30,626 bases of DNA, taken from IMG/VR virus record IMGVR_UViG_3300043579_000184, positions 99,315-129,940 of that record, one strand, 5' to 3'. Within the stretch, counting starts at the first letter, position 1, and each line of letters starts with the position of its first letter. The notes beneath the pieces were generated by a model. That model was not told where the DNA came from. It was given only the letters and a program-made list of their open reading frames with translations, and searched no databases. The position numbers and the translations under genes were made by a program. Of the stretch, positions 1-30,626 are shown piece by piece. This DNA is from a virus.

Positions 1-125
1 TCAACGACGGTCGCGACTACGAGGTGATGTTCCAGCCGGACTACTTCGCGGCGTTCACCCTGCTGCAGTTGACCCAGCGCAGCCAGATCGGCCAGCCGCA
101 GACGAACCCGCGCACGGCGTACTGA
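1..125 (+). CDS. 3' end of probable head-closure/head-tail connector protein (partial)
   Basis: Frame 3 is open from the window edge: NDGRDYEVMFQPDYFAAFTLLQLTQRSQIGQPQTNPRTAY*, TGA at 123-125, 1 nt before the next ATG. The 'DGRDYEV' strand and the position upstream of an HK97 gp10-like gene fit a head-closure protein. Confidence 0.45.
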   Translation, partial: NDGRDYEVMFQPDYFAAFTLLQLTQRSQIGQPQTNPRTAY

Positions 126-126
126 G

Positions 127-732
127 ATGCCCTGCTTCCTCATCCCCATTCACGAGTCGAACGACTGCCACAACCCGGGCGGTAACCCGGACGGGGGACG
201 GTTCTGCTCCGGACCGGGCGCGGGCGGAACCCACGCCGGGTCGCATCTGGTCCGGCCGGGCGAGACCTACGACCTTCGGGCCGTCCTGACCGGCACGCGG
301 CTCTTCCTGTTCAACCCGTCCACCGGGCAGCTCGCCGTCGGAGACGCGGGGCGGGAGGACCGGACCCATGCGGAGGTGCTCGCCAACGCCGCGACCGCGC
401 AGCCCGCCGGGGCCCCGCGCGCCGACTACGACCGCTTCCGGATCCATGGCTACTTCACGGTCCGCAACGGCCAGCCGGAGGTCGAAGTCCTCCGCATCGC
501 GGCCAGCCCGGAGGTCGCCGATCAGGATCTGTACGCGGCCCGGGTGGACCAGCTCGACGCCTTGGAGGAGATGGGCCCCCGCTTCGCCGCATGGGGCCTC
601 CCGCCGGAGACACCGATCACGGTGGCGGGCTTTGGCAAGAAGGGCCTGCGCGGCCGCACACTGGGTACCGCGTTCCCGGAAGCCTACCGGGCCCACACCA
701 AGGCGACCAAGGCCAAGCGCCGGGCGGCATAA
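127..732 (+). CDS. Conserved-leader cargo protein 1 (leader + unknown domain), 201 aa
   Basis: Starts MPCFLIPIHESNDCHNPGGNPDGGRFCSG, a leader shared with four other ORFs. The rest has no motif I recognise and ends in a basic tail (KATKAKRRAA). Confidence 0.8.
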   Translation: MPCFLIPIHESNDCHNPGGNPDGGRFCSGPGAGGTHAGSHLVRPGETYDLRAVLTGTRLFLFNPSTGQLAVGDAGREDRTHAEVLANAATAQPAGAPRADYDRFRIHGYFTVRNGQPEVEVLRIAASPEVADQDLYAARVDQLDALEEMGPRFAAWGLPPETPITVAGFGKKGLRGRTLGTAFPEAYRAHTKATKAKRRAA

Positions 733-733
733 T

Positions 734-1717
734 ATGCCGTGCTTCCTCATCCCGCTGCACGAATACAACAAGTGCCATGACCCGGGCGGCACGCCGGAGG
801 GCGGGCAGTTTTGCTCGACGCCCGGGTCGGGGTCGGGTCTGAAGAACTACCCGCGCCCTGAAGGTAGCCGGGACATCCCGGACTTCTTGAAGCAGGACGT
901 GCTCAACGCGGCGCGGGCGGGCATCGTGGTCCGCCACCATCAGCAGCCGGAGCCGGTGCTGGATATCGCGGGCGTGCTCCATGACCCACTAGCCCTGAGT
1001 CACGCGCGGGGCGGCACGGAGACGTTCTCCAGCAAGGGGGTCTACGGGCTCATCGCCCCGCGCGGCGCGATCCGGATCATGACGCGCGGCGGCGAGTTCG
1101 AGCCGACCGTCGAGGTCTGGGGTAGCTCCGGCTACCCGCAGGGGCGCAAGAAGAAGGAGCTGACCCCGGAGATGCTGCCCGCCGAGCTGCGGGCGACCGT
1201 CCACGATGTGCAGTCCACCTTCCGGCACGAGGTCGGCCACCTGATGGACGACGAGTCGAGCTGGCCAAAGAAGGGCGCGAAGTACGACACCGAGATGCAG
1301 CGCGAGGTGCGCGCGTGGGTCTACGCGGTCGAGATCAGCCCGGACCACACCGTCAGCGAGCGCATGGTGCGTAACGGACTCATGTCGCATGCGTATGGGT
1401 CGTTCCGCAAGGCGCAGATTCTGACGGACGACGAGCACCGGTACGTCCAGCGGCAAGGCTGGATGGACCAGCAGGAGACGTTGGAGCGCATCGTCCAGAA
1501 CGAGTCGAAGATGGGGGTCGTTAACATCGAGGCGCACCGCAAGGCCGAGGCGTTTACCAACCGGGTGCTGAGGGCGCTGGTCAACTACGGGAAGGTGCTC
1601 ACCCGGAAGGGCATCGTCCGGGTGCCGCAGGCGAAGGATCCCTACTTTCCGCTCGCGGACAAGCGCCGCTTAATGCAGCCGGGGCCGGGCCAGCACGCAT
1701 GGCCGGGGCTGCTCTGA
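734..1717 (+). CDS. Conserved-leader cargo protein 2, HExxH zinc metallopeptidase-like, 327 aa
   Basis: True start is ATG 734, 1 nt after TAA 730-732 (not 368). Leader MPCFLIPLHEYNKCHDPGGTPEGGQFCS. FRHEVGH at 1226-1240 with downstream EMQREVRAW (candidate third Zn ligand). Confidence 0.8.
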   Translation: MPCFLIPLHEYNKCHDPGGTPEGGQFCSTPGSGSGLKNYPRPEGSRDIPDFLKQDVLNAARAGIVVRHHQQPEPVLDIAGVLHDPLALSHARGGTETFSSKGVYGLIAPRGAIRIMTRGGEFEPTVEVWGSSGYPQGRKKKELTPEMLPAELRATVHDVQSTFRHEVGHLMDDESSWPKKGAKYDTEMQREVRAWVYAVEISPDHTVSERMVRNGLMSHAYGSFRKAQILTDDEHRYVQRQGWMDQQETLERIVQNESKMGVVNIEAHRKAEAFTNRVLRALVNYGKVLTRKGIVRVPQAKDPYFPLADKRRLMQPGPGQHAWPGLL

Positions 1718-2946
1718 TGCCCTGCTTCCTCGTGCCGCTGCACGAGTACAACGACTGCCATGAGCCGGGCGGCCAGCCCATTGGCGGGCGGTTCTGCGGC
1801 AAGGATGCGTTTGTCCCGAGGCCGCCGAAGAAGCCATTGCCGTTCACACGGACGCCCACGGTCGCGGACTATTACTCGGCGAAGGTGTTCATGACGCCGC
1901 ACGAGCAGCACGGCTGGGAAAAGCTCCAGCGGGAGGCTATGGAGACCCGGCTGGCGCTGAACAGGGTGGAGGAAGCCACGCTGCGGGCCGGTGACCCGTT
2001 CGGGCTGCTCAAGCGGGACGCGGTCAAGAACCTCGATACACCTGAGCTGACGCACCTGCGTCACCGGCACGAGGCGCTCGCGACCCAGATGCGGGACTTC
2101 GCCGACGAGGTCGCGCGCCGGGGCGTGATGCAGATCGCCAAGGAGCTGGACTTCCCGCCCGAGAACGTCCATATCATCAGCAACCCGAAGGGGCGCATGT
2201 TCGAGGTGGGTGGGAAGCAGTGGGAGGAAGGTGGGCATTTCAGCCCGGGGACCGGCGTGGTTCAGATCAACATCGCGACCTCGCGGGGCCTCGGGCTGGT
2301 GCGGCTGGTCGCGCACGAGATCGCGCACGCGAAGTTTGAGGTCTGGCGCTCCGCGATGGATCAGGAGTCCGAAGTGCTCAAGGACTGGGAGCCGGTCGGT
2401 CTGAAAGACCTGACCACCCGGAACCGCACCCCGTGGAGCGCCAGCGGGGAGGTGCGGCCGGAGTTTCGCGCCGAGTTCCGCCGCCGCTTCCCGGCGCACG
2501 CGGCCACGGCCGATACATGGGGCAGCGCCTACACAGCTACCAGCCTGTCGCGGCAGATGCAGGAGGACGACGGCTTCACCGATTACTCGAAGGCGTACTG
2601 GGCCGACGCGAATAACCCAGCGAAGCAGCAGCACTACATGTACACGAGCCACACGGGCCGTCAGATGATGGGCTCGACGCTCTACACTGCTGTCAACGAG
2701 ACCCTGTCGGAAGTCGCAGCATGGCGGGTCGCGCGGCGAATGCAGCCGGGGCCGACGCCCGCCGCGAGCCGGGCGGCGCAGTGGGCCCAGCGGGCCGGGA
2801 GTCCGCAGATGAAGAAGCTCTTCCTCGGCCAGCGGACGCGGACTATCGGTATGGAGAAAGCGACTCGCGAGCCCGGGCCGTCCAAGGCGTGGCGGAAATT
2901 CTCAGCTAGGATCAACCAGTTCTACCGCGCCCATGGCCGCACCTAA
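1717..2946 (+). CDS. Conserved-leader cargo protein 3, HExxH zincin metallopeptidase-like, 409 aa
   Basis: TGATG overlap at 1715-1719. Leader MPCFLVPLHEYNDCHEPGGQPIGGRFCG. VAHEIAH at 2314-2328, then GFTDYSKAYW...VNETLSE. Confidence 0.8.
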   Translation: MPCFLVPLHEYNDCHEPGGQPIGGRFCGKDAFVPRPPKKPLPFTRTPTVADYYSAKVFMTPHEQHGWEKLQREAMETRLALNRVEEATLRAGDPFGLLKRDAVKNLDTPELTHLRHRHEALATQMRDFADEVARRGVMQIAKELDFPPENVHIISNPKGRMFEVGGKQWEEGGHFSPGTGVVQINIATSRGLGLVRLVAHEIAHAKFEVWRSAMDQESEVLKDWEPVGLKDLTTRNRTPWSASGEVRPEFRAEFRRRFPAHAATADTWGSAYTATSLSRQMQEDDGFTDYSKAYWADANNPAKQQHYMYTSHTGRQMMGSTLYTAVNETLSEVAAWRVARRMQPGPTPAASRAAQWAQRAGSPQMKKLFLGQRTRTIGMEKATREPGPSKAWRKFSARINQFYRAHGRT

Positions 2947-3100
2947 ACTCACCGACGTAATCATCGACGGCAAGCCGGGGAAGCTCGCCTACTTCGACGC
3001 CGCCGGGCGGATGACCACGCCCGACAAGGCCGTGCAGGCCAAGGTGGTCTTCGAGGACGGCTCGCACCTGTGGCTGGTGCCCGCCGACCGCGTCTCATGA
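2933..3100 (+). CDS. Small hypothetical protein, 55 aa (not in ORF track)
   Basis: MAAPKLTDVIIDGKPGKLAYFDAAGRMTTPDKAVQAKVVFEDGSHLWLVPADRVS*. Fills the gap exactly, overlaps the upstream stop, and its TGA overlaps the next ATG (ATGA 3097-3100). GC-rich third positions. Confidence 0.75.
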   Translation: MAAPKLTDVIIDGKPGKLAYFDAAGRMTTPDKAVQAKVVFEDGSHLWLVPADRVS

Positions 3101-3465
3101 TCCCCCTGACCCTTGTGTGGGAGGGACTGGAAAACGTCCTCAGCGACATCGACATGAAGCTCGACGCCGCCAAGCAGGTCGTGCGGGACGACCTGAAGGA
3201 GTTTGGCATCGGCGCGAAGGGCGAGATGGTGATGACGCACACGTTCCAGAACCGGACTTTCCAACTGGAGCACAGCATCGGCTTCTCGCAGGACGAGGAT
3301 GTCAGCGTCACGGTCTTCGCCATGGCCCCGTACGCCAGCCAAGTCGAGTTCGGGGTGCCCGGCCACAGCCGCCCCTACCCGTTCTTCTGGCCGGTCTGGT
3401 TCAAGTGGCTCACCCTGCTGGAGGAGAAGCTCAAGGACGACTGGCCGCGTGCATGGCACGGGTGA
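3097..3465 (+). CDS. HK97 gp10-like neck/tail-completion protein, 122 aa
   Basis: Motifs RTFQLEHSI and APYASQVEFG...RPYPFFWP are typical of the HK97 gp10 family. ATGA-coupled start. Synteny in the connector module. Confidence 0.75.
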   Translation: MIPLTLVWEGLENVLSDIDMKLDAAKQVVRDDLKEFGIGAKGEMVMTHTFQNRTFQLEHSIGFSQDEDVSVTVFAMAPYASQVEFGVPGHSRPYPFFWPVWFKWLTLLEEKLKDDWPRAWHG

Positions 3466-3499
3466 GGGATGGGTAGAACGGATCACACAGGAGGGCGTG

Positions 3500-3718
3500 A
3501 TGGCAAAGCAGCAGCCGGGGAATCGCGGGAAAGTGGTGCCGACGGAGCCGACCGAGCAGACGGAGCCGGAGGCCGAGGCGGAGGAAGTCACCTGTGCCAT
3601 TTGCGGCGAGCCGGGGGTCGAGGGAGCCGAGCACGCCGCCACCGACGCGCACGGGATCCACAACGTCACGGCCGAGGCCGAGGGGAACCGGCAGCGGTCG
3701 AGTCGTCGCGAGTCGTAA
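3500..3718 (+). CDS. Small acidic protein with CxxC...H...H motif, 72 aa
   Basis: AGGAGG RBS at ~3489-3494, ATG 3500. MAKQQPGNRGKVVPTEPTEQTEPEAEAEEVTCAICGEPGVEGAEHAATDAHGIH... Confidence 0.7.
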   Translation: MAKQQPGNRGKVVPTEPTEQTEPEAEAEEVTCAICGEPGVEGAEHAATDAHGIHNVTAEAEGNRQRSSRRES

Positions 3719-3721
3719 GAC

Positions 3722-4207
3722 ATGCACACCGAGACCAGCACGGTCACCGAGCACGTCACGCCGGGGCTCGCCCCGGCGCGACTGCTCACGCCCGCCATCA
3801 CGCTCAAGCGGCTGCTGGTCTCGACGGTCAGAAACGACCCCGACTGCCGGAGGCTCTTGGGCATCCGCAATAACGCGGACGACCCGCGCATTTATGCGTA
3901 CTACGCCCCGCTGGCCGTGGTGGATGAGCAGCGCCCGGCCTACATCACCTACGCGCAGACCGGGTTCCCGGAGCGCTACGCGGCCACTGGCGACCCGGTC
4001 TTCAATCTGGCCATCTGGGGCCTGAGCTGGGAGGCGGTCGAGCCGGTGCGCGAGCGGATGCTGGCGCTCTTCGACGCCAAGCTGCTGGTGACGCAGACCG
4101 GGCGGAAGGTGTTCGGGATCGTCCTGCTCCAGCACGACAACTATCAGGAGAACACCAAGTTCGCGAGCGTCGTGGTGCAGGTCCGCCTCGGGTTCTCGCA
4201 GGTCTGA
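3722..4207 (+). CDS. Tail terminator/tail-completion protein (SPP1 gp17/DUF3168-like), 161 aa
   Basis: LxxLxxxxxxDPxxxxLLG...RIY...AP...P.YITY pattern and position after the gp10-like gene. Confidence 0.65.
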   Translation: MHTETSTVTEHVTPGLAPARLLTPAITLKRLLVSTVRNDPDCRRLLGIRNNADDPRIYAYYAPLAVVDEQRPAYITYAQTGFPERYAATGDPVFNLAIWGLSWEAVEPVRERMLALFDAKLLVTQTGRKVFGIVLLQHDNYQENTKFASVVVQVRLGFSQV

Positions 4208-4209
4208 GG

Positions 4210-4599
4210 ATGCCGACCTTCCTTGTCCCGCTCTACGAGTCGAATGACTGTCACAACCCAGCCGGGCCGGACGGCGGGCAGTTCTGCGGGAAGTCCGGGA
4301 GCCGGACGGTCCATCCGGACGATGTGAAAACCGAGCGTCCGATGGCAGTCGCCACGGGCGGCGCATCGATCATCGCCCACCATGCCGCCGGGCGAATGCC
4401 GCTCGACGCGGCGAAAGTGAAGCGGATGGAGAAGGCGATTCGCGCGGGGGAGTCGTTCGACCCGTTGGTGGTCCGCGAGGATGGGGTGCTCAGAGACGGC
4501 CATCACCGGCTGCAGGCGTACCGGAACGTCGGCACGAAGTCGATTGAGGTCGTGTCCGAGGACGAGGCGAAACGGCGCAAGCTCAAGTGGCGGGTGTGA
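4210..4599 (+). CDS. Conserved-leader cargo protein 4, ParB/Sulfiredoxin-like N-terminal domain, 129 aa
   Basis: Leader MPTFLVPLYESNDCHNPAGPDGGQFCG. C-terminal KVKRMEKAIRAGESFDPLVVREDGVLRDGHHRLQAY has the ParB/Srx DGHHR signature (4495-4509). Confidence 0.85.
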   Translation: MPTFLVPLYESNDCHNPAGPDGGQFCGKSGSRTVHPDDVKTERPMAVATGGASIIAHHAAGRMPLDAAKVKRMEKAIRAGESFDPLVVREDGVLRDGHHRLQAYRNVGTKSIEVVSEDEAKRRKLKWRV

Positions 4600-5096
4600 T
4601 GCCGGTCTTCCTCGTCCCGCTCTACGAGTCGAACGACTGTCACAATCCGGCAGGGCCGGGTGGCGGGCAGTTCTGCTCGACGGGCGGAGTAGCCGAAGCG
4701 CTCGGCAAGGTGCGCGTGGTCGAGGAGCCTCGGACGCCGAGCCCGGACCATCCCGAGGCGCACCAGCACGGCGACCGGGTCATCGTGTCGCACAAGTTCC
4801 ATCAGCTCACGCCGGAGCAGCGGTACCACGTCCTGCTGCACGAGCTGGGGCACTGGTTCCGGGAGCGGTTCGTCCCGCTCGCGGACATCATGGGGTGGGA
4901 GCAGGGCGACAAGTTCTACGACCTGTTCGCCGCCGGTAACTCGGAGGAGGGCTGGGCCGAGGCGTTTGCGGTCTTCGCCAGCCACCCGCAGGAGCTGAAG
5001 GCCCGCTACCCGACGCAGTTTGCGGCCCTGCGGGCGCTGGTGACCGACGACGACGTGGCACAGGTGCAGGCGTTCGCCCGGAAGCACAGCCGATGA
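4599..5096 (+). CDS. Conserved-leader cargo protein 5, compact HExxH zincin peptidase, 165 aa
   Basis: TGATG overlap at 4597-4601. Leader MPVFLVPLYESNDCHNPAGPGGGQFCS. LLHELGH at 4839-4853 and NSEEGWAEAFA (E..AE motif). Confidence 0.8.
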   Translation: MPVFLVPLYESNDCHNPAGPGGGQFCSTGGVAEALGKVRVVEEPRTPSPDHPEAHQHGDRVIVSHKFHQLTPEQRYHVLLHELGHWFRERFVPLADIMGWEQGDKFYDLFAAGNSEEGWAEAFAVFASHPQELKARYPTQFAALRALVTDDDVAQVQAFARKHSR

Positions 5097-5596
5097 ACGA
5101 CTACACGACCTTCACCAAGCGGACGGTCGAGACACTTCGCGACAGCCTGCCCCCACAGGGGTGGACCCCGCTCGACGTGCGGAAGGGCATCTGGAAGCCC
5201 CGGAACCTGTCGCCGTTCGAGCGCTACATGGCCTACGTCGCGCCGCCGCTCGACAACCCGTGGACCGAGCGCCGAATCTCCACACGGGAAGTCGCTTACA
5301 TCCTGACAGCGCACGTCTTCCTGCTGGTGAAAAGCTACGACGACGGCGAGGAACTGTCGGTCTACGGCGACACGGCCCCCGATCTGGGCGTCTTCCAGTT
5401 CATCCACGACGTGAAGGTCATCCTCCGGGGCACCGATCTGGGCGGCTTGCTCGACCGGACCCACAACGAGACCATGGGCGGCACCCGCTTCGAGACCGGC
5501 GCGTCCGAGGGGTTCGACACCGGCGGTCACGGCTGGGTGCACCGGGCGATGCTCACTTACACGGTCCAGACGGCCCCCTTCTGCCCGCCGACGTAG
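5093..5596 (+). CDS. Virion structural protein, probable second tail-terminator-like protein, 167 aa
   Basis: ATGA-coupled, lies directly before the major tail gene, size and alternating helix/strand pattern fit lambda gpU-like terminators. Confidence 0.5.
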   Translation: MNDYTTFTKRTVETLRDSLPPQGWTPLDVRKGIWKPRNLSPFERYMAYVAPPLDNPWTERRISTREVAYILTAHVFLLVKSYDDGEELSVYGDTAPDLGVFQFIHDVKVILRGTDLGGLLDRTHNETMGGTRFETGASEGFDTGGHGWVHRAMLTYTVQTAPFCPPT

Positions 5597-5659
5597 AGCG
5601 TTTGTGACCCGGTTCAGACAGGGCGAGAACCCGGAACCCTTCACCGAGGACAAGACACC

Positions 5660-7072
5660 ATGGAATCTGCTGTTGGCATTCAGTGGGCCTACTCGAACAA
5701 GCGGCAGTCCGCCTACCCGGTGCCGAACCCGCCCGAGGACATCGACCAGTCGCACCCCTTCGAGGGCACCGACATCGGCGACCACACGGTCAACATGGTC
5801 GATAACGCGGAGCTGTACGGCAAAGGGCACGAGTTTGCGACCCGCGAATACCTGCTGTCGTGGGACACGCGCTTCCGCCGCCAGACCTTCCTGACCTCCA
5901 AGATGGCCGGGTGGGGCTTTGCGTTCCACAGCGGCAAGGTCACGACCAGCGCGCTGGGCGGCGGCGCGTTCCAGCACATCTACGAGTATCAGGATCCGAA
6001 CGGAGCCGGGTACTACGGCTCCGGCCGCCAGCTCCCGGTCACGACCATTGTCGAGCGGGTTACCTCCGGGCTCATCCGGCGCTTCCCGTCGATGCTGGTC
6101 AGCGCCATCGAGCTGAGCGGCGCGATGAACGACTTCTGCCGGGTCGCGATGGATCTGGTGGGGTCGGGCGCGATGAACCGGCTGCCGACCAGCGGCTCGG
6201 TCGGCGGCTCGGCCAAGATTGGCGGCGGGGCGGACGGCACGGTGACGGTCACCGACGACGTGGTCGGCGACTCCGCCAAGACCATCGAGGTCGTGGTCGC
6301 GCCCGGGGTGAGCGCGTCCATGGCGGCGGCGATCACCGGCGACGACATCACGGTGACGCTCGGGACCGACGTGACCGGGGCCCCGGACCCGGCGAAGAAC
6401 ACGGCTACGCTGGTGGCGGCCGCCGTCGAGGCGCTGGCGGGCGTGACCGCTGTGGCCAGCGGCACCGGGGCCGACCCGATCACCGGCAGCTCGCCGCCCA
6501 AGGGCTTCACCGGCGGCGGCGTGGCGTTTGTCTTCCCGACGGGCGAGGACGCCAACGAAGGCGAGCGCCTCCGCAACACGGCGATGCTGTTTCAGGTCGG
6601 CGAGACCGGCGACCTGCAGGACGTGAGCTGCGACATCCGGAGCTGGCGCTTCCGCTCGGAGTACTCGCTGGCGGACGTGGACGGCTACTGCCCCGGCTCG
6701 GGCTACTTCGTCCCCGGCGACCCGCTGAGCGGACAGGTCCGCAACAAGCTGGAGTTCCTCCGCCGGGCCGTCATGCTGGAGTGGGTCATCCGCGCCTCGG
6801 CCGACAACACCATCTTCACGCAGTTGGAGCAGCTCGTGAATCTGGCGGCCACCATCACCCTGACGGGGGCGGCCATCACCGGTAGCTCGGCGTACCACGA
6901 AGTCAAGATCAACGTGCCGCAGATCAACTACCGGGCGATCCCGATTGGGGTGGACGGCGACCTGATCACGTATTCCCTGCAGACGGTCATCCGCTGGGAC
7001 GACACGCTGCAGAACCCGTGGGAAGTCACCATCAAGAACGACACCGACCAGTATCTGGCCGCGTCCGTGTGA
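5660..7072 (+). CDS. Major tail tube protein with internal inserted Gly/Ala/Thr/Val-rich domain, 470 aa
   Basis: GAGGA RBS. Lies between connectors and chaperone/TMP genes. Beta-rich tube-like N- and C-parts, followed by a strong hairpin as for highly expressed structural genes. Confidence 0.75.
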   Translation: MESAVGIQWAYSNKRQSAYPVPNPPEDIDQSHPFEGTDIGDHTVNMVDNAELYGKGHEFATREYLLSWDTRFRRQTFLTSKMAGWGFAFHSGKVTTSALGGGAFQHIYEYQDPNGAGYYGSGRQLPVTTIVERVTSGLIRRFPSMLVSAIELSGAMNDFCRVAMDLVGSGAMNRLPTSGSVGGSAKIGGGADGTVTVTDDVVGDSAKTIEVVVAPGVSASMAAAITGDDITVTLGTDVTGAPDPAKNTATLVAAAVEALAGVTAVASGTGADPITGSSPPKGFTGGGVAFVFPTGEDANEGERLRNTAMLFQVGETGDLQDVSCDIRSWRFRSEYSLADVDGYCPGSGYFVPGDPLSGQVRNKLEFLRRAVMLEWVIRASADNTIFTQLEQLVNLAATITLTGAAITGSSAYHEVKINVPQINYRAIPIGVDGDLITYSLQTVIRWDDTLQNPWEVTIKNDTDQYLAASV

Positions 7073-7098
7073 CCTTCGCCAGCACCGACCCGGCCGGA

Positions 7099-7134
7099 GG
7101 CGGGGGGCTTCGAGCGGAGCCCCCCGTCGTTTGT
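7099..7134 (+). terminator. GC-rich stem-loop after major tail gene (partial terminator or mRNA stabiliser)
   Basis: CGGGGGGCTTC (7101-7111) pairs with GGAGCCCCCCG (7116-7126) with one G-U pair, followed by a weak T tract (TCGTTTGT). Confidence 0.55.
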
Positions 7135-7228
7135 ACCCCCCTCAGTAATCCGTCGGTAGCCTGTTTCCTACAGTAGGCCCGCTTCCGGGGTGCGGCCCCG
7201 GTCAAGCACAGACGTAGGAGGCTCCACC

Positions 7229-7717
7229 ATGCCAGCGGTCCGTTCCAACCCCAAGATCGTCACGCGCGCCGATCACGCGATCATCCAGAGCAAGATCCAC
7301 CTGCAGGGCACCGAGGACTATGCGGTCGTCATCCAGAAGGGCAAGGGCTTCTGGAACAAGTCGATCCACGTCTTCAGCCGCCAGCCGTCGCAGCGCGAGC
7401 TGCAGACCTTCGAGGAAACCAGCAGCCGCCTCAAGTTCAAGGGGCAGAAAGCGGAGATGGAGGGCTCGCCCATCTTCGCGGCCGCCGAGCTGTACAACCG
7501 GCTCATCGACCGGGTCTACGACGTGCTGGTCGGGGTGCAGTCCCACGAGCGGATGAACAGCGAGCAGGCCCGGACGTTCGTGCCGCCGCTGGTGAAGCGC
7601 GAAGCCATCCGGGAGTTCACGGCCGAGGTCTACTCGGCGTCCCGCATGGAGGAGGCCGAAGGCATCAGCGAGGGCAAGGACGACGAGGACGCCGAGCCCG
7701 ACGCGGAAGCGGGGTAG
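7229..7717 (+). CDS. Tail assembly chaperone (gpG-like), 162 aa
   Basis: AGGAGG RBS at ~7216-7221, ATG 7229. Lies between the major tail and TMP genes. Acidic C-terminus. Confidence 0.7.
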   Translation: MPAVRSNPKIVTRADHAIIQSKIHLQGTEDYAVVIQKGKGFWNKSIHVFSRQPSQRELQTFEETSSRLKFKGQKAEMEGSPIFAAAELYNRLIDRVYDVLVGVQSHERMNSEQARTFVPPLVKREAIREFTAEVYSASRMEEAEGISEGKDDEDAEPDAEAG

Positions 7718-8094
7718 CCCGCGCCACGGGCCTGCGGGCCACCATCCGGGCGTGGCTGCTGGAGGGACGGAAGAAGGAGCTGGGCGACCCGCCCATCACG
7801 CCGCCGACGCACAACCGGCGGCTGATGGGGCGGATCCAGTTCCTGCTCCGGATTGAGTCGCTCATCAACGTCGGGTGCAAGTACCAGCCGGACGACTTGC
7901 CGCCGCGCGTGTGGGACGAGCTGATCGCGATGGCGCTGGAGCGGCAGTTTGTGGACCGGCTGGTGGACCAGCGGCGGAACAAGAACCGTCAGCAGGACCG
8001 GGCGATCAATCAGGCCCGCAAGCAGACGGGCCTGCCGCCGCCCGGGGGGACGCTGTTCAAGCACTCGCGTCCCTTCAAGGGGAGTACGACGTAA
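7711..8094 (+). CDS. Tail assembly chaperone extension (gpT-like), probably reached by -1 frameshift
   Basis: The -1 frame is open across the TAG at 7715 and reads GVARATGLRATIRAWLLEGRKKELGDPP...MGRIQFLLRIESLINVG... to TAA 8094. No good RBS before ATG 7825. Confidence 0.6.
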   Translation, partial: GVARATGLRATIRAWLLEGRKKELGDPPITPPTHNRRLMGRIQFLLRIESLINVGCKYQPDDLPPRVWDELIAMALERQFVDRLVDQRRNKNRQQDRAINQARKQTGLPPPGGTLFKHSRPFKGSTT

Positions 8095-8119
8095 GCCGTT
8101 CAGAAGGTAGTACGACCTA

Positions 8120-11100
8120 ATGGCTGCGATTCTGGCGACGGTTGACATCGAGGATCTGGCGACCGCCAAGGTCAAGGGCATCAAGGATGCCCTGACCGAT
8201 CTCGTCCAGACCCAGCAGCAGCTCGCCGCCAGTAACGCCGCGCTCGCCTCCGGCACGGCGGGGGTCATCGCGTCCATGGGCGCGTCGGCGACCACCACCG
8301 GGACGGCGGCCAAATCCCTCGCCGACTACGTCGCCAAAATCGCCGCTGCTGTGCCCGTGGTGCAGCAGGCCGCCACCGGCATCGCCGCGCTCGGCCTCCA
8401 CATCCAGAACCATCAGGCCGCCATGCAGGGGGCCGCGCAGATCCTCACGGTGTACGGCGGAGGGCTCGCGGCGGTGGCGCAGGCGGCCCGCGACGGCTCG
8501 GCCCCCCTGCAGGCACAGGCGTCGGCCCTGTCGGAGCTGGCCGATGCCGCGAATGCCGGGGTCGTCGGGCTGAAGGAGCACGCCGGTGCCCTGAACGCCA
8601 TGATGATGCAGGTCAGTCAGGGCGTCCCGCTGACCAAGGCGCAGGCCGAGGCACTGGATGAGATGGCGGCCGGGCTCGCTGACGCCAACCGCGAAGCACT
8701 CGGCGCGGGCACGGCGATGCAGCAGTTAGCCGCGCAGCAACAGCAAGCGACCGCCGCCATCAAGGAGAGCTACAGCGGGCTCCAGCTCCTGACCAGCCAG
8801 CTCACCGAAGGCGTGACAGTCACCAAGCTGCAGGCCGACGCGCTGGCGGAGTTGTCAGCCGTCGCTCAAGCGGGGAACGGGTTCACCAAGGAGCAGGCCG
8901 CGACCCTCGCCGAGCTGTCCACGGCCCTGAAGGAAGGGGTGACCCTGACCGCCGAACAGGCCGCTACGCTGGAGAAGCTCACCGCCGAGTACGCCGCCGC
9001 GAACGCGGCCACCCTCGGGTTCAAGCAGGCGACGGAGCAGACCGCCACCGCTGTCGAGCAGCTCCTTGCGGTCCAGCGTGAGGAAGAACAGGCGATCCGC
9101 CAGACGTACTCGGCGCTGGAGCTGCTGAGCGACCAGATCAAGGCCGACACGACGCTGACGCAGGAGCAGACCTCGGCTCTCCGGGAGTTGCAAGCCACCC
9201 TGTCGGCGCAAGGGTTCGGGGCGGCAGCCAACACGCTAGGTGAGCTGGCGGAGGCGGGCGAAAAGAACGAGAAGGCCACGGAGGGGCAGACGGAGGCGCT
9301 ACAGAAGGTCTCATCGGCCTACGGGGACGCGCACGAGGGGGCGCTCAATCTCAAGGATGTGACGACCGCGAGTATCGGCGTCTTCGACAAGTTCCATATC
9401 TCGGCGACCCTTGTCGCCGGGGTGCTCGGCGTCCTCGGGGCGTCGGCCTTGCACTACGCCGAACAAGCCTCCCATGCAGCGGCGCGGTCCGAGGTGCTCA
9501 ACGACGCGCTCAACATTACCGCCAAGAACGCCCACCAGAGCAACCTCGCCATGCTCGTGGCGTCGGAGCAACTCAAAGACCACGGGGTCATCTCCGACGC
9601 AGCGGCCGAGTCGGTGATGAAGCTCGTACAGGCGGAGTTGAGTCTGGCGGACGCAGGCAAGCTCGTCCAAGTGGCCCAGAACGTCGCGGTTATCTCCGGG
9701 ACCAGCGTGACCGATGTTATGGAGCGCCTGACCCGCGCGGTCGAGTTCCAGTCGGTCCGGATGCTGAAGCAGTTCGGGATCATCGTCAACCTGCAGAAAG
9801 CCTACGCGGACTACGGTCGGGAGATCGGCAAGGAGGCCAAGAACCTCGATGACCTCGAAAAGAAGCAGGCCCTGCTGAACGCGGTTATCGAGAAGGGGTC
9901 GAAGTTTGCCGGGGCCCATGAAGCCGCGATGGACCGGGTCGGCGTGCGCTACGAGTCACTGACCAAACTCGCCGACGACGTGCTCGCCAAGGTCGGCGAA
10001 GGACTCCTGCCGGTCTTCAACAAATGGGTCACTGTCCTCAAGCTGCTCTACGAAGCGTTCCTCACACTGTCTCCCGGTGCCCAGCAGGCCACCTCGGCCC
10101 TCATCGTGTTCTTGGCGCAGTTGGCCTTGATCGGCAGCGTGTTGACCGGAGCCAAACTGCTGGGCATCACGAACCTGTTCGCGCAGCTCGGCCCGGCTGT
10201 GACCGCTGCCGGGGCCGCGATGACAGCGGCTCGGTCGGGGGTTGTTCCCTTGACCTCCGCGCTCGGCCTCTTGAAGGAAGGTGCAACCGCGAATGTGGCG
10301 GCGGCTGGACTGCTCCGCACCGCATGGGTCGGGATCGTCGCGTTCTTCGGCAGCTCGGTGACCGCTACTATTGTCCTCGTCACCGTCGCCATTGCGGCGC
10401 TGACGGCGGCGTACACCTACTTCACCAGTGGTCAGGAAGAAACGATCCAACGGAGCGTCGAGCATGTGGCGTCGGTACAGAAGGAGATCGACGCCATTCA
10501 CGATCTGGTCGGTGAGATTGGTGACATGACCACGACGGTCAACGGGCACCTGAAGGTGATTGACGATTCGACAGAAGGGCAGGAAGCCTATAACCAGAAG
10601 CTGAACGACCTGATCCGGCTCGTGCCCGATGCGGTTAAGTCCATCGACGCGATGACTGGCGCGTCGTATCTGAACCGTGACGCTATCGACGCGATGACGG
10701 CGTCGATGGAGGAGTACCGCAACGAGCTGCGCGAGACCGCCCGGACCATGCTGCCCACGACCGAAGCTGCTGCCGCTGCGGCCAAGGCCGCCTACGACGC
10801 GATCAAATCCAATCTGGACAACGCGCGAGCCCACGCCGACGCCCTGCAGGCCATTCCGTGGCGGGAGATGACTGACGCCCAGCGGCAGGATCTGGCGGTC
10901 TCCCTGAAGCGGGTGACGGCGCTCGACGCGGAGCTGAAGAAGCTCCACGACCGGAACGTCGCCGCACAGGCCAAGCTGGCGACCGACAAGGCGCTGACGG
11001 ATAGCACAAACGTCTCGATGACGGCGGTCTCCAACCTCAACAAAGCGTTCGCGGCACAACGTGCGGAGTTGGTTTCGGCCGCCGGGGGCGCGGATGCGTT

Positions 11101-14100
11101 TGCCAAGAAGCTGAAGTCGCTCGGGCTGGAAAAGGAGTTCCGGCTGCTGGACGAGGGGATGCGGATGGTGCGCGGCGTCCCGAAGCCCATCGCGGGAGCG
11201 AAAGACCCGGTGCAGGCACTAGCCGCAGAGGTCAGTGCCTTCCAGAAGCTATGGGACCAGAAGGAGGCCGCGCAGAAGCGTGCAGCGGAACAGGAAACGG
11301 CGCGTGTGAAAGCGGCGGTCAAGGCAGTCAATGACCTGATGAAGACCGACGCCGTCGAGACCGCGCGCTACACCCGACTGAACGAGATTCTGGGCGAACT
11401 GACGGTGGGGAGCACCGAGTGGAAGCGGGCCGTCGAAGCGGCGCAGCCCATCCTCAACTCCTACGCGAAGTCGGCTGAGTTCGGCTCCAAGGCGCTCGGC
11501 GCGCTGAACGTCGCCATCGACAAGTCGAACCAATTCATCGAGGAGTTCCTCCCGCAGGAGACGATCACCAAGTTCCAGAACTTCGACAAGGCCCTGCAGG
11601 ACGCTGAAGGGGACGCCGGGGAGTACAACCGCGTGGTGGAGCGTGGCGCGTCCATTATTGCGGCGTGGCGGGCCATGAACGACGGACAGCGGGCGCAGCT
11701 CGGCGACACGACTCGTCTGCAGAAGGCCGCCACTGAGGAGCTAGAGAATTACACCCGCCAGCTCGAAATGCAGGCCAAGCTGGAGCAGACACAGGAACTC
11801 GGGCAGGCCCGCCTCGACATGATGGACCGTCAGCGGGAGATGCTGCGCGACCTCACGCGGGAGGAAGAGGACGCGCAGCGGCGACGGCGGGACGCCAGTA
11901 TTGCGGCTGACGAGGCCATCAAGCAGAGCCGCCTGCAGATGCAGGACGAGATGATGGCGGAGACGCTCAAGGGCCAAGACCTCCTTGACTACCAGACCCG
12001 GCGGCGCATTGACGACATCCAGCATCGCTACGAGTTCGAGAAGGAAGCGCGTCAGCGAGCGCTTGACGACGAGGCGCGGGCGGTCGAGCAGCGGATCGAA
12101 CTGGCAGAAGAAGAGATTGCGCGGCGGGCCGAGCTGGCTATCCGGGCGCGGGACTTCGAGATCCGGATGATGAAGGAGAAGGCCGCCGCAGCAGCCGCCT
12201 TCGCGGCAGAACGGCCCGGCGACGTGGAGGCCCAGAAGGACGCCGAACGGTTGTCTCGGCAGGCCCAAATCGCCGAGAAGTACTTCGATGCCTACCGCGA
12301 CGGGATCGCTAAGATCCGGGACGAAGAGCTGCGCTTGCAGCAGACGACCAACACGCGCCTGCGGGCCACCGTCGCCGCCAACCAGAAGGCCGCCGACGAG
12401 ATCAGCGCCCAGCAGAAAACGCTGGTGGATGAACAGATCGAGCACATCCTCAAGCTCGCCGACGCGCACTCGGTGGCGGCCGAGCTGGCCAAGAAGGTCT
12501 GGAGCGACGTGGCCGGGGCGGTCTCGAAGGGCCTCTTCGACATGCTGAAGGACGGCCGCACCTTCGCACAGGGGATGAAGGGCCTGTGGGAGAACAACGT
12601 CAAGCCCGCGCTCATCGGTGTCTGGGAGTCTATCCGGGACTCGGTCCTCAATATCATGGAGGAGATGCTACAGGGCTGGATCAAGAACCTGCTCAAGATG
12701 AAGACCGCCACAAAGGGGGCCGACCTTGCGAGCGGGTTTGCGGCGATGAGTGCCGGGGACTCGGCAGGCGCGGACTGGCAGGGCCCGGTACAGGGCTCGA
12801 AGGGCGGCCTCTTCGGCAAGGGGTGGTTCGGCAAGGGGCAGAGCACGGGGCAGAACGTCATCGGCGGGCTTGCGGGCGGGGTCATCGGCGCGCAGGTCGG
12901 CTACGGCGTCGGCCGTCAGACCGGGAGCCGGACCGGCGGGGCCCTGTCGGGGGCGGCGGCCGGAGCGGCGGCCGGAGCGGCCTTCGGCGGCCCGTGGGGC
13001 GCGCTGATTGGCGGCGGCATCGGGCTGGTCGCGGGGATTTTCGGGGCGAACAAGGCGCGGAAGGAAGCCGAGAAGGCCCGCGACGAGTACATCAAGGCGT
13101 GGACCGGCGGGCTCGACGCCCTGAAGACCAAGGCGGCCGAAGCCGGGGTCAGCCTCGACGCCCTCAACAAAGCCAAGACCCCGGAGAAGGTCGCCGCCGC
13201 GATCAAGGACTTGGAGGAAGCCTTCCGCAAGCTGGACGAGCAGCTTGCGGTGAAGAAGGGGCGCGAGGAGTACATCAAGTCGTTCGAGCGCGGGCTCGAC
13301 ACCCTCAAGGAGCGGGCGGCGCTGGCCGGGATCAGCCTCGACGCCTTGCTCAACGCGGCGACGGCGCAGGAGCTACAGGACGCCATCGACGGGCTCAACA
13401 CCGCCCTTGCCGAACTGGAGAAGCGGGAAATTCTGGCCAAAGCCAAGTCGGATCTGGCGACCACCTACGCCCAGATGCAGGCGCTGTCAAAGCAGGCGCA
13501 ACTGGTCGGCTTCGACCTCCGCAAGCTCTACGACGCCGACACCATCGAAGAGTTCAACCGGCAGCAGGAGCGGCTGAACCAGCTTCTCGCCGAGCAGCAG
13601 GAACGCTTGCAGGCGCTGTCGAGCGCGACCCAAGGGCTGGAGACATGGGCGACCGGGTTCTCGCAGACCCTCCAGAAGGGCTTCGAGGGCGCGTTCCCCA
13701 AGGCGGCCGAGGTCGAGGAGTTCTACAAGAAGTTCAAGGAGGCACAGGACCGGGGCTTCAAGGGCACGGCGCTCGACTTCAGCAAGCAGATCAAGAAGGC
13801 CCTGCCCATGGAAGAGTTCATGAAGCTCTATCAGGAGGCCGTGGACAAGGGCTTCAAGGGCACCTACGAGCAGCTTGCCAAGCACCTGCAGATGCCGCAG
13901 AGCTTCCTCGACAGCCTGAAGAAGACCGCCGCCGGGGCGCAGGACGAGTTCCAGTCACTGGGCATCACGGCGGCGGCCAGCTTCGCGGCCATCGTCCGGG
14001 AGACCGGCGACCTCGTGGGGGCGATGAACGCGATTGCCCCGACCCTCGATCAGCTCATCGACGCGCAGGACAAGTGGGGCCTGAAGGCCGACGAGTCGTT

Positions 14101-15400
14101 CTCGTCGCTCATCCAGTTCCGCCGCATCATCAAGGACAATCAGGATGTCTTCAACTCCATCAGTGGCCTCACGCAGGCGCTGAAGGGGCTGACCGATGCC
14201 AACGCGCTGACCGAGGAATCCTTCGACGCCATGGGCCGGACGGCGGTCGAGAAGTACAACACGCTAGTCGCGCGTACCGGGGACGCCAAACTCTCGCTGC
14301 TGTCGATGCAGCCCACCCTGCAGGCCCTGTGGGAAGCCCAGAAGAAGTTCGGGTTCACGGTGGACGACGCGACCCAAGCCCTCATCGATCAGGGCATTGC
14401 CAACGGCACGGTCGGCGCGAACATGCAGAGCGTCGATCAGAAGATGCTCGACGTGCTCGGGCTCATCGCGCAGGCACTCGGCGTGACCAAAGACAAGCTG
14501 GACGACCTCGGGCTGGCCGGGGCGACGGCGGGCGACGGGGTGACCGCTGGGCTCAGTGACGCCGAGAAGGCGGCGCGTGAGGTCGAGATTCAGGCGGCGG
14601 AAGCTAAGCGGGAACTCGAACTCCTGCAGGGCGCGACCGAGGGCGGCGTGCCGGTGGTTGCCCCAGAAGACGAGCGCAAGCTGGGCGACATGCGGGAAGA
14701 GATCAAGCGGACGCAGGACGCGCTCCTCCTCGTCCGGCAGGGGGGCGTGGACGCTGGGGCGGCCATCGTGGCAGGCACCGACGCCGCCGTCGCCGGGCTC
14801 AATCAGGTCATCGCTAAGGCCGAGGCCGCCGCGCTGGCGCTCTTCGCGATGGGTGAGGAAGGCCAGCGGGCCGGGCGGAAGATCGAGTACGCCGCCGGAG
14901 GCGCGGCCGAAGGGCATTCCCCGACCGGCATCAAGCAGATCATCGTCCGCACCGAGGAAGCCCATGCGGCACTGGGTGTCTTCTCGCAGGACTTCCTCCG
15001 CGCCGCCCAGCAGATGGAAGAGGCGGCGGCGGGCGTGGCGGCGGTGGACATGGTCCCGCAGGACAAATACGGCGAGCTGACCGGCACCCTCGGGGGCCTG
15101 AGTGACACGTACGCCCTCGACAAGTTCGACCAGCTCATGCGCGAGCTGCAGACGCTGCAGGGCCCCGACAAGACGGTGTTCGTGGAGCCGCCGACCACCA
15201 TCCCTGAAGGGGCGGTCACGGTGCAGATCACGCAGGAAGGCGCGACGATCTCGGTCAACGCGCTCGACAACGCGAACATGGACGAGGCGTGGCGCAACCT
15301 CATCATGCCCGCCTACCTGAAGCATCTGGACAATAACGCGGACCAGCTCGCGGAGCGCACCGAGACGGCGGTCACGCGCTACCGGCGGCGGATGGGCTAA
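8120..15400 (+). CDS. Tape measure protein, 2426 aa
   Basis: Very long Ala/Leu/Glu-rich helical protein after the chaperone pair. TMP-like core (~9480-10050), hydrophobic segments (~10030-10430), coiled coil, Gly-zipper (~12850-13050). Confidence 0.92.
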   Translation: MAAILATVDIEDLATAKVKGIKDALTDLVQTQQQLAASNAALASGTAGVIASMGASATTTGTAAKSLADYVAKIAAAVPVVQQAATGIAALGLHIQNHQAAMQGAAQILTVYGGGLAAVAQAARDGSAPLQAQASALSELADAANAGVVGLKEHAGALNAMMMQVSQGVPLTKAQAEALDEMAAGLADANREALGAGTAMQQLAAQQQQATAAIKESYSGLQLLTSQLTEGVTVTKLQADALAELSAVAQAGNGFTKEQAATLAELSTALKEGVTLTAEQAATLEKLTAEYAAANAATLGFKQATEQTATAVEQLLAVQREEEQAIRQTYSALELLSDQIKADTTLTQEQTSALRELQATLSAQGFGAAANTLGELAEAGEKNEKATEGQTEALQKVSSAYGDAHEGALNLKDVTTASIGVFDKFHISATLVAGVLGVLGASALHYAEQASHAAARSEVLNDALNITAKNAHQSNLAMLVASEQLKDHGVISDAAAESVMKLVQAELSLADAGKLVQVAQNVAVISGTSVTDVMERLTRAVEFQSVRMLKQFGIIVNLQKAYADYGREIGKEAKNLDDLEKKQALLNAVIEKGSKFAGAHEAAMDRVGVRYESLTKLADDVLAKVGEGLLPVFNKWVTVLKLLYEAFLTLSPGAQQATSALIVFLAQLALIGSVLTGAKLLGITNLFAQLGPAVTAAGAAMTAARSGVVPLTSALGLLKEGATANVAAAGLLRTAWVGIVAFFGSSVTATIVLVTVAIAALTAAYTYFTSGQEETIQRSVEHVASVQKEIDAIHDLVGEIGDMTTTVNGHLKVIDDSTEGQEAYNQKLNDLIRLVPDAVKSIDAMTGASYLNRDAIDAMTASMEEYRNELRETARTMLPTTEAAAAAAKAAYDAIKSNLDNARAHADALQAIPWREMTDAQRQDLAVSLKRVTALDAELKKLHDRNVAAQAKLATDKALTDSTNVSMTAVSNLNKAFAAQRAELVSAAGGADAFAKKLKSLGLEKEFRLLDEGMRMVRGVPKPIAGAKDPVQALAAEVSAFQKLWDQKEAAQKRAAEQETARVKAAVKAVNDLMKTDAVETARYTRLNEILGELTVGSTEWKRAVEAAQPILNSYAKSAEFGSKALGALNVAIDKSNQFIEEFLPQETITKFQNFDKALQDAEGDAGEYNRVVERGASIIAAWRAMNDGQRAQLGDTTRLQKAATEELENYTRQLEMQAKLEQTQELGQARLDMMDRQREMLRDLTREEEDAQRRRRDASIAADEAIKQSRLQMQDEMMAETLKGQDLLDYQTRRRIDDIQHRYEFEKEARQRALDDEARAVEQRIELAEEEIARRAELAIRARDFEIRMMKEKAAAAAAFAAERPGDVEAQKDAERLSRQAQIAEKYFDAYRDGIAKIRDEELRLQQTTNTRLRATVAANQKAADEISAQQKTLVDEQIEHILKLADAHSVAAELAKKVWSDVAGAVSKGLFDMLKDGRTFAQGMKGLWENNVKPALIGVWESIRDSVLNIMEEMLQGWIKNLLKMKTATKGADLASGFAAMSAGDSAGADWQGPVQGSKGGLFGKGWFGKGQSTGQNVIGGLAGGVIGAQVGYGVGRQTGSRTGGALSGAAAGAAAGAAFGGPWGALIGGGIGLVAGIFGANKARKEAEKARDEYIKAWTGGLDALKTKAAEAGVSLDALNKAKTPEKVAAAIKDLEEAFRKLDEQLAVKKGREEYIKSFERGLDTLKERAALAGISLDALLNAATAQELQDAIDGLNTALAELEKREILAKAKSDLATTYAQMQALSKQAQLVGFDLRKLYDADTIEEFNRQQERLNQLLAEQQERLQALSSATQGLETWATGFSQTLQKGFEGAFPKAAEVEEFYKKFKEAQDRGFKGTALDFSKQIKKALPMEEFMKLYQEAVDKGFKGTYEQLAKHLQMPQSFLDSLKKTAAGAQDEFQSLGITAAASFAAIVRETGDLVGAMNAIAPTLDQLIDAQDKWGLKADESFSSLIQFRRIIKDNQDVFNSISGLTQALKGLTDANALTEESFDAMGRTAVEKYNTLVARTGDAKLSLLSMQPTLQALWEAQKKFGFTVDDATQALIDQGIANGTVGANMQSVDQKMLDVLGLIAQALGVTKDKLDDLGLAGATAGDGVTAGLSDAEKAAREVEIQAAEAKRELELLQGATEGGVPVVAPEDERKLGDMREEIKRTQDALLLVRQGGVDAGAAIVAGTDAAVAGLNQVIAKAEAAALALFAMGEEGQRAGRKIEYAAGGAAEGHSPTGIKQIIVRTEEAHAALGVFSQDFLRAAQQMEEAAAGVAAVDMVPQDKYGELTGTLGGLSDTYALDKFDQLMRELQTLQGPDKTVFVEPPTTIPEGAVTVQITQEGATISVNALDNANMDEAWRNLIMPAYLKHLDNNADQLAERTETAVTRYRRRMG

Positions 15401-16230
15401 TGGCGCTCTACAAAGACGGCGACATCTTCGTCTCGCTGTTTGACAAGCCCGACGACACAGGCTCTATCATCCAGCAATACGACCGGGCCACCTACGCGCG
15501 GATTGGGAGTTACGGGAGTCCAGCCGACACGGTGGGCGCGTTCCTCAGCCCCTTGGGGCACCTGTGGGTGCTGCACTTCTCGGCCCGGGGCATTGAGTGC
15601 TGGGACGCGAATGGCGCGGTCCTCTGGACCCGACCGACGACCAACAAGCCCGAGTGCGTCCTGTTCGCGCTGGGCTACGCCTACGTCGGGTGCGTGGACG
15701 TAGGGGAACTGCTCCAGTTTCAGCTCGACGGGACGTTCGTCGCGTCCCACACCCTTGCCACGGACCGCCGGGGGATCGACTGGCTGGTCCAGCATCCGGA
15801 CGGCTCGTTCCTCTATACGTCGGAAGGACAGCGGGTGCTGCGCTGGAACCCGCAGACCCGCACGCAGATGGCGGACTTCGGGCTCATCGCGGACCCCGAG
15901 GCGAACTTCGTGTACACCATCAAGCGGCTCAGCAACGGCACCTACCTCGTCGTGGAAGATTCCACCGGGGTCCACCGGTTGTCCCCGGACGGCGCGTATC
16001 TGGGCAAGTACGCCTCGCTCCCGGACGGCGGGGCCTATTTCAGCATCGACGTGGAAGCAGATGGCCAGCACTTCTGGGCGACCAACGTCGTGGGCGGCAA
16101 GCAAGTCATTCAGAAGGTGAACGTCGCCTCGGGGGCACTGGTGGCCACCATCAACACGGGGGTGAGTGGCCTCGTCACTGGTGTCGTCAACGTCACCAAG
16201 ACTGTGGCCCGGCTGCTCCGGATCTTCTGA
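15400..16230 (+). CDS. Beta-propeller protein (NHL/SMP-30-like repeats), 276 aa
   Basis: TAATG-coupled to the TMP stop. Repeated ~40-aa units (QYDRATY, CWDANGAVL, QFQLDGTFV, RLSPDGAYL, VEADGQHFW). Confidence 0.7.
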   Translation: MALYKDGDIFVSLFDKPDDTGSIIQQYDRATYARIGSYGSPADTVGAFLSPLGHLWVLHFSARGIECWDANGAVLWTRPTTNKPECVLFALGYAYVGCVDVGELLQFQLDGTFVASHTLATDRRGIDWLVQHPDGSFLYTSEGQRVLRWNPQTRTQMADFGLIADPEANFVYTIKRLSNGTYLVVEDSTGVHRLSPDGAYLGKYASLPDGGAYFSIDVEADGQHFWATNVVGGKQVIQKVNVASGALVATINTGVSGLVTGVVNVTKTVARLLRIF

Positions 16231-16232
16231 CC

Positions 16233-16595
16233 GTGGCGACCCTCTCCATCCCCGGTCTGAGCGTGACGCTCGACTGTTATCCGTGGGGCTATCAGGACGG
16301 CCGCCAGTTCGGGGTCCGCAACGAGGGCACCACAGACTACGGCGTGCTGCACCGGGAAGTCACTGGGACCATCCAGCGCAAGATGACGGTTCGCTTCGCG
16401 CAGGCCAGCGCGCCGATGGAGCAGCTCCGCAGGCTCGCTATCCGGGCCGGGCGCGAGGCCCTGCCGGTCACCTTCACCGATCACGAGGGCATGAGCTTCA
16501 CCGTGGACTGGCCGGAGGGGCACGACTTCACGCAGGCGCTGGAGAACCGGCGGGAAGTCGAGCTGCTCCTGCTGGAGCAGAGCCCGGGGATCTGA
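16233..16595 (+). CDS. Distal tail (Dit)-like protein, 120 aa
   Basis: GTG at 16233: MATLSIPGLSVTLDCYPWGY...RKMTVRF...PVTFTDHEG...LLLLEQSPGI. Size, position and tube-fold-like pattern. The 15597 start in the track is a shadow extension. Confidence 0.55.
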   Translation: MATLSIPGLSVTLDCYPWGYQDGRQFGVRNEGTTDYGVLHREVTGTIQRKMTVRFAQASAPMEQLRRLAIRAGREALPVTFTDHEGMSFTVDWPEGHDFTQALENRREVELLLLEQSPGI

Positions 16596-16596
16596 C

Positions 16597-19500
16597 GTGG
16601 CGATCAACTTCGCGCCCGGCTTTCTGACCCGTGGCGGGTCGTTTCTCGATCCCGCGCTGTCATGGACGATTGCTCTGTGGGCCCGGCCGCACACCTCGAC
16701 GCCGCCGGGGGGCAGCTTCCGGCAGTACTACAACTTTGGCGGCGGTGGGAGCTACATCTATCTCGGGTCAAACTATGCCAGCAACGACCTGATCCTTGAA
16801 GTCAGCGACGGCACGAATTACTACGACAGTGCTATCGCCAGCCTGTCGCTCGGCGCGTGGGCGTCTATCACCGCCACCTACGATGCCTCGACGCACCTGC
16901 TGACGCTGTACAAGAACAACACCGTCGTCGGAACACTGACGCACGACCTGTCGGCGTTTCCGGCGTTCGTCGCGACGGAGCGGGTGAGCACGTGGGGTGA
17001 CCATGAGACCGCGTACATCCGCCTCTGGCAGGCGGCGCTCAGTCCGGCTGAGATCACCGCTGAGGCCAACGCTCCGTTGGCCCGGCGCACCGCGAACCTG
17101 CTGGCGGACACACCGCTCTTCACCGCCTCGGATGCCGCCGACTACAGCGGCCATGGCAACCATTGGACGCCGAGCGGGACGCTCAGCACGGCTGCGACCA
17201 GCCCGCTGCCGACTACAATCACGCGCGTCCAGACCTCTGGGGAGCAGCACGGGGCGAACCAGACCGTCTTGGTCTTGCCACTGCCTACGGCTCCGGTCCT
17301 TGGCAACAGTCTTGTCATCCTCCTGACCAACTACCGGTCGAGTCCGAACTTCCCGTCGTGGACCTGTGTCGATCCCTACGGGAACACCTACCGCCACGCG
17401 GGCGGCACCGCGCTCGGGAGCATCGGGGCTTCTATCTGGTATTGCCCGGTGATTACCGCGACGGGGCCGGGGTTCACCGTGACCCTCACGGCCACGGGCA
17501 ACTGTTACTGGGTGGGGTCGGTCATCGAGCTGGCCGCGAGCCATGGCCTTGCTCTTGACCAGATCGCCCTGCTCACCGGGCCGTCAGGGCCTTCCCCCGG
17601 TGCGACTCTCCCGCCGCTGGCCGGGCCCGATGCCGTGCTGGCAGCGGTTATGACCAGCGGCGCGACCCAAGCGTCTATGGTCGTGGCGGCCGCGTCTCCG
17701 GCGTGGGTCGAAGAGCACGAAGAGCTGAGCTTCAGCGTGTACGTGCCGGGCGAAGGCGTCACTCGCCTGTTGGGCCCGGCGACCAGCACGACGCCGAGTG
17801 TTGGTTGGACCGTGCCCACGAGTAACAGTTGGGCCGTCGTCCTCGCCGCGTTCAAACCCGGTGGCACCGTAGACACACAGCGGGCCGACACCGTCACCGT
17901 GACCGACCGGGTCTTCGCCGGATTCCTGCCGCCCGTCGTTCTGCAGGCCGACGCCCTCGTGGTCACCGAGGCCGTCACCGCCCAACGGACCCGACCGGCA
18001 ACCGTCCTCACGCAGCCGAACTGGGCGGCCGGGTTTGTTTTCGGAGCGGGGTCCGGTGTGTTTACGCCGATGGGCTGGAGCAACCTTCAGATCGTCGGCG
18101 AAGCCGACTGTCCGTTCCGCATGGATCAGGGCGGGACCGTCCGGCGGCTGGCCGTCCTGCAGAACGTGGCCCCCGGGAGTGGGGCCTCGCGGACGTTTAC
18201 CTTCCGTAAGAACGGCGTGGACCAAGCCGTGGTCGTCACGCTGGGGCCGACCGACACCTACCAGACCGACGAGACGCACAGCTTCACCGTCGCCGCCGGG
18301 GACATCGTAGTGATCCGGGTGAGCGGCACCGGCAGCCCGCCGAACACGAACTTCTCGGTGGTCTGGGACTTCGAGCCGACCGCCAACATCGCGCACTACG
18401 CCATTGGCGGCAGTGTCAGCAACGTCTCGTTTAACGGGCCGCTCTTCATGAGCCCGTTCAGCGGTGGCACATGGACGGCCGCTGGACCCACGCAGGGTGA
18501 CACCCTTGTGGGAGTCGCGGGCGTGGTGACGCAGTACCGCATCGCCTTGACCAGCGGGCCGGGCGTCGGGCGGACACGGACGTTCGTCTGGGTGAAGAAC
18601 AGCATCGTGCAGGACGGGACCGGGGGCACCGTCAACACGACCATCGTCTTCACAGGGACCACCACGCTTGGCGCGCTCGTCTGTGCCCTCCCGGTGGCCG
18701 AAGGGGATCTGGTGCACGTCCGGATGGTCACCACGGGCAGCCCGGCGAGCAGCTACGTGATCGGGGCGCATTCCTTTGCGCCCTCTGCGCCGCATGAGAT
18801 TCCGCTGGCGGGCGCGTGCACCGCCAACAGCCCGATCTCCAACGCGACCTCGTACGCGCCCGGCATCGGGGACACCACCTTCAATACCGTGGAACTCCAA
18901 GCGGGGCTCCCAGCCCCGCTGACCAACCTGACCCTCCGGCGGCTGCGCGTCCGGATGGAGGTGGCGACCACTCAAGCCCTGCACAATTACACCCTCCGGC
19001 GCAATCTGGCCGCGACCCCACAGACGGTGGCGGTGCTGCCGAGCGCGACCAGCGCAGGCCCCTCCGCTGGGGCCGACGTGCCGTACGTCTTCGGAGACGT
19101 GCTGACGCTGCAGGCGGTGGTGGGCGGTATCAGTTCGAGTGTGCGCCCGCACTGGGCGGTGGCGGCCGAGTCGCTCATCGCGGGGGCGATGTCCGTGTCG
19201 GTCGCGGACACCGTCGCCGCGACCGACAGTATCGACCGTAAAGTCCGGCCCACCATCATGGCCGTGGTCCGGATCGAGGGCCTCAGTCTCGCCGACGATC
19301 TGGAGGTCCGGCAGCAGTCCGCCCACCTGCTCACCGCCATCGTACGGGACACCGTCAGGGTGCGGGAAGACACGGCCAGTCCGGGCTGGGCGCGCGGGCT
19401 CACGCGCGTGCAGGTGACCCCGCGCGTGCAGACCACCTTCAGCACCACGGTCTCGGTCACCTTCGCCAAGCCGCCGTCGGTCGGCAACGCCATCGTGCTG

Positions 19501-22227
19501 ATGGTGGGCGGCTACGGCTCGGCGGTCGCCGACGCGGGCACTGGGTCAGATACCCGGGGCAACCCGTATCTGCCGGGCCCGGCGGCGTCCAACACCGCCA
19601 GTGGCAACTTTGCGCGGATCTTCTACGCCCCGGCGATCCGGGCCTCTGGGACGCCGTTCACCGTCACGGCGACCTTTGGCACGTCGAATCCGCGCTGGGC
19701 GATAGCCATCGAGGTCCAGTCCAACGGCTGGGGCCTCGTGCTGGATCAGCTCGCCGCGAACGATCTCCAAGCGATCTCCCCGCCCACGCCGGTGCTGACC
19801 GGGGCCACCCCACCCCTGACGGCGGCGGACGCCTTTCTGGCGGCCCTGTTCAGCGTGGGAGGCACGACCTTCCAGTACAACGTCGTCACTCCAGCGACTC
19901 CGGTCTGGCGGCAGGAGACCGAAGGGCTCGTCACCGACGGCGCGGGCGAAGCGAATACGCGCATCGTGAGCGAGGCGCTCGGGACGACGCCGTCGTGTCA
20001 ATGGCACATCGGGACGACCAGTGTGTGGCCCGCAGCGGTCCTCGCCGCCTTCAAGACCGGCAGCGCGCTGATCATGCTGACGGGCACCGTCATCAGCGTC
20101 CGCCTCGCCGAGACGGTGACCGCGCGCGATGTCCCGCTGCCGCTGCGGCGGCCGGTGCCGATGAACATCACGGTGGCGGAGTTTGTCACCACGCGCGAGG
20201 TGCGTGAACAGCCGCTGCCACCGTCGCAGACGCCGCAGGTGCTCACCGCGCAGGGCATCCGGGTGTTCGACCCGCAGGGCGGTCCGGGCGCGCGGACCGA
20301 CATCGGCTACGACGGCCCATGGCCGAGCGGCGAGTTCACCGCCTGCTTCTGGGCGCAGGGGTGGGGCGACTGGCTGCTCGAAGACGGTTGGTACATCCGC
20401 ATCGAGGGCGTGGACTATCCGTACGGGCTGATGCTCCGGTGCTGGAGTGGCGGTGAGAACCTGCAGATGCCGATTGACGACCGGTGGCATCACGTCACCG
20501 TGATCAGCCGGACCACCGGGGTCACGCTCGCGGTAGACCGCTCGCAGATCACCATTCCGCTGCCGACGCTGCCGCCGTATGACTATGAAGGGTTCAGCGG
20601 CACCGCTGGGTCGCAGCCCGCCGGGAACATGGCACTGGCCTACTACCGGATGTGGGACGCGGTCCTCACCCCGGCAGAACTCCAGCAGGAGCGCGTGGCA
20701 CGGCGGGCGGTGCGGACCGCGAATCTCTGGCGGGACACCCCGTTCGAGGACGGCAGCTTGCTGGACGTGTCCGGGCACGTCCGGGACTGGTACGGCAACG
20801 TCGCCGTGCCGAATGACATTGTCTACGGCGAGCCGTTGCCGTGGGTCGCCGAAGGGGTCACGGTCTGGGACGCGGCGGCGGCTATCGGGCTGGCCCCAAA
20901 CGACCGCTTCGCCGTCGATCTGGTCCGGACGACCGACGGGGTCCGTATCCACTCGCCGCGTTCACGCGCGGTACAGGACGTGGTCGGTATCAGCGAGGTG
21001 CTCGCGGTCGCCCCGTTCGACCCGCGCACGGCCAAGCAGGTCCGGTGGTACACGACGAAGGTCGAGCCGACCTACTATCCGGCGGCGCTGCGTGGGAGCT
21101 GGGGCGTAGTGGGTTCCATGACCAGCGGCGGCGGGGGAGCGGCGTTGAAGCTCGTGAACACGCCCATGCCGCCGTACGACCAGTTCTGGGTCTACAACCA
21201 GTACGGCGTCAATACCACCGCAGGCGCAGCCGGAAGTACGACCTACTGCATGTCGCATATTAGTGAGCCGCTTCCAGCACAGGTCATCAGCGGGTTCATC
21301 AATCTCTGCCATTATCTCAAGGCCGAAAAGGGCTTCACGTTGCCCAACGGGTCGCCCGGTGTCGGCTTCCGGTTGTACATCTACGTCACCGTCGGCGAGA
21401 CCGATAGCGTACGCGGCGTGCTGCTGGACTACGTCTCCCCGGTCAACGGGAACCTGTGGCCCAGTGCCAGCCGGTGGTGGCAGCTCGACGCGGACGCGCT
21501 GCTCACGCCCGTCGCGCTCCAGACCGGGGACCGGGTCGTCATCGAGTGGGGGTTCATCGCACGGGCGGCGTATGTCAGCGATACCTCGCAGATTTGTTAC
21601 TTTGTGACCACGCAGGACCGCCGGAACGATGGCGTCCCGAAGCCTATTGGAACCCCGGTGTCTGCGGGTGACGCGCCGTTGGCCTACGGCTACAGCGGCT
21701 ATATCGACTTCAAAAGCGGGATCTTCGTCAACCCGATCATTGCCCGTCCGTACGAGACGATCTCCACGATTCACGGTGTATTCCGTAGCGGGCCGGGGCC
21801 GCTCAACCGACTGGTATTCGAGGCCCGGACCGTCAGTGACAGTGCGCTCAGGAATTTCGCGCTCCCGACCGGCCACAGCGGCACCGACGCATTCACCGTG
21901 ACCGATAGTGTCACAGGCTACCTGCAGCAGACGCGCTCGGTACACGTCAGCGACCCGGTGACCGTCACGTCCGAGGCCACCCTGTCGGACATCGGTGCGC
22001 CCCCTCCGATCCCCGCGCTCTCCGTGGGTGTCTTCGAGCGCGTGCGGGTCGCGGAGGACCGGCTGCGAAGTGTGACCTCGTCAAAGGCCGTGGTGAAGGT
22101 CTACGACTACGTGACGACCATCGACGCGAAGACGCTGGCGATCTACGGCACGGTCTGGGACGGCAGCGGCACACCGCCGGAGCCGACCACGGAGACTAGC
22201 GGCGACTACTGGATTGTAGGGATCTGA
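16597..22227 (+). CDS. Large modular tail fibre/receptor-binding protein with two LamG/ConA-like domains, 1876 aa
   Basis: Two LamG-like units (WTIALW...W.SITATYD...IRLWQAALSPAEI and FTACFW...WHHVTV...RMWDAVLTPAEL), duplicated beta-sandwich domains, Thr/Val-rich linkers. Confidence 0.8.
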   Translation: MAINFAPGFLTRGGSFLDPALSWTIALWARPHTSTPPGGSFRQYYNFGGGGSYIYLGSNYASNDLILEVSDGTNYYDSAIASLSLGAWASITATYDASTHLLTLYKNNTVVGTLTHDLSAFPAFVATERVSTWGDHETAYIRLWQAALSPAEITAEANAPLARRTANLLADTPLFTASDAADYSGHGNHWTPSGTLSTAATSPLPTTITRVQTSGEQHGANQTVLVLPLPTAPVLGNSLVILLTNYRSSPNFPSWTCVDPYGNTYRHAGGTALGSIGASIWYCPVITATGPGFTVTLTATGNCYWVGSVIELAASHGLALDQIALLTGPSGPSPGATLPPLAGPDAVLAAVMTSGATQASMVVAAASPAWVEEHEELSFSVYVPGEGVTRLLGPATSTTPSVGWTVPTSNSWAVVLAAFKPGGTVDTQRADTVTVTDRVFAGFLPPVVLQADALVVTEAVTAQRTRPATVLTQPNWAAGFVFGAGSGVFTPMGWSNLQIVGEADCPFRMDQGGTVRRLAVLQNVAPGSGASRTFTFRKNGVDQAVVVTLGPTDTYQTDETHSFTVAAGDIVVIRVSGTGSPPNTNFSVVWDFEPTANIAHYAIGGSVSNVSFNGPLFMSPFSGGTWTAAGPTQGDTLVGVAGVVTQYRIALTSGPGVGRTRTFVWVKNSIVQDGTGGTVNTTIVFTGTTTLGALVCALPVAEGDLVHVRMVTTGSPASSYVIGAHSFAPSAPHEIPLAGACTANSPISNATSYAPGIGDTTFNTVELQAGLPAPLTNLTLRRLRVRMEVATTQALHNYTLRRNLAATPQTVAVLPSATSAGPSAGADVPYVFGDVLTLQAVVGGISSSVRPHWAVAAESLIAGAMSVSVADTVAATDSIDRKVRPTIMAVVRIEGLSLADDLEVRQQSAHLLTAIVRDTVRVREDTASPGWARGLTRVQVTPRVQTTFSTTVSVTFAKPPSVGNAIVLMVGGYGSAVADAGTGSDTRGNPYLPGPAASNTASGNFARIFYAPAIRASGTPFTVTATFGTSNPRWAIAIEVQSNGWGLVLDQLAANDLQAISPPTPVLTGATPPLTAADAFLAALFSVGGTTFQYNVVTPATPVWRQETEGLVTDGAGEANTRIVSEALGTTPSCQWHIGTTSVWPAAVLAAFKTGSALIMLTGTVISVRLAETVTARDVPLPLRRPVPMNITVAEFVTTREVREQPLPPSQTPQVLTAQGIRVFDPQGGPGARTDIGYDGPWPSGEFTACFWAQGWGDWLLEDGWYIRIEGVDYPYGLMLRCWSGGENLQMPIDDRWHHVTVISRTTGVTLAVDRSQITIPLPTLPPYDYEGFSGTAGSQPAGNMALAYYRMWDAVLTPAELQQERVARRAVRTANLWRDTPFEDGSLLDVSGHVRDWYGNVAVPNDIVYGEPLPWVAEGVTVWDAAAAIGLAPNDRFAVDLVRTTDGVRIHSPRSRAVQDVVGISEVLAVAPFDPRTAKQVRWYTTKVEPTYYPAALRGSWGVVGSMTSGGGGAALKLVNTPMPPYDQFWVYNQYGVNTTAGAAGSTTYCMSHISEPLPAQVISGFINLCHYLKAEKGFTLPNGSPGVGFRLYIYVTVGETDSVRGVLLDYVSPVNGNLWPSASRWWQLDADALLTPVALQTGDRVVIEWGFIARAAYVSDTSQICYFVTTQDRRNDGVPKPIGTPVSAGDAPLAYGYSGYIDFKSGIFVNPIIARPYETISTIHGVFRSGPGPLNRLVFEARTVSDSALRNFALPTGHSGTDAFTVTDSVTGYLQQTRSVHVSDPVTVTSEATLSDIGAPPPIPALSVGVFERVRVAEDRLRSVTSSKAVVKVYDYVTTIDAKTLAIYGTVWDGSGTPPEPTTETSGDYWIVGI

Positions 22228-23003
22228 TGGCTATTTTTCCGCCCGGCGTCGTGATGATGGCGGCCCCTTCGCAGGTGCATTCACTGGGCGCGGAGGTCAG
22301 CCTGAATTGCCCGGTCGTCTCCAGTGACTACCCCACGAGCTGTCTGACCGACGGCAAAACCGACCGGCCGATGCGCGCCTCGTGGGAAACCATGTCGCTC
22401 ACCCTCGACCTGTCGGGCCCGCGCACGCCGAACCTGCTCGGCATTCTCGGGCACAACATCGACCATGGCCGGGTCATCGGCGTCACCAACGAGGCGGGGC
22501 TGGCACGCGGCTTCGGTGGCCGCGACCCGAACTGCTGGATCGACCTGCGCGGCTTCCCGACTACGGCTCGGTACTGGACGATTTTTGTGAACAGCAACAG
22601 CGTCCCGGTCTCTATCTGTGAGGTAGTGATCGCGACCGCGACGGTGTTTCAGCATGGGCTCTGGACCGGCGGGGTGACCGAGAAGCTCTCGTATCCGGGC
22701 TACCGCGACCTGACCGAGTACCTGAAGACCTACATCTCCGTGTCCGGGGCGCTGGTGCGCTCGGCGGACACCTCGGTGCAGGTAGACGAGGCCGACCGGC
22801 TTGCGCTCGCCGCCATCTCCGACGAGGTCATGGCGACCCCGGGCCCGGGGCAGCGCGTGCTCGTGGTCCCCAACAGCCTCATCAACGACCTCTGGTTCTG
22901 CGAGTGGCCGGTGTTAGAAGAGGCCACCTACGAGAATCACGTGCTCCGCACGCAGGGCCTGCCGCTCTACGAACCGCCTGCCAGTCTCGTCAACGGCCGC
23001 TAA
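22227..23003 (+). CDS. Minor tail/tail-tip protein (jelly-roll N-part, Dit-like C-part), 258 aa
   Basis: TGATG-coupled. LTLDLSGPRT..LGILGHNI...ARYWTIFV resembles a galactose-binding-like fold. Lies directly before the hub gene. Confidence 0.55.
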   Translation: MAIFPPGVVMMAAPSQVHSLGAEVSLNCPVVSSDYPTSCLTDGKTDRPMRASWETMSLTLDLSGPRTPNLLGILGHNIDHGRVIGVTNEAGLARGFGGRDPNCWIDLRGFPTTARYWTIFVNSNSVPVSICEVVIATATVFQHGLWTGGVTEKLSYPGYRDLTEYLKTYISVSGALVRSADTSVQVDEADRLALAAISDEVMATPGPGQRVLVVPNSLINDLWFCEWPVLEEATYENHVLRTQGLPLYEPPASLVNGR

Positions 23004-23019
23004 CCGGAAGGAACCCTTC

Positions 23020-23163
23020 ATGAATTGGATCGAACAGGTACTCGGCGTTTCACCGGACGGCGGCAGCGGGGCACTGGAGGGGCTGATCCTTGCCGTGGTC
23101 CTTGGCCTCGTCGCGGTCTGGACCCGCTGGAAGTCAGCCCATGAGCTTTCGCACAGAGATTGA
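23020..23163 (+). CDS. Small single-TM membrane protein, 47 aa (not in ORF track)
   Basis: GGAAGGA upstream. MNWIEQVLGVSPDGGSGALEGLILAVVLGLVAVWTRWKSAHELSHRD*. One hydrophobic helix followed by basic residues. Confidence 0.65.
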   Translation: MNWIEQVLGVSPDGGSGALEGLILAVVLGLVAVWTRWKSAHELSHRD

Positions 23164-26100
23164 GAAGCTCGCCCGGACGCGGCGGGCCTACCTTCGTTTT
23201 GCCCGGAAGGAAAACAAGACCGACCGGTCATGGGCAGGCCCGGAAGACCGCCGCTACGGGAAGGTGGCGGACGCGCAGGGCGTCCAAGTCGTCGGGGGAG
23301 ATCGGGACGGGCTGGTGCCCATCGTGGGGACGATCTCGCGCTTCGGCACCATTCAGCGGAGCCTCGCCACGTTTCTCACCTCGCTGGAGATCCCCAATGT
23401 CTCCGTGGAACTGTTCGACCCGACCCGCGAGTGGCGCGCACTCGGCGGCGGCCTGAACGATCAGCTCACCTACCGGGCGGTGAGCTTCTGGCTGCGAGTG
23501 CTGGACGATCTGCGCGCCCCGATAGACGAGCGGATCGCGGTCGCGCACATTCGCAAGGTGGCGTACCCCTCTGGCGGCAAAGTCACCCTCGACTGTCAGG
23601 TCGCCAGCGGCTCGTTTCTCGGGGCGAAGGTGCCGCGCCGCTTCATCACCACCGAGGACTTCCCGCTCGCGCCGCCGGAGACACAGGGCCTGCCGGTCCC
23701 CATCATCTACGGGCGGCGGTCGAACACCGTCTCGCCCTTCACCATCCCGGACCCGGACGCCCCGCCGGGGGCGGCAGAGGGACTCCCGGGCACCGGCCCC
23801 ACGGACGACCCGGTCACGTTGCCGCCGTTCACCGGCTCCGAGACCATCTACTGCTCGGACCTATGGGTAGATGACTTCGAGAGCGGGCTGGACGGCTACA
23901 GCGCGGGGACCGCAGGCTTCACGCTGGCCCCCGGCGCGGGCGCGGACGGGTCCGCCGCCGTCCGCCCGGTGGTCCCCGGCGCGGAGCTGACCAAGACGCT
24001 CACGCCGCCCCGCCGCGCGTTCTGCGTCGAGTGGTCGAGCGACCACGATGTCGTGCCGACCGGCAATGCGACGGTGGAGGCGGGCGTCAACATTTACCGC
24101 ATGGGCGGCCGCGACATCTCGATTGTCACCCCGTGGGCCGGGGAGCTGGCCTACCTGACCGCCGTGCTGACGCCGGGGACGCGGCAGACCTTCCGGCTGG
24201 AAGGGGCCTTTGCTACCAAGAACCTGACCGTCACGCTGACCAGCGGAGTGAACGCCACCGAGACCACGCTGCACGTGAGCCCCACCGACGCGGCGCGGCT
24301 GCGGGCCGGGATGCACCTGCAGCTCGGGGGCGAGATCGTCCGTATCCTGTCAGTCAGTCCCACGGTGCCCGGGGCGTTCAACGTCATCCGCGCGCAGTTC
24401 CGCACCATTGCCAACAGCGTCCCGGCGGGCACGGTCCTCCAGACCCATGATGTCAACGGCTACCTGAAGTTCCTCATCAACGGTGCGAGCGTGTTCACCC
24501 GGATGGACACCGATGTCGTCCGTTCCGCGTCGGACACCGGCGAATGGACCACGGTGGTCTGGTCCCCCAACGGCGACGGCGACAACCTGAAGATCGGCTC
24601 GGGCCTGCTCTACACGCCGCCTGCCCCGTACGTCCCGCCGACGTACACCGCGCCGGTCGGCGGTAGCTCGGCGAACCCGGCCCCGACGCCGGAGTGCCAG
24701 CCCGGCCACGAGGGCGGCTCGCCGTCAGGGGCGGCCGTCCGCGCTCTGCTGGTGGGCACCTACAACCTCGGCTCGACCGGCGACGTGCCTGCAGGTGCGC
24801 CCGGGGCCCCGGTGCCCCCCAGCAACCCCTGCGGGCGTCCGCCCTACGGGACCACGGCGGCACTGGCGGACGATCTGACGCAGGCCAAGGAGGCAGGCAC
24901 GCTCATGGCCGACTGGCCGCTGTGTATTGGCTTCGCCCACACACAGGAGCTGATCGACCTTGAGGGGGACATCCCGACCGATGATGCCGGGCTGGCCGCG
25001 ATCATCGGCTGGAGCACGCTGAACTGTCTGGTGTATGGCGACTGCGGCGGCGGGAGCGGCGGCTCGACTTCGACCCCCGGAGCTGGAGGTGCGAGCAACG
25101 TCTACGTGTTGTCTGGGCACGCCTGCAAGAAAGTCACGACGGTCTACGTGCTCAAGCCGGTGGTCGTGCAGAACTTCAGCGAGGACGGCGACGAGTCTCC
25201 CACGCGCAGCGATCCGGTGCAGGTCCAGATGGTCGAGGGGGTGGACTACCGGCAGGGGTGGATGGACATCAACGGCCATCGCTACCACCTGCTCGCTTTC
25301 AATCAGGCGCAGACCAGCGAGACCTGCGAGTACTTCGAGGTGACGGCCAACGTCGAGGGGATCGAGACCAACGGTGACGGCAGCGGCACGCTCATCGAGA
25401 ACGCCGACGAGATCGTGGAGCACGTCATGCTCAACTGGATTCTCAACAGCTACCAGAAGGGCCCATGGTTCACCGACGTGCCCTACGCCAAGGGCGTCTG
25501 GGACGCGGACAGCGTGGACCGGGTCAAGGCCGTCGCGGCCCGGCGCGTCCCCGGCGGCTACAAGGGCATGGGCACGCTCGACGTGGTCATCGAGGCGCGC
25601 GAGTGGCTGCGCGAGCTGCTCATCTCCTACGACTTGGAGCTGTTCTTCAACAACAACATCGGCGACAGCGGCGCATGGTCCCTGAGCCGCTTCGACCCGC
25701 AGACCGCGCTCGACCTCATCCCGCACTGGGACGCGGGCGTCGATCCGATCCTCAAGGACTCCTTCTCCAGCGAAATAGCCATCGACCAGATGGTCAACAC
25801 GCTCCCGTTCTTCGCGGGGCCGACCACGCAGAAGCTGGACACCAAGGGCACCTCCGCGCCCAAGGTCGAGGGGGGCGGCTGGGTGCTGAGCGGGCAGTTC
25901 GAGAGCCCGTCCTCCATCGAGCGCTACGGCATCGCCAAGTCCGACCCGATCTACCTGAAGTGGACCGACGATCCGGCCACGGTCGGCAACGTGATGTCGC
26001 GCTACCTGAGTTATCTGGAGTATCCGCCGATCCCGGCGAGCTTCCGTATGGGCCTCAAGGCGCTCGGGGGCCCGCTGGGATCCCTTGTCCGCATCACGCA

Positions 26101-27118
26101 CCCGGACGGGCCGGGCTCGACGGGCATCTGGCCGGGCGGGACGGCGGACGGCTGGATCGAGCGCATCTGCAAGGTGGTCCGCAGTGACATCGACATGGAC
26201 CGGCTCGTGGCGCAGGTCACGGTCAACGACGTGGACCGGCTGATGTATCCGGCGACGACCATCGGGGTGAGCGGCGAGACGCTGGTCTTCTCCATCAACG
26301 GGCAGGGGCCGCTGAGCTACTTCACCTACACCGGGCAGCCGCTGCCCGGGCCCGCCTGTGACCCGGCGGGCTCGCGCGGCGCGACGTGGGGCGGGATGTT
26401 TCAGGGCGACAACGGCGTCATGGCCTTCGCCGGGATGAACGTCTCCGGTGGCTCGGACTGCTTCGCGCTCTACAACCCGAGCTTCGCGCGCACCTTCGGG
26501 TCCGGGACCGAACCGACCCATGGGCTCGGCTATCTCTACAGCGGGACGACGTTCTGGACGCACCAGCCGGTCGGCGGCGTGCACTGGCTGCGGCAGATCA
26601 CCAGCGCCGGGGTGGTCACCAGCAAGGGGCCGCTGCCCGCGCCACCGGGTGAGCCCTTCTACCAGAACGTCGCGGTCTCCCCGGACGGGGCCATCGCCTA
26701 CTACGGCTTCTGGGGCCCGACCATCAAGCGGTGGAATCTCACCAGCAACAGCGCGATGTCGGATCTGGTCACCCTGCCGGGCCACATGCTCCTGACGATG
26801 TTCTGTCTCAGGGACGGCTCGCTGGTGGTGGCGTGGAACGAACCCAGCCATCAGGACAAAATCATCCGCTACAGCCCGAGCGGCACCGTGCTGGGCACCC
26901 GGCCCGCGCCGGGTGGGCTGGCCTACATCGCGGCGGGCCTCACCGACGCCAGCATCTGGGCGGCCGGGTACACCACGGCCTTCCAGTTGACGGTCGCCGA
27001 GATTCAGGTGAGCACGGGCGCGATTCTCCGGACGTTCCAGCTTCCGCTCACCACGGCCAATTTCGCCGGGCCGTTCATGGTGCTCAAGACGCTGCTGCCG
27101 GTGCCTCCGCCGCCATGA
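23141..27118 (+). CDS. Tail-tip/baseplate hub (Tal-like) protein with inserted domains and C-terminal beta-propeller, 1325 aa
   Basis: ATG 23141 (MSFRTEIEKL). GLPVPIIYG motif and SIERYG...LVRITHP hub-like C-core, then a propeller from ~26270. Confidence 0.75.
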   Translation: MSFRTEIEKLARTRRAYLRFARKENKTDRSWAGPEDRRYGKVADAQGVQVVGGDRDGLVPIVGTISRFGTIQRSLATFLTSLEIPNVSVELFDPTREWRALGGGLNDQLTYRAVSFWLRVLDDLRAPIDERIAVAHIRKVAYPSGGKVTLDCQVASGSFLGAKVPRRFITTEDFPLAPPETQGLPVPIIYGRRSNTVSPFTIPDPDAPPGAAEGLPGTGPTDDPVTLPPFTGSETIYCSDLWVDDFESGLDGYSAGTAGFTLAPGAGADGSAAVRPVVPGAELTKTLTPPRRAFCVEWSSDHDVVPTGNATVEAGVNIYRMGGRDISIVTPWAGELAYLTAVLTPGTRQTFRLEGAFATKNLTVTLTSGVNATETTLHVSPTDAARLRAGMHLQLGGEIVRILSVSPTVPGAFNVIRAQFRTIANSVPAGTVLQTHDVNGYLKFLINGASVFTRMDTDVVRSASDTGEWTTVVWSPNGDGDNLKIGSGLLYTPPAPYVPPTYTAPVGGSSANPAPTPECQPGHEGGSPSGAAVRALLVGTYNLGSTGDVPAGAPGAPVPPSNPCGRPPYGTTAALADDLTQAKEAGTLMADWPLCIGFAHTQELIDLEGDIPTDDAGLAAIIGWSTLNCLVYGDCGGGSGGSTSTPGAGGASNVYVLSGHACKKVTTVYVLKPVVVQNFSEDGDESPTRSDPVQVQMVEGVDYRQGWMDINGHRYHLLAFNQAQTSETCEYFEVTANVEGIETNGDGSGTLIENADEIVEHVMLNWILNSYQKGPWFTDVPYAKGVWDADSVDRVKAVAARRVPGGYKGMGTLDVVIEAREWLRELLISYDLELFFNNNIGDSGAWSLSRFDPQTALDLIPHWDAGVDPILKDSFSSEIAIDQMVNTLPFFAGPTTQKLDTKGTSAPKVEGGGWVLSGQFESPSSIERYGIAKSDPIYLKWTDDPATVGNVMSRYLSYLEYPPIPASFRMGLKALGGPLGSLVRITHPDGPGSTGIWPGGTADGWIERICKVVRSDIDMDRLVAQVTVNDVDRLMYPATTIGVSGETLVFSINGQGPLSYFTYTGQPLPGPACDPAGSRGATWGGMFQGDNGVMAFAGMNVSGGSDCFALYNPSFARTFGSGTEPTHGLGYLYSGTTFWTHQPVGGVHWLRQITSAGVVTSKGPLPAPPGEPFYQNVAVSPDGAIAYYGFWGPTIKRWNLTSNSAMSDLVTLPGHMLLTMFCLRDGSLVVAWNEPSHQDKIIRYSPSGTVLGTRPAPGGLAYIAAGLTDASIWAAGYTTAFQLTVAEIQVSTGAILRTFQLPLTTANFAGPFMVLKTLLPVPPPP

Positions 27119-27258
27119 GCGGGCCGCCATGGTGGGTCTGGCAGCCGTCCCTGCTGGCCTTCGTGTTGTACAACCGGTGGCTCGTCGCGTCGGCGGTGGT
27201 GGCGTTCATGCTGGGGTGCCGGGTGGGGGCGACCACCGAACGGGAATGGCACGGGTGA
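27115..27258 (+). CDS. Small hydrophobic protein, possible holin-like, 47 aa
   Basis: ATGA-coupled to the hub stop. MSGPPWWVWQPSLLAFVLYNRWLVASAVVAFMLGCRVGATTEREWHG*. Lies just upstream of the endolysin. Confidence 0.5.
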   Translation: MSGPPWWVWQPSLLAFVLYNRWLVASAVVAFMLGCRVGATTEREWHG

Positions 27259-27383
27259 GGCACCTGCACCTCTGGCTGCCCGTGCTGTTTCTCGATGACA
27301 CAGCGGTCGCGTGGGCCTGCAGGGACTGCAGACTGATGCTGCAGATCGAACACCGGCGGGTCTACTTCGGGTGGCAGCGATGA
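27255..27383 (+). CDS. Small HxH...CxxC putative zinc-binding protein, 42 aa
   Basis: GTGA overlap at 27255-27258 and ATGA overlap at 27380-27383. MRHLHLWLPVLFLDDTAVAWACRDCRLMLQIEHRRVYFGWQR*. Confidence 0.5.
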   Translation: MRHLHLWLPVLFLDDTAVAWACRDCRLMLQIEHRRVYFGWQR

Positions 27384-27898
27384 GAGCCGAGCTGTATCCG
27401 AGCCCCAACCACGGGCCCCGGCGCAAGCCGATCAGCGCGGTCGTGATTCACTACACGGGCTCGCTGGCGATGGAGGGCGTGCTGCGGCACTTCGCGCAGC
27501 GCGAGTCCGGGCAGTCGGCGCACTATGTCGTGGGACGGGACGGCCGCCTCGTGCAGATGGTCGAGGAGTCCGAGGCGGCGTGGCACGCCGGTCGCAGCGC
27601 GATGTTCCCGCGCGAGAAGCCGCCCCGCGAATCCAACGTGAACGACTTCTCCATTGGTGTCGAGCTGGTGGGCACGGCGGACTCAGGGTTCACCGACCGC
27701 CAGTTAGCCGCGCTGTATGCCCTGCTCGAACGGCTGGTGGCGACGTACCGGATTGCCCCCGAGCGCGTCGTGGGTCATGCCCACGTCGCGCCCGGGCGCA
27801 AGATCGACCCGGACGGATTCGACCGGCAGCTTAACTGGGGGAAGGTTCGGGAAGTGTGTCGGGTGGCGCTACAGGCGTCAGCTCGACAGGTGCCGTAG
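27380..27898 (+). CDS. Endolysin, N-acetylmuramoyl-L-alanine amidase (Amidase_2/AmpD-like), 172 aa
   Basis: SPNH, VIHYT, SAHYVV, AWHAG, SIGVEL, GHAHVAPGRKIDP motifs. Catalytic domain only. Confidence 0.93.
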   Translation: MRAELYPSPNHGPRRKPISAVVIHYTGSLAMEGVLRHFAQRESGQSAHYVVGRDGRLVQMVEESEAAWHAGRSAMFPREKPPRESNVNDFSIGVELVGTADSGFTDRQLAALYALLERLVATYRIAPERVVGHAHVAPGRKIDPDGFDRQLNWGKVREVCRVALQASARQVP

Positions 27899-28346
27899 CC
27901 GCTGCCCGCTTGGCCTTCCGGCGCTTCGCCCAAATCTTCGTCATCCGCTTGCTCGCTTCGAGGCGCGCGGCCGCTGACATCGGCTTGCGATTCCGGCTGG
28001 ACGACTCCGACACCACCCTTGCCGGGGGGCCGCCGGGGGCCGACAGGAACGCCATCAGCTCTTCGCGCTCCTCGTCAATCTTCAGGCGCTGGGCGTCCAG
28101 CTCCTTCAGTCGCTCCTGCGCGCCGTAGGTCGCCAGTTCCTTCATCTTGTCGTTGGTCATACGCACCTTCACGGTGTCGGCGTTGAGGAAGAACATCGGG
28201 TCGCCATCCACCTCGCCGTCCGGTGGCTGGAGACCGCCGTGCCAGTTCCGCACGGCGGCTTCGACGTAGTCGAGCGCGGCCTCGGGGGTCACGCCGTCAG
28301 GGCGCGGGAACGATACGAGCAGGTGTACTGACGGCGTCTCTCTCAT
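27831..28346 (-). CDS. Hypothetical protein with basic C-terminal helix (possible nucleic-acid binding), 171 aa
   Basis: Coupled to the upstream - strand gene. Coiled coil ELATYGAQERLKELD followed by RKPMSAAARLEASKRMTKIWAKRRK. Confidence 0.7.
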   Translation of the reverse strand: MRETPSVHLLVSFPRPDGVTPEAALDYVEAAVRNWHGGLQPPDGEVDGDPMFFLNADTVKVRMTNDKMKELATYGAQERLKELDAQRLKIDEEREELMAFLSAPGGPPARVVSESSSRNRKPMSAAARLEASKRMTKIWAKRRKAKRAAATAPVELTPVAPPDTLPEPSPS

Positions 28347-28588
28347 GGTCCGATCCTATCCAGTAGCCACGCCCCGAGCGTGGTCCCGGTGGCCACCGTC
28401 AGTGCGTAGTAGATCCCCATGCGGGGGACTCCATGGTAGTCGATACGCTGCCCGATGTTATGCCACCAGAGCTGATTGAGCAGATACGCTGCCACAAACG
28501 CCGCCGGGTAGTTCTTGATCGCCAGCGCCATGGTCACGGCCCCGCCCATGATCGCCTGCAGGAACACCCACCCGATGAACTCGATCAC
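28343..28588 (-). CDS. Small integral membrane protein, 81 aa
   Basis: Three hydrophobic segments. 4-nt overlaps with both neighbours. Confidence 0.7.
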   Translation of the reverse strand: MIEFIGWVFLQAIMGGAVTMALAIKNYPAAFVAAYLLNQLWWHNIGQRIDYHGVPRMGIYYALTVATGTTLGAWLLDRIGP

Positions 28589-28992
28589 GCCGCTTTCGCC
28601 TTCTTCGGCTTGCGCGTGAACTCGATGCGCGCATGGGTAATCTTGGTCAGCAGCGTACGCGGCTCACGGTCCCAATCCACCCAGACCAGCGGGTTGAGCG
28701 CGCGGGCTTCCATGGCGGTCATCAGCACATAAAGGCAGGTGACGCCCACACCGCGAATCGCCATCAGCTCAGTGAAGAGGAGCGAGCGGTAGGCATCCTT
28801 GACGCTCGTCACGTCGAGGTCGCGCAGCACCTTGGTCAGCTTCGCGGCCGCGACGAAGTTCCCGCAGTGCAACTCATCGATCAGGGCCTGCCGGGTCCAG
28901 CTATCGCGGCCGATCTGCAGGACCACCTTCTCCTGATGGTCGAGCAGCGCCTTCCCGAGGACTTCCTGTGAACGGAAACTGGTCTTCGCCAC
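28585..28992 (-). CDS. Protein with RNA polymerase alpha-CTD-like helix-hairpin-helix domain, 135 aa
   Basis: Likely start is GTG 28992, overlapping the upstream TAG. KLTKVLRDLDVTSVKD...TELMAIRGVGVTCLYVL follows the alpha-CTD/HhH pattern. Confidence 0.55.
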   Translation of the reverse strand: MAKTSFRSQEVLGKALLDHQEKVVLQIGRDSWTRQALIDELHCGNFVAAAKLTKVLRDLDVTSVKDAYRSLLFTELMAIRGVGVTCLYVLMTAMEARALNPLVWVDWDREPRTLLTKITHARIEFTRKPKKAKAA

Positions 28993-29225
28993 TATTTGCC
29001 TTTCGCACGCGCCACCTTCGGGCGTGCCTGTTTCTTCGCGTAGAACAAGGACCAGTGGCACCACGTCATCACCTTGCCCCACTCTTCAGCGGGCATCCGT
29101 TGGATCTCGTGCCAGATGGTGTTTGCGCTCGGGTGGCTGCTGCCTTTCCGGAACGCGGTATGGACGGCTTCAGCGAGCATCGCCATCAGCTCGGATTCCG
29201 TCAGAGAGACTTCAGACTTAGCCAC
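28992..29225 (-). CDS. Hypothetical protein, 77 aa
   Basis: GTG start 6 nt below a predicted -10 element. Stop overlaps the next start. Confidence 0.65.
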   Translation of the reverse strand: MAKSEVSLTESELMAMLAEAVHTAFRKGSSHPSANTIWHEIQRMPAEEWGKVMTWCHWSLFYAKKQARPKVARAKGK

Positions 29226-29231
29226 CGAGGG

Positions 29232-29261
29232 ATGATGCCACGCTTGGGCTTAGCTAGTCAA
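29232..29261 (-). promoter_or_regulatory. Leftward sigma70-type promoter, probably leaderless
   Basis: On the - strand: TTGACT (29261-29256), 18 nt, CATCAT (29237-29232) preceded by TGG (extended -10), then 6 nt to GTG 29225. Confidence 0.5.
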
Positions 29262-29607
29262 GCTCGTTATCGTCGGGTGGCTCGTGGGCCGTCTCGAAGG
29301 CTTTGAGGGTCGCGTAGGCCGCGCGGACCGCGTCGAGACTCGGCACCGTTTCCGGCTTCTCGCTGCGATCCTTCTCGCCGTAGTTGTCCGCGCCGTAGGC
29401 CAGCGTGCTCATCGGGTGGCCCCAGACCGCCGCGATGTCAGTCAGCCGGTCACGGTACCACTTCGTGTCCGGGTCGCCTGTGCGTTCTGCGACCGCGAGC
29501 ACCTTGGCCTCGTCCAGCGTCTCCGCCATGACCACGTAGCGCCACACGATAGACGGCTTGCGTTTGTCGGTTTCTTTCATCTTGACGGAGATTCGGAACA
29601 TCATCAT
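29254..29607 (-). CDS. Hypothetical protein, ~115-117 aa
   Basis: Strong GAAAGGAGG RBS. YVVMAETLDEAKVLA pattern typical of small phage early proteins. Confidence 0.75.
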   Translation of the reverse strand: MMMFRISVKMKETDKRKPSIVWRYVVMAETLDEAKVLAVAERTGDPDTKWYRDRLTDIAAVWGHPMSTLAYGADNYGEKDRSEKPETVPSLDAVRAAYATLKAFETAHEPPDDNELD

Positions 29608-29623
29608 CAGGGGCTGCCTCCTT

Positions 29624-29809
29624 TCAGGCAGCGATGCGGTGGGTCCAGAGGACTGTCGGCTTGGCGGGGAGGACCGCTTTGGCGGGTCCGCGCTTCACCA
29701 GCCGGGGCTTCGCGGGGCTCGCGGCGAGCGCGCCCGTGCTGGGGATGTTGAGGGCTTCGATGCGCGCCCAGTTTGTCGTCACCACCCGTGGTCCCATTGG
29801 TCCTGTCAT
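29624..29809 (-). CDS. Small basic hypothetical protein, 61 aa
   Basis: GGAGGT RBS at 29821-29816. First gene below the leftward promoter. Confidence 0.6.
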   Translation of the reverse strand: MTGPMGPRVVTTNWARIEALNIPSTGALAASPAKPRLVKRGPAKAVLPAKPTVLWTHRIAA

Positions 29810-29827
29810 CCGCTTACCTCCATGTGT

Positions 29828-29856
29828 ATGATACCGCAGGTGGGCTCAGTTGTCAA
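29828..29856 (-). promoter_or_regulatory. Near-consensus leftward sigma70 promoter
   Basis: On the - strand: TTGACA (29856-29851), 17 nt, TATCAT (29833-29828). Confidence 0.8.
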
Positions 29857-29879
29857 CATGCTACGCTTGGCTGTATAAC
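29850..29879 (+). promoter_or_regulatory. Rightward sigma70-type promoter, probably leaderless
   Basis: TTGTCA (29850-29855), 18 nt, TATAAC (29874-29879). ATG 29885 lies 5 nt downstream with no SD. Confidence 0.55.
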
Positions 29880-29884
29880 CCACC

Positions 29885-30106
29885 ATGCCCACTGGACCCG
29901 GCAAGTACACGGAGGCGTGTGAGCAGGCCCGGCTCGCCACCAAGGCGGACGGCGTGCTCCTGATCGTCTTCGGCGGCTCGGCCGGGGACGGCTTCGAGTG
30001 TCAGGCCCCGGCGGAGATCGCCGCCCGGCTCCCGGCCATCCTCGAAGAGACAGCCCGACTCATCCGGCAGGAGTTCGCGCGGGCCCAGCACCCGGAGCGC
30101 AACTGA
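29885..30106 (+). CDS. Hypothetical phage protein, 73 aa
   Basis: MPTGPGKY...GVLLIVFGGSAGDGFECQA. TGATG-coupled to the helicase. Confidence 0.7.
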   Translation: MPTGPGKYTEACEQARLATKADGVLLIVFGGSAGDGFECQAPAEIAARLPAILEETARLIRQEFARAQHPERN

Positions 30107-30626
30107 TGGACCTGACCGCCATTGACACGTACCTCGCGCGGGCGCGCGAGCAGAACGACTGCACCATGCGGCCCTGCGGGCTGGTGACCCGGGAGTTCCT
30201 GCCCCTGCCTGCTCACCATGTCGGCGTGGCGCACCTGATGCTCCGGCCCCGGATGGTGCTGGCGGATCCCACCGGGTGCGGCAAGACGCCCCAGACGCTG
30301 GTGGCGTATGGCTACCTGAAGGAGAAGCAGCCCAGCTTCCGGCTGCTGGTCATCACCGGGAAAAGCTCGCAGTTCCAGTGGCGCGACTCGGTGTATCGCT
30401 TCCTCGCGGGTGTCAACGCCAGCGTCATCGGCTACACCGACAGCAAGACCAAGCTCACCCCCGCCGCCCGCGCCGCCCGCTACGCCGACCTGCAGCACTG
30501 TCACGTGCTCATCACGACCTACGCTATGCTGGCCAAGGACGAAGCCCACATTCTCCCGCCCCTGAAGGACTTCGCGGTCGTGTACGACGAGGTCCACCAC
30601 GTGGACAACCGGAAGCAGCAGACGCT
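30106..30626 (+). CDS. SNF2-like superfamily 2 helicase/ATPase (5' part, runs off window)
   Basis: ATG 30106, open to the window end: MVLADPTGCGKT (Walker A), LLVITGKSSQFQW, VLITTY, VVYDEVHH (DExH). Confidence 0.9.
   Translation, partial: MDLTAIDTYLARAREQNDCTMRPCGLVTREFLPLPAHHVGVAHLMLRPRMVLADPTGCGKTPQTLVAYGYLKEKQPSFRLLVITGKSSQFQWRDSVYRFLAGVNASVIGYTDSKTKLTPAARAARYADLQHCHVLITTYAMLAKDEAHILPPLKDFAVVYDEVHHVDNRKQQT

Follow-up and report, generated by a model that had tools for sequence, protein, structure and literature searches.

Why should five genes with unrelated contents, placed among the neck genes of a phage, all begin with the same short peptide? The question is raised by the left end of the window, i.e. 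the whole 30,626-nt stretch of DNA analyzed here, which belongs to the 129,940-bp genome of an uncultured phage. The features concerned are listed below, with wA to wE denoting the tagged genes and cargo slots 1 and 2 the two places that they occupy.

3..125, plus strand: 3' end of g98708, a conserved gene of 243 aa; left border of putative cargo slot 1.
127..732, plus strand: wA, candidate cargo gene, 201 aa; tag at 127-207 (27 aa), Gly-rich linker, alpha/beta payload of ~160 aa, basic C-terminal tail.
734..1717, plus strand: wB, candidate cargo gene, 327 aa; tag at 734-814; HExxH payload (H165-E-x-x-H169), probably a zincin.
1717..2946, plus strand: wC, candidate cargo gene, 409 aa; tag at 1717-1797; 380-aa payload with HExxH (H200-E-x-x-H204).
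2933..3100, plus strand: untagged ORF of 55 aa after wC.
3070..3465, plus strand: neck gene, weakly HK97 gp10-like (PF04883, E 0.034); bounds cargo slot 1.
3722..4207, plus strand: neck gene of 161 aa, no family; left border of putative cargo slot 2.
4210..4599, plus strand: wD, candidate cargo gene, 129 aa; tag at 4210-4287 (26 aa); ParB/Srx-like domain with a DGHHR motif.
4599..5096, plus strand: wE, candidate cargo gene, 165 aa; tag at 4599-4676 (26 aa); small helical, HExxH metallopeptidase-like payload.
5093..5596, plus strand: neck or tail-completion gene, weakly Mu gp37-like (PF08873, E 0.017); right border of cargo slot 2.

According to the ORF list and an alignment, all five plus-strand ORFs (starting at 127, 734, 1717, 4210 and 4599) are headed by the tag, with the consensus M-P-x-F-L-[IV]-P-[LI]-[HY]-E-x-N-x-C-H-x-P-x-G-(1-3)-G-G-x-F-C. 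Sixteen of the 27 leading columns are invariant, while almost nothing is conserved past Cys27, and the initial annotation was thus right both about a common N-terminal tag in five neck-region genes and about the similarity stopping at the final Cys. The tag consists of two parts, a hydrophobic strand up to L-x-E-x-N (the L/I-x-E word occupies residues 8-10 in all five genes) and a C-H-x-P-x-G...G-G-x-F-C loop. In AlphaFold2 (AF2) models the payloads are folded with high confidence and the tags with low confidence, as expected for a docking peptide, and the tag is a flexible linear motif rather than a folded domain.

Throughout the genome, 15 genes carry the tag, i.e. the five of the window and ten others, so that the family first described as having five members, all of which are real, is larger by ten. 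In 12 of the 15 the tag begins exactly at the gene start with M-P-x-F-L, and the remaining three have 10-15 additional N-terminal residues ahead of it. The 12 canonical leaders are 78% identical in DNA over codons 1-19, compared to 32% over the 57 nt that follow and 28% over the 57 nt upstream, and the longest exact run common to any pair is 24 nt. At least two synonymous codons are in use at nine of the ten invariant residues, and within codons 1-19 third positions vary at 16 of 19 and second positions at 5 of 19. Since synonymous codons differ among the leaders, selection acts on the tag peptide; its conservation is at the protein level, old and far above chance.

The tagged genes, all 15 of them, are confined to the head and neck region (66.5 to 104.4 kb), at sites before the portal gene, directly after it and among the neck genes; the 62 kb given over to early or replication functions contain none. 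In the window, overlaps of the TGATG or ATGA type couple the tagged genes tightly to adjacent structural genes (the start of wC, for example, overlaps the stop of wB in a TGATG), and no promoter or terminator was found on the plus strand within positions 1-8200 of the window. The border genes are themselves conserved in three other genomes or contigs (G004, L030 and L047), where homologs of g98708 are placed after the capsid gene, those of 3070..3465 keep an unchanged order, and those of 3722..4207 and 5093..5596 (the latter at 37-41% identity) are also found. Head-tail connector genes had been proposed as the neighbors; conserved neck-region genes they are, but the family matches are weak for both the HK97 gp10-like and the Mu gp37-like gene. 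The neck cargo slots are present again in relatives, where they hold different cargo, a recurrence that is new here.

Each window gene carries a single payload (5/5), as opposed to the 2 to 15 effector domains of polyvalent proteins. In wA, both tag and payload are common to the homologs P0120, P0043, P0042, P0055 and P0073; the AF2 model gives a pLDDT of 85-93 for the payload and below 50 for the tag, and no known fold was matched (Foldseek E at least 0.03; best VIA Z 5.5), in agreement with its initial description as an unknown domain. The HExxH zinc-binding motif occurs in wB, wC and wE and is invariant in homologs of all three, e.g. P0077 and P0103 for wB and P0065 and P0113 for wC. Neither wB nor wC has a sequence match in Pfam, PHROG or PDB. 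The folds nearest to the Atlas model of wB are U49, M48 and M3 peptidases at a TM of 0.3-0.4, a weak match to be read as a lead only; its payload is probably a zincin, and a wB homolog is found at a different locus in G004. Atlas features of wC likewise give weak peptidase leads, and we class it as a putative zincin by its HExxH motif only. For wE, a match to the metalloprotease family phrog_87 (E 0.0014) is accompanied by an AF2 model with a mean pLDDT of 81 (payload ~90, tag 56-66), whose top Foldseek matches are all zincins (CapP, lethal-factor family, PPEP, PprI and ArdC), albeit weak ones (E 0.09-0.7). Of the three different zincins named at the outset, the conserved motif thus stands in each, whereas fold or feature matches are weak and bear on wB and wE only. 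Residues 56-127 of wD match 11 PHROG families (ParB-like, nuclease or methylase-N), the best being the ParB-like phrog_1033 (E 2.1e-7, residues 65-118), which supports the ParB/Srx assignment made earlier; Pfam gave no match at E<=0.1. Payload domains in this genome include, besides ParB-like and HExxH payloads, TopoIB and zeta kinase.

An HMM search with the leader matched 400 protein clusters, 93 of them at E<=1e-10. Most have a single N-terminal copy of the tag and diverse payloads, among them ART-PolyVal (in 13 of 130 tagged representatives), GNAT, zeta kinase and TopoIB, although most payloads are without known identity. Wherever the context is visible, the tagged genes adjoin portal, protease, capsid or neck genes, just as the initial annotation had predicted for such a search. 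Its further statement that the leader is not a described family also held: the tag is in no Pfam family (including LPD), in none of the cultured phages searched and in none of the literature searched, and it was not found in plasmids or in 185,579 representative bacterial and archaeal genomes.

Around 40 of the best 150 HMM matches have the tag internally, in 2-9 copies, one ahead of each enzyme module of polyvalent-type proteins. The largest number is seen in P0001 (2992 aa, nine modules), in which each recognized module, i.e. Tpt1, ART-PolyVal, a reprolysin-like zincin, TopoIB and an ADP-ribosyl exotoxin domain, is preceded by one of the nine copies; this and like tag-bearing proteins are true polyvalent proteins. 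Other tagged chains are fused to virion proteins: P0147 has Phage_portal_3 at 44-392 followed by six tag copies (a portal-cargo fusion), P0093 has a MuF domain and is encoded directly after Portal_Mu, and P0022 and P0132 include an XkdF-type prohead protease, the tag of P0132 being at residue 616, just past the protease domain (483-600). Every tag copy has at least 31 residues downstream (median 188); no copy forms a C-terminal tail, so the tag goes with the module that follows it.

That the tag is unrelated to virions, and instead an in-cell regulatory peptide (a degron, a chaperone or secretion signal, or an element of co-translational control) on late accessory enzymes, has very little probability in our view. 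The tagged genes could indeed be late-expressed morons at permissive junctions, but this would leave unexplained their restriction to the head/neck module, the fusions to portal, MuF and prohead protease, and the polyvalent-type payload repertoire with its ART-PolyVal domains. The absence of the tag from plasmids and from the representative bacterial and archaeal genomes, and conservation that concerns the peptide and not the RNA, also argue against it.

Virion cargo is the best-supported reading of the tagged proteins, and the tag probably marks them for loading into the capsid, trimming and injection with the DNA. Judging by context, we lean slightly towards a docking and cleavage tag akin to the capsid targeting sequence (CTS) of T4, which is found on the internal proteins IPI-III, Alt, gp67 and gp68 (PMC3012670; Mullaney and Black, as cited in PMC9024508) and there guides proteins to the scaffolding core before being removed by the prohead protease. 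Both are short N-terminal peptides on otherwise unrelated head-module proteins (15 genes here; fast-evolving anti-host proteins in T4), with a hydrophobic stretch up to [LI]-x-E, at residue 10 in our case. Unlike the T4 signal, the 27-aa tag is far more conserved, has an invariant Asn and a Cys-His...Cys loop, and is also repeated inside polyproteins, in 2-9 copies. The head differs as well, as the capsid protein of this genome is Mu gpT-like and neither a T4-type S77 protease nor a gp22 core was detected in it; its protease/scaffold protein was assigned by a single PHROG match (phrog_15531, E 2e-11), with no sequence match in Pfam or PDB.

From this context we infer packaging, docking partner, cleavage and injection as follows. 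Each of the 15 candidate cargo genes would specify one enzyme, joined to a short tag by a Gly/Ser-rich linker. By analogy with the T4 CTS, the tag would dock the enzyme during late infection on the assembling prohead core, most likely on the protease/scaffold protein, and the prohead protease would cut it at the charged residue (Glu10 here). The enzymes, e.g. peptidases, a ParB-like protein, TopoIB and zeta kinase, would remain in the head, enter the next host together with the DNA and serve there as early effectors. In other phages, tagged modules are strung in one polyvalent polypeptide or fused to portal, MuF or protease, and there the tag would be the cutting joint.

Other cargo systems offer partial parallels. 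The N-terminal 30 residues of P1 DarB suffice as a CTS to bring this large anti-restriction enzyme, or a reporter, into the capsid; each virion takes up several cargo proteins, and the capsid protein is cleaved at E120|S121 (PMC9024508). The P1 Dar proteins have no consensus N-terminus in common (PMC9024508), whereas a single strong consensus unites 15 proteins here and extends, in many phages, to 400 clusters. MuF polymorphic toxins (Jamet et al. 2017, PMC5576092) likewise join a variable C-terminal enzyme to a constant N-terminus associated with the head and are encoded directly after the portal, and one tagged chain (P0093) even includes the MuF domain. Their constant part is, however, a domain of ~110 aa as opposed to a 27-aa peptide, PF04233 had no Pfam match in the five window proteins or, at E<=1, anywhere in the genome, and immunity genes are not evident. 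Encapsulin cargo-loading peptides resemble the tag in being short, conserved, disordered and terminal on varied enzymes, and load into an HK97-fold shell. They are usually C-terminal and bind the shell protein itself, with neither proteolysis nor transfer to another cell; the tag has a different consensus and is N-terminal or internal.

The polyvalent proteins of phages and conjugative elements (Iyer, Burroughs, Anand, de Souza and Aravind 2017, PMC5512222) are predicted to be packaged, proteolytically processed and delivered with the DNA. Our family shares their payload repertoire (ART-PolyVal, zincin peptidases, ParB-like, TopoIB, GNAT and kinases) and their location beside virion genes, with a head/neck context here and in relatives, but in this phage every module has a gene of its own, and plasmids gave no match to the tag. 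Term searches of PMC5512222 gave no mention of a recurring inter-module peptide.

Internal copies, and chains that need no separate address as they are already anchored to portal, MuF or prohead protease, suggest that the tag is also, or instead, a joint or processing site, and the proposal of an N-terminal address label is to this extent only partly supported. The tag could even be a proteolytic joint only, at which the prohead protease or a co-encoded zincin cuts polyvalent precursors; in this phage, with its modules now separate genes, it would be a remnant and packaging would occur via something else. We consider this rather unlikely. It fits the position of internal copies exactly between modules, the tags kept in anchored chains, the frequency of zincin-like payloads in tagged genes (three of five here) and the zincin-mediated processing of polyvalent proteins proposed by Iyer et al. 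(PMC5512222). A remnant should decay, yet ten invariant residues are kept in 15 free-standing copies under purifying selection, and a cut site could stay on either side after gene fission, but the tag is never C-terminal. An M-P-x-F-[LT]-x-P segment, conserved in free-standing copies and missing from internal ones, also speaks against a mere joint, though less strongly than it may seem since the HMM used favors this segment.

Returning to docking and cleavage, the position of Glu10 is occupied by E, K or D (Lys in many lineages), and the choice is uniform in 31 of the 33 proteins or genomes with several copies (permutation P<5e-5), whereas positions -6 and -1 relative to it vary. This rule, uniform within each phage, is new here and fits one lineage-specific partner, e.g. 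the S1 pocket of a protease, but could also reflect inheritance from a common ancestor copy. Both K-flavor contigs with a visible protease have S78_2 proteases (n=2). Words resembling the tag recur in the head proteins: in the capsid protein family L39-x-E41 is invariant and precedes an N43 conserved at 90% (DLHETN in this phage), equivalent to the PLHE-x-N word of the tag, and the protease/scaffold family has [LF]-x-E-S words at 14-17, 404-407 and 461-464, each conserved in at least 90% of sequences. These conserved h-x-E-[SA] words are likewise new, although h-x-E-[SA] is a short word and, for the L-[HRY]-E-x-N match of the capsid protein taken by itself, roughly 1-3% is expected by chance over the proteins inspected. 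In the relatives L045 and L046 the capsid L-R-E-A-[TN] word is kept, yet no canonical tag lies less than 10 kb from the capsid gene.

Asn12 is the most invariant tag residue (177 of 178 copies) and is not accounted for by cleavage, as the protease's own candidate sites lack an Asn. Lys-Asn-Glu chemistry is a feature of HK97-type capsids, and the Asn, with an acidic residue and the His, could make the tag self-reacting, either by autocleavage (Asn cyclization) or through an isopeptide bond to a capsid Lys; the E-x-N word in the N-terminus of the capsid protein would agree with this. As Lys takes the place of the acidic residue in many lineages, no similarity links the tag to intein/HINT or pilin-type isopeptide domains, and the structural models do not support a catalytic arrangement, we find such chemistry extremely improbable.

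A cut at Glu10 would leave the conserved Cys-His...Cys loop on the mature cargo, which counts against docking and cleavage and calls for a role after assembly. The tag might thus serve not in loading but as a handle for retention or ejection, which holds the cargo on DNA, capsid wall or portal, or primes it for unfolding and tail threading. Tags at the portal crown in portal-fused chains would suit this, as would the covariation of the Cys pair (C-C 166; Y/N with A/S/T 9; C-T 3; Y-C never), suggestive of a staple or metal site. We nevertheless deem it quite improbable: the tag has no DNA-binding or known metal-binding signature and no confident structure in AF2 models, and some copies do without the Cys pair, N/Y being combined with A/S/T in variants that coexist within one phage, which speaks against docking and cleavage as well.

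Lastly, the product of the untagged ORF at 2933..3100 resembles the N-terminus of a tagged 407-aa protein of contig L032 (tblastn, 38% identity over 47 aa, E 3.7e-6). The latter comes after a portal-cargo fusion, and its region of resemblance leads directly into a tag copy.

Five ORFs of the window, all on the plus strand, were found to open with the same 26-27 residues, M-P-x-F-L-[IV]-P-[LI]-[HY]-E-x-N-x-C-H-x-P-x-G-(1-3)-G-G-x-F-C, hereafter the tag. On alignment, the similarity among the five ends at the last Cys, where a Gly/Ser-rich linker begins; this agrees with the initial annotation, which had described a leader common to five neck-region ORFs whose likeness stops after the final Cys. 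The whole 129,940-bp IMG/VR record, of which the window spans bases 99315-129940 and which CheckV rates as complete, carries 15 copies, all on the plus strand. Twelve of the 15 tagged genes begin exactly at M-P-x-F-L, the other three have 10-15 extra residues, and together the tagged genes make up 8.9% of the genome.

Tag copies, recognised head genes and window payloads
Genome 66.5-78.5 kb, plus strand: nine tag copies, upstream of the portal gene
Genome 79834-81858: portal, a recognised head gene
Genome, starting at the portal stop codon (81858), plus strand: one tag copy, from the tag search
Genome 84499-85953: head maturation protease whose C-terminal half is acidic and scaffold-like (D73-H74 and S141 invariant, in the putative active site), a recognised head gene
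Genome 86021-86512: 163-aa protein
Genome 86566-87594: Mu gpT-like capsid protein, a recognised head gene
Window 127-5096, plus strand: five tag copies, from ORFs and alignment, namely
Window 127-732 (wA), plus strand: alpha/beta domain of unknown type (AF2 pLDDT 85-93; best Z 5.5)
Window 734-1717 (wB), plus strand: HExxH protein, motif invariant in homologues; peptidase-like Atlas structure matches weak
Window 1717-2946 (wC), plus strand: HExxH protein, motif invariant in homologues
Window 4210-4599 (wD), plus strand: ParB/Srx-like with a DGHHR motif, matched by 11 PHROG families (the best at E 2.1e-7)
Window 4599-5096 (wE), plus strand: small HExxH protein (AF2 pLDDT ~90; nearest solved folds all zincins, weak, E 0.09-0.7)

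The position directly after the portal is the usual place of MuF; no MuF domain was detectable in this genome. The tagged genes of the window adjoin their neighbors via 1-2-nt spacers or TGATG/ATGA overlaps, and no plus-strand promoter or terminator was found in window 1-8200, so that they belong to the late structural transcript. A tape measure protein of 2426 aa and an endolysin are encoded further downstream in the window.

The tag is the sole mutual similarity of the three HExxH proteins. As to the earlier assignment of three different zincins, the HExxH motif is present in all three, and the fold matches, obtained for wE and wB only, are weak; those nearest to wE are CapP, the lethal-factor family, PPEP, PprI and ArdC. 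The ParB/Srx domain previously assigned to wD was recovered in the PHROG matches. Pfam, PHROG and PDB sequence searches gave no explanatory match for the wA, wB and wC payloads, nor did wide Foldseek and VIA-align searches find a convincing fold for that of wA. Payloads elsewhere in the genome include a zeta-toxin kinase (E 1e-21) and a TopoIB (E 4e-19), together with weak RelA/SpoT and SAM-lyase matches.

Among the 12 canonical leaders, codons 1-19 are 78% identical, as against 32% for the next 57 nt and 28% for the upstream 57 nt. Several synonymous codons are used at nine of ten invariant residues, variable sites over the 19 leader codons comprise 16/19 third positions versus 5/19 second positions, and the longest identical run between any two leaders does not exceed 24 bases. 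These scrambled synonymous sites and short exact runs rule out recent duplication, gene conversion or an RNA- or DNA-level element as the source of the likeness, and the conservation is that of the peptide. Its Asn is invariant, and the Cys pair co-varies (C-C in 166 cases, Y/N with A/S/T in 9, C-T in 3, Y-C never), with one phage carrying both Cys-less and Cys copies. This pattern argues for the pair as a putative stabilising staple or metal site rather than an essential catalytic feature. As for a self-reactive peptide, we find that reading of the tag barely plausible. AF2 gave the tag pLDDT values of 31-66 even when provided with a 69-sequence tag alignment, a low predicted confidence that suits a peptide becoming ordered on binding only.

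The tag core N-x-C-H-N-P-G-G-x-P-x-G-G-Q-F-C (window 157-216, and other tags) resembles the kringle word N-x-C-R-N-P-D-x-x-x-G-P-W-C, with matches to the HGF chains 7ocm and 7ocl at E 0.003-0.004 and no stretch passing by itself; the likeness is probably convergence on a turn-rich loop. In contig L045, a distant relative with a capsid protein 57% identical, two genes (L045:2680-3573 and L045:19075-20340) open with a divergent Cys-less leader, M-P-G-[MI]-I-C-L-L-R-E-A-x-W-E-E-x-x-H-P-R-D-E-x-G-x-F, matching the tag at M1, P2, L8, E10, G24 and F26. One of them, a DUF3626 gene, has the portal on one side and a true MuF gene on the other. The tag may fall within a wider H-P-x-x-x-x-G-x-F leader family.

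The initial annotation had suggested an HMM search with the five leaders. We searched 1.84 billion representative proteins with an HMM built from the 15 tags, which gave 400 clusters at a cut-off of E<=1e-3 (93 of them reaching E<=1e-10), with varied payloads and, among the best 150, a mostly N-terminal tag. Of the best 150 of the 400, about 108 have a single N-terminal copy (69 of these with Cys-His at residue 14). In about 40, the tag is internal or occurs 2-9 times, at intervals of 92-878 residues (median 271), so that an N-terminal address label, as proposed initially, describes one part of the family. In P0001 (2992 aa), nine copies stand one ahead of every module that could be recognised (Tpt1, ART-PolyVal, a reprolysin-like zincin, TopoIB and an ADP-ribosyl exotoxin domain). 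Among 130 tagged representatives, Pfam assigned ART-PolyVal to 13, GNAT to 10, ADPrib_exo_Tox to 3, and zeta and TopoIB to 2 each; most matched no family at all. Related IMG/VR contigs hold 3-13 tag copies each. The tag is never C-terminal, and since at least 31 residues always follow, it belongs to the module downstream of it.

Cultured phages gave no match in blastn with window 1-8000 or in tblastn with the tagged proteins and the bare tag; the tagged protein P0132 matched them (tblastn) through its payload and protease domains only. Plasmids returned chance-level tblastn matches of the tag (E>=4), 185,579 representative genomes a single spurious one sharing only M-P-Q-F-L-V-P-L-H-E, and full-text literature searches for GGQFC-type strings nothing relevant. 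The tag thus appears to be undescribed.

The strongest contextual evidence for tagged modules inside capsids comes from fusions to portal, MuF and prohead protease, the three classic proteins of the capsid interior. In P0147, a Phage_portal_3 domain (44-392) is followed by six tag copies, this portal being unrelated in sequence to that of the present phage. P0093 has a MuF domain at 604-715 in its tagged chain, encoded right behind Portal_Mu, and P0109, with three copies, lies directly downstream of a 1025-aa portal. An XkdF-type S78_2 prohead protease is found in P0022 (960-1077, after ART and GNAT modules) and in P0132, where a 2H-phosphoesterase, the protease (483-600), the tag (at 616) and a PI3/4-kinase-like domain succeed one another. 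Next to these fusions, a signal with no role in the virion is a very unlikely reading of the tag.

Four residues ahead of Cys-His stands an E, K or D (Glu10 in this phage), and this flavour is uniform in 31 of 33 multi-copy proteins or genomes, within which positions -6 and -1 vary (permutation P<5e-5). Such uniformity fits what would be expected if a single lineage-specific partner reads the residue; paralogue ancestry could contribute. S78 proteases of the HK97 type cleave on the C-terminal side of Lys, and the gp21 protease of T4 on that of Glu. Both K-flavour contigs with a visible protease (2/2) have S78_2 proteases. A 581-aa protein from contig L032, of D flavour, finds no support as a homologue of the present phage's protease (hhalign probability 5%), which leaves the two K-flavour contigs as the basis for linking flavour to protease family.

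Similar words occur in the head proteins themselves. All 24 aligned capsid proteins share L39-x-E41, followed by an N43 conserved to 90% (DLHETN here); this is the P-L-H-E-x-N word of the tag, located where a propeptide would come off. The protease/scaffold alignment (28 sequences) has [LF]-x-E-S words at residues 14-17, 404-407 and 461-464, conserved in 90% or more of the sequences; the P1 capsid protein is cut at E|S (PMC9024508). That the tag is a cleavage site and nothing else is a reading we consider unlikely. A further word, G-H-L-P-G-G-A-G-K-F, in the scaffold-like part of the protease (L017:499-1953, residues ~328-340) resembles the tag core; being conserved in the five closest relatives only, it is probably a coincidence rather than a second tag copy.

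On balance we lean towards reading the tag by analogy with the T4 capsid-targeting sequence: it would dock an enzyme onto the prohead core, the prohead protease would cut at the charged residue, and the enzyme would stay behind in the head, to be injected. Polyvalent proteins would use this tag as their cutting joint. The segment M-P-x-F-[LT]-x-P is conserved in free-standing copies and missing from internal ones, which fits an additional docking role where no anchor is fused, tentatively so because the HMM used favours this segment. PHROG searches with the N-terminal parts of multi-copy proteins gave payload-type domains and no anchor domains. We see little likelihood in the alternative that the tag is a handle for retention or ejection. 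Extending the docking-and-cleavage reading to a portable load-and-release code across many unrelated tailed phages, whose tag bearers would be docked in the prohead and freed by its protease with E, K or D matched to the protease specificity of the lineage, is possible but rather doubtful.

In T4, the targeting peptide is short and confined to its lineage. The strategy that the tag would serve is already known from T4, P1, MuF toxins and polyvalent proteins, the tag itself being the apparently new part. P1 Dar proteins have no common consensus (PMC9024508). The payload repertoire of polyvalent proteins (Iyer et al. 2017, PMC5512222) is the same as that of tagged proteins; term searches of that text found no mention of an inter-module peptide, and those of the MuF-toxin paper (PMC5576092) none of such a motif. 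Proteins carried in the capsid and injected are the first weapons to meet host defences and are difficult to spot from sequence, so that a conserved, searchable tag would expose hundreds of candidate effectors from metagenomes, mostly of unknown folds. If the portable-code reading is true, the tagged clusters, at least 400 and most without a known domain, would supply a catalogue, ready for use, of effectors that phages inject, and the peptide of 27 residues would be a compact tool for loading chosen proteins into capsids, as in phage engineering with laboratory strains. Such a tag would also show how giant polyvalent proteins split into modules, and tie these, MuF-toxin fusions and T4-type internal proteins together as versions of one strategy.

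In the neck operon, the tagged genes occupy two junctions, slots 1 and 2 (in parentheses), in the following order:
capsid ... g97757, g98708, (wA wB wC), 55-aa ORF, gp10-like gene, g103036, (wD wE), g104407, g104974

Contigs L047, L030 and G004, with capsid proteins 60-66% identical, share this backbone with the slots filled differently. L047 fills slot 1 with a single tagged gene and leaves slot 2 without any; in L030 it is slot 2 that contains a single one, slot 1 being free of them. G004 has one tagged gene in slot 2 and, flanked by the gp10-like gene and g103036, another gene with two tags. A homologue of wB lies at another place in the G004 genome. The tagged genes thus behave as mobile cassettes at fixed junctions. 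Between the near-identical strain G001 (IMGVR_UViG_3300011441_000037) and segment L016 of the present genome, structural proteins are 99-100% identical (the portal, terminase-like and protease proteins 99.7-100%) and tagged cargo proteins 92-99% (TopoIB 92.5%, g77704 92.1%), which hints at faster evolution of the cargo.

The untagged 55-aa ORF (window 2933-3100) has its homologue in L032, in the N-terminal part of a 407-aa protein located after the portal-cargo fusion; the homologous region there is directly followed by a tag copy. The ORF may represent a small domain associated with cargo. Some 10 kb between capsid and neck genes (genome 87.6-97.7 kb, segment L017), among them the gene of a PKD-domain protein of 956 aa and several genes on the minus strand, are absent from the same position in G004, L030 and L047. 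In this stretch, which lies outside the window, a 268-aa protein (genome 88565-89371; L017:4565-5371) has a PEP-CTERM motif at its C-terminal end (PF07589, E 2.4e-6). Despite the 67% G+C, the motif speaks for a Gram-negative host equipped with an exosortase system and not for an actinobacterium. Lastly, in the distant relatives L045 and L046 the place of neck cargo, immediately downstream of the capsid gene, is taken by blocks of genes for glycosyltransferases, methyltransferases, radical-SAM proteins and sugar epimerases.
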